The notes under the pieces: model-generated
Told to the model about the DNA's origin: nothing
Databases searched by the model: none
The model's input: the letters and a program-made list of their open reading frames with translations, nothing else
In this document: piece after piece, positions 1 through 64,000 of the stretch
Numbering within the stretch: position 1 is the first letter of the stretch
Layout of the letters: each line of letters opens with the position of its first letter
Program-made: the position numbers and the translations under genes
Assembly: GCA_025201805.1 (NCBI GenBank)
Contig: MU619247.1
Location: forward strand, 328,708-392,707
DNA length: 64,000 bases
Direction of reading: 5' to 3'
From: Parasitella parasitica NRRL 2501
Lineage: Eukaryota > Fungi > Mucoromycota

Positions 1-1436
1 CATCATAGAAGCGCTGAACAAGCTGGATGGTGGTTGATTTGCCAGAGCCGGAGGAGCCAACAATCGCCACAGTCATCCCAGGATTGATTTTCAGTGAAAG
101 ATCGTGCAAAATGGTGAGATCAGGCCGAGTAGGGTATTTAAAACGCACGTTTTTGAATTCGATAGCGCCGACAACTTTGTCAGGGACAAGACCTGCTGTT
201 GCATCAATGTCGATTTCAGGCACACGGTCAATGATTTGATATACCTTGTAAGCCGCGCCACGAGCACTGGATACAGCAGATAAATTAACAGGCAAACGGA
301 TCATACCTATCAAAATCAGGACATTAGCACGCAATAGCAATCTGGTCAAACAGGCAGCAAAACTAACTCATCGATCCCATCATCATGGATAAAAACGCAA
401 CAAATACATCAGGGCCTGTTAATTCGCCTTGCACCACCTTGGTTGATCCATACCACAGCGCCAGACCGAAAGTACAGAAAAGAATAAACATAAACGTGGC
501 AAAACCAAACCCTAATGATACACCACGCTTGATGCCATACTGACATGCTTCATCCAGCTTTTCATCGTATCGTTTCGAGAACCGCTTTTGTAAAGTAAAC
601 GAGTAGACTGTGCGGATGGACTGGAACGTCTGTTCTGCAACAGAGCCGGCGCTTGCATACGCATTTTGCCCCATAATGGTGTATTTTGTGATGAAATAAG
701 CCATTCCTCTGCCTGTGCCAAACATCAGAGGCAGCGTTGCCAGCATGATGACCGCAACTTGCCATCCTATATTACATTTTAGAAAGGCAATCCATGCCGC
801 GTTTTCTTATGCAGTTATTCGTACCTTTGACAAACGCTACTACGAAACCACCAACAAACTGTGCAAACAACTGCACCAACATGCCCATTTTCTCGCTGAT
901 GCCGTCTTGAATAATTTGTGTGTCCGACGCAAGCCGAGTGTTCAGTGATCCATCAGCGGCTTTATCAAACCAGCTCATGTCTTGCTTCAATACAGAATGC
1001 AGATACAATGATCGAATGCGTCGAGTCTGACTCTCGCCTGTCAATACCCATAAGCAGTTTGACAGATATGCTGCAATTAAAGATGCCGTTCCCATGTAAG
1101 CCATAATGTGGATGACTGGCAGTGTTGCCTCCAATAGTATGCTCGGATCGTTTAGTGATCCAGTGAGATTATTGATAAATGTTCCATAGATTAATATCGA
1201 CACAGGCTGCAATGCACCAGATCCAATGGAGAATATAGCTGCGAGAAGGATCAAAAATCGCTCTTTAGGGGTAGAAAAACGGAACAGCTTGATGATCGAG
1301 ACTGCAGGGCCCTTTTTTCTTTCGTATTTGGGTTTTGTGTCTGCATCGTTTAAAGTCTCTTTAGCTGAGGATGTAGAGACATCTGAAACCGCTGGGTCCT
1401 CTTTCTTCCCTTTGTTGTCGAGCTGTTTTTCACTCA

Positions 1437-1437
<1 letters not shown>
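1..1437 (-). CDS. ABCB/MDR1-type ABC transporter, 5' part (runs off the window start)
   Basis: ATG at 1437. TMD1 motifs LKQDMSWFD, LNTRLASDTQIIQDGISEK, AEQTFQSIRTV and LALWYG. GT-AG introns at 767-824 and 307-367 join the ORFs in frame, continuing into AAYKVYQIIDRVPEID and the start of NBD1. Confidence 0.95.

Positions 1438-1439
<2 letters not shown>

Positions 1440-1494
<55 letters not shown>
1440..1494. repeat. 55-nt poly(A)/poly(T) tract just upstream of the ABC transporter ATG
   Basis: Uninterrupted A run on the + strand. Confidence 0.9.
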
Positions 1495-1496
<2 letters not shown>

Positions 1497-4247
1497 ATAG
1501 ATAAATCCCAACAATAGGAATCTCGATTATTTATACACATGTTGAAAGTAGGCAAATGTCGCACAGGAGGCCGCTACGCCGATTTTATCCAAATTTGTTG
1601 ACATGTCTGGATTGAAATGACAGCGAGTCCGCTGAATCTGCAGAGCATGATAGGCAGTAGGTGCGCTTTTCCGGTAGCATCAGATTTGTGTTTTATTGCG
1701 TAACACTATAAATTGCTACTTGTCATTTGTATCTCGTGTAGCATCGCCGCAGCATGTTTTCTGATCTCAATCAGTATCTTGATTTTAAACGATAAATGCA
1801 CCTGAATGCGCTATTAGAAATCTCCCATCACTCGTAATTATGCAGCTACTGATAGGATGTGCGCTTTACAGGACAATGTTGAAAGTGTACAATAACAGTT
1901 TTTTGATCTTTGGGAAAAAGTTTCGACTGATTGCCATATATAATGAATTAAGCCTTAATTGGTATGTGATTGTCCCACCTTGGAGCGCTTTTTGGATCAA
2001 ATCGCCACTTCATTCTCGGCGCCTGCTCCATTCTTGAGCATTTCGTTTTTTGACTAAAAGTCAAAGACATTATTCAGCAAGACTGTTTGTCGAAGAATAT
2101 ATAAATTTTGCAGTGATGTTTTGAATGTCATCTCATCTTAAACGCTTTGATTGCGGCCTCTATTCGCTTGTCCTGGAAATTGATTTTACCACGGCTGATT
2201 GAAATTCCTGAGTACACAAACACACGTAGCTCAAGGGTGAACCATATTTCCTTTATCCCGAATTTTTTTAAATGATCTGTGCCTTGTTTTATTAGTCAAA
2301 CTGGTCCTGCTGGATCATTAGTTTTTAATGCTAGTCTCAGAAATGAGTACAGTACATCAATCGCATAATTGATTGTGGAAAGCCTGTCTCATAGACATCT
2401 GCTCCAGTTTAACTGCCATTTGTTTACATTACGCGTATTATGATGAAAGACTGATATACAACGATCAATGATTCTACTGATTTTGGGTTCTAGCATTAAG
2501 TATTTGTACTTTTTGCTATGTATCGGTGACGATACCATTCGCACAATGCATAAAAGAAACAAGAATTTTTCATTTCATATAATTACTTCATTATTACTAT
2601 TAGCGATAAACCAAATAGTCTCTCGTGTTTATCAAGTGCTTGGGCAAAAGATTTGGTCTCTAAAGTGGGTTAATCAAATAATCTAATCTAACCAAGATGG
2701 TTTCATATGTACTGTAGGTATTAAACTTGTGCCATTTTCCGACATTATATCGAATCCTGGTATACAGCCAAAACAAACGTACTAACGTAATATTTACATT
2801 TCATTCCACAATGGGTTTAAGTCTATGTCAAGAGGCATGAAATTCAATTGGATGCCAACAATATTTTATGCAAATGGGGTAGATAATGGCTATGGCTCTA
2901 GCTGATTTTGCATATGTCCTGGAAAACCTTTGAGTTTTTTTTTTTTTTTTTATCTAAAAAATAAGTTAAAGCATGCAAAATTGATACTGATCAAACCATT
3001 TGCCAAGTACTCCATCCCTTTGGATAATCGTTGTCTTGATCTTGCGAAAGAAAGAAAAAGTTTAGCCAAGGCTAATCTCTGCATAACTTGCTAGACGATT
3101 CTATTCAAGTCGTAAGCAAAGTGCTGTTGTTATCGTTGCTGAATAAAAGGGTTTGCCTATCATCAGTTTCAGACCGTACCTACTTCCATTCACAGAGCAT
3201 CTACAGCGCTTTATTCTTGAATCGTTATCTCTGAAAAAGATTTTACAAAGCGGATTGCTGTATAAACGCACCCATCTTGGTTGATATTTTGTAGCTGCCA
3301 AGTCATCAAATCAAACACAGTTCTAAAGACCCTTTTCTTTACAGGAACATTAGTTTATCACAAGGTCACATTGGTAGCTCATAACGACATTCAGACCCTC
3401 TTTTGCTTGAACAATGTTATAACCGACGTTACGTATGTCATCAAACCATGCAATAGAGTAATGGTGCATACAGATATGACCCCAAATTATAGCGATGTCC
3501 GAATACGGACACACATTTACTACTAAACAATCATCGATTCGGTAGATTAGATGATTGTATATTTACGTAATTAGGATTAGAGTTTTTGGGAGAACATAGC
3601 ATGAACAAACTGTTCAGATGCCACAAGCAGTAGCCATGGGTTTGACAGATGACTGTGCCAAATAGTTTAGAGCAAATCAATTCATCCAAAGTCGTGATCC
3701 GCCCAATAAATTTCACTAGTGTCATGTAACAAAGTAAAAAAAAAAAAAAAAACGATATACTTGCCAAAATCAAGCTATAGCAAACTAAGGATCTATCTAT
3801 ATAGCATTGCATCGTAATTCAAGAAAAAAAAGGGCTTGTTTTGCAGCATAGCAAACATTGTTGTTTCAATGGGGATCTCCTGCATACATGTACCACTTGG
3901 TACCTTGAAATGTAAAGTATGCGCTCGTATCATTTCAAAAAAAAAAAGTGGAGGCTCTGTATGATCTCTTTACTACAGCTGATTAAGCTCAACATAGCAA
4001 CGTCTACACTGGTTTGATAATTTTCTAACAATACTATTTATGTTGCATTCGTCAATAGTACTGCAATTGATTTTGCAGTATCGAATGTCATTGGCCTACA
4101 TGAGAATGATAAAACAGAACTGTGGCTCAGGTGCCACCAACCTTAAACATTTCTCTTATGCAGCCATGTACCGTATAAAAAGTTCCTGGCATTTGATTTT
4201 GAAAAAGGCCTTTTTTTTTTTTTTTTTCTTTGTATCTCTTATATTAA

Positions 4248-5234
4248 ATGTCTAAATCTCAGAAAATAAGTCTGCCTCAAGTAAATCCCCCTCCTCCACA
4301 AAAGAAAAGCAAATCGGTTGCGACTAAAGTTGTCTCAGCTGTGCTTGCTTTATTGGCTGCTTACTTTGTTTTCACGGTTATCAGCATTGAAGTCAATGGC
4401 AGAAGAGGGGTTGTATCAGCAGATGAATGGAAGGAATTGATCAAGAAGCACCCATACCAAAGAAAAGAGACAGACCTCCGTTCCCCTTGTCCTATGTTGA
4501 ACACACTTGCCAATCACGGATTTATCGCCCGAGACGGCCGTAACATCAGATCTGAAGATCTCTTTGATGCTCTCATGCTGATGGGAGCCCCTCCCTCGGT
4601 TTCAGTTCTTATTCTGAATTACGTTTACTTTCGACTGCAAGAGCCTCAGCCTCAAGATCCATTCTGGGCTCAGTTTAGGTCTTTGAAAACTCTGGATCTC
4701 GACCGTTTGACAATATTTGATGTATTGGAACACGATGTATCTCTCACAAGAAATGACACTCTTTTGGCACATCCAGATACTACGTATGTTGTGCCAGCAT
4801 ATGTTGAGAGAATGATAAAGCTTGCTGAAATGAAAAACCAAGGTAAATCAAAGGGCTTTTTTACGCGAGAAAATGAACATGATGTTCGAAAGCTGCGATG
4901 GTTGGAATCAATAAGGGACAACAGACATATGCATCTGGATCTATTTGCTCAGGTAAGTCGGCTGTTGTGGCAATAAGCTGGCACCTTCTGAATCTGGACG
5001 TAATTGTAGTTTGCCTCAAGCACCGAATGTTCTTTATTGTTGGATATTATTGGCCGTGATGGAAGCATTTCATTACCACACTTAAAGTCGTTCCTTTTAC
5101 ACGAAGCTTTCCCGGAAGACTGGCATCCTCGTGAAACAACGTTTCCCCTTAAACATTTGATCATAAAGCCTATGATCTGCTGGCATGGACTTCGTAAAAG
5201 TCAAGTGTCCTTGGACTTGATTGATGAGCTTTAG
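4248..5234 (+). CDS. Heme-thiolate peroxidase / unspecific peroxygenase-like protein (Peroxidase_2 family) with an N-terminal TM segment
   Basis: RSPCPMLNTLANHGF (PCP proximal Cys) and EHD motifs; C-terminal FLLHEAFPEDW. Intron 4953-5009 (GTAAGT...TAG) joins the two ORFs. Confidence 0.92.
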
Positions 5235-6673
5235 CTGTAAAAAAAATACTGTAATAAAGAGTTCTCGCTACATGTAGTATGTTTATCTTGAGGCGGTGGC
5301 AAATTTAGTTCGCGATATTCCTGTGATGATCATTCTCACAGCTATGCTACAATAGTGTAGCAGTGTACCCAAGGGTCTGATGAGGATGCCCTTTATTTTA
5401 TTTGGTTTAAGCGTATTTTTCTCGGCAATGCTATAATATAAAGTTACTATCAATGATTTATCGACTTGACATATTATTAAATAGAACGAAGTGTTCAGCT
5501 TAAAAAATCGCCTTTTTTTGGGATTTCGAATCTCCTAATTTGGTTGATTCAAGCTACTGTATTTCGCCTGACTTTCAACATGATTTACTCTATTGAAAGA
5601 GCTTTTATTTCGAATCAAAATACATGATCATTTATTTCACGCTTTGTTTCTTACTCACATAGTTTATTATAGTTTTCTAAAGCTTCTATATATTTTTAAT
5701 TAGTTTTTGAAAATGAGATGATATACTTGATTTAACGCCGACTTCTCAAAAATCCGAAACTTGAATGGGAATTAAAAAAACCAAACAAGGCATTTATAAA
5801 CTCTATTCCTCGCAGGATTGTGTTTACTTTGCTGTGTTCTTGTTAATATTATAGGATTATTGGCGACATTCAACATTGGATTCGATCCAGGAACGGTAAC
5901 CGTGACAACAACGGAGTTGAAAATAAAGTTAACCAATGTGTTATATGAATACAAAACAATGAGGATGATAATGCACAGTCTTTTCAATAGAGTCACCTTA
6001 AACTTATTGTAAATCAAATTAATCAATTAGTTTTTATGACGATTCAAATTACATGGTGTTTCGTTATGCATAAAGCATCTGAATTGATATAAATAAGCCC
6101 AGATTATAGCAGATGTTGGAGTTTTAGTAAGAGTATCAATCTATTATAATCTTTATATTATCTTTTTCATTGTAGGAAAGTGGATTTTAGCATTTTAAGA
6201 GGTCCCTGTAGTATGAATATGGCGTAGATGCCAAACCATTTCATAAAGGCTGTCATTATTGTATCTAAATATATCTAGCATCTATGTCCATCATAATACG
6301 TAATAGAGGGTATAAATCGAGTGCCATGATGTTAGATTTTACATTGCTCAGGTCAATTAGGATTATCATATTTCGAAAGAATACAAAATGACAATTAAGC
6401 GTCATAGGAGTTTCAATCAAGATGGCATCAGTGAGAAGACTACAATGTAAAATATCTTTTTAGAAAACTTTACTTGGTTGCTGCTTTACAAAATAAAAAG
6501 GAAGTAAATAATTATTTTTGGGGTTTCTTTCTTTATCCTAATCATAAATGGTACCGATTGATCAATCATCAGCCATGCTCAATCAATTGGATGGCCAAGG
6601 GTATTATAAGTAAGTTTTTTTCTCGTCTATTTACGGCATTAATGCTGATCAAGTTTCTTCTAAAAGCAGTGAG

Positions 6674-8053
6674 ATGTACGGTCAATTATCTGTAAACATT
6701 GAGCAGCAACAGCAACAGCAGCAGCAGCAAACGCCAACACTAACAGCACATCATCCCCATCACTTGGACACATCATCTTTCCGTACAGTTTATCTAGGAA
6801 ACGTATCAAGTGATTTATCAGTTTCTAGTATCATAGACCATGTTAAGACTGGACCAATTCAAGCAATCCGACTTTTACCCGATAAAAATGGAGTTTTTAT
6901 AACTTTTATAGATTCGTATGCGGCTAGTCTATTCTATCATGAAGCTCAAAGAAGTCGACTGAATATACACGGAATTGAATTAAAAATTGGGTGGGGCAAG
7001 CCAAGCCAGTTAAATCCACATTTGCAATGGGCAATACAAAATGGTGCCTCTCGTAATGTGTATTTGGGCCTCCTGGATGAATCAGTACAAGAGCAAGATT
7101 TAAGAGATGATTTATCGAAATTTGGTCATATTGAGCACATCAAGATTATTCCCGAGAAATGCATTGCATTTGTTCACTACCTTTGCATATCAAATGCTGT
7201 CAAGTGCGTCAATACGTTAGCCGCTGAACCAAAATGGGCATCCAAGCGTGTCAATTTTGGCAAAGACAGATGTGCTTCTCACACTATACATGCACCTGTA
7301 TACCAACATCCTATATTTTGCGCAGCGCAATCCCCTCAATCCCCTCTAGCATCATCAGTGTCACCGCCAGCCTATGTTTCGCCTCAATTCGACCTGCTTA
7401 CCGGGCTACCTGTTATGTACACCCATGCTATGGATCACAATCTCAGTGGTGTTTCGAATAGAACAATATACCTTGGTAACATTCATCCCGACACCACCGT
7501 TGAAGACATCTGCAATGTGATTCGAGATGGTATTTTATCTCAAATTCGACTTCTGCCAGACAAACATATAGCGTTTATCACATTTGTTGATCCTCGAGTT
7601 GCGTCTGATTTTATGAATCAGGCTTTGAATCAGTGTATTGTTATCAAAAATAGACGTCTTAAAGTTGGATGGGGTAAACCAGGCGCGTTGCCTGCGAGTG
7701 TGATTCATGCAGTCCAGAACGGCGGATCGCGGAATGTGTACATTGGCAATATTGACGATACCATCACTGAAGAAAAGCTGAAGCACGACTTCTCGGAATA
7801 TGGCGATATCGAGCTGGTAAACACGTTAAGAGAAAAGAACTGCGCATTTGTCAATTTTACTAGCATTGCTGGAGCTGTTAGAGCGATTGATGGAATTAGA
7901 ACTAAAGAGGAATACAAGAAATTTCGTATAAACTATGGGAAAGACAGGTGTGGAAAAGCCTCCAGATCACGACAATCATTTACAAAGCCCAACATAAACA
8001 CAAATACTGAAACTCAAGCACAAACATTGCCAATGTCACAGAATCAAATTTAA
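6674..8053 (+). CDS. Four-RRM RNA-binding protein (S. pombe Nrd1 / S. cerevisiae Mrn1-like), intronless
   Basis: Two tandem RRM pairs (RTVYLGN...KIGWGK, SRNVYLG...VNFGKDRC, repeated twice); N-terminal polyQ. Confidence 0.9.
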   Translation: MYGQLSVNIEQQQQQQQQQTPTLTAHHPHHLDTSSFRTVYLGNVSSDLSVSSIIDHVKTGPIQAIRLLPDKNGVFITFIDSYAASLFYHEAQRSRLNIHGIELKIGWGKPSQLNPHLQWAIQNGASRNVYLGLLDESVQEQDLRDDLSKFGHIEHIKIIPEKCIAFVHYLCISNAVKCVNTLAAEPKWASKRVNFGKDRCASHTIHAPVYQHPIFCAAQSPQSPLASSVSPPAYVSPQFDLLTGLPVMYTHAMDHNLSGVSNRTIYLGNIHPDTTVEDICNVIRDGILSQIRLLPDKHIAFITFVDPRVASDFMNQALNQCIVIKNRRLKVGWGKPGALPASVIHAVQNGGSRNVYIGNIDDTITEEKLKHDFSEYGDIELVNTLREKNCAFVNFTSIAGAVRAIDGIRTKEEYKKFRINYGKDRCGKASRSRQSFTKPNINTNTETQAQTLPMSQNQI

Positions 8054-8107
8054 CTTTATAAAATACAGTAATAATATTAATTCTACTGTATATTTGATAT
8101 ACACATC

Positions 8108-10084
8108 TCAATATCTTCTAGTTAACTTGATCTTCAACGACTCAGGGCCTAATAAACCAATACCTCCGCCGTTCGCATTCTTCAAACCATGTCGATGTTC
8201 GCTGTTTGGAGCCAATGTCCATGTGTATCTTTTCAACATCATAGCTTGGACAACTCTTTGTTCAGACAAACTAAAGTTTTGACCAATACATGTACGAGGA
8301 CCATACCCAAAGGGCATCCAGATGGCATCTTTACGATAGTTGGTGCTCTTTTTGTCGAATCGATCTGGGTTGAATTCTTCAGGATTGTCCCAATACTTTG
8401 TGATGTGATGTACGCTGTATAGTTCCTAATACACAGAATTAAGTATCTTGTAAATGAGCATTATACAGCGAGAAGCAGATCTTACAATCGAAATACGTGT
8501 TTCTTTGGGCACAAAAAAGCCTCCTAGATTTGTATCCTTAGTAACAACGCGGGGTAGATTTCCGGACGTCGGTGGGTTGATTCTCATGGTTTCATGAATA
8601 CAATTGTCTAAATATTCCATCTGCTTCAGTTCTTCTCTCGTTGGAATGATATCTTCTGGAGAATCACCCAAGACATGGAGCACCTCTTGTCGGGCTCTCT
8701 CCTGGATTTCAGGATTAGCAGCAAGGTAGTACAAGAAGGAAGCAGTTGCACTGGCGGTTGTCTCATGTCCTAGCAAGACAATGAATAAATGGATTATATA
8801 CGTCAAATGATGCCATTTGATATTTACCTGCAACAAAGAATACGGCGAGATTAGAAACTAGCTCTCCGTCAGTCAGGTATGAATTGTTGGGTACATGACC
8901 ATCTTCTGCAGCCATAATCATCAAAGTGAGCAAGTCAGGCTCGTCAGCACCACTCGAGTTCAAATCATTAGATAAAACTAGGTGATTGTCACGAATTTTA
9001 CGCTTTCGATCAATAATAATGTCTGATAATATTTTGCGTAGATTTTCATTTGCTTTACGAGCTCTGTTACGATAAGGTATGTACTTGGATGGAATGCGAG
9101 TGTATGCAGGGAATAAATAAACAAGCGGATCCCTCACTATACCTACAATACAAAGATGTAAGGATTTTTTTTGTTTTTGCTTTGTTCTTGTATTGTTGTA
9201 TGCCTTACTAAAGGCTTCTTTGTATAAAGTTGCATAAGGTGAGGCTGGATCCGTTACGGCTTCCATATCAAAATTCTATGCAAATGCATAATGAATATCT
9301 CATTCTGCCACGAGCATGTATTACGAACTTACGAAAATACCAAGACCAAGACAATCGAGAGCGTATCTGTATTATACAATCAATATTGCTTATTAAGGAT
9401 CCATTATTGACACCACCTGCATACCTTCTCATATAGTCAGCCATGTCGATAATGTCTCCATTTTCCTGTTTATCCATAGACGCAAACATGTGCTTTGTGA
9501 TCTGGCCAAAGACTTCGACTGGCATGGCTCTATGAAATACTGGGTTTGCCACGCTGCGTTGCCTTTTCCAATCTTGACCATTGGCGTTTCCCATGTTGGG
9601 CTCTTGGTTTGTCAAGATGAGATCCTATTTTTTTTTCAAAGCTATTAGCTATGTGATATAATGGCTGTATCTAGATTCTTACAGGGTCCATTGAAATCTT
9701 TTCTTTAGGGTATGTATATACATCTTTCAATAGCATTTGCAGTAGGATTGGGTCACCCACTGTCAAAGTCCATCTGCCAAGGATATATTTCAAGCAAAGG
9801 CCATGTTGATTGATTGTAGGCAGCATGAGTTTTTTCATACGAACATCATGGCTCTCGCCCTTAAGAATGCTCCAGAACCAAGGCAGCGAGTTGACTTTTG
9901 GAATATGAGCCAAATGTTTGGGAACTACAAACACCCGCCAAAATGACTTGACGACATATGAAGTGCCCAGGAGAGATAGAGTGAGACTCCAATAGAGCTT
10001 TTTTTTATCTGCAGCTGGCACCAAGCTGGACAGTTTTATGGAATCAGTGATAGAACTAAAGTTGAAAGAAGAAGAAGAAATCAT
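8108..10084 (-). CDS. Cytochrome P450, multi-exon
   Basis: I-helix AGHETT (split by an intron), ETMR (ExxR) and heme motif PFGYGPRTCIG. N-terminal hydrophobic anchor. Six GT-AG introns are traceable (e.g. 9625-9682). Confidence 0.95.
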
Positions 10085-10243
10085 GTTTGATTATGCCGAG
10101 TTGGGTTCAGCACACTTTCAATTCTTTCTTCTTTTTTTTTTTTTATATATATACGTTTAAAAATGTCCATTTATTGTTGACCAAATATGGTCAAAGACCG
10201 AGAATAATGCTGCGCGGATTCCCCATTTGCTTGGGTGCTTTAT

Positions 10244-11839
10244 TTATACAGTGTTATCGTAATGAGCTACTCGTGGTTCAAGCTCCAAACTTCTCTCGTA
10301 CAAAAAGTCAACATCTCGGCTTGTTTCCAACTGGAAGTTGATGTAGTCTTGGATTTCAGGTACAATTTGAAAAGTGTAAGGCGGCGACTGGAACTGTTTG
10401 ATCTCGCGGATGACCTCTGCAGCCTTTTGCTGTTTAGCAAAATTGATCAAGGTACTTGATTTCTTTAAAAGGTCGGGATTTCCGTCTTCAATGAACGTTA
10501 GGTCCTGTAAATAGATGCCCAGAAATGGGATGCAGGGTGGGTTCACAGAGTGAATCATTTCACGATACTCTGTAAAATTGCGATTTGAGCCCATAAGTTT
10601 TCTGATATGGGCGAGCGATTGGCTAGTGCGACTACTGACAAGCTCCCAGGTCTTTTTCAATCTACCAATGGCGCTGTTGTCAAACGCAGAAAGAATTGCC
10701 ATACAAGTATTGTAGTTTTGCATCTCCAGACAGCGCTATTTGATTGTTTTAGTCTGGTGGTCATATACATGTACAAACATTCCAACCTACATTTGCAACT
10801 TGCGACCAATGCTTGATGACCACAACGCGCTTCTTGGCTTCTTTGTTGCTCAAAATGCTTCCAGTAACCCAGGATGTCAGACGATTGCAGTAGTCGATGG
10901 ATAGCTTTACATTCGCTGCATTGTCTGCGTAGTCTCTTGACCATGCTTTTCCTAAACATTCGATAGGCTGGATGCTACTGTACAGCTTGAAATCCATGAT
11001 AGTCAGTTGCCGAGCCAGCTCGAGAGGATCAGTGTCTAGCAGACGTATATGCTGCATGTTTTTTGGTATAATGGGCATGGGTCCATACATTGCATTTGGG
11101 ATCAGTTTTTTCAAACCGCCGCCATTTGCATCTAATTCTCGTCTCTTTTTAATCAGCCGGTTCAATTGCTCTGCAGAAAATGAAGATGAATCGCAGATGA
11201 CTGTATTCGCAAAGAACTGTAGCTTGTCTAGAATGAATTCGTCTTCATTATTATAGTAGTTTTCCAGCCAGTTTTTCATAACGTTGAATACACTATAAAA
11301 ATGCATGTAGGTGATCAGTATCTTTTTTTTTTCCTCTTCAGAGGGGAGAATCTGTTACCGAAGACGAACAAGCTTTTGCTTTCTTTCTGTCCAAATCTCC
11401 AGTTCGTCAGGCGTCAGCTCTGCTGGTGGTGCCAAATTGTAGCGCTCTTGCAACAAATCCACGAATTCTTCTGTTGTACAGAATGATCTGTATGTCAATA
11501 AGAAATTGGCGATAAAACTCATGTCTATGGCACAGTTACAGTAGTTAGTATTTCTGTTTTCAGCGCTCATCGCATTGTACTGTTACCAATAAAATCATGA
11601 AGCGTCAGGCGCTCAACAAGTGCTCGAAGTGTGCCGCCTTTAACGGCCTTGTCTTGAGTGAATTCAATATCACTTTCGGCATAGTCATAGCCCAAATACC
11701 AAAGTTCCGATTCATCCTGAGAATTACCACCATGGCCAAAGCTGAACTGCCGTTTCAAAGCCTTGTGGTCAGAGGGTCGAGTCAAGCTAGATGTTGAGAC
11801 GTTTGATGAGCTAATAGATGGTCTGTATGACGAAGCTAT

Positions 11840-11871
<32 letters not shown>

Positions 11872-14266
11872 CAGATAGTTGTGATCCAGATTGGCTATTT
11901 TTTCTATTATACAATCGAGAGAATATCGGTGCGCTTGACGTTTCTAAGGAAATGCTGCTTTCGGTCGATGCAGTCTCATTATTGCTGACGCTTTCACGAT
12001 GTGCCATGCTGCTATTTTTTTTGTTGTCTATTTCAAAGTATGATTGCACCGGTGATCGTGGGACCTGCTCATTGTTCCTCACATCGCCATTTCGCATCAA
12101 CCAGATCTTTCTCTCGCCCACCATCTGCACGATATTTGAAAATATAGTTTCAATTGCTTCTTCTATGGCCGCCACGTATTCTTCTATCGCAGCAATGCTG
12201 GCTGCCAGGTTATTCCGAGTATCTGTCAACGTCTGAACCGCGCTGAACAACAAACCAACGGAATTGTATAGCTTTTGTTTCATATTACGAAATTCGGGCA
12301 ATGATTGGCTTTTTGTTGCATCAGCATGACTAATGTCTATGTCTTTGAGGATAGCAAGGTAACTCCCAGTCTGTGATGATAGATTTTGAAATAATATGAT
12401 GACGTTTGATCTTGTTTTCTGATTCAAAAGATGGAGCTTCTCTTCATTCGATGGTAAATCGCTCGTTTCAACGACGCCGCCTTGCTGCTTTTCCAGTGTA
12501 TGCGTATATGCCGATGCTTTCCATAGTGCATTCGTAGAGCCGAGAATCTGCTTGGCATGGGTTTGAAGACTGACGATTAAATCCTGATTCAGGGGATATT
12601 TGCCTTTGGTCTGTTGTGGAGTAGCAAAAGAAGGCAAGCTGCTTTTTCCTCCTCCTTCTCCTCCCTCTGCATTGAAAGGGTGGTCAAGTACAACAAACTT
12701 GGGACTGGTATGCTCGATCCTGACATTCTTACTCTGACAAACCAGGATAAATCTTCGGACAGCGTTCAGTACATCAGTCGCATCTCGTTGCACTCTACTC
12801 AGAATTTCGTTATTTGGCTCATTGACCACTTTGGCAGACAAAATCAACTTGGCCAACGTCGATAAAACAATGCGCAAAGGCTCTCTCGCTTCGAAATCTT
12901 GCAAGTGGGGAGCGTCTCTATCCATGGAATGAGACGAATACAACATATGTCGAACGGCGTCTACCACAACTACAACTTTCTGCTTGAAAATATCAGAATC
13001 TTGGGCTTGTACGATAGAGTTGTTGAGGTCCTGCACTGACTGGGCGATTTCTATAGCGATAGTCTTCCATGTCATTGGCATGTCATCATCGGCATCGTCC
13101 GTACATGAAGAGGCTTCCTTTTGCTCTTTTTCCTCGACCACATCCTCTGCTTCAGAATTCCGACGTTTCTAGATATACACACGCTTGAGAGCCATGTATA
13201 ATTCCATGTCAAATTTGCGCAGTACTTACCAATTGGCCGGTAGCTGGGTTGATATCATCAAAATCCCAGGTCGTTTCATGAGTGATTGAATTGCCATAGT
13301 ACACTTTTCCCTGAGGCGTGGTTCGTCTTGTCCAGAATTGCATCAACTATTATGTATAGAACAGTTTTTAGTCCAAGCCTTTTCATGTACCGTGACTAGA
13401 GCACTTTTTTTTTTTTTTTTTTTTTTTACATTTACATGTTGCTCTCCGGAAGAAATGGGAGATTCAGGTAAATGAATGGCTGGTATATTGCTCCTTGTCT
13501 TTTGCTTCCCAAAGACGCTGTAGTCATCGAAATTCTCCAACTGAGTTGTGGAATATCGATTGGGGTTTCGAGGGGGCGGCAAGGAGATGGAAGAGTGTGC
13601 ATCATTACTGCTGTGTTCATGTTCGTCATCAGAATCCAAAAGACTGGGATGGTTCCATCGTAAACCACCTGTGTGTTGATTAAAGTAAAATTTGGTAATG
13701 CCATCGTCAGCTATTTGAAGGGTCCATCCTTCGGGTAAACTCGTTTCCTGCTCTTCGTGTTGCTGTTGTCGGACAGGCCTCTGCAAATAGGGCGCTGTAG
13801 AGGGGCTGTTGCTCATGTACGGGCTATTCCTGGGCTGCTGCGAATATCGATGCTGAGGGGTAGTCGTCGGTAAGCTGTTGGCTGGATGCTGGCCCAAGTT
13901 CATGCTTTTGATTAGGCTTATCGTCCTGGCCTCTTCTTGGCTATCATCGTCGCTGTCGTAGTCGTCTTCGTTGTCAGCATAAACATCAGTGTCAATGTCG
14001 CTGACATCGGTTGAAGGGTTGCATTGATTTGCAAGCGATCTATTGCTTCTGGAATGAGCCAGATCGACAATTTGAACATAGTTGCTTGGGAACCAACCTC
14101 GACTACCTTTGCACCAGCCATCCCACCAGCCTGAGTCCAATTGCGAAAGAACCTCGATGAATTCGCCCTTTTCAAAAGACAGCGATGACTTTTCTGACGA
14201 TGAAAAAGCGTACAACGCCTTGACTCTGCAGATAATCTTTGGGAAATTCGCAGTGGTGCTGGCCAT
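10244..14266 (-). CDS. Cdc25/Ste6-like Ras guanine nucleotide exchange factor (SH3-WW-WW-RasGEF_N-RasGEF)
   Basis: SH3 (VKALY...SGWWDG...GWFPSNYV); WW (LPEGW...YFNQHTGGLRWNHP); a second WW exon at 13230-13346; [41 protein letters not shown]. Confidence 0.95.
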
Positions 14267-14757
14267 TTTTTTTTTATTTTTTTATTTTTTTTTTGTAAAT
14301 GTGAAGAGAAAGTTGAGCAAATGGAAGAAGTGCTAAAATAATTTTTTGTAAATCGTAACCAAAAAGGAATACAAAAACCATAATAATAATCGCTTCTTGG
14401 ATTATTTCAGTTTCTGGCCTCATGTCATTTTTGATTTGCTCAATACGCACCCAATCAGACATACTCTTATGCCATGACAAATAACTCAAATCGACTTTAC
14501 TTGCATAGTAGTCTTGTACAAGCTAGCAGGATACAACCTAACAGCATGCATCCTAAACGCATTGTTGCGAAGAACGTGGCAGCAGCAGGGTGATGCTTGA
14601 AAGTCCGCGCTCCATTGCTCCCAACTGTCAATGTAATAATACTCAAGGGGTATGTATTTGGATAAACATTTTATATGATCAAGTTACACTCGATGGATCA
14701 TCTCCGATTTTTTTTTTTTTTTTTTTTTTTTAAAACAATATTATATAGTACGATTTT

Positions 14758-17700
14758 TTATATCATTATTAAGCTCGGTAAGCATTTTGAGGGTATGACA
14801 AGGTCGAATTTACCTACAAGCGAACGCAGTGTTATTTATCATAAGCAGAAATATATACAACGAGAAAGTTGACTTACCTGGTATTGCTACAAAGTAATCA
14901 CACACTTCTCTGCAAAACCTGATTCTATACTGGTCTGGAGGGACCACAGTAACTTCTTTTCTTGGCTGCAAGGTTGATTTGCTTTTCGACTCCAATTTCT
15001 TATACCAGGTGTACGCACCAATGAAATCTAAAAGCCATACATTTACTTAGGAGGCAGATAAAATCATGCCATTTTACGTATTTACCAACGATGCCTACAG
15101 TCATCTCACAGTTGTTGTCATCGATGCCTACTAGTAATGAGTAGTCCATGATGTTGCATTTGTACAGGAATTCAGTGTCGTTGATTATCGCCAGCTCTAT
15201 AATGGATTTAGACTGTTCATGTACAGGCAATCTGGTTCGATATTCTGCCATTTATTTAGTTATCGCTCTGATATAATATACAACATGCCCTGGTTCAGTG
15301 TTACCATTCAACCAATCTCCGTCCCACAGTGTGGTATCGTGTTGCTGTTTGCGGAACTCGTCCACATGTCGATCCTGTATTCCTTTGAAATCAAACCTCT
15401 GCGTGCAACAAACATTTGTGGATGAGTGTATACGAATTGAATGGCGATGCATATTTATACCTTGTAAATGCTTTGATTGAAAAACAAATGCTCCATGACA
15501 AGCACATCTAGATTCAAGATTGATTTTTTATCAGCGGCGTTCTTGATTCGGATGGTAAAAAACCCAAATATCTTTGCCAATACAGACGGTTCCTGGTTAT
15601 TTTTACATGGCGTGAGTTTTTTCGTAGACATCTCCATAAATAGTACTAGTGCCTTACATTACAAGATTTCTTTACATGGTCAAAGTATTTAGGCGCAAAC
15701 TTGAGAAATGCATCTTTTTCGGCCACATTCCACGCATTCATCATCTCTTTTATGACAAACCGGTCATCTATACACACCCAAACTCAATGCCAGTATCTGT
15801 CCAGAAAAGAGCAGCATCCTTACCTTGCGTCTTGTAAAAGTGGCTCTTGCTTTTCCCTCCACTCGCCGTCCATGTTTGACATCGACATAGCGATTCTATC
15901 ATCAATTGATTGATGTTGCACTGCCTACGAAGTGCTTCAAACTCCTTGGCGTAATAGATTATGCATGTAAATTCCACGCCTTTATGAACGAATTCTACTC
16001 GTGTAGAGATAAGCATATGATCTAGCCGAAACCACCATATATATATATAAAAAAAAAAAAACCTACTATGCTTAATATGCGGACTGATGGTCTTTTTGCC
16101 ATTGAATAGTGGCTGATCTTTGCTTTCGTAAAAGTAAGATGCTACCTTGACTTCTTTGGTCTCCTCTTGTTGTTGAATTGCGGCAAGAGGCTCTAATGTG
16201 CGCTCTGTCAGATTTCGCTTCAAATCAGCACCTTCTACTTTGTTTTCCTCCTGCTTTTTGGTCCAAGGCGAGAGCCGTGCCTTTAAATCCTCAAGGCGCT
16301 TTGAATTATTGATACTCACTTCTTCAACGCTTGATTTGACTACTTCTGTAATCATGGTACGGAACGATGCCGTTTCAGACGTTGCTCCTGTGGATGGCGA
16401 TATATATTTACGCTCAATTGATGAATAATAGCCATCAATAACGTTGGGCAGCTGTGGCAGTTTCTTCTTTGCTGAATTGGGTATATGGTCGCTTGCAGGT
16501 CTGTTTGACTCTGCTGTACTTGTCGATGATAAGCTGGGGATCGAGGGGTGTTTGCCGCTGGACATGGTAGAGTGATTTCTGTAGTCTGTGCCTTCATCGT
16601 GCAGTATCTCTTGAATGTATTCGTTTGAGCTTAAAGTGTAGGCAATAATAGACGTGGGCTCATCCTCTCTCACAAGTACAGACGAGCCTGGAAAGCAATG
16701 CACTGATTTCAGAGAGATGTAATCAGGACTGTGCCAGCCACATGCATCGGTTACTTCGTCGCATTTAGACTCTTGCCATTCTGTCAAATACTGAATGATA
16801 GATTCAGACTGTATTGCAAAATACCTTCTGAAATCATTGAGTTCGTTCAGGCTGGTGTCTGATAACGCAGACAGCATGGCCTGATGATCTGTGTCCAATC
16901 TCTTGCTCAATGCTCTGATTTCTGAATCAAGAGCTTTAGCCTCTGACTGCAGCTGCAGCTTTGCTCCCGGCGAATCGTCTCCAAGACTGCGTATCTTTCT
17001 CCTGCTTTCTGCAATAGTGTAGTGGTTCAATAAGTCCAAATGTGCACGAATGGACTGGAAGAATAAATCAACATCGCACTCTGCGCTTTTATGCTTCCAC
17101 TCGATCAGTGTTGTAACGCCCAGTCTTGGCGCAGCAAACGCAATTTTATCGTTGGGCAGTGTTTCGGGGGAAATTTGGATGCGAGGCACCCGCAGTTCGT
17201 AAAACTTTGCATCTTCGCATGTAAACCTGAACACAATGCCATTATAAAGAAAGCATCGGCTGATCCTCGACCCAACACAGTTTCCAGCAGTCTTACTTGT
17301 CGTGTGGATGCAAAATGGCTCTGGCGATGCTAGTTTCGAGCTATAAAACACAAGCTCCAGGTACTTTGCAAACGAAAAACAAGCTGCTTCGTCACTGAGC
17401 ACAATAGGTGTCGTATTGGTATCGCACACATTGCACACAAGCCAAGAGAGAATCCTGTCTCTGTTCTGTTCGGTGCTGCTAGATTCGACGCTGGCGTAGA
17501 CATTGATTCGACTGATGCCATGCGTAAAGCTAAAAACATGGTTGATCAATGGCTGCTGGCATCCATGAAATTTGCTGCATTGTCGATTGTTTAGCTGCGT
17601 CGATGATTTGGATGAAGACAGAAGAGGCGTTGCTAACGTATATGAGGACGACTCTGATGACTTTTCCTGAGTTGGGGCATCTGGTATTGGACTTGCAGCC

Positions 17701-18870
17701 GTATCAGATAATAAACCAGGTATAACTAGCACTTGCTCATCAATGTGAAGCTGACATGAAGATTGGCTTTGGTCGCACCAATGACGGATTGTGTGCCCTA
17801 ATGACTGATCAATGTTTGGGAATATGGGTGTGGCACTATTAGCTGGTGATTCGTATTGAAAATATTCAATTTTACTCATGAGGGGTCCCAAACAGGGACG
17901 ATCAGGGCATCCAATGGGATAGCAGGTAAAGCCGATTGTGATACTTTGGTGCTGCTTGAAGCTATTCAGCGACGTCGTATCCAGTAGTAGATGCTGTAGC
18001 CCCTTTCTGCTGTCAGCTAATAGTGTCGGTATTCGTATTGAAGAGTATGCAGTGATTGATTGCGGAAGTTGAACCTCAGGGACAAAAATTGTCCTCTTGA
18101 TGGGGTGAGACAATGACGACAAGAGTGAGGATCTTCGTCTTGATTGTTGTCTGAGCGATGTTTTTGCGCTATCCGTTGCTGGTGCAGGGACTTCTTCCTT
18201 TATCATAAGCATCCTTTTCTGCTCAATCATCATGTCCTCTTCTGCTTCAAGTCGATTGAGTAGATTTGGGTATGGAAAATGGCATTCAGGGGACGACGAG
18301 ATTAATGCATATTCAATTTTCTTTTTCAATTTACAAAACCTGTGAGGGTCGTTTTCCTTGATTGGATCAAACTCGAGCTGCTGCTGATCTGCTGTACCTG
18401 AAGCTGCTGCTGCTGCTGCAGTTGATTGTTGTAGTCTTTTACTAAGGTTATCCAGCGACAATCCTCGCTTTACAGTACTCAGCGGACTACTCTTTCTTTT
18501 GGCCGTTTTTTCGCTGTCAACCGATGGTGGCGGCGTTGGAGGTAGATGTCTTGCTGTCGTTGCCAGTTTTCGAAACCATCCAAACAGTCCGTTGGGATCA
18601 CAGTTTTTCTCGATTTGATCTAATTTAGCTTTCGTTATACTTTCTGCAGCAACACCCGTTTCAGCAGCTATATTGGTAGTTGACATGACCGATTTCACAT
18701 GACTATCTCGCATCACATAAGTTTCTAAATAGAGGCTGTAGATCAAGTAGACAAGGCTCTGTACCAAACCCACTATAGTTGCTGTGAAAGTTTCATCCTT
18801 TGCATTCAACCCATAAATACGAATAGTTCCCCCAATTGGAAAATACATCGAATGCATGCCTGAATTTTAC

Positions 18871-18901
<31 letters not shown>

Positions 18902-19302
18902 TTGTAGCAGATGCATGCAGCATAGCATAAACAGGCTTTGTTACCATTGCTGATAGGCGCTCCATGCATAACATTCGCAAGGAACTTGGAGTCCTTTGGT
19001 GTATTCACAAAGAGCGTTTCTATGTGGATTTGCTTATTCTCCCCGGTACTATTCAACGACTTTTGAAATAGATCAATTGATACCCTGTTCAGCACATCAG
19101 CCCAGGGTTTGAAAGGGATTTTTAAATCGTTTAGCCAAGCGTATACTAATTTTGAAATATGGCTTCGTGAAGTTTCATCGACGATCAAACGTGTCGGCGT
19201 TGTTGGTAATGGTTTTACCGGTAAGGGCTTCAAAATCCGCTTTTCAGTTGTTGCTGCGGGTTCCTCTCTTGTAGCCAACAAAACAGCTTTGAGACTCTTC
19301 AT
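14758..19302 (-). CDS. Fab1/PIKfyve-like phosphatidylinositol phosphate kinase with no visible FYVE domain
   Basis: PIPK motifs GGKSKSHFYKT, LAKIFGFF, FDFKG, MDYSLLVGID, VVPPDQYRIRF; Fab1-type VREDEPTSIIAYTLSS and Cys/His-rich region (SFAKYLEL). The last exon after intron GTAAGT...TAG ends with TAA at 14758. 5' exon boundaries are less certain. Confidence 0.85.
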
Positions 19303-19649
19303 GATGAGGTTGGTATAAAGCGAAAAGAAAAGAAGAGAAGATTATATTCAACAGAAAAGGGAGAGACAAAAGCTTTATTTTTTTTTGGGGTTCTACAAAT
19401 TTCAAATTCGTCACCAGGTGATACGTGCATTTCTAAACAGATATCGAGATTTGCACTGTCGAGTTTGACCGTAGTTGTTAAAGGTCATTTTAGAAAACAA
19501 GACTGGATTTCCAACTAGCTGAACAAGTGTCCACAACAAATATCAAATGCATCAATTTTGTCTCTATTTCATAAAAAAAAAAGTTGTTGTGGATGTACTC
19601 CAGGTTAAAAACATTTGGTAGCCTACAAAGCAATGTGAAGATCGTGCAC

Positions 19650-20299
19650 GGTGCAAAGACATTCACGCAAGATCACTAAATTCTGGATTAATGTGAACCC
19701 GCAACAACGAGTGTGTCGTACCAAAGATTTTAGAAGAATGAGCATCTTTGACACTTTTAATTGCCCACTGTCTCGACTCTCTCAACTGCCCACATCACCT
19801 ATCACTGTTTGTTGTCTAAATGTCAATATTGCAGTCTACCCATTGTGTAAAGAGCGTGGAGAATCCAGAGGGCACTTGATCAATATCCGAGGAGATGAGC
19901 TCAACAAGCATGCGGACAGATAGGATTTCCACAAGTTGGCCAATCTTGGTATTTTTAACAGACATTTAGAAACATACTACATACTCATCATCGCCATTAT
20001 TGAAGTATGGAAGGCTCATTGGTGGTGGTTCATCTTTGATTCAATGCCTCCAACATCCAACTCTTTTCTCAAAATGCAATCACAAGATAGTCTGCTTTCA
20101 TCTTTTGAGTAATTGATACATTTTTAGATATATTTTTATGTTCTTTTCTCTCCTCTCCTCTCTCTCTATTATCTTGTATTTATTTATTTTTTTTCCGTTT
20201 CAGTATAATTATCCCTATCCATATCTTCACATTGTTGAGCACCGCTTCTGATGGTCCGCAAGTTCATCTTTAAGTGCAACAAATAAAAACAAAAAAAAA
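19650..20299 (+). mobile_element. 5'-truncated, decayed non-LTR retrotransposon (LINE) 3' end
   Basis: Broken reading frames resembling the LINE ORF2 C-terminus (FW...CP...; IEVWKAHWWWFIFD), then a pyrimidine-rich 3' UTR and AATAAA plus an A-rich tail at about 20281-20299. Confidence 0.6.
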
Positions 20300-20366
20300 C
20301 TTCTCAAAAGGCAGGTTTCGTTTCCCTGAAGTTCGATATCTCTAACAATCTTTATTAAACGTTGAT

Positions 20367-21689
20367 TTAAATATGTTCCTCACTTGAGCACTTTTCAAAA
20401 ACGTTCACAAAATGCTGTACAAACGCATGGAGGTGATTGGGAGGGACAGAATTACAAGCTTCAGTAAGCCGTGTAGTTGAGTCCTCTTTGTCCTCAAATT
20501 TACTACACTTGACTTTGTTCTTAACTATTGCCCAAAACGGCTCGATTGGGTTGAGCTCTGGAGTATAGGGTGGAAGATAAATAGGCTTATAGTCTCTCTT
20601 AGTTACAAGTTCATCTATTTCTTTAGCAGTGTGAATAGGCACATTATTCATAACTGTGTAATGACCCTTCATCTCAGGGAGACAGTTCATCTCGTCCATA
20701 GTTTTCTCAAGAAATACATGGTAATGGCCAGTAACAGTACCTCTAGACACAGACTTTTTGTTACTAGATGGCGTTTTTCTTTTGCGATTATAAAAATTGG
20801 TCTTGATGCGCTTGGACCATTCCTCTTGGGGGTTTCGAAGCTCCATGGATACAACAAATTTAGAAGAAATGGCGCCCAAAATCGTATGCGATGCTGCTCT
20901 CGTAGAAAGAGTGGATTACAATAGCTGGTTTTCCTTTTTCAGCCCAACCACCTGAAGGTCGCATGTTGATATTGAAAGCAGATTCATCTACAAAAACGCA
21001 GCTTTCAAGATAATCCATATCTGTTGCAGTCCATTGTTTGACCCAAGCCAGTCGATTATCAATCTTGGTGCTATTGTTTCTAGCAACTGGTTGAAGTATT
21101 ACTTTCTTGAAAGAAAGATTGCACTTGGTCGTCATGAAGTTATAAACAGTACTCTTTTTAATACTTAAGTCTGCAAAGTTGTGAGTGAGAGAATCAACTG
21201 CGTCAGTCAATCGTGCTTGCGGGTTATCATCGAAAAAATCTACTAGGTGAGTTTTATGTTCTGGTCCTAGCTGAGGCTTTGGTCTATTAGCCAAGTTTAT
21301 CTGCTTTTCTAAAATATTCCAATCCTTATCTTCTTAAAGTCTTTTAGCCCACTTTTGAGCCGTTCATTCGGCAATACCGCCAGCTAAGCGACGAGACTTC
21401 GCAGCATCGAAAAGCTTAACTCTATTCGTATAAACAAACAAAAGCCTTTGTTCGATTAAATATTTATCTAAACCTTTCTCTGCAGTTTACATGTATTTGC
21501 AATCTCCTATGTTTGTATCTAACTCCAAGCCAGGCTCCTGCTCACTTCCTTATATTTCACAGTACTATCTAATACGAGTTACGGTGATCAAGTGGAATTG
21601 AGTTACCTTGTCTTCCGATTCATGGTATCATTTCCCTGCTCATCGACAATCTTTCCTTGTCCATCTTCGTAATAAAAATGACAACCCAT
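20367..21689 (-). mobile_element. Decayed IS630/Tc1-mariner (DD34E) transposase
   Basis: FVDESAFNI (D1), VMNNVPIH (D2 changed to N), LPPYTPELNPIEPFW (E, 34 residues after D2). Frameshifts near 20880-20920 and upstream; N-terminal FYYEDGQGKIVDE remnant. TIRs not identified. Confidence 0.88.
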
Positions 21690-22729
21690 TTCCTTTTCCT
21701 TTTTTTTTTTTTTTTTGGTATTTATTGTCGAGTTCTATCTTTGGCGCAACCATAATAGTAATGTGAGTTACCACAATAATTTTATAATAAGCACTACTCT
21801 CTCAAGTTATACATTTATACTATCAGTTCAACGTTTGTCTATCAAACTTCTCTCTGTTGTCTGTTCTAGTAGCATTAAGGTATGCAATGCATTCCATATT
21901 GACGATTTTATTAGGAAAAAGAAAAAAAAAAGGCAGATATGGTATAGCAGAGGTCGAAACTATATTTTTTCAGCTATTTGAAATGCTCTGACATTAAGCC
22001 ATATACCAATCCACATTCAACTATAAAGAAGTAAATAAATAAAGATGGAATTACTTTTTCGGGAAGTTTCCGTAGATGATGAGGTTGCAGGGATAATAAC
22101 TCTAGTTTGCTTGTTTAAGCAATGGTCGAGCCAATTTGCATTGGTGAGGCTGGCATTCTGGTATACACTTTTAATCAATTGCTTCAGATGATACTGTTGC
22201 GTGGACCGATATTTACCTGATATAGGATTTAAACTAAACGATTATTCAATAACGAATATATATAACACACAACAGTGGTATAACCAAAGTTACCAAAACT
22301 AATGGTTAAGGGGGATAAAGACTCTTGTTTATTTGTTTGAATATGATAGCTTATATAATACTTATATTGAGGGGGGGGGGGGAGTGTTCTGATCGTTTGA
22401 CTAATATAAGAGACGACCTGGCATGCGCCACCACACAACAATATACTTGCATGAGTATCGGGAGAACCTTCTCACCGAAACTTCCAACATCAATTGGTAT
22501 TTGTAGGGGTTTTCCTTCATTAACTCTAGTGATGTACTTGCAAAAAAATCCCTGGAAAAGATCTTGGATTTAACGCAAAGTGAATTGACTATCTCATTGT
22601 TGATTTCTTTTTAAAGAAAAAGGCTACTCAGTTCCTCCTCCTCTTATTTTAACCAGAATTTTGTTTTTCGTATTAGTAAACTTTTGCCTTAGGATCTGAG
22701 GGCTAATAAAGGTCTTTGGGCCAAGACGA

Positions 22730-22890
22730 ATTGGCACGACGATGTAAGCGTCTTTAAGCTCCAGCTTCACCATGGAATCCCCCCTGCTCAATTCAGTCTC
22801 TTCTCGTTGTAAGCAAACTATTTTGAAGCGTTTCATTTGTATGCATTGGTCTAGAAGCTTACCTGATCTTGGATATTGGAATTTTACAAC
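22730..22890 (-). mobile_element. DIRS-type (tyrosine-recombinase retrotransposon) reverse transcriptase fragment
   Basis: QCIQMKRFKI...GDSMVKLELKDAYIVVPI matches the DIRS RT pattern HFKME...D.M.K.DLKDAY.VPI. Confidence 0.6.
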
Positions 22891-23009
22891 GATGCGCTGC
22901 TAGGTAAAATGAGATGACTCGAGGGGCGGAACCAGCATGTTCAGAATCCGCTGTCAATCACTTTATTTTAAAGGCATTGTCCGGGGTTACATCTTCAAAA
23001 AAAAACTAG

Positions 23010-24921
<1,912 letters not shown>

Positions 24922-25010
24922 ATAAAGTGATTTAGCACAAGTATAAACAGGCTCCTTCATATTTTTACATGATAGCATGTCAAAATGAAAGCGCCAGGTT
25001 TATCTTATAT

Positions 25011-25467
25011 TTATTGGGAGGTCAAGATATCAGAGTCACCGGCATCAGTGATGGAAAGAACACTGGTGCGGAAGAGCTTACCACAAGCAGTACCGAGATC
25101 GATGTTGTTACCATTGTAATGGTGAACACCAGTCTTGGACAACATGGCGTAGTACTCGATCTCAGACTTGCGGAGAGGAGGGCAGTTACCAGCAATGATG
25201 ATCAACTTGGCTATTTGGGTGCAAAATGTTAGCAAAACGTCTCGGGGGAACAATCTCTGCCCAAGGGACAGAAGACTACAATGGTTTTTGGGCTCCTGCC
25301 CCCCGAAAAGATGCAAAACTGTAGTCTGATAAACACTTACCCTTTCCTTGGCGGATGGTCTTCAAGGTAGTCTTGTAACCAAGAGTATACTTGCCAGACT
25401 TGGTAACGAGTTGGAGACGAGAGTTGATGGACTCGGCGTTCTTCTTGGACTTGACAGTAGGGGCCAT
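25011..25467 (-). CDS. RPL30: 60S ribosomal protein eL30
   Basis: [29 protein letters not shown]|[26 protein letters not shown]. Coding intron 25211-25340; probable 5'-UTR intron at about 25477-25526. Confidence 0.98.
25240..25310 (-). promoter_or_regulatory. Intronic kink-turn matching the eL30 autoregulatory binding site
   Basis: Pre-mRNA strands UUUCGGGGGGCA-GGA-GCCCAA and UUGGGC-AGAGAU-UGUUCCCCCGAGA form two stems flanking the GGA/AGAGAU loop seen in the S. cerevisiae RPL30 site. Confidence 0.8.
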
Positions 25468-25933
25468 TTTTATCTGCTATGGGTTAATTTTCAGTTTTGC
25501 CAGCGATTCGCCAAATGTACACTTACAGGTTGTAGACACGAAAGAGGAGGATCACAACAACACTCAAATTCAATTTGACTTTTTCTGTTTGCCGAAGAAA
25601 AAAAATTTTACAGGCGACTACCATTTGGTGCCAATACACAAGCCACTAACTAATGCTCATGGTCTCCCTTTGAATTGCCAGAGGGATCAGCGACGTGTTC
25701 TGCGTGGAAGCCCCTCGACAACCAATGTGCTTGTGTGTATGTGTGGGTGTGTGTGTGTGTGGGGTCACCAATTATCACAGCGTATTATACATTTTAATCG
25801 TCAGTTTCGTAGATTAGACAATTTGATGGCTCTTTTTGGCTGTCCCTTGAATGCTCAATCATCTGTTTGATTTAGGAGCCCGCATAGCGAGATCGTAATG
25901 CGTAACTTGTCTTTCGCAAAAAAAAAAAAAAAA

Positions 25934-26373
25934 ATGTCTGAGGAACGCAGTATACCCATTGATGTTGCATTATTCCAAACACTCGAATCGAAATCAACTG
26001 AGCTATCAAGTCAATTCGCCATTCAGGTAGAGCAGATACAAAAACAGCTGAAACAAGTATGTCCTGCCATCAAGCAATAGCGCATATTATTAATACAAAA
26101 AAAGATGTCTCAATCTACTGCAGAAGCAGCGGACGTGTATAATCTATCGGTTAAAAATCTAGCACAGGAGATAGACTCCAGCACCAAAAAGACCATCGAG
26201 CTGATCACTCACTGCGACGAACTTGACAAAGATTTATCACAGCTACTTGAATTATCCAGACAAGTGTAAATATCACTACTATTCCTGAAAGCTTTCGTTG
26301 ACCATTTAAAAATAATAGAAAGACTGCAAATAAAGCACTAGATCAGCTTCAGCAAGCCTTATCCGAGCATTAA
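25934..26373 (+). CDS. Minimal BORCS6/lyspersin-like coiled-coil protein (about 112 aa, 3 exons)
   Basis: Spliced product MSEERSIPIDVALFQTLESKS...YNLSVKNLAQEIDSSTKKTIELITHCDELDKDLSQLLELSRQVKTANKALDQL parallels the BORCS6 C-terminal domain as I recall it. Introns 26057-26104 and about 26266-26318. Confidence 0.72.
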
Positions 26374-26561
26374 AGCAATAAAGAAATTTACGCCGAAACC
26401 ATAGTAATTGTCTCGTATTTTTAATTTTTGTGAAATAAAACTAAATGGTAATTTACGAAGAACTTGCTGCCCCCTCCAGAACCAGTGATATGCCACAAGC
26501 CAGTGTTAAAAAAATACAACCATATACAACGCAAAACCCAATTCCACACTTTCCATACACC

Positions 26562-27408
26562 TTAATTTCCGCCGTAACCTCCACCAACTCCACTACCTTC
26601 CTGCATGTTAGGGTTAGCCATACCGCATTTGGCACAATGAGTGCGTTTCGCGAAATCTATTATCATTTTTTTGTTAGTATATTCTACCGGTTAGTCTACG
26701 GAACAGCTTACTGTGGAAAGAGCAATTTTCGTTTCTACACATCCAATCTCCCGCTAATATAGAAAGAAAAAAAAATCTCAAAAATTATATACGTGTAAAG
26801 AGACATAGACACAGAATACATACGTTTCATGGGAGGAACACTTGGTGTGTATCCAGCTGGAGGTGCACCTGTTGGATTGTATGGCTTTGCAGTGCTGCAT
26901 TTGAGACACTGGAATCTAGAAGCAAAGTTATGAGAGCTACAAGAAGGACTAGATACAAAAACATCAGTGCCATCTATCTACATGTTGTCTGCTATATATA
27001 TGTAAAGTATACCAAATCCAATCGCCAGCCCTGAATTGAGTGCTATGAGGTCCAGAAGAACTACTGCCCGAAGGACCACCTTGATGTACCCCACCATAAG
27101 CATACCCTCCGCCACTTGTAGGATGTCCTCCACCATACGAATACCCTCCACCATTTCCACCGCCCGCATATCCTCCACCAGGAGGAGCATAACCACCACT
27201 ATTTTGTCCGCCATAACCACCATTAGGTTGACCACTATACCCATAACCACCTCCTCCGCCATTTACACCGCCATTTCCTTGAGCGTAATTTATACTGTTA
27301 TACCCTGGTTGACTATTTGTTGGTTCGGGTGAATATCCATAGCTAGATTGATGAGGCGAATACTGGGTGTGTTGTTGCTGGATATGATGCTGATTTAGTG
27401 GTGCTTGT

Positions 27409-27440
<32 letters not shown>

Positions 27441-29355
27441 TTGTTGTTGCTGTTGCTGCTGCTGCTGCTGGTTTGGATTAGGTGTATGACAACGGAAGCA
27501 TGTATTACGAGATGCAAAGTTTTGAAATCCACATGCCGCGTTGGGACAATACCAATCTCCAGGTCTGAAGGAAATATGGTGGTGAGGTCTTCCGCCGTTG
27601 TTATAGCCGCCGTGGTAGCCAGCATTTGGTGGTGGCGGTCCACCAGGAACGCCTCCACTATGCATATTGGGGTAGGGTTGAGGGTGTGACGATGGAGGCA
27701 GCTGTTGCATTGGAGGCCCATTGACGAGCTTCTTATTACCCTTCAAAGCCTTGGGCGGCTTTGGCCCTGCGCATTTCTTGCAATGCATGCGCGAAGAGTA
27801 ATTGTGAAAGTTACAAGAAGGGCACATCCAGTCGCCATGAGAGAACGGTTGCGGAGGTGGTCCTTGGCCTGCTTGTGGCCCTGGGTTTGGGTTTTCAGCA
27901 TTACATTTGAAGCAATACAAGCGAGAAGCAAAGTTATGGAATGAACAGTTGGAGCAATTCCAATCGCCAGGACGTAGCTGCCTACTTTTTGCCTGCAAAG
28001 GGAATGGAACCAGCATGTTGCCTGCTGCTTCAATCACTCGAGTGGAACTAGGGCAAACTTCAATAGGACGATCACCCAAACAGCGACCATTCAGCGACAA
28101 AGCGCGCATAGCATCATCATGCTGCTGAAAGACAACAAAGCCGGAAATACTAGGCTTCGAGTTATCTGGAGGCTGGATCATCCACATGGTCGTAGGTCGA
28201 AGTCCATTGGAAGAGAACCAGGCTTCCAACTCGCCCTGAGTCACTTCAAAGGGCAGGCCAGCCAAGTGAATTACTTGGGATTCTTCCTTTTTAAACTGTT
28301 TCAAGTCGGCATTGGTATCAATCGGGTGAACAAAGATATCAGCATGACGGAATCTGAGCAGATATCGCAAGACGATCACCGTGGTCAAGGCATTGTTCAA
28401 GCCAACAGTCTGATCAGTGACACGAGTGAGATCAAATGCCTCGCACAAATCACGCAGCGACGTTGATCGTAAGCTGACTTCCGGGTGGTGTACTTGCCAG
28501 CGTTGGATCTCCTGCTTTAAATCAAACATGCGACAAAATGATAAATAGCTGGGCAATGTGATGTTTTTGTCGCGAGCCTCACGAGACAATTGAATGCGAA
28601 GAGGCCATCCACCATGAGTGACGAAGCAAAAGCTCTTGGGCTCGACTTCAGTTTGAATGTAGTTGTCGAATGTAGTAATGGCATCACTCAAAGACCCTGC
28701 GGTTTCAAGCATGCTTGATTTGATGCCAGTAACTTCGCTGCAAAAAGCTGTGAGCGGTGTACGTTCAGGCTTGACAAATATCTGTTGCTTATGGAGAACC
28801 TCCATGCTGAAAGCATCCACAACCACAAAAGACAGTTCTACAAACACCCAAACAAACTGGTAAATGCATACACATACACTAGTTTTACTACATTTACATA
28901 CCTATAATCTCTGAATTTTCCTTGGTAACTTGCACCGCGGCAGGATTAGTTGGGTTTTCATCACAAGTAGCCTCCAAATGAATCAAAATCAATCTTTCAA
29001 AAGGAACCAAAGTCTCTAGAGGAGCAGTAGACGTTGCTTCAAATTTGACGGGAACAGAGTGTTCATTTGTATTGTTCTCTACAGTAGTATTGGCTTTAAT
29101 GGGACTGCGATCTTCCTGATTGTCAACTGCAATCTCTTGCTTGTCGTTTTCATTAGTTTCTGTAGCAACATCGTAATAAGACTCTTCTGGGTTCTGAGAG
29201 TCCACCTGTCCAGTCTCTGCTGTTACTGTCTCGTCATTCTCAAGTGGTTTGTGATCAGAATCTAAAAGAGGGCGCTTCGAAGGCGTTTCCTCTTTTTGTG
29301 CGTAATTGTCATCTTCTGCTTTACGCTTACGGTCAACTTCTATGTGTGCGTCCAT
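26562..29355 (-). CDS. NRP1/ARP-like RNA-binding protein: degenerate DEDD exonuclease-like domain, RRM, five RanBP2-type zinc fingers and a Q/G/Y-rich region
   Basis: HLEATCDE...EIIELSFVVVD; RRM LAGLPFEVTQGELEAWF; GDWxCxxC..NF.xR..C..C repeats. Introns 28838-28901, 26949-27012, 26754-26823 and 26657-26711; stop TAA at 26562. Confidence 0.88.
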
Positions 29356-30053
29356 TTTTTTTTGTTGTTGAGAATAAACAAAAAAGAAGTGAAAGTTCTG
29401 AACCGCTCCCCCCCCCCCCTTGGGCTATAAAAACCGACAAAAAGCCACACTGATACCGGTATACATTTGGGAGGTTACTTGTATTTTATCAGACTAGATT
29501 TAACGGCTAAATCATTTCCAAAAGCTTCATGAGATACCTGAACAGGTCGAATTTATAGCAGCATTTTTGTTTTCAGTTTGCCATGATGTTTATCTCTTGG
29601 GAAAAAAAAAAAAAAAAGATTTAGTTCAGTGGTAAAGAATATATCAAATTTATCTCTTTTTTTGATCAATTTGACCAACCCGAGACACATTTCACCATTA
29701 TTTCATCGATAATATCTCTAAACCAAGTGAGCCGTGGACCACGCTGTAATTGTCAGTAGACTATATGAATGTCTGAGAAAATGTAGTTATTTAAAATATT
29801 TGAATATCGATTTATTTGATTGCTAAATTATGCTTATTTATACTATCTTAATAATGTGCTACGCATACGTTGGGCACCACTCATGTACCAATTTGATACA
29901 AGTTGAAGGCATCTGTCTTTATCAATGTCTAATACCAAGCAGCCTTCTAGCATTCGTGATTGAATCAAAGAGCGCGGGTCTTGAGGCACACTACAGGAAC
30001 TACAAGACAAGCTGATAATCGACTATTTTTTTTTTCTTCTTCTTCTTTTGTTC

Positions 30054-30957
30054 ATGACATTAACTTCTCGTATATTAAGAATGGTAAAGGACCCTCTTGT
30101 TTGGATCGACTGTGAGGTAACGTTTGATAACGAAAAACTGTGATGTTGCTCTATACTTAAACAGCCATGTATGCAGATGACAGGTCTTGACTTAAAAAAA
30201 GACCGTATTATCGAAATTGCGGTGCTAATTACAGATGGAGACCTCAACATCGTAGGCAAAGTATGTGTATCAATCAGTAGCAAAAGCAAGAAAAGCAACG
30301 TAACCTAATGCTTCTTGAATCCAGGGGCCTGAACTGGTTATTCACCAACCCAAGCACGTAATGGATAATATGAACGGTATTTTCATTTATTTTTCAGTAT
30401 GTTCGAGAAGGATATTCATTTTTCCATTGATTTTGCGAAAGAATGGTGTCTCCAACATCATGGAAACGTAAGTTTATAGCCATCATGTTCTGTTTTACAG
30501 CTATAAATGACTATTTTATATGGTATATTTAGTCTGGTTTAACTCAACAAGTGCTTGATTCTAAAATTACTATTCAAGAAGCTGAAAAGCAAGTGTACGA
30601 GTTTTTAAAGGAACATGTTCCTCGAGGAATTGCGCCTTTAGCTGGAAATTCAGTGCATGAAGATAAGAAGTTTTTACTCAAGGAAATGCCTAGCGTTGCT
30701 GATCATTTGCATTATCGTATTGTTGGTAATTAATCAATAAGCACACACACACACACACACATTTGCCGAATTACCACACTAAAATCAATTTATTTTTATA
30801 AGATGTAAGCACCATTAAAGAATTATGCAAGCGATGGTATCCCGAGGATGCGTCAGGTGTTGTTAAGAAGCTGACACACAGAGCGATGGATGATATCATT
30901 GAAAGCATAGAGGAACTTAAATACTACAGAAAGCACGTATTTAAAGCAAAAGATTAA
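30054..30957 (+). CDS. REX2: Oligoribonuclease (REX2/ORN family), six exons
   Basis: LVWIDCE|[34 protein letters not shown]|[31 protein letters not shown]. An alternative in-frame ATG lies at 30081. Confidence 0.95.
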
Positions 30958-31778
30958 AGCATGCCGTCTGGAAAATACGGGTTGGACATTCTATGCTTTT
31001 ACCTTAAATCTGCTTGTCTAGTTCCCAAGTTGAAATGTCACTTAATAATTTCATGGGCACCATATAGTGTGCTGATTGTCGGGAGGATTTTAGCCTTGTT
31101 TTGTAGAGGAAGGCGACGAAAATGCCAAATTTATGTTTCACTACACGATGCTTTTTTGAGATACAGGGTATCCGGGATATACGGTAAGACCGTTCACATG
31201 GGTAACTCAAGCAAGTTGAGGAGTTTGCGGCCGATGCCGAGATCTACTAATTTGTATAAAACATGTGAAATCTTTCAGTTGAAACGATTTTGAAAGTCAA
31301 TGATAATTTAGATCAGAAAATATAACACCAGAGACTCTTCAGTGTGTGAACTTCTTTTTTCGCCGTCTACGATACTCCAGTTTTCTTGTATTAATCTATA
31401 TATAATGCCATATTTTATTTTGGATGCTGTATATAACATATATTGAGCCTGTATGTTTTTGTGGTAATATGTGATTTTTGTCATGCTTGTGTTTAGTGTA
31501 ACCTTTTTTGTTTATGTGATACAACATTGGAAACTCTATCGACCTTTGAAAATGGCTTGTTGCACGCAGAATCAGACAATTTGGCTCAGTATTATTAAGA
31601 TTTTTTATTATATTTTATCAAGATACTATCATCATCACTTGAATGATAGTGAAATAGCTATATGTACAACTATATTTGGTTCATAAGAGGAGAGAGAGCA
31701 AAAGTAGTAGAGATGGTGAGGAAGACGGGATAAAAAAGTGGAGGAGGCACGGCCTCTTGGAAAAAATGTGCGGTTATT

Positions 31779-33493
31779 TTACTTGTAGTTTGGACCATTC
31801 TTTTCGTCGTCTTTGATGTAATCTTGCTTAATTTCAGCAGCCTCGGTATCCAGAGCAGGTTTATCGCCTACAACAGGTGTAATCATACCACTATTGCGAC
31901 CAGAAAAGTTACTAGGGAAACGACGAGAGCTAGGACGAGAGGCACGTTCAAGAGCGGATTGGGTGTCTTGCTTTTGGTCATACAGGGAGGTAGAACCAAT
32001 GTGCGAGGCGATGGATTTAGCATCCTCCTGAACATCTTCGCTGGCAAACAGAACCTCGATTTCTTCCAAAGATTTACCCTTGGTTTCAGGATACCACAAA
32101 TAAATAGGAATCAAGAAAATGACATTGAGAATACCAAACAACAAGAAAGTCCAATATTTTGCATATTCAAACAAGACGGGAGCAATCATCGCGACCACAA
32201 AGTTACCAAGCCAGTTGGCAGCGGTGGACATGGAGTTGCCCTTTGCTCTGAGTCCAGTGGAGAAGATTTCAGAAGGGTACAGCCAAGCAAGGCCCAACCA
32301 GGCGGCACCAAATACAAAGTTGTAAAGCATAACAAAAGCAATGACAGCACTAGAAGCTTGAGGATTGCCGTCTCTTTCTACAATATACTGACAGCCACCC
32401 ACGATCAGCAAAGTTACCGCCTGTCCAATAAGGCCAGCATACATGAGCCAGCGACGACCCAGACGCTCAATAGTAAAGATTGGAGTGACAGCACCCAAAA
32501 AGTAAATGATGGAATCCACGCCAGCCATCAGCATGGCCTTTTCAGTTGTCATACCAGCTTGCTTAAAGACATCTGTCAGATAGTAACTGATGACGTTGAT
32601 GCCACCGAATTGCTGAATAAACTGGCCACCCATACCGAGCAACACACGATAGCGATTGTTCATCTTACCCTTCTTGAAGAGTTCCACATAAGAGGAGATG
32701 CCTTCACGACGTTCGAGTTCAATACCATCTCGGATTTCTTCCCACTCAGCAATACAACGAGGATGAGTAGTGTCGCAATCAGACCAGAGACGAGCTAAAA
32801 CCTCTTTACAGTCTTCTTCGTGGCCATGAGCTTGAAGCCAACGAGGAGACTCGGGCAAAATGAAGGAGGCAATACCTAATACAATAGCAAAGACCATTTG
32901 GAAAGCCAGGGGGAATCTCCAAGCGAATTCACTGTTAACAAAGTAGAGGCCATATTCTAACCAGTAGGCAATGGCAACACCGACAGTCAACAACGATGCT
33001 TCGAATGCAACGTGAGCACCTCTGGACTTTGGAGGAGATAATTCAGCTTGGTAGACGGGAATGGTAGCAGTATTCATACCATTTCCAACACCAGTAATGA
33101 TACGAGCGACAATCATCATTGGAGCATTTACTGCTGCAGTTTGCAGGATCGCTCCAATAATGAGAATTAAACAGCCATATCTAATAGTCTTTCTGCGGCC
33201 TAACCAATCACCCACACGGCCAGTAGACAATGCACCTGCCATACAACCTGAAAAAAGTATTGTGAGCATCATGCTGCTTATCTCCAAGTAACAGTATACG
33301 TACCAATTTCATATAAGGCCACAATGGCACCCATCAACCCGGAGTTGGGATTTCCCATGGTGTCAATGAAGAGCTCGTTTGCAACGACACCAGACATTAC
33401 ACCTTGATCGTAGCCGAAGAGCAAGAAACCAATAGCAGCCAGCAGAGTAGATGCTCTGAACAATGCTGCTCCTTTTAAAACGAAGCAAGCCAT
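31779..33493 (-). CDS. MFS sugar porter (STL1-like polyol/sugar:H+ symporter)
   Basis: LLFGYDQGVMSG, GDWLGRR, PESPRWL, QQFGGIN, YPSEIF, PETKGKSLEE; intron 33248-33303. Confidence 0.93.
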
Positions 33494-34023
33494 AGTTGTG
33501 TATTTTTTAAAGAGTAGATCAGGATATCAAAAATGAAGAATTGAGGCAGATCAAGAAGAAGAAAACTTTTTCTTTTTTTGTTGTAGAGTGTATCAAAAGA
33601 GGCGCTAAAATACAAAGAGAGAGAAAAAAGATAAACTTCCCCACAAATGCGAGAAAGTAGGAGGTATTTATAAACTTTTTTTTTTTTCTTTTTGGCTGCT
33701 GCAGTGTCTTACATTTTACGTTTTAACCTTCGTCTTGAGGTTTTTACAAATGAACGGAGTTTCAGTTAGAGTAAGGTACCTCTTTTTCTTTGAACTAATG
33801 TTTATAGTTGAACAAATGGGTTTTTTTTTACATGAAGCGTCATTGATCGTGCAACGTAAATTGCAGACTACTGAGTAATTTTCATTGCAATATATGGTAT
33901 AAAGCTCCGTTCTTCTTTTTTTTTTTGATCTAAAATGTTTACTTGACTAAACACGGCCTCTGGGATAATCTGGGACATTCCATCATTGGCTATTCTTGAT
34001 GTCATGTCTTTTTCGAGCGCAAT

Positions 34024-34058
<35 letters not shown>

Positions 34059-35309
34059 ATCTGAAATTTGTTATAGAATAATTAACCCCATTTAAGATGT
34101 TTAAAATTAGTAAAATAGAATATAACTTGACAAAGTAGAGAAAAATAACTATTTGCGGTAATTGCTCTGTTGCTTTATTCCTGAAAATTGATAATCATAG
34201 TAAATCATGTGTCTCGGTAAAATATGTTGTGTCTTTTTTAATAAAGTAAATAGGAAGCACAGGGTCCAATCGAACAAAGCTTGTGATGTATAGCATAGCA
34301 TCCATCTCTCCAATGTGTACACATGTAGAAAAAAAATACTTTAGTAGATCTGCTTCTTTTCCGAAAAAAGAAACTAGCCTGTTTTGGTCAAATAATGGCG
34401 AGATTTCAAGGTCATTTTGTATTTGCCTTTTAGGAAGTGTGTATTTGTGAAGAAATATGTGTCAGGTTTGGATATGCTTGCATGTTTATATGGATACAAA
34501 GCCAATATTTTGGAGATTTGGTTGCGTTAAAATCCGTATAAGCTGCTTGGCGATTCATAGACTCAGATAATAGAGTTTCTTGGTCTAAACTAATCTGGAT
34601 TATTTTGAAACTACAACCTGAGAAGTGTAGTTGGTTTATTTGATTGGTAATACTCATTACGCTATATAATCGTCAGATGCCATTACAAAGATCAAAATCC
34701 AGGTACTAGTAATGCATCAAAGAGAATATTGCCCAAGCTTATAGTTATCCAGGACGATAAAGTATAGAGCATATGCGGCAGCGTTCACAAAGCCAATTAA
34801 TCCCGAGAGTACGAGTACTGGTAAATGTGTATTGGACATGTCCATTTCTATGGCTCCAATGGAACACAGCAGCCGTGGATTGATGGCAAACATCTATTTT
34901 GATGTCGCAGCAATAAGCGTCTCCACTGGTGCTGTGCTCTTGTAACTTTGCATTGTTTTCAGCATTTAGGTATGGTTAAACAGCATTCAAACGCAAAAAT
35001 ACAGCGAAACACAGACAGCCTTTTGAGCAAGCCTAGTGCGAATCATTATAAATGTTGCTGATGAAAGCTACTTGATTTATTTGGCCGCTAAAGTACACGG
35101 ATCAAGCGAATACAAATGCATGGTATACTATTCAAGCTCAATGTGTAACTTCCATTTGCAGAGACATTTGACGCCAAAGAACTTTTGTGTCAGATTTAGA
35201 TGGTTCTTCAACAGTGTGTATGTGAGACAAACCAGTCCGATCGGTTTAGAAAAAAAAAACTAGCACAAGTACTCTGCCATCTTTCTTTATTACAAAGACA
35301 TCTCTGCAG

Positions 35310-37376
35310 ATGAGTCAGCAACAGAAATACAGCAATGACAAGAGAAAGACGTTACCCGTAGTCAAAGTGGAGAAAGACCTTGACAAGCTGCCCAAGCGCG
35401 TATTGCCAATCCTTGCAGCTCCTCATGCGAGCCCTACTCAAGATACGGAGGAAGGCGATCTAACCTTTGTGCAAGAGCCAGATACGATAGCACCTCTTGT
35501 CACCACTGCTCCTGTCCCTAAACCGCCTACAGCAGTACCAAATTGGCTAAAGTTAAACGCAGAGGATTCAGGTAAAGAGACTACTAGAGCACGTTATTCA
35601 ATAGGGCTAGATGTACCCGGAGCAGTTCACACAATCACCACGCCAAGTAAGAACAAATCAGAACAAATCAGAACATGAGCTTGGGTATTAACTGACGTGG
35701 GTCACCATAGAGCTCAAGACAGAACGCCAATTAGACAGTAAATTGGTCGTCATTATGGGTAGGACAAACTTGAGACATGACTCATTCATGCATTAACCTG
35801 GCCATGTACACAGTGGGCCTGCCAGCACGCGGGAAAAGCTATCTTGTCAAGAAATTGAGACGATACTTGAACTGGCTGCAGTACGAAACCAAAGTATTCA
35901 ATGTAGGCAATATGCGTCGGGTGTGCGAAGCGAGTTCGCAGGATCAAAATGCCAGTTTCTTTGATCCCAATAACAACGACATGAGGCGTATTCGTGACGA
36001 AATTGCCTTGAGCGTGCTGGAGCAACTAATTGATTGGCTGAAAGAAGGCGGTCGTGTTGCCATTCATGATGCCACCAATTCCACGCTGGCAAGAAGAAAA
36101 CTGCTGATAGATAGATTGGAGAGGGAACCAGAGATTAGAGTCTTGCTAATCGAATCTGTCTGCACGGATCAAATGGTAAATGTGCTGTCCAGTGATAAAT
36201 ACGCTGCTGTTCTAACAGTGCTATATACGCATTTAGATGCTGGAGCGTAATTTCAGACTGAAATTATCCGGTCCAGATTACAAGAACAAGGATCCTGTGG
36301 AAGCTCTTGCTGATTTCAGATCTCGAGTCGCAAACTACGAAAAGGCCTATCAACCTATTGGCGATTGGGAGGAGGAAAACGATATTCAATTTTGTAAATT
36401 AGTGAATGTGGGTAAGAAGGTTATTGCTTACAACATCTCTGGCTATCTGTCTGGGCAATGCATATTCTACCTTATGAATTTCAACCTCGTTGGTAAGCTT
36501 TATTACGCTACATCAGTTTATATCTTACAACTCATCCATAACCAAAAGAGCGCCAAATCTTCGTCACTCGTCATGGTGAGAGCCAAGACAACATCACGGG
36601 TCGAATCGGAGGCGATGCTCCATTGTCACCGGCAGGCCGAAAATTCGCTAAAGCGCTTGCGAAATTCACCCAAGCGCAACGCATCAAATTTGCCTGCGAA
36701 ATGGCCTCAAAAGCAAACGAGCTGGAGCCTGTGGAAAAACAAACGCCTGCTAATGCACTAGAAAAAACGGCCCAGTTTTGCAGCTCTCAATTCACCATCT
36801 GGACAAGCATGCTGCAAAGATCTATGCAAACCGCTGAAAACTTTGATCCTGACGACTATGACGTGAAGCATATTCGTTTTTTGAACGAAATCAATTCCGG
36901 TGTACGTATCTGGGGCAGAACATACATCCGCACTAACACCTCGTCATAATATGTAGATTTGCGAGGGATTGTCATATCAAGAAATCCAAGAAAGGCATCC
37001 GCAAGAATTCAAATTGAGACAGGCAAACAAACTGTTTTACCGATACCCTGGAATGGGCGGCGAATCTTACATTGATGTTATCCACCGTCTTCAACCGATG
37101 ATTATTGAATTAGAGAGAATGACACAATCGTGTCTGATCATCACACATCGCGTTGTTATGCGCATTTTGTTATCGTATTTGCTCGACTGGAAACGAGAGG
37201 ACATGCCTCATATGATGGTTCCTATTCATACGTAATTATTTCTATTTGCTTTTTTTTTTTTTTTTTTTTTATTTTTTGTTCTAAATAGTGTATACGAACT
37301 TCGACCGAAGCCTTACGGTACAGAGCTTAAGAAATGGCAATACATTGAAGAAACGGATTCGTTCGTTGAATTCTAA
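35310..37376 (+). CDS. Bifunctional 6-phosphofructo-2-kinase / fructose-2,6-bisphosphatase
   Basis: P-loop GLPARGKS, FNVGNMRR, DATNST, phosphatase RHGES (catalytic His intact), LNEINSG, GESYIDV; multiple introns. Confidence 0.95.
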
Positions 37377-37905
37377 CTAAATTAATTGCTTCTCTTTCTT
37401 CATTTTGTAAAATAACACATGCATTTATACATCTATCGTTTCTTTAAAATAAACCGTATCTCCATCATTTAATTATGCAATCCCACATGATTCTCTACTT
37501 AAACATCAGGGTGAATAGTACACATTTTGCCATCATGAATCACGTCTTAATTTAGGAGCAAGGCGTGGGCCCCACAACTTAATGGAGAGTGCCTTGGCAT
37601 AAACCACAATATCTACGTTTACCTCTCCCAAAAGCTATATGATCTGCGGTGCTAATGTTCCCAAAAGTAACGAGTCAATCACCAAGCTATTGTATCTTGT
37701 ATAGTACCTGGTTCATTATTACTTGACAACAGAGCCTTTCATGTATATAAAAGTACATTAGGATCGTTTATTTGTACAGTAAAGGAGCTTCTGTGTGAGT
37801 GGTTGAGCGAGCATTGTGTGTGTAGAAAAAATAAAGCAAAAAAAAAAAAAAGGTGTGAAAGTGTATAGAGAATTGTGAAAGATCATGAAAAGGCAATTGT
37901 AATTT

Positions 37906-39608
37906 CTAAGCAAACTTGATATCAACATTTGCTTCTCTAGCTAATGTGACAATCTTGGAGAATTTGACGGCCTTTTGAGCAGCAGTATCCAAATCGTCTT
38001 GAGCAAAGATACGCAGACCGGACTCAGCAATCAACTTCTTGGCTTCCTCGACCTTGGTGCCCTTAAGACGAACAATCAAAGGAATCTTGAGGTCCAGATC
38101 TTTGGCAGCGGCAATGATACCTTCAGCGATAACATCACAGCGCATAATGCCACCAAAGATATTGACAAAGGCAGAAGAAACAGAGGGATCAGACGTAATA
38201 ATTTCAAAAGCAGCCTTGACAGCTTCAGGGGTAGCAGCGCCGCCAACGTCTAAAAAGTTAGCGGGCTTACCACCATGAAGTTGAATAATATCCATAGTAG
38301 CCATAGCAAGACCAGCGCCATTGACTATTGAAACATAAGAATAAAAACAAAAACACTGACGGACTCTATAACTTACCTAAACAACCAATGTTGCCATCTA
38401 AACCAATATAATTCAAACTGTATTTAGCAGCGGCAATTTCACGAGAATCTTCTTGAGAGAAATCACGAAGGTCAAAGACTTCCTTTTGCTTGAAGCTAGC
38501 ATTATCGTCAAAGTTTAACTTGGCGTCCATACAGAGCACTACAGATTGGAAATCAGTCAATACCAAAAGGACCCTCTCTTGTGTATATATATATACTACT
38601 TTACCTTGGTTATCACTAGATTCGGACAGGGGGTTGATTTCAACTTGGGTAGCGTCTTTTTCGTTAAAGAGTTTGAAGAGACCCAAGAAAGTATCAGCAG
38701 CCTGCTGTTGGCCCTTGGGAGTGAAACCCATCTTTTTAGCAAGATCCAGAGCCTTCTCTTTTGTAAAACCTTCCTTAACATCAATAGGAAGAGTAATGAT
38801 GGCTTCAGGGTTAGTGGCGGCAACACCCTCAATATCAACACCACCTTGAGAAGAAGCGACGATGACAGGGCCGGCAGATTTACGGTCCAGCAAGATGGCA
38901 AAGTAGTATTCATTACGGGCATATTTACGCTCACAGATGTAGACGGCATTACAAGGCTTACCCTCGGCACCAGTTTGTTTGGTAATCAAGTTGTGGCCAA
39001 GCATCTTTCCAGCGAGCTCCTTAGCTTCTTCGGGTCTATAAAAATTTGTTTAGTTCGATTTTTATAGAGGAGCTCCCAGCCCAACATCCACATTGATATA
39101 AAAAATAAATAAAAATAAAAAAAAAAAAAAAGGAGAAACTTACGTGTTGAAAGTCTTGACACCACCCTTATAACCATTATCAAAAGTACCCTTACCACGA
39201 CCACCAGCAAGAACTTGAGCCTTAATGACGAGGTCATCAGAGCCTAATAGATTTTAAAGACGATTAGTAATTTTTTTTTTTTTTTTTTGTGGGGAAACAA
39301 GAAAAAAATTAGTTAAATTTTACCGAGGCTTTTTGCGATATTGTAAGCTTCTTGAGGAGTGTTGGCAACCTCACCCTTGGGGGCATTGATACCATATTCT
39401 CTAAGAAGCTTGACAGAGAGATACTCGTGAATGTTGAGGAAACGCTTTTGCTGTTGTTGAAGAGGCTTGCGAGCAATCTGAAATGTGTAAAATAAAATAA
39501 AATAAAATAAAAATTAGTTACCAAGGCAAGCAAAGGATTCAACACGTAGATATTTACCAAAGAAGCACGCTGTGCGATAGAAGAAGCAGCACGTAAAGGA
39601 TTATACAT
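37906..39608 (-). CDS. LSC2: Succinyl-CoA ligase beta subunit, mitochondrial
   Basis: [39 protein letters not shown]|[29 protein letters not shown]. Confidence 0.96.
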
Positions 39609-42550
39609 TGTTATGAATAAATAATAATAGAGTAGATGATGAGAAAGAGAAGAAGAAAAGGAAAAAAGGAACAACAGAATTAGTTTTAAGGGAAAAGGAA
39701 GGGGGTCTCCACTGTTTCTCCAAACAAAAAAGCGGGTAACTACGGAAAAGACTTGATCACCCGAAGTGCACTTTTACAATATCCGCAATGTGTCCATCAA
39801 CAGCATTGAATCATTGTGTACTCGATCTTTGTCGTGCTTAGCACGTAAACTAATGGATTTATGCGTTATTGGCAAAAAGGCGTAAAGCATTAAGGTTTTC
39901 TGTTGCTCTTGTGCATTCAAAAATAAAGAGACCTGATTCCTTAGACTTTCATGGCTGGTTGCTTTACAAGTCCGGGTTGTCCCGTTGTTATGTTTTTAGT
40001 CATTGATGCAGGGCACGCACAAACAGTAAAATGCAGGCTGATATGATGAACTTAAATATGTAATATGCTATTTATTGCTTGAGTTAAGATACTACCCTTT
40101 TGTATTCGTTTTGTTAAAGAAGTTTTTCCAACCATAAATTCATCCCGAATTAATGATGAATACTACTAGATTTCCGGATGCATGCGAGATACTGAAGTAA
40201 GCGCTACAAATTAATGGACTAGCTGGAACATTGGCAAAACATCTAGGTAAATTTTATTCACCCAAAATGAGGGGTTCTGCTTGTTTTTCATTTTACGGGC
40301 ATTTGCCTTGGCTTTCAAATCAACATTGAAGGCTAGGCATACATTACTCAGTTTTTAGCGGGAAAATCTAGTGTAAATGAAGGCTTTTATTAACCATCAA
40401 GCACCTTCAATCTATTGAGATTTTTGACAGATTTCCATCAATTGAGCTTCATTACGAACTTTTTGTACAATAATTAGAGGCCAAGTATCGATCTCGTATA
40501 TGTGATAATTCAGATGCTTGGGAAAAATTCAGAATATATAAACTTGTTGATGTATAAAAAAAAAATACACGCTCTATTTTATTTCAATTCATTGGGAGGG
40601 AGGGGATGCTCATGTTGCTTAAAAGTCAGCTCAAAGCATATGAAAATATTCCCACCTTTCACCATTAATGGTTACATGTTCCTGAATTTGCAATGCTTAA
40701 TAAACGTATATAATTTTGATTGATTTTGCAAAAATTGCATCACATAGGACGTTTGAAGATCTTTTTTTGATCTACATGCTATTTGGTTTTACTCATTATG
40801 CAATCTTTACAATGACAGGTTTGGAAAAATAAATCGTAATACTTTAAGAGTTGGACAAATTTCAAGTCAACGTCTACGATGTAGCCACTCCATTGAGCTA
40901 TTGTATAGCATAAAAATATATCACAGTACGTGTTGTTTTTTGCTTTATAAACAACTGGTAGGAGACATGTCAGCTAAATGCTGCTTGCTTTTCTTGTCTA
41001 ATTACGTTTACAAATACGCAACGTTTTTTTCCCAGGACGTTTTGGCAATCCATGTGAAGTTTACTATTCCTTTTTTTCAAAAAAAGATGCTGTGGGTTGC
41101 ACAAACCAAACAATTAAAATATGTTGTTTTGAGTAAACTGACTTTACGTGTATAAAATTTCCCCTGAAGTTGCTTCTCGTTGATCGTTGTCGCTGCAGCA
41201 AACGCAGTAATCATGACTAATGGCGAGGTTAATGAGAGCATTTTCAAAAACATCTTGACCATGCTTGCAAAGAAGTAATTCCAACTAATTTTTTCCAATA
41301 CAGCATTATTGGTCTGATCATCTCAACCAAAAGCTAGGAGGCAATGATTGATAACAGGGTCAAACTTGCAACAGAGAAAATTGTTAAAGCTTATAGAAAA
41401 AATATGCTGGTAAATGCAATCAAATATACAGCAACTAAACTATGTTTGCTGGACAAAAGCCCAAAGCCCAAAGCCAGATGCTTTTATTTTGAATATTTAA
41501 AATCATGTTATAATCAAAAAGTTGGACTCTTTGATCATTACTGTTAAACTTTGTACTTAGTAAATAAAATTTGACAGTTTCGATCAACGCAAACAATCAA
41601 GAAAATGAACAATTCATAATGTCGGTCAAAGCAGTAGACAAGGGAATGATTGCATAAGAACGCAGAAGGGCATGATTGGGTTGCACTAGTATGCAGAATC
41701 AGCTTAACAAACTACATAACCTTGGTGTTGAATTTTATCATTCCTGAAAATGCAAAAAGCGTTTTTTTAAGCATCTGATCAAAAAACCAAGTAAAAATTT
41801 ATCTGCTTGACATCAAACTGCATAGTTTTAATTAATTTACAGTTGTAAAAACTCAATATCATGTCCGGATGATATAAAATATCGTCATTTGATATACTTT
41901 TGGCAATCCCCATCATTAAAAGTGTGTACAATATGCTATGATATCAAGGAGCTATGTGGCTTCATGTGTTTTTTACATGGTTTTGAGGTTATGGTCCTCT
42001 ATGCGTTACAAACATTCATAAACACGAATTGTATTCCTTACATTAATCGAAGACGTTCAATTAAAAAGCTGGCCAAGTCGTAAATGATGAAAGTAGGAAA
42101 TTGGATCTTTTCCGCTTCTCGCACATTATCGGCTGCTGGCCCTTGCTATCAAAGATGATTGGTATGCCTATAATATGAAAATGAAGCACACAATCGGTAA
42201 TGGTAGATAATAGTCCTAATTCACGACCTTGCTTTGCATAATCAACTAGAAATACAAATGTATGAAGTTTTTGCTGCACTAGGCTCAATAATTTAGAGCT
42301 ATGTACAGATTATTAGGTTGATAATATAAGTGATCTATACCAAATGGCTATTACAAGATTAAGAGCTCTTCTTCAATCAGAGACACCTCTCTTCAAAGAG
42401 ATAATTGAGCGATTTTATGTTGTGCAAACTGTATAATGTAACTCCTTCTGCTAATGTATTCCAATGCAAGGCTTGTGATGTATCTCCTTGTCCCATAAGA
42501 ACTATTAAGCTATTGTCACATCTCTATATGCTGTCTCTTTTTTTTTTTTT

Positions 42551-42955
42551 NNNNNNNNNNNNNNNNNNNNNNNNNNNNNNNNNNNNNNNNNNNNNNNNNN
42601 NNNNNNNNNNNNNNNNNNNNNNNNNNNNNNNNNNNNNNNNNNNNNNNNNNNNNNNNNNNNNNNNNNNNNNNNNNNNNNNNNNNNNNNNNNNNNNNNNNNN
42701 NNNNNNNNNNNNNNNNNNNNNNNNNNNNNNNNNNNNNNNNNNNNNNNNNNNNNNNNNNNNNNNNNNNNNNNNNNNNNNNNNNNNNNNNNNNNNNNNNNNN
42801 NNNNNNNNNNNNNNNNNNNNNNNNNNNNNNNNNNNNNNNNNNNNNNNNNNNNNNNNNNNNNNNNNNNNNNNNNNNNNNNNNNNNNNNNNNNNNNNNNNNN
42901 NNNNNNNNNNNNNNNNNNNNNNNNNNNNNNNNNNNNNNNNNNNNNNNNNNNNNNN
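42551..42955. other. Assembly gap (405 N)
   Basis: Run of N following a poly-T tract. Confidence 1.
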
Positions 42956-43080
42956 TTATGTTGTTGTAAAAAGTATAAATAGCAGATGCAAAGTTGAATC
43001 TTTAATAAAGTAATCTCAAGTTTTCGTATCTCGTTAATTCAACGTTTTATATTATACTTTTCTTATTTCGATCTTGCAGA

Positions 43081-44576
43081 TCTCAACAATTGTGATTTTC
43101 GATACGCAATCTACGGTTGTAAGAAACAGTCGTTTATAACATAGTGTATATAGCGACAACAGCTACAACAGCTATTCTCTGCGTGGTCTGCGGCATCACA
43201 TTATACACTCGACTAGTTCACCGAAACGAAGTGATATTCGAAATCAAAGACGGATTTCTTCGGCTTAAGCTTATAGAGTCGGTACTTTTTTGTTGTACTA
43301 TATTTAATCTTGGAAAGTCTGCTTCTTATACTGTTCATAAATGTAATGAATAGCTAGATCTCAATATTGTATATTCAAATAGTGCGGACGATTCGTTTTA
43401 TAATTATGGTAACTGGTGCCATTAACAACTCAATTTTCAGATCATGTAAGGCTCATTTATACCACTTATAACCATGGAGGTCTTTGATCATCGATAATTA
43501 TCTGCTCAAGTCCTATTCGAGTTTAGCTTCTTGTTAGGCTACACAAGCTATTCATGTTACTTGTTTGGGATAGCATATACACTGTCAGAGTTGGGTGCTA
43601 TAAATCAACTCATTGTTTCTATGAACACTAGGCTTTGCTGTCAAATTGAGCAGCCAATTGATTTATAACAGTTGGGTAAAGTCACACGGTGTAACCAATA
43701 TGCTTTGCTTGATAAATATCGTATTTCCATTTATAACCAACTTAAGCTATGCCGTTGCTGTTGGTATCTACGCAGCCTGAGGAAATAACGATGTGGCGTC
43801 CAAATTAACCATGGTTTAGTACAGTCTTTGAACATTTTTTTGCTGCTTCTTGAATACTTACAGGTATCCGCTTAATTCGCTTATTAAATAAGCATTTACA
43901 AGGGCAATCAGATATATGCAGCGTCAAGAAGGTTAAAACCGGCGTCTTGAAGGCCAAAATCATTGTCGTCGTAGACTCATGCTGTATGGTTATGTACGCA
44001 TTTCTTGTCGCGTTATACTGCGAATCTCGTGCTACTATCATAGCAAGCCGTGTACACAATTTGCTTTTCGGATCTGTTTGACTGATCGCTGACCCAATTG
44101 TCTCCTTTCTGGTGGCAGTGGCAATATTTATGAAGTATGCACTCTCTGACTTTGTGTTAGTTTAGCATGGTTTTTAATTCACTATTCTTGCTATACAGCT
44201 CTGAATCTGCAACGCAATTGAGTAGCTTTTCTTTTGGGTCATCCTCTGGCTCCCAAAATTCACACGATCAACGCAATGGCGACATCACAAATAATAGCGA
44301 TAGATTGACAATCTTTGAATTGGGTCCAATGTCCAAATACATATCTACCAAAAATCACTTTATCAAAAGCTCCACTCAATCAGAAGAAGATAATCGTTTC
44401 TCCTTCAGTATAGCCAAAGTCCTAAAAACTTCATGAATAATTTACTATTAGAAGAGACAGATAGCAACAGCGTCAGTAACGATGAGGATGGATCTAGATT
44501 CAGTAGGGTAGAACAAGAGCAACAAAAGTACAATGCCACAACAGGCAGAGTGGATTCGCCTACCTCTCCCTCTTGA
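43081..44576 (+). pseudogene. Pseudogene of a multi-pass, possibly 7TM receptor-like, membrane protein
   Basis: Exon-like pieces read CDFRYAIYGC...VYIATTATTAILCVVCGITLYTRL...IFRS..LFEFSFLLGYTSYSCYLFGIAYTL...LCLINIVFPFITN...GIRLIRLL...KAKIIVVV...YAFLVALY...PIVSFLVAVAIF, then a Ser-rich tail. In-frame stops at 43778, 43817, 43829 and 44079. Confidence 0.65.
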
Positions 44577-45011
44577 GCAAATGCTGTTAACAGCCCCAAT
44601 AACAGCGCATTATAACCCTCTTTATTTTTTAATTATCGTGGTCGCCCCTTGTGCACGAGATGGCCAACATATAACACACAGCTTCTAAGTCTGACAACAG
44701 CTTCTTAACAGTGAAAAATACAAGTGCCAAAATCCATTCTAAAGATTAACATTGTTTTTGTTTTTTTCAAAAGATGTTTGCTTCTAAAGGTACAATGAGT
44801 TTGTCATAAAATGTAATCACGATTTGTAGTAAGTAATACAATGCAACGCTAGAGGCTAATGCGCATGATTACAATAAGGTACCTGCAGAAGGACGTAAAT
44901 GAAACGCAGTCGAATAAGAGTACTTGTGTGTCATATGTGGCTTGTATATATTCGATATAAGTCTTCCAGCTTTTTGTTTTTCCTCTTTTTCGCTTAAATT
45001 TATAACAAGAA

Positions 45012-47027
45012 ATGGCTACTGATATAGCACAAGCTACTGAAAAGCTTACTATTGCTGAAAGTACGTATTTTTCTCTCATCTGCAGGACAGATGATTGAAA
45101 TTACACGTCAAACATGCATATTAACATTTGATTTTCATAGCCATCTTTGTCGACGAAGTTGCCGGTTGCGACACCAATGGTAACGGTACTGAATCTGCAC
45201 CTTTCAAATCTACCATCAAGGCTCTTGAAGCCAAGGGAGACAACATTAAAATTCAAATTAAAAAAGACGCTGAAGGGTATAAGGATGTTTCTGGCGCTGC
45301 TCTGAAAAAGGCTAAAAAGTCGCTCGCTGAACAACAAAAGAAGGCCAAGAAGTTCGAGGAGCAAAAGCTCAAGCAAAGTGCTGATTTGCAAAAGAAGAAA
45401 GAGGACGAAAACAAAGCTCTCGAGTATGCCAAATCTATTGTTCTTACTGAGGACAAGTCTCTCCCCGAGGCTCAAAAAGTAAACGAAATATGCTAAATGG
45501 GTTAGGATGGGATCGTTTTACTAATTTACCTGCTCGACACAATAGATCAAGATTCGTCAATCCGTTGCCAGCAGAGGTAAGCGTGTCAAGGTTTCTGGTT
45601 GGGTTCATCGTCTCCGTGTTCAAGGCAAGGACATGATGTTTATCGTTCTTCGTGATGGTTCCGGTTATCTGCAATGTGTTTTGACCGGTAAATTGGTAAG
45701 TTTGGCAGAGTAGCTCTAGCTAGATGTGTTAAAGTTATTTCATAGTGCCACTCTTTGGACGCTATTACCCTCGCTAATGAATCCACCATCACTGTTTGGG
45801 GTGTCATCAACGAGCTTCCTGAGGGTAAGACTGCCCCTGACCAACATGAGTTGGTAGCCGATTACTGGGAGATTGTCGGTAAGGCACCTAGTGGTGATGA
45901 TGCCTTTAACAACAAGGTTACTCCTGACGCTGAGCCTTCCTATCTTTTGGATAACCGTCATCTCGTTCTTCGTGGTGAAACTGCCTCTGCTGTCCTCAGA
46001 GCCCGAGCTGAAGTTATCAAGGCTTTCCGTGCTTTCTATGATGAGGAGCACTTTACTGAAGTTACGCCTCCTTGTATGGTGCAAACCCAAGTCGAAGGTG
46101 GCTCTACCTTGTTTGCCTTCAACTACTATGGTGAGAACGTAAGTTTTGTGGTTCTGTTTTTTGCAGTGAAAATGTCATGGTATACTGACAAAGTTGGGTA
46201 TAGGCTTATTTGACCCAATCTTCTCAACTTTACCTCGAGACCTGTCTCCCCTCACTTGGCGACGTCTTTTGTCTTGCTGAATCTTACCGTGCTGAAAAGT
46301 CTCATACTCGTAGACATCTATCTGAATACTCTCACTTGGAGGCCGAAATGGCTTTCATTGAGTTTGATGACTTGTTGGACCATCTTGAGAATATGATGTG
46401 TTTTGTCATTGATCGTGTATTGGCTGACGAGGAAACCTCCAAACTGGTCAAACAATTGAACCCTGATTTCAAGAAACCTCAGCGTCCCTTCCTTCGTATG
46501 AAGTATGAAGAAGCTATTACCTATTTGAAGGAAAACGGAATCAAGAAGGAGGATGGTTCTTATTATCAGTTCGGTGAAGACATTCCTGAAGCCCCTGAAC
46601 GTGCCATGACTGATAAGATTGGTCGTCCTATTTTCCTTACTCATTTCCCTGCTGAAATCAAGGCATTCTACATGCAAAAGGTTCCTTCCGATAGACGTGT
46701 CACTGAAAGCGTTGACGTTTTGATGCCTGGTGTTGGTGAAATTGTTGGTGGTAGTATGAGAATGGACAACAGAGTACGTTTTAAAAGTGATTGCAATGGT
46801 ATTTAGATGCTGACCTTATGTATTAGGAGGAATTATTGGAAGCATACGGTACTGCCGGCATTGACCCTGCCCCTTACTACTGGTACACTGATCAACGTAA
46901 GTATGGTACTACTCCCCATGGTGGCTACGGTCTTGGTGTTGAGCGTTTCCTCGCTTGGCTGCTCAACCGTTATACTGTTCGTGATTGCAGTCTCTATCCT
47001 CGTTTCACTGGTAGATGTACTCCTTAA
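45012..47027 (+). CDS. DED81: Cytosolic asparaginyl-tRNA synthetase
   Basis: [88 protein letters not shown]; first intron 45061-45140. Confidence 0.97.
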
Positions 47028-48640
47028 ATGTAAATTAGATTTCATTAGCATTTATACACGGTAATACATATAATAAAAATATAATATTCCAAGAACACGA
47101 TCTTTGTATAAACGACTCCAAATCAAGTACCTGATGCCGCATGGTCCACAGAAAAAGCATAAATATTTTAGAGTTTATCAGCACCAACATTCAAGGCTGC
47201 GGATCCAAGATACCATGCGCACATTTTGGAACTGTAGGATTTTGATATCAATGCAAAATACTTTTTACAGTTTTGTATACAATTTTGCGGGTGCTGATGA
47301 TATTTTGCTCTTTTTACTTGCGGGATAAAAAACCTCCCTTCTTATGGAACCTGTCCGATCACTTTAATAACTATTTGTGGACAGCAGTATAATCCCATCC
47401 GAGAAGCTAGAGAGAGGAAGAGGAGCAGGGGAAGGTACATTCAATATTAGGGGTTAATACAAATGTCATGGAATACTTTAGATCATTTTTCGTCATGAAA
47501 TTGCGTGCAGATTTCGAGTTTTTCAATGGCATCACAAGTCGAACCAATCGATCGGAATTGACTGTGTGTAAAGATGATCCTGTTGAAGGCATCTTGGATA
47601 AATTTTACTCAGTATGCCCATAATGTTTACAAGCGCAATAAATAAATGGCAGCAGTTCACATAGAAGCTAGTAGAAACTTATTGTCATTCCCTTAGATGG
47701 CATCGTACCATTTAGCAACAAGTTAGGTTGACGATTGACGAGAGTATGATGTATTGCCATTCACCTTTTCACTAGCTCCATCTTCTTCTATATAAAGAGA
47801 TGATTTCAATAGGTACCTCTTCTGCTTCTCTCTTTTGCTTGCCCTTTTTATTCTATACACTTCCACATATACAAATCAAGTATGCCGCCCCTCCCCAGTC
47901 CTCCTTGATAAATACACTTTGGAATAAACTTCATTTCCTGATACATTGATCAATGCTTCAAGTCCAAAAAGTTTAATTTACAGAAATCTCCTATGTCGAT
48001 TTCGTGTAGCAAAAATCAGAAACAGCTTAGTGGTCCAATTTTGGTCGTTGCACACGTCCATATGTAAAATCTCAATATTTCAGTTGCCAGGCCTGGACTA
48101 GTAATGGACACTAACGATTTTAAAACATTATAGAAGAATTAAGAAGATTATTTGGGTGGGACAATCAAGGAGTGGATTAAGGAGTGATCAAAGAAAAAAG
48201 TGGAGACAAAAGGCATGCTGCACCAATCTTATCAGTTTAGAATGCTATAGTTCAGATCGAGTAATATTATGCTTTTTTATTTGTTGGTGCGTACATGAAA
48301 ATCATAATTTTGAGACACTTGTCAGCTCAAGTAGAGCCGATCAGCGAATAACAAGTCTTAACGCACAGGGGCAGTATTTTTATATGTCTAAATGGAATCC
48401 CCCCTTCTAAAAAAAAGATTGCTTTCAACTGTACACGCACGAATATGTTTGATATTTTGCTCCGTTTTCTTGTCTCTTTAATATGTTTAGATTTATGTTC
48501 TCATAATGCGAATTATCCCCACCTCCACCCCCAAATGAATCGTATTTTGTGCAACATGAACACAGCTATAAATTTGTTCTGATCTGCGATGATTTGCAAT
48601 TATATATCTTTTCCTCTTCTCTTTGCCTACAATTAATCAT

Positions 48641-49297
48641 ATGTCTTCCATGTTTTGTCAGCCTCAAGCACAGTCGTTCCCTAGAAAAAAATCATCCACA
48701 TCGTCATCTTCTTCAAATAGCAGAAGGAGGTACAAGTGTCCTATGTGTTCAAAGTCATTTTTTCGCTTAGAACATCGCACAAGACACATCAGAATCCACA
48801 CTGGTGAAAAACCTCACCACTGTACACAGCTAGGTTGCAGCAAGCGATTCTCTCGTTCTGATGAATTGATTCGCCATGTTAGAACGCATGAGCCTCTTTA
48901 TGACGTTGATCACGAACAAGATGCCTCCACGGTTGAGCAGCAGACCGGCATGTCAAACCCTTCCGAATTAAAACATTTCCCTGTCTATCGATCTCAAGGA
49001 ACGATACCCAATTCATCGCAGCACATCAAACTGCCTCCATTAGGGTCATTCCCCTCCGTTAAGCCACAGCCACTTGAGTGCAATCTTTATTATGATAAGC
49101 CGGTGGTATCCTTGTGTCTCAAGCCTATGCAATCTCTTTTTGAATACAAATACTTGTTCATGAACACCAGTAACCAAAGCTATACTAGCCGTACTTGCGC
49201 TGCTTCTGTTCCTCAGTTTACAAGGCATCATCAATTCAAACCTACTTTGGTAGAAAAGCCCCAATCACTACCGTCTATCCGTTCATTATTACTATAA
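48641..49297 (+). CDS. Two-finger C2H2 transcription factor (CreA/Mig1-like DNA-binding domain)
   Basis: [53 protein letters not shown]; LPPL and LPSIRSLL motifs. Confidence 0.9.
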
Positions 49298-49335
49298 CGT
49301 TTTAAGCTTTTCTTTTATATACGTACATATAACTC

Positions 49336-49396
49336 ATACATACACACATTCATACATACATACATTCATACATACATACATTCATAAATACATACA

Positions 49397-49427
<31 letters not shown>

Positions 49428-49443
49428 TTACACACACATACAC
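49336..49443. repeat. Imperfect (CATA)n microsatellite downstream of the C2H2 gene
   Basis: Tandem cata/taca units directly visible. Confidence 0.9.
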
Positions 49444-52400
49444 AGAATTATTTACAAGCGCATTATACCCCCCTCCTCCTTATTTACATGTTGTCCTTCC
49501 TTTTTATAAAAATAAACATATATAGATACATACTTAACAAACAGATCTGAAAGCACCTTATGAATTGTGAATGAGGAGAATTGAAAAACCTATCTACCAA
49601 ACTCATAGTGTTCGCTTGAACAATTATCTAGTAAGATCAGTTGTATTAAACTCTAAAAACAGGAGAGAACATCGTATAGCGTGACAGATATCGCTTCCAC
49701 CGATAATGTAAAAACCTATTTCCTGAAAAATCTAGTTTTGTCAAACATCTGTGCAATTCTACCATTTTTAATCTAGTTTAGCTAGAGTAGTAATTATAGC
49801 ATCGACAGTTTACATTACCGATAGCGTATTTATCATAATGGCTTTTGTTTCCTTTCACGTATTTATAACTGTGATGCACAAGTAAATGTATCGTAAAAGT
49901 TTAATTTTTCTAATGTAAATTATAATCGCACATTTTTGTCGGATTTTTATAAGTATCACTCACATGTAGTCGTGTTAACGAATAAATCCAACATATTGTA
50001 AAATCGGTTGACCAATGCCTAAGGGGGAAACTAAGACAAAAAGAAAAAGGGGCTGATGCCAATATTATGGCATTTTTCCATTAAAAGGCTGAAATTCACA
50101 TATTAAAATCAAGGGGAAAAAATACAAGAGTTTAAAAATAAAGGGACAAGAACTATCAACATTATACAAATGATCTCATCTTTCCACGATCTTTTACAGC
50201 TAAAATCATTCGAAGAAAAACTTCATTTTGGTTATTTGTTTACCATCAATCTGAATAATTGCCCTTCTGGATAAGTTGAAAAGTATGTACATTCATTTAT
50301 TTGTATATATTACTAAACAGCTGATTCGATATATGCATTACATGCAACAGCTCTGCTACTCTTGTATCTTATATAATAGATGTATCAGTCTAACTATTTA
50401 TATTTTATTTATGTATTATTGGTTGTTGCACATATCTATTTAAACTGGTTTAGCATGATATTGTATATTGAATCAGCAAATTTTGTCGTACTGAAAGCAT
50501 GCAGAAATGCGTGCATTAAAAAAAGTATCTACTAAATCATTTCTAATCCCATCAATTACGCGCTGCCAGTTTACCTGCTTTTCAAGAGATCCTTATTACA
50601 AGTGGCTATTATAATTACATGAAACCCTGTATCATTAGCACAATATTCCAACCTATACCTGAGTGATTTTTCTCTCGGGCTTCGAGGAGTACATTTGGAA
50701 CTTTATGCAACAAATGTTGGGGTAAATGAGATAATATAGTAGAAAGTAGGTATCCTTTTATTTACCTCCCCCCCCCCTCCCCTATGTAGAAATCGAAAAG
50801 TATATCAACGCCCTGGCAATTCCCATGTTCTAAAATTAAAGCGAGAGGAAAAAAAAAGAGCTAATGTACGCATCGTTAACAAGTCAAGACTTGCTATCAC
50901 ATACTTTCAACACAAAACTGAAGATTTGTTTTGGTATGCGTTGCAAAGTTAATTTGGGAGCAGGCTATATTGTACTAATACATCTTTTTGTACAGAAACT
51001 CAGAATCACGAAAGCAATATTTTGTTTATTAGCATCATCCCAATGTGTAGTATGATATAAGTTTTGGATATTTTGTCTTACAAAAGATATAAAAAATTTA
51101 CAGGCGCAACAGTTGCTCTAAGAGCTATACAGCTAACAAGGGCCAGCATAGCGAGACCATATTTATACAAAATGTTCATTATTGGATGCAGTCGTCATAT
51201 GGTTGGTGATTGTTTAAACAATCGGATGTCATGGCGCTATGCAGTCATACATCGTCTACTTGGTTTACATGCGTAAGTAGTATTTTATCGAAATTGTCGT
51301 AATTCATGGTCGGAAACGTCATAACTATTGACTCAAATGAAGTTCGATTGCCCTTTTTTTTGTCAGTAGCAGTAAGTGGTTGTTATCATATAAGCAACAA
51401 TGTCTTTAAGGCGACTAGGCTTTATAGAGATAAGTAACTACAAACCATTTAATTTCACTCTGCTTGATGACGGTTTCTCCCTATTAGATCTTAATTCAGT
51501 AAATTCCTCTTAATGCATTTAAGCAATGTCTTCTCTCTAAACCATTCCGATTCAAGCAACACCTAAAAATTGAATTCAGGAATCTAAAAAGCAAGAGTTA
51601 TCGATTCGGTATCATAAATTATGATTTAGCAAGTCTGTTAATGATATATTTTGCGTATATGAATAAATAAATTATATCAATAGCGAATTTATTTCGAGTC
51701 ATTTCATGATAGAATCTATTTCCTGCCAATTTAGCCATTTGTGCGTAGTGCTTATTTTAATAAAATATATTTGAATAGGTTTTTAAGAAATTAAAATATT
51801 CAAGATAGTTGCCATTTTCACGCTTCGCTTTTTAGTTCAACGCTATCTATCAACATACCATAATGTATACTGTACTTACAAATAGTGACTAGGGAGAAAA
51901 GATAAAAAATCGTGATGATATCTCGACGACAATGATAGATATTGGAATTCGAAAAACATAATAAGATACAGTCATCGCACTTGCCGTATCAATTTTAAAA
52001 CCGGATGTCAATGTCCTGAAGTGACAGAACTTCCCACAAAAGAGTAATTGAATGTCATCTTTTACGGAGCTACCTTAGAGATTCCAAATCAAGCTAATAA
52101 ACAAATTACCTAAAAATCTAATCGTGAAACCACGAAGCATCCATAATCAATTAAGAACCAACTAAAAGAAATCGAACCACAAACCACATTTGGAACGCAT
52201 AGACCAATGTAAGGTTTGGTCCATGCATGTCATTTACAAATGTGTCAGAAACATCGATATTAGAATACCGTACTTGATTATGTAAAATCAAATACAGATA
52301 AAATTGAACTTGGTCCGACTGACAGTTACGGCATAACTGACAGACAGACCGCTTACGACAACGAATATAAATAGTGTAGAAATGTCTAACCTTTGCACGT

Positions 52401-52665
52401 TATCCTATTTCAAAAAGAAAGAAGGAATTCGATTGTATCTATTGCTTTCTTTACACTTTTTACTACAGGGCAAGTAAGCTTTCTAAAATGCTAGGAGAAT
52501 TCCACGATGAGTGCGAGATGAAATACTTGGATTTGTTGACCACTTTTGTTGAAAGACAAGAAAAATCTGGATTTGGTGATACAAATCAATACAAGAATGT
52601 TCAATATTCGACTTTTGAAGTCAAAGACAAGCATGCTGACTCCGTTCCATCAGGAGGGTACCTCA

Positions 52666-52876
52666 TGTTATATCAATAACACGGCAAGGTCTCACATCAG
52701 GATCTCAGATCAGTCCCATGGTCTTACAGTAAATCATGGGTAGTCATGATTTACATTATGCAGCTAGACAGTAGAACCCTAGTGTAATGAATGTGTATAT
52801 AATACATCGAGAGATGTATTATGAATAAAGGTGTAATTCTTTGGCAGATTTATTTTATCAGACTTTTGACATAACA
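52666..52876 (+). mobile_element. Solo LTR, family A, copy 1 (211 bp)
   Basis: TGTTAT...ATAACA termini; 5-bp TSD CCTCA (52661-65 / 52877-81); near-identical inverted copy at 61479-61689. Confidence 0.92.
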
Positions 52877-52993
52877 CCTCACATACGTACTGTATATTGT
52901 TCAATGATTCAAGATACGAGGCCCCTAATGGACCATATAATTTCCTTGTTAGATGGTGTTGTCTTGAAGGCTGACCACTCATTCAAGGTTATC

Positions 52994-53402
52994 TGTTGGG
53001 TTAAAAAGATAATAAAAACCAAATATTAACGAGATACGAAAACTTAAAGATACTTTATTTAAGATCGAAATTGCATCTGCTATTTATACTTTTTACAACT
53101 ACATAAATTTATGGTGACTTATTTAGATTACTAATTAACAAGACTAATTCACAGTGACAATCTACTTGACAGGGTACGATATGAGGTTATACAGCAAGGG
53201 CTACACGTCTTTGATCTGACAGAGCCTTAACCTTTATCCTGGTGCTCAGATCTGTGTTACTTACAGGAATAACCTTCTTGATTTGAAACAGAGACTTTAT
53301 TCTCCAATTTACACAAGCGTATCACATCACATCATTGGACAATCTTCAATCTTCAATTGAAGTACATTGCCATGATCTCCTGTCTATAATTATGGCAGAT
53401 CA
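52994..53402 (-). mobile_element. Solo LTR B (409 bp)
   Basis: TG...CA with 5-bp TSD TTATC; excision restores host FKVI-DHI in frame. Confidence 0.85.
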
Positions 53403-53718
53403 TTATCGATCATATTGAAAATTTGAACGAAATGCCAATATTCACTGCTCTATATACAGCCTGTAACAAATACGAAGAAATGAGGTGTCAATTCCATGTG
53501 GCGACTAAGCATCATAGTCAACTAAATCCAATTTACGCTGGTTAGGTTGCTCCATATAAGTATTATAGGAATCAATTACCAAAGTTTGTTTTCATAAACA
53601 ATGTTGGTGGTGATCAGGCATTTTTAGACTCCACGATTCCAACTTTGAAATATAACGCAACTCACATTTCAAGGAATAATGTTAATTCAACGCTTTCGAC
53701 TGAACCTACATATACCAC

Positions 53719-54041
53719 TGATATGTACGAACAGTTGCTACACAAGAATGCATAAATCATAAATTGACAGATAGTACGTTTGCCGACTGTAAAAACAAAG
53801 AGATACTATTCAATAATATAATAAATTCGTGTAAAAGGACTAGTAGTTCTCTGTAGTATAAATAAATATACACTAGAGAGGAATGTATGCAAAATAATGT
53901 AAAGTTAAGTTTACGAGAGAAAAAGGTGTTTATTATCAATGTTGACATATGCAAAGCATATGCAACCTGCAGTAAGATCGATCAATTACCATATAAAGAT
54001 GTGTAACCAAAAATGTACAGAACAGCTACTTGCACATATCA
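53719..54041. mobile_element. Solo LTR C (323 bp)
   Basis: TGATATGT...ACATATCA inverted termini; 4-bp TSD CCAC; excision restores host EPTYTTISH in frame. Confidence 0.85.
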
Positions 54042-54318
54042 CCACCATTAGCCATTCACACGCAATAGATGAAGATATTGAGATATCTCTAAGCTTTACA
54101 GCTTCAACGCTTTCAACAAGCAACTCAACTAGCACCGCAAAATTGCAAGAATACACATTGCCTGAGGATGTGCGTTGCCATGTTTTGAAAACTATCACTG
54201 ATATTGATACTACCATCAATGATTTTTTGCGACTGACTCTCAATAGCAGAATTTTTGTTGCTTTTTATTGTCAATGGTGTTTCAATCGTTGGCCCTGAGT
54301 GTCTTTGATCAAAGTTGC

Positions 54319-54744
54319 TGTCATGAACCTGTCAAGCCAAAACAATTATACATCTTGATCTAAAAATACATATCACCTCGTTCTTCCCTAATCGATTCAC
54401 ATTGCATTCTTGCCTTACTCATCCACATTATACTATTGACTTATTGATTCACAATATCCTATTTACCTAATTTATCCACATTATAGTAAATAGTCTATTT
54501 CACATTTCAGTGAAATAGACAGCTCGCAAAAAAGTATAAATAGAGGCTATTTTGACCAGCAAAGAAGAGTTTTCTTCGTCAGATCTCCTCATCGAATTCC
54601 CTTATTAAATATCCCTAGCAATCTCCTTATCTTTCTCCACCTTTCCCTTATTTAATCATAACCTCCTTGTTTGAAATAAACTTCTGCATATCTTCTCTTA
54701 GTACTCTGTCCCTGATTATCTAATAAGGCCGTAGATCCCTGATA
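54319..54744 (+). mobile_element. Solo LTR, family D, copy 1 (426 bp, TG...TA ends)
   Basis: 5-bp TSD GTTGC; TATAAATA and AATAAA inside; inverted homolog at 63469-63929. Confidence 0.9.
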
Positions 54745-54908
54745 GTTGCTCATCGAAAATGCGTACGGTTATTGAGACTTAGTAAAATACCAAGGAACAA
54801 GTTTCTAATCTCTCAATCTATTCTTGGAGTCTAACAAGGTTGTCAAAATGGGAAGAAACGTTTCCTCTGATCTGAAGTAGAAAATTGAAAGAGACCCCGA
54901 CTTCGTTG

Positions 54909-57900
54909 TGTATTATTCTGTGTAGAGTTAGCCTAATATAGTGATTATATTATTCAGTGAAAAGAGACTGACTTTATTGAGGTAGATATTGAGTTGACTT
55001 TATATTATGTAAAATAATAACGTGACATTCCCCTCTGTGATAAGATATATATGAATGAAATAGTAAATAAAATATATTCTTTGGATAAATATATGATGGG
55101 TTTAGAATCGCATTAAAAAACCTGTGGCCAGGGAAAAAGCTTGATTGTTGTGTTTATAGAAATGTTGGTTACTTGTTAAATGGTTTTAACATTGTTATGT
55201 GGACATTTGAGAGTGTCTTTTTGGTTTCATTGTTTGATATGTTGTAACGATGCTTGGACAGTATTTTTGTAATTGTGAACGGACTTAACCAATCTGGCGA
55301 TAATTTTCTAGGTTTGTTCCTTGTGGATAATGCATTGTTATAAGTGAGAACTTGGTCATGTAGTTGATATGTCCGGTAGTCGTTGAAATTTTGATAACAT
55401 TTTTGTATGTTGTTATTCACGATTTCAAATGCTTTATCTAATTTGTGTTTTAGATCGGTTGCGAACTTTGACATGGGTGTGTGATTATCTTGATACATTT
55501 CCGGTAGCTGTTCCTCATTGATGGAATTTAACGGTGTTCTTGCTACTCTTCCATGCGCTAATTCGAATGGGGAGTGGAGTGTAGCGTGGTGGTAAGTTTT
55601 GTTGTATATAAACCTTATTGTTGTGCCAGTGTCAAAGGGCGCAGCGTAATGTTATGTAAATAAGATTTGTATAAAGTAATAAAGACTTTCTGAATAAAAC
55701 CAGATACAAAACTGAAGACTTTTATTGACATAAGATATGATCTCTATTTATACTAAAATATATCCCAATCAATGTTTATCCACATAACATCTGATGTTTG
55801 ACAAGAAGTGTCAAACCTTATTAAATCACAGCATTTCCAGGACAGACCTATCTTTCTATTTTACATTAAAGAGAAGATTGGGTAGGATGTCTTCCCGACA
55901 TCCCGCGATCTGATCTAGATGTATTCTTTGAATAAGCCTGGAACCTTGCAAGAGGTCCAATTACAACTTGTAGCTTATTCCTTATTTGTAAAAGAATTAC
56001 CAACAATTAATATCATGATCCGTGCATTATGACTAAGTTAGATATGACATATGTAGCCTTTATATGGATACAACACTTATCAGCTTGAGATTTTTGTCCC
56101 AGTGCTGTACTATTTCTGCTTCGTTTGCGTATATATGAGTATCATTGTGCGTAAAGTTTTCATAAAGCGTTCAACTATTTCATTACTGCTTTGCTTATTC
56201 GGAGGTGTGTGTATTATCTTTATGTCAACGTATTTTGCGAGATCGTGGACCATTTGGGATCCAAACGGAGGACCATTATCGCTGATGATTCTCTCAGGTA
56301 CGCCGTGTCGAGTTATGAATTGGTTATACACTATATTCACTAGTTCTGAGGAGTTTATTGTTTTGGATGGATATATCTCCACGTATTTAGTAAATGTGTT
56401 GATGACCACAAGTATTTAGCGGTAGCCTTTAGCTGTTTCTGGTAATGGACCGAAGTGATCCATGGCAATTATTTTAAATGGCGCATCGCCTGCTATTGTC
56501 GTCATTTGGTAATTGTAATTTTTGTTTCCCTTAACGTATTGACACATTTGGCACTTGTTGATGTACGTCTTGATATCCTTGTCTATTCCCTGCCACCATA
56601 AGTTTGCCTTCAGTATCGATTGTTTTGTCTTGGTGATACCTCCATGTCCCGCAAACTTGCTCTGATGATGGGTGTCTAGTACGTGAGAGCTAGGTATAAT
56701 CTTGTATGCTATCTTATTGAAGATTTTGACTTGTTTGTATTTATCGTTGGTATTGGTGAAGTAGTATTTGAGACGAGGATCACTTTGCTGCTCTTGTGTC
56801 CAATTGATAGTTAGCGCAGTGACATCCGTGGCATTTATAGATCTTGAAAGTGCATCAGCGACTTTGTTTGTCGTGCCTGGAATGTATTTTACAGTGAAAT
56901 AATAAGATTGGAGAAACACGCACCATCTCCAAAGTCTTGGTTGCATGTCTTGATTTGATTTGAGAATCCATTGCAGAGATGAATGATCTGTATAAATAGT
57001 GAAATGTCCTCTTTCGAGAAATGCTCTGTGTTTTTTGATACCAAATATAATAGCGAGTGCTTCTATTTCTCTTACAGGATAGTTTCGCTCGTGTTTTGTT
57101 AAAGCTCTTGATGCGAAGGATAAAGGGTAAGGTGTTTCGTCATATTTTTGGCACAGTACGACAGCAATACCCGCAGTAGTGGCGGCATCACAATAGAGTT
57201 CGAATGGTTTGTGGAAATCCGGTTGTCGTAATATGGGTAGTTGTGCCAATGCATACTGGATGCGGCGGAACGCCTGTTCTTGTTCAGCTTCCCAGCCGAA
57301 AGGATGATCTTTTTGTTTAAGACGCCTTAATGGTTCTGTCATTATTTGATATTGTGATATGAAGCGTTGATAAACTCCTGCCATTCTGAGGAAACGTTCT
57401 AGCTCTTTTATGTCTTTTGGAGGACGCAAATTTACGATAGGTTGTATCTTGTCAGGATCTGCCTGTATTCCTTGTTGTGACACTATAAAGCCAAGGAATG
57501 TAATTTGAGTTAAAGCAAACTGGCATTTTTTTATGTTGATGAATAGATTAGCATCCCTAAACTTATCTAGAAGGCGTTGTAAGTCCTTCATGTGTTGTTC
57601 GAAGGAGGTAGAGTACAGTATTGTGTCATCTTGGTACGCAATAACTGACTGGTAACGCATTGATCCAAGTACTTTATCCATCAAAATTTGGAAATATGCT
57701 GGCGAGTTTTTCGTACCCATGACCATCGTGTTAAAAACCCAGGTTGCGCTTGGTGTGACCAGAGCTGTTTTTTCTCGGTCCTTGAGATTTATGGGAATTT
57801 GGAAATATCCTGATATTAGGTCGATTTTTGAGAAGATTTTTGTCTTTCCCAGGGATTGCAGGGCGTGATGCATATTGATGAATGGGTATTTGATAGTGTG

Positions 57901-60001
57901 AGTAATTTGATTTAGTTTTACATAGTTCCCACATATTCTAATACTTCCGTCTGGTTTTGGTACGGCCGTTACGGGCGAGCCCCATTGTGTGAAATCTACT
58001 TTCGAAACGATGCCGTTTTTTTCGAGTTCTTGGAACTTATCGTCAATTTGTTGTTGAATTTCGGGATGCTAAGTTCGAGGTTTAGTATAGATAGGGTCGT
58101 GGTTTCCTGTGTCAATGCCAAACTCCATTTTGTTTGTGATACTGGGCGCCTCATCGTCTTTGCGAAATAGCTCTTGATATTTGTGTAAAACTGATTGCAG
58201 TTTTGTGTTCTGAGTGTCGGTGAGGTGTATTGAATTGGACTTGTCTATTGTGGTTTGATACTCGACTTGCAGCGTTTGAAAATTAGTGTGTATCGTAATG
58301 TGCTTTACGAATGTATTGATTGACACTTTCCACTCATTCATTAGGTCCCAACCTATTATCATTTCTCTGGCTAGACCTTGGATGACATGGAATGAAATTC
58401 GTTGTTTGAAAAGCTCCAAGGTAGTTGTACCCTTAGTTTTTGTCGTTTTCTTTTTTACGTCAGCATACTCGATAGTATCGAAGTTGTTTACCGTCAAACT
58501 TAATTTGTTACAAGCTTCGAGACTAATGGCGGATAAGCCAGCACCTGTGTCCCATAGTGCATGGATGATATGATTGTTGATATTGATTGCCGTGGTGGGT
58601 GTAAACGAATCATGCGTTTGAAAGACATGAACAGGTTTTGCTTCAATTGTGTTGATAGTAGAAGGGAGTTCTACTTGATCTGCTTCTGGCTGTGTGTTTA
58701 TGTTGGAAATGGTGCGTGAGTCGCACTTATAGTTGTAGTGATTTCCTCCGCAATGACCGCAAAGAGGATTTCCATGTTTATCATATCCTTTGGGCACGTT
58801 ATCGTTCTGCTTGCGTGGAGTACGATGGTTGAATGTATTATGTTGATTTACGCCGTGCCTGCCGTTTTTGTTGTTATAACGGTTCTGGTTCCCTTTTTTA
58901 AATGGTTTAGTGCACTTTTTAGTTTTATACATATGATCTACTTCCATGGGGTCATCGTATTCAGATGAGTTTGCCTTTATGGTATGGACTTTTTCAGTGT
59001 ACTCGATTAAAAGAGCTTTATTTTCAATGTCGATCGCTTTCGAGATAACATCGTCAACCCTGGTTATGTCTTTGATTTCAATATATGTTACTAGAGTAGA
59101 GCGAAGTCCTTTGTCTTGTAACGATTGAGTAAACATATTAATTTTTTGGTCTTCTGTCATTTGACTGGCTGGAAGAAAATTCAGGAGATGTTGCCATTTG
59201 GCACTGTGTAATCGGATCGATTCACCTTTTCCCTGTCTGCATTGACGAAGGTTCTTAGTGAATTCCCGGTATTCCACTTCGGCAGGTTTGCCAAATTGCA
59301 ATAGAAGTTGTTCCTTTAGGGTAACCCATGTTTTCCTTATGTCGGCGGTTTGTGTGGGTAACCAATTTTTGATGATTGGAGACATATGTTTGCCCAGCTG
59401 AACTGTGCATATATCCATGTCTTCAATACCTACGAATGAGGCCAGAAGCTCGAATTCCTTTAAGTAAATTCTTAAGCTATCACTAAGATCATAAATAGGC
59501 ATGTCGATTAACTTAACTTTTTCGAAGTTAAGGTACTTCATGAAGTCTGCATTGCTGTGAGTCATTTTGAAGTGTTCCGGAGCGGTGTTGTAAGATAATT
59601 GTGATTCTATAGTGTAGTAAGAATCGGATGAAGCAACTGATAGATTTGAACTTAGTAATTGGTTTCTGATAAGATGGAGAAGCTCTAGTTCAAAGTCGAT
59701 ACGTTTGCTAACGTAGTTGTCAGGTTCCAGTGATCGGGAACGTTTGATGGATGTAGGTTGTAGTTGGTTGAGTTTTTTTTGTTTGGTAATGTTGAGTTGC
59801 TATTATTTGGGGTGTTGTGTTGTGTGTGTTTGAGTCTCTTATTGTGAAGTTGATCTGATCTTTGAAATTGGTAGCCTCACCATGTATTATTTTGTGTAGA
59901 ATTAGCCTAATATAGTGATTATATTATTCAGTGAAAAGAGACTGACTTTATTGAGGTAAATATTGAGTTGACTTTATATTATGTAAAATAATAACGTGAC
60001 A
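54909..60001 (-). mobile_element. Near full-length but defective Ty3/gypsy LTR retrotransposon (element E)
   Basis: 119-bp LTRs at 59883-60001 and 54909-55027 (3 mismatches); 4-bp TSD GTTG; PBS TGGTGAGGCTACC; PPT GAGGGGAA. Single gag-pol frame from 59565: CCHC, DTGA protease, RT (YQDD), RNase H, integrase (SDNG). Stops at 58069 and 56416, a later frameshift, and an integrase interrupted by LTR F. Confidence 0.97.
55619..56075 (-). mobile_element. Solo LTR F nested in the integrase of element E (457 bp)
   Basis: TGTTGT...ACAACA termini; 5-bp TSD CTTAT; excision rejoins NLKLIR-FIYNKTYH. Confidence 0.92.
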
Positions 60002-61070
60002 GTTGAAGGTATAGTCTTCAAGGATCACTTGATTTGGGTTTTTATTGCAAAAGTAAAGAGGTTATTCGCGGGGATACTGTGAGCCTTAAAGAATTGAGCC
60101 AGAAGGTCCACAAAAGAAGGTTACTTAAGGATAACAGCACGCCAAAACTAAGCGACAGAGGGATAGACAAGCTTTGTGAAAACTAGATATTTTATGCTGC
60201 GAAAGATGTGTTTGTCTCCGTAGAGATCTTTAAAGCGTTAGAATATCTTGAAGTTGTTGATGCTCTTAATATCTGCAGTCCTTCTGGATACATTAGCAAG
60301 TGTGGTTATAATATCGATATTTTATATATCGATCATCATTTTATGCGATATTAAATCGTGAGTTACTACCTAATGAATAGCAACTATTTATATAGTCAGA
60401 AAAATAGAACAGCCAACATATCAGATAAGAAATGAATCTTTGATGTATATTTCAGATATTTCAATACAATAAAAAGAGACTTGTAATAATTCACAGCTTT
60501 CAACTGTATCCGAACAATAAAAGAAGTATATCGTTTATTATGATATAAATACCCTGTATTTTTATCTTCAATTATTTACTACAACTGACATGGTAGCTGT
60601 TGTAATAACCAATAGATTAATGTGATAGTATGTTGTCACTGTTGATGAACGAATAGAAAATACACCGTGTTATCATTGTCAATTGGTTTGATATGTTTCA
60701 TTGTTGAGATTGATCTAAGAATATGAGCTGATGTAACATATCAAATAGTTTGTTCGCACCTTGACATTTGAGAGCAAGTCCGCATATCTTGTTGATGTCA
60801 TGGCAGCCGAGACATTGCGATATCCAGTGACCGTTGAGATATTATACTGATTCGTATCCGATACAATCATATAATATATTTGCAGTAAATCAGCAAGCGT
60901 AGTACTTGTAGGAATTGATATAGTGCAGATGTAGCAGTGCGTATACATCAATCTTTACAAATCTCGATACATGCTAGTCAATGTATGAAGCATAGCCAGA
61001 TATTTTAATCAAAGACCTCAATCCAATGGTGAGGCTACATAGATAGATAGAATATTCTTTGAGATGTGAT

Positions 61071-61715
61071 TGTTGTGCCAAGTCTTGAAAATGAGCACAA
61101 CAGGTGATTGTTTATGATATAAAGAATATAAGAAAGTAATAAAGACTTAATTTACCAGATACAAAACTATTGATGTATTGATTGACAAAAAAGCTGTCTA
61201 TTTATATTAAAATAAATCTATCTGGATCAATCTATAAAATACAATGAGGTCATGCTTGACATTTAATATTGTCAAACAAGAATAAAATGCAGTAGTATTC
61301 AGAGCAAGACCTATTTCTATATTTATACAGCTAATCGTTATGAATGTGAATCATTCATCGATAAGTTGAGCTTCGCAATTTAGAATAAGTAGAACACAAA
61401 TAGATGGATTCTTATACAAGTGATTATATCGAATACTTCTATTTACTAAATAGAATAATCGATGCCATTTAACCTTAGTGTTATGTCAAAAGTCTGATAA
61501 AATAAATCTGCCAAAGAATTACACCTTTATTCATAATACATCTCTCGATGTATTATATACACATTCATTACACTAGGGTTCTACTGTCTAGCTGCATAAT
61601 GTAAATCATGACTACCCATGATTTACTGTAAGACCCTGGGACTGATCTGAGATCCTGATGTGAGACTTTGCCATGTTATTGATATAACACTTAGATCCGA
61701 TCAGGAACGGTTGCC
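61071..61715 (-). mobile_element. Diverged relative of LTR F, itself interrupted by LTR A copy 2; right end approximate
   Basis: Shares the TGTTGTGCCA start and the AAGTAATAAAGACT...ACCAGATACAAAACT...CTATTTATA blocks with 55619-55760. Confidence 0.6.
61479..61689 (-). mobile_element. Solo LTR, family A, copy 2 (211 bp)
   Basis: Reverse complement of 52666-52876 with 3 differences seen; its own 5-bp TSD CTTAG. Confidence 0.92.
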
Positions 61716-61743
61716 ATGGCAACTGAATTGAAATAGTGGTAAC

Positions 61744-62599
61744 TGTGGAATCGGTATAAGTTATATGGATTCACGGAAAAAAATTATAAAAAACAATAAA
61801 GTCAACTTGATAAAGATAAAGGTTTTATTATCAAATCGACAGGTGTATAAAGCTCCAGTTCATCTACTGGCCAGATAGATGAACCTTTATATACTTAAAC
61901 TGTAGATAAATGTTCTACTCTCGCAATTTAACATGTACGACAATACTGCGTAACTAGCATCTTAACTTTGTGCTAACCAATCAACATATCAGCTGACTCA
62001 ATATAACTTAAATCTATTTGAGTGAGAAGATAGACTTTACCCGAGGTAGTACCCTGATCAATCTTCTATGCGAAGATTATTAATATCGATCCATAAGCGT
62101 ATATCATCTCTTGTATAGTCTTATCCAGTCTATATTAATAGTACATGTCTGAGTGTATATCACTTGGTATTCACCTTAGCATATATCGGTATATGTAGCA
62201 TGTCTATAGCATGTCATAAGCATATCTATAGCATTGCACATATTGTACAAGTCTGTAGTGCATGATGTATCTGTAGCTAGTATCATGGATACATGTATAT
62301 GTCTTGTAGTGCGTATCTAGAAACTGGGAATACGCATCTGAAACATAGATCTTATATAGCATAAGCTCGTAGCATACATTAAATCTAGTAAATGTCTAAG
62401 GCTCGTGTCGAGATATAAGTATTAGTCTATAGCGTCATCCATCCTAATGGTGCCGTCTCTAGCTTATATCTTATATAGTATAAATCTGTATTGCACATCT
62501 TATTATCTGTGCGCATATGTAGTTTATATCAATTTAAGGTAAATGGATGAATCTAGAAGTGGAATATAATGCAGATCATCATAGTGAATGTATTTCACA
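61744..62599 (-). mobile_element. Solo LTR G (856 bp)
   Basis: TGTGGAAT...ATTTCACA termini; TSD GTAAC/ATAAC (one transition); excision gives GNNITVLCDH of the host RNase H. Confidence 0.7.
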
Positions 62600-63983
62600 A
62601 TAACAATATAACTGTATTGTGTGATCATATTGCCCTTACATATTTGTTCAGATCCTCCACATTAAATAGCACTCTCCAAGGTTATCTGGAAATTTTGGGA
62701 GAATACAATTTCTCGGTAGCACATATCAAAGGAATGGAAAACATTCTTGCTGATCGTCTATCAAGATTGTACCCTGCCAAAACTGAAGATGAGGAGCTTG
62801 CGGATGAATATGCTCAACAAATCAAGAAATTAGAAAAACTGATTTTACAACGAAGAGCAAAAGGAAACCAAATTATAAAACAAAGGAAAATTTATTCTAA
62901 TAAAGATCCAAATCTAAACGTACTTACTGTCAAAATCAGTGATAAAGAATTCCAGGAGGCCCAAACTGACTATCTTTGCCCGCCCAAAAGTGATCGAAAA
63001 CGAATAATTCAGGATGCCCATAAAATTGGTCATTTTGGTATGGCAGCTGTCGTAAAGCATATCCACACCTATCATGGCCTTCATTCGAAGAACATTTATA
63101 ATGATGTCAAGGAAATTTTGATGTCCTGTAAGGAATACCAATTACGTAATGTTGCAAAAAAAGGTTTTAACCCGGCGAAAAGTGTTGTATCGTATGAACC
63201 ATTTGATTTCATCAGCATGGATATGATCGGACCCTTACCTGTAACTGAGCGGGGAAACTGTTATATTCTTGTTGTTGTAGACATCTGTACGAAGTACATC
63301 ATTGCCCGAGCAGCCCCAAACAAGCAAAGTGATACTATTGCCAATCATCTAATAGTATCAATTTATGGAGATTATGGATTAGCAGTAAATATATATATAT
63401 ATTAATGTTACCTTCTCTGATAATGGACGCGAGTTCAAATCGAATCTCTCTGAATACATATACTATTCTATCAGGGATCTACGGCCTTATTAGATAATCA
63501 GGGACAGAGTTCTAAGAGAAGATATGCAGAAGTTTATTTCAAACAAGGAGGTTATGATTTAATAAGGGAAAGGTCGAGAAAGATAAGGAGATTGCTAGGG
63601 ATATTTAATAAGGGAATTCGATGAGGAGATCTGACGAAGAAAACTCTTCTTTGCTGGTCAAAACGGCCTCTATTTATACTTTTTTGCGAGCTGTCTAGTT
63701 CACTGAAATGTGAACTAGACTATTTACTATAACGTGGATCAATTAGGTAAACAGGATATCGTGGATCAATAAGTCAATAGTATAATGTGGATGAGTAAGG
63801 CAAGAATGACAGTGTGAATTAGAGAGGCAAGAATGCAATGTGGATCGATTAGGGAAGAACGAGGTGATATATATTTTTAGATCAAGATGTATAATTGTTT
63901 GGGCTTGAAGGCTCGACAGGTTCATGACAAAATCACTAAACATTGGCATGGTCCACAGCACCCCTTACTATGCACAAGGAAAT
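62600..63983 (+). mobile_element. Decayed Ty3/gypsy pol fragment (RNase H end plus integrase)
   Basis: TVLCDHIAL, HIKGMENILADRLSR, HKIGHFG, PFDFISMDMIGPLP, SDNGREF, and after LTR D copy 2, KSLNIGMVHSTPYYAQGN. Confidence 0.9.
63469..63929 (-). mobile_element. Solo LTR, family D, copy 2 (461 bp) inserted in the integrase
   Basis: Reverse-complement homolog of 54319-54744 with small internal duplications; degenerate TSD TATTC/AAATC; the integrase reads through across it. Confidence 0.88.
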
Positions 63984-64000
63984 TTTTTTTTTTTTTTTTT

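Follow-up and report, generated by a model that had tools for sequence, protein, structure and literature searches.

Mechanistic knowledge of splicing feedback by ribosomal proteins comes almost only from budding yeast, and the age and plasticity of such circuits are at issue. The autoregulatory kink-turn (K-turn) of Saccharomyces cerevisiae RPL30 was reportedly described in work by Eng and Warner in 1991, Vilardell and Warner, Mao et al. in 1999, Chao and Williamson in 2004 (PDB 1T0K) and Macias et al. in 2008. The yeast RPL30 intron directly follows the start codon, and the loop of the yeast site, which we take to be GGA opposite AGAGAU with the C helix apical, is presumably the same as the loop of the element described below. 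In its own pre-mRNA, yeast L30 binds a structure to which exon 1 and the first part of the intron contribute; binding of U1 is then allowed and that of U2 blocked (PMC11585973). The protein also represses translation of the mature mRNA (PMC3706390). The L30e-mRNA complex 1T0K has been classed as a simple K-turn (PMC4316175), and the yeast site, listed under the old protein name L32, has been described as a purine-rich internal loop (Li and Breaker 2017, PMC5640933).

Two other fungal systems are close to the one reported here. The 'rpl30 motif' of Li and Breaker (2017) is a candidate eL30-binding hairpin from 26 fungal species, located for the most part in 5′ UTRs; the paper lists species of Ascomycota and names no Mucoromycota genus (PMC5640933). 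In Schizosaccharomyces pombe, Rpl30-1 represses the splicing of rpl30-2, as Lemieux et al. (2011) are summarized in PMC4695336.

The element described here was found in a window of 64,000 nucleotides from Parasitella parasitica, the whole stretch of DNA that was analysed. As at S. cerevisiae RPL30, it lies in the pre-mRNA of the eL30 gene itself and has the letters of a simple K-turn with a purine-rich asymmetric loop; the expected outcome, an unspliced and untranslatable RNA through a block of U2 recruitment, would also be that of yeast (PMC11585973). However, the S. cerevisiae site extends from exon 1 into the beginning of the intron, whereas the window element includes neither exon 1 nor the 5′ splice site, and the stem sequences of the two are unrelated. 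The distinct layout proposed in the initial annotation was thus borne out: the element is fully intronic, it lies in a coding-region intron after QGK, and it ends just 5′ of a branch-point motif. With the 'rpl30 motif' it shares its place in an eL30 gene, the hairpin form, a conserved purine-rich internal loop and the proposed role as a site of eL30 autoregulation, but in that motif the loop reads AAUGAUC / UGAUGAUAAGG and the 5′ part is long and unstructured, and the window element sits in a coding-region intron with stem and loop letters unlike the motif alignment (PMC5640933). Since there is neither overlap with exon 1 or the 5′ splice site nor a match to the 'rpl30 motif', the element would represent a variant of the known L30 feedback that falls outside both described RNA families. 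The expectation that no such element had been described in Mucoromycota agrees with the literature search, which found no intronic L30 K-turn there. The likeness to S. pombe, to the extent that PMC4695336 recounts that system, is that the product of one paralog lowers the splicing of the other, and both RPL30 paralogs of the window genome carry the element; for rpl30-2 the same account also involves Mmi1 and the nuclear exosome in decay. A K-turn of the yeast L30 type in Mucoromycota would carry the L30 circuit far beyond Saccharomycotina, with the same protein-RNA pair re-wired to another step of splice-site recognition, and would provide a natural test of the model in which L30 blocks U2 recruitment.

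The minus strand from 25600 to 25011 contains the gene for ribosomal protein eL30, RPL30. Transcript data were Logan contigs of runs guessed to be RNA. A 5′ UTR exon (25527-25600, upstream limit unmapped) is covered by a contig of run X1 that joins it to 25473, and this joint (25473/25527) defines a 53-nt 5′ UTR intron of the GT..AG type (25474-25526). The next exon (25341-25473), placed from the sequence and from eL30 homology, carries the start codon (ATG, 25467-25465) and encodes MAPTVKSKK...TIRQGK together with the first base of the following codon. It is followed by the K-turn-bearing coding intron (25211-25340), which is 130 nt long, in phase 1, of the form GTAAGT...TAG and located after codon 42, following QGK; the exact splice junction 25210/25341 is present in contigs of runs X1 and X2. 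The last exon (25011-25210), recognized by eL30 homology, ends in DILTSQ and a stop codon.

The protein homology search was carried out with exon 2 alone as the query. Exon 2 matches eL30 (PF01248), with 91-100% identity in Mucorales, and also the eL30 chains of solved ribosomes and the yeast L30 of the L30-mRNA complex (1t0k_B, E 6e-24). The encoded protein is an ordinary eL30 in which the aromatic residue is retained as the F of GKLFR; in yeast L30 the aromatic F85 is the main RNA contact (PMC3706390). Public RPL30 models of Rhizopus microsporus, Cunninghamella and the JGI metagenome contig are 87-89 aa long, against about 108 expected. These too-short models, from three databases, apparently result from gene callers mishandling the K-turn intron.

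The element occupies nt 35-99 of the 130-nt intron, is wholly intronic and lies 31 nt downstream of the 5′ splice site. The two segments quoted in the initial annotation, intron nt 32-53 (25309-25288) and nt 77-101 (25264-25240), read exactly as given. Following the minus strand, the 5′ strand of the outer (NC) helix, UCGGGGGGCA (25297-25306), was assigned from its sequence and covarying pairs, and is followed by the short loop strand GGA (25294-25296; K-turn positions 3n, 2n and 1n), which is invariant in 10/10 introns. The 5′ strand of the inner (C) helix, GCCCAA (25288-25293), has its first four pairs conserved, two of them with compensatory changes. It leads into an apical loop of 23 nt (25265-25287), of which 25282-25273 can pair with 25327-25318. 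The C helix is closed by its 3′ strand UUGGGC (25259-25264), placed by sequence and by the covariation test, and the long loop strand AGAGAU (25253-25258) comprises AGA as the 3-nt bulge, then the G and A assigned to the tandem G.A pairs, and lastly U at position 3b. The 3′ strand of the NC helix, UGUUCCCCCGA (25242-25252), rests on the same two lines of evidence as that of the C helix. The GCCCAA/UUGGGC stem is perfectly paired (25293-25288 with 25264-25259), and the outer stem is G-C-rich with one bulge, either a bulged U or, alternatively, a G.U register; both stems are as first described. These letters fit a simple K-turn: the C helix has a C-G pair at the loop, the bulge measures 3 nt, each strand carries GA, and the NC helix is long. 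Thus the hairpin with GGA opposite AGAGAU has the letter pattern of a simple kink-turn, a description of letters and not of geometry. Downstream, a candidate branch-point consensus, GCUAAC, was recognized from its sequence at 25228-25233, and its putative branch A is 18 nt from the 3′ splice site. The proximity of hairpin and branch point claimed for this copy holds, although the gap is 8 nt, and not about 6 nt, when the helix end is placed at 25242.

The loop pattern occurs once in the 64 kb, against 0.16 occurrences expected, and the z-scores from minimum free energy (MFE) folding are weak: -1.1 for the intron and -2.1 for the hairpin. Single-sequence MFE folding did not draw the K-turn, and by nearest-neighbour energy a rival inner hairpin of the window copy reaches -28.0 kcal/mol, against -22 to -25.5 kcal/mol for the K-turn fold. 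MFE folding was set aside as a test because energy models give G.A pairs no credit. A functionless hairpin, arising by chance in a G-rich/C-rich intron, would be in keeping with the expectation of 0.16 per 64 kb and with the two folding z-scores. As the loop letters are weak alone and the z-scores unremarkable, the case against chance rests on conservation.

A 10-bp helix can form in the window copy between AGACUACAGU and AUUGUAGUCU (25327-25318 with 25282-25273, minus strand), linking the 5′-splice-site side of the intron to the apical loop; it was equalled in 1/300 shuffles. In R. microsporus the helix has 7 bp of the same letters, AGACUAC / GUAGUCU (27/300 shuffles). It is absent in taxa with an apical loop of 4-5 nt, since such a loop is too small to form it. 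This accessory helix might form a pseudoknot or an alternative, competing fold; along with the rival inner hairpin, it may represent a lineage-specific refinement outside the conserved core.

RPL30 loci of relatives were retrieved via their proteins. Ten distinct introns were compared: those of the window, its own paralog, a JGI metagenome contig, R. microsporus, Cunninghamella, two Phycomyces-like genomes, Umbelopsis, Gryganskiella and Gigaspora. The element is present in Cunninghamella blakesleeana, in two Umbelopsis assemblies, in Gryganskiella (Mortierellomycotina) and in Gigaspora margarita (Glomeromycotina), and in all ten introns the site is identical (phase 1, after QGK). Loss of the loop from orthologous introns had been named as the outcome that would speak against the element; instead, a GGA/AGAGAU-type loop and both helices are kept across all three Mucoromycota subphyla and in both paralogs. 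The first strand of the shared pattern consists of a G-run, (A/G)C(A/C), GGA and GC(C/U)N. On the second, NG(G/A)(C/U) and (A/U)(G/A)AGA(U/A) are followed by three letters that vary but are mostly (U/C)GU, and then by a C-run. In the alignment, no invariant column lies outside the K-turn, and GA is invariant on both loop strands (10/10 introns). Variation in the long loop strand is confined to L1 (A or U), L2 (G, with A in Gigaspora) and 3b (U or A). The apical loop and the intron flanks are unalignable among the ten introns; the loop ranges from a GCAA tetraloop in Gryganskiella and 5 nt in Umbelopsis to about 100 nt in the Phycomyces-like genomes.

Both helices are supported by pairing and by covariation. 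Across 12 modelled pairs in the ten sequences, standard pairs fill 90% of cells, against 83% in column shuffles and 41-63% in slid controls. Compensatory changes occur in four pairs; the fourth pair of the C helix, for example, is C-G, A-U or U-A. The covariation check that had been proposed gave a score reached by 0/500 shuffles of the ten sequences. RNAalifold, with no structure supplied, returned the same two helices around the asymmetric loop. The GCCC/GGGC core of the C helix is paired in 97.5% of cells and has two pairs with compensatory changes; its loop-adjacent pair is G-C in 9/10 introns and G.U in Gigaspora. This helix is just 3-4 bp long in several relatives, and 3 bp in the paralog. 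The eight modelled pairs of the NC helix are 86% paired, two with compensatory changes, and position 4b/4n is often unpaired (C.A, C.C or A.A). In related strains (runs X3 and X19) the intron carries about 20 substitutions or indels, none of which falls in the 42 helix and loop positions; the chance that about 20 independent changes would all miss these positions is roughly 4 in 10,000. As judged from the aligned introns, the element is a real, selected K-turn. A chance origin is hardly credible when ten introns in three subphyla and both paralogs keep the element over diverged flanks, both helices covary and the sole other match in the genome is the paralog.

Specificity was addressed with a covariance model, R1, used to search the whole 32.8-Mb assembly. 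R1 gave one further match, on contig 46 (37253-37343; 51 bits, E 1e-10), where it falls in the corresponding intron of the second RPL30 gene of this genome. The paralog intron is otherwise unrelated in sequence; it is 168 nt long and contains a run of 21 T (locus L091, 1453-1620). The length of this T run may reflect assembly uncertainty. Across the approximately ten taxa, the element-bearing loci are always RPL30. Confinement to the two RPL30 genes of this genome and to RPL30 in these taxa is the signature of a site for the cognate protein. The eL30 site in 25S rRNA is helix 58; an LSU search of the own genome recovered 3′ fragments only (model positions 2391-3399).

The same specificity bears on the identity of the reader. 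K-turn recognition is common to the L7Ae family (PMC4316175), and another member, Snu13/15.5K or Nhp2, might bind the element, which would then perhaps mark an intron-derived snoRNA-like or 'kink-loop' RNA. In mammals, intronic K-loop RNAs bound by 15.5K are reported to repress excision of the host intron (2026 preprint 10.64898/2026.08.03.742641). Like these RNAs and the intronic box C/D snoRNAs, the window element is an intronic motif of the K-turn type, a class that can delay excision of the host intron. Unlike box C/D snoRNAs, it is RPL30-specific and has no C/D boxes, terminal-stem architecture or Rfam match. Both box C (RUGAUGA) and box D (CUGA) are absent from the intron, and an Rfam search of 24000-27000 at E up to 10 gave no match, to a snoRNA or any other family, within the RPL30 intron. 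Recognition by another protein of the family is thus very unlikely. A weak match to snR66, a C/D snoRNA family, was seen at 24629-24731 on the plus strand (20.8 bits against a cut-off of 65, E 7); it is most likely noise, inside the ORFs of the neighbouring gene.

The K-turn introns are long, in line with the initial annotation: 110-549 nt (110 in Umbelopsis, 549 in Gryganskiella), against about 53-105 nt for the other introns of the same genes. This length, with the extra helix that joins the 5′-splice-site side to the apical loop in the window copy and in R. microsporus, would suit a stem of the zipper type, which shortens the distance between 5′ splice site and branch point and aids the splicing of a long intron independently of any protein and without a sensor. 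In yeast, some introns of ribosomal protein genes contain zipper stems that promote splicing, the RPL7B intron being one example (PMC12311795). Such a stem needs pairing alone, yet no columns of the intron are conserved better than those of the unpaired GGA, the GA letters and the bulge. The minimal versions in Umbelopsis (110-nt intron, 5-nt loop) and Gryganskiella span almost no distance, and the element is confined to RPL30 genes. These observations make a purely architectural role unlikely.

A branch-point-like motif starts 15-27 nt past the long loop strand in 10/10 introns, including the 549-nt intron of Gryganskiella. The NC helix fills about 8-11 nt of that distance, leaving about 5-16 nt between the end of the helix and the motif. 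The motifs are CTAAC, CTGAC, CTAAT, TTAAT and CTCAC, with CTAAA, identified by eye, in the L005 contig. In Mucorales and Umbelopsis the motif and the 3′ splice site are 17-40 nt apart, the spacing that a branch point in use should have. Other candidates lie closer to the 3′ splice site in Gryganskiella and Gigaspora, and in these two the helix-adjacent motif may not be the branch point actually used.

Retention of the intron would bring in an in-frame stop within 2-45 codons in 9/10 introns, after 21 codons in the window copy. The intron of the paralog is in frame and free of stops, so its retention would insert 56 residues, with no truncation and no nonsense-mediated decay. RNA-like runs contain intron-bearing contigs. 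A 156-nt contig of run X1 (25214-25369, one difference) extends from the K-turn intron over the 5′ splice site into exon 1, and a contig of run X3, from a relative, extends from exon 2 over the 3′ splice site up to the K-turn. The 5′ UTR intron (25474-25526) has no contig within it in any of the runs. This is consistent with less complete removal of the K-turn intron than of the 5′ UTR intron next to it, bearing in mind that contigs carry no quantities and that a gap in coverage is no proof. Intron-bearing contigs are equally expected from any inefficiently spliced intron.

The conserved K-turn of the RPL30 intron is probably a sensor of free eL30 that exerts feedback on splicing at the branch point, with eL30 as the likely ligand and repression of splicing as the likely effect of binding. 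eL30 in excess of the demand of ribosome assembly would bind the G.A/A.G core and the 3-nt bulge in the nascent pre-mRNA of both RPL30 paralogs. The bound protein and the sharply bent RNA would hinder branch-point recognition and recruitment of the U2 snRNP, and the intron would stay. Recognition of the branch point by U2 is proposed as the blocked step because the helix ends only some 5-16 nt upstream of the branch-point motif. The unspliced RNA would run into the in-frame stop and yield no eL30, and this loss of output would close a negative feedback loop. Both auto- and cross-regulation are expected, as both paralogs carry the element, and no action on the mature mRNA is expected, as the element is excised by splicing. 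Confidence is greater that the element is a functional eL30 site, and lesser as to the exact step that is blocked. For Mucorales, some of which are amenable to genetics (e.g. Mucor and Phycomyces), such an element would provide a candidate splicing switch that is compact and portable.

A wider reading is offered tentatively. Feedback by eL30 through a K-turn may be ancient in fungi and may predate the divergence of Mucoromycota from Dikarya, its binding site having moved between positions in the gene. The Mucoromycota form would then be a natural case of branch-point occlusion by a ribosomal protein, to which the Rhizopus-like lineage perhaps added the second helix, from the 5′-splice-site side to the hairpin loop, as a pseudoknot or switch. 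If this holds, Mucoromycota would have the site beside a coding-intron branch point, Pezizomycotina would have it in the 5′ UTR, and in budding yeast it would cover exon 1 and the 5′ splice site.

The element was absent from several other groups. R1 detected none in 80 eL30 loci from metagenome contigs (mostly algae, protists and non-mucoralean fungi), which had been collected by an exon 2 scan. With filters off, R1 detected none in RPL30 of Bifiguratus or Syncephalis, though the intron site is the same, and none in Basidiobolus or Saitoella, both of which are without a coding intron, or in Spizellomyces, where the introns are elsewhere. Within this sampling, and as far as R1 can tell, the element is a trait of Mucoromycota, not universal there. 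In Bifiguratus and Syncephalis the intron persists but the element is lacking, which implies that the feedback would be dispensable or differently built in these fungi.

Two candidates outside the group were rejected. A GGA...UGAGAU pair that recurs in contigs of marine picoeukaryotes (L047-L073) has poor stems and is a probable chance occurrence. In intron 2 of Spizellomyces RPL30 (loci L093 and L094, about 1345-1395), the arms ACUCAU / AUGAGU enclose UGAGAU and a small hairpin, an arrangement that breaks the K-turn rules. The RPL30 intron of Bifiguratus adelaidae (L088, 1128-1370) has GAUGA-type repeats, AGGAUGAUG, CGAUGAAG and AGAUGAAUGG, in a CCACAGC/GCUGUGG helix. These repeats could be a different protein-binding motif.

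The 5′ UTR of the gene has features of its own. The 3′ end of the 5′ UTR intron is the CAG at 25476-25474, and not the TAG three bases upstream. A 5′ UTR intron with GTAAGT 5′ of the ATG is apparently also present in the paralog and in Basidiobolus and Phycomyces-like loci. A pyrimidine box, CCTCCTCTTTCG (25550-25539, minus strand), lies in the 5′ UTR exon near the probable start of the RPL30 transcript, and recurs 5′ of the RPL30 ATG in the paralog (L091, about 1228-1240) and in Phycomyces-like, Umbelopsis, Rhizopus and Syncephalis loci. It resembles a TOP-type start motif of ribosomal protein genes.
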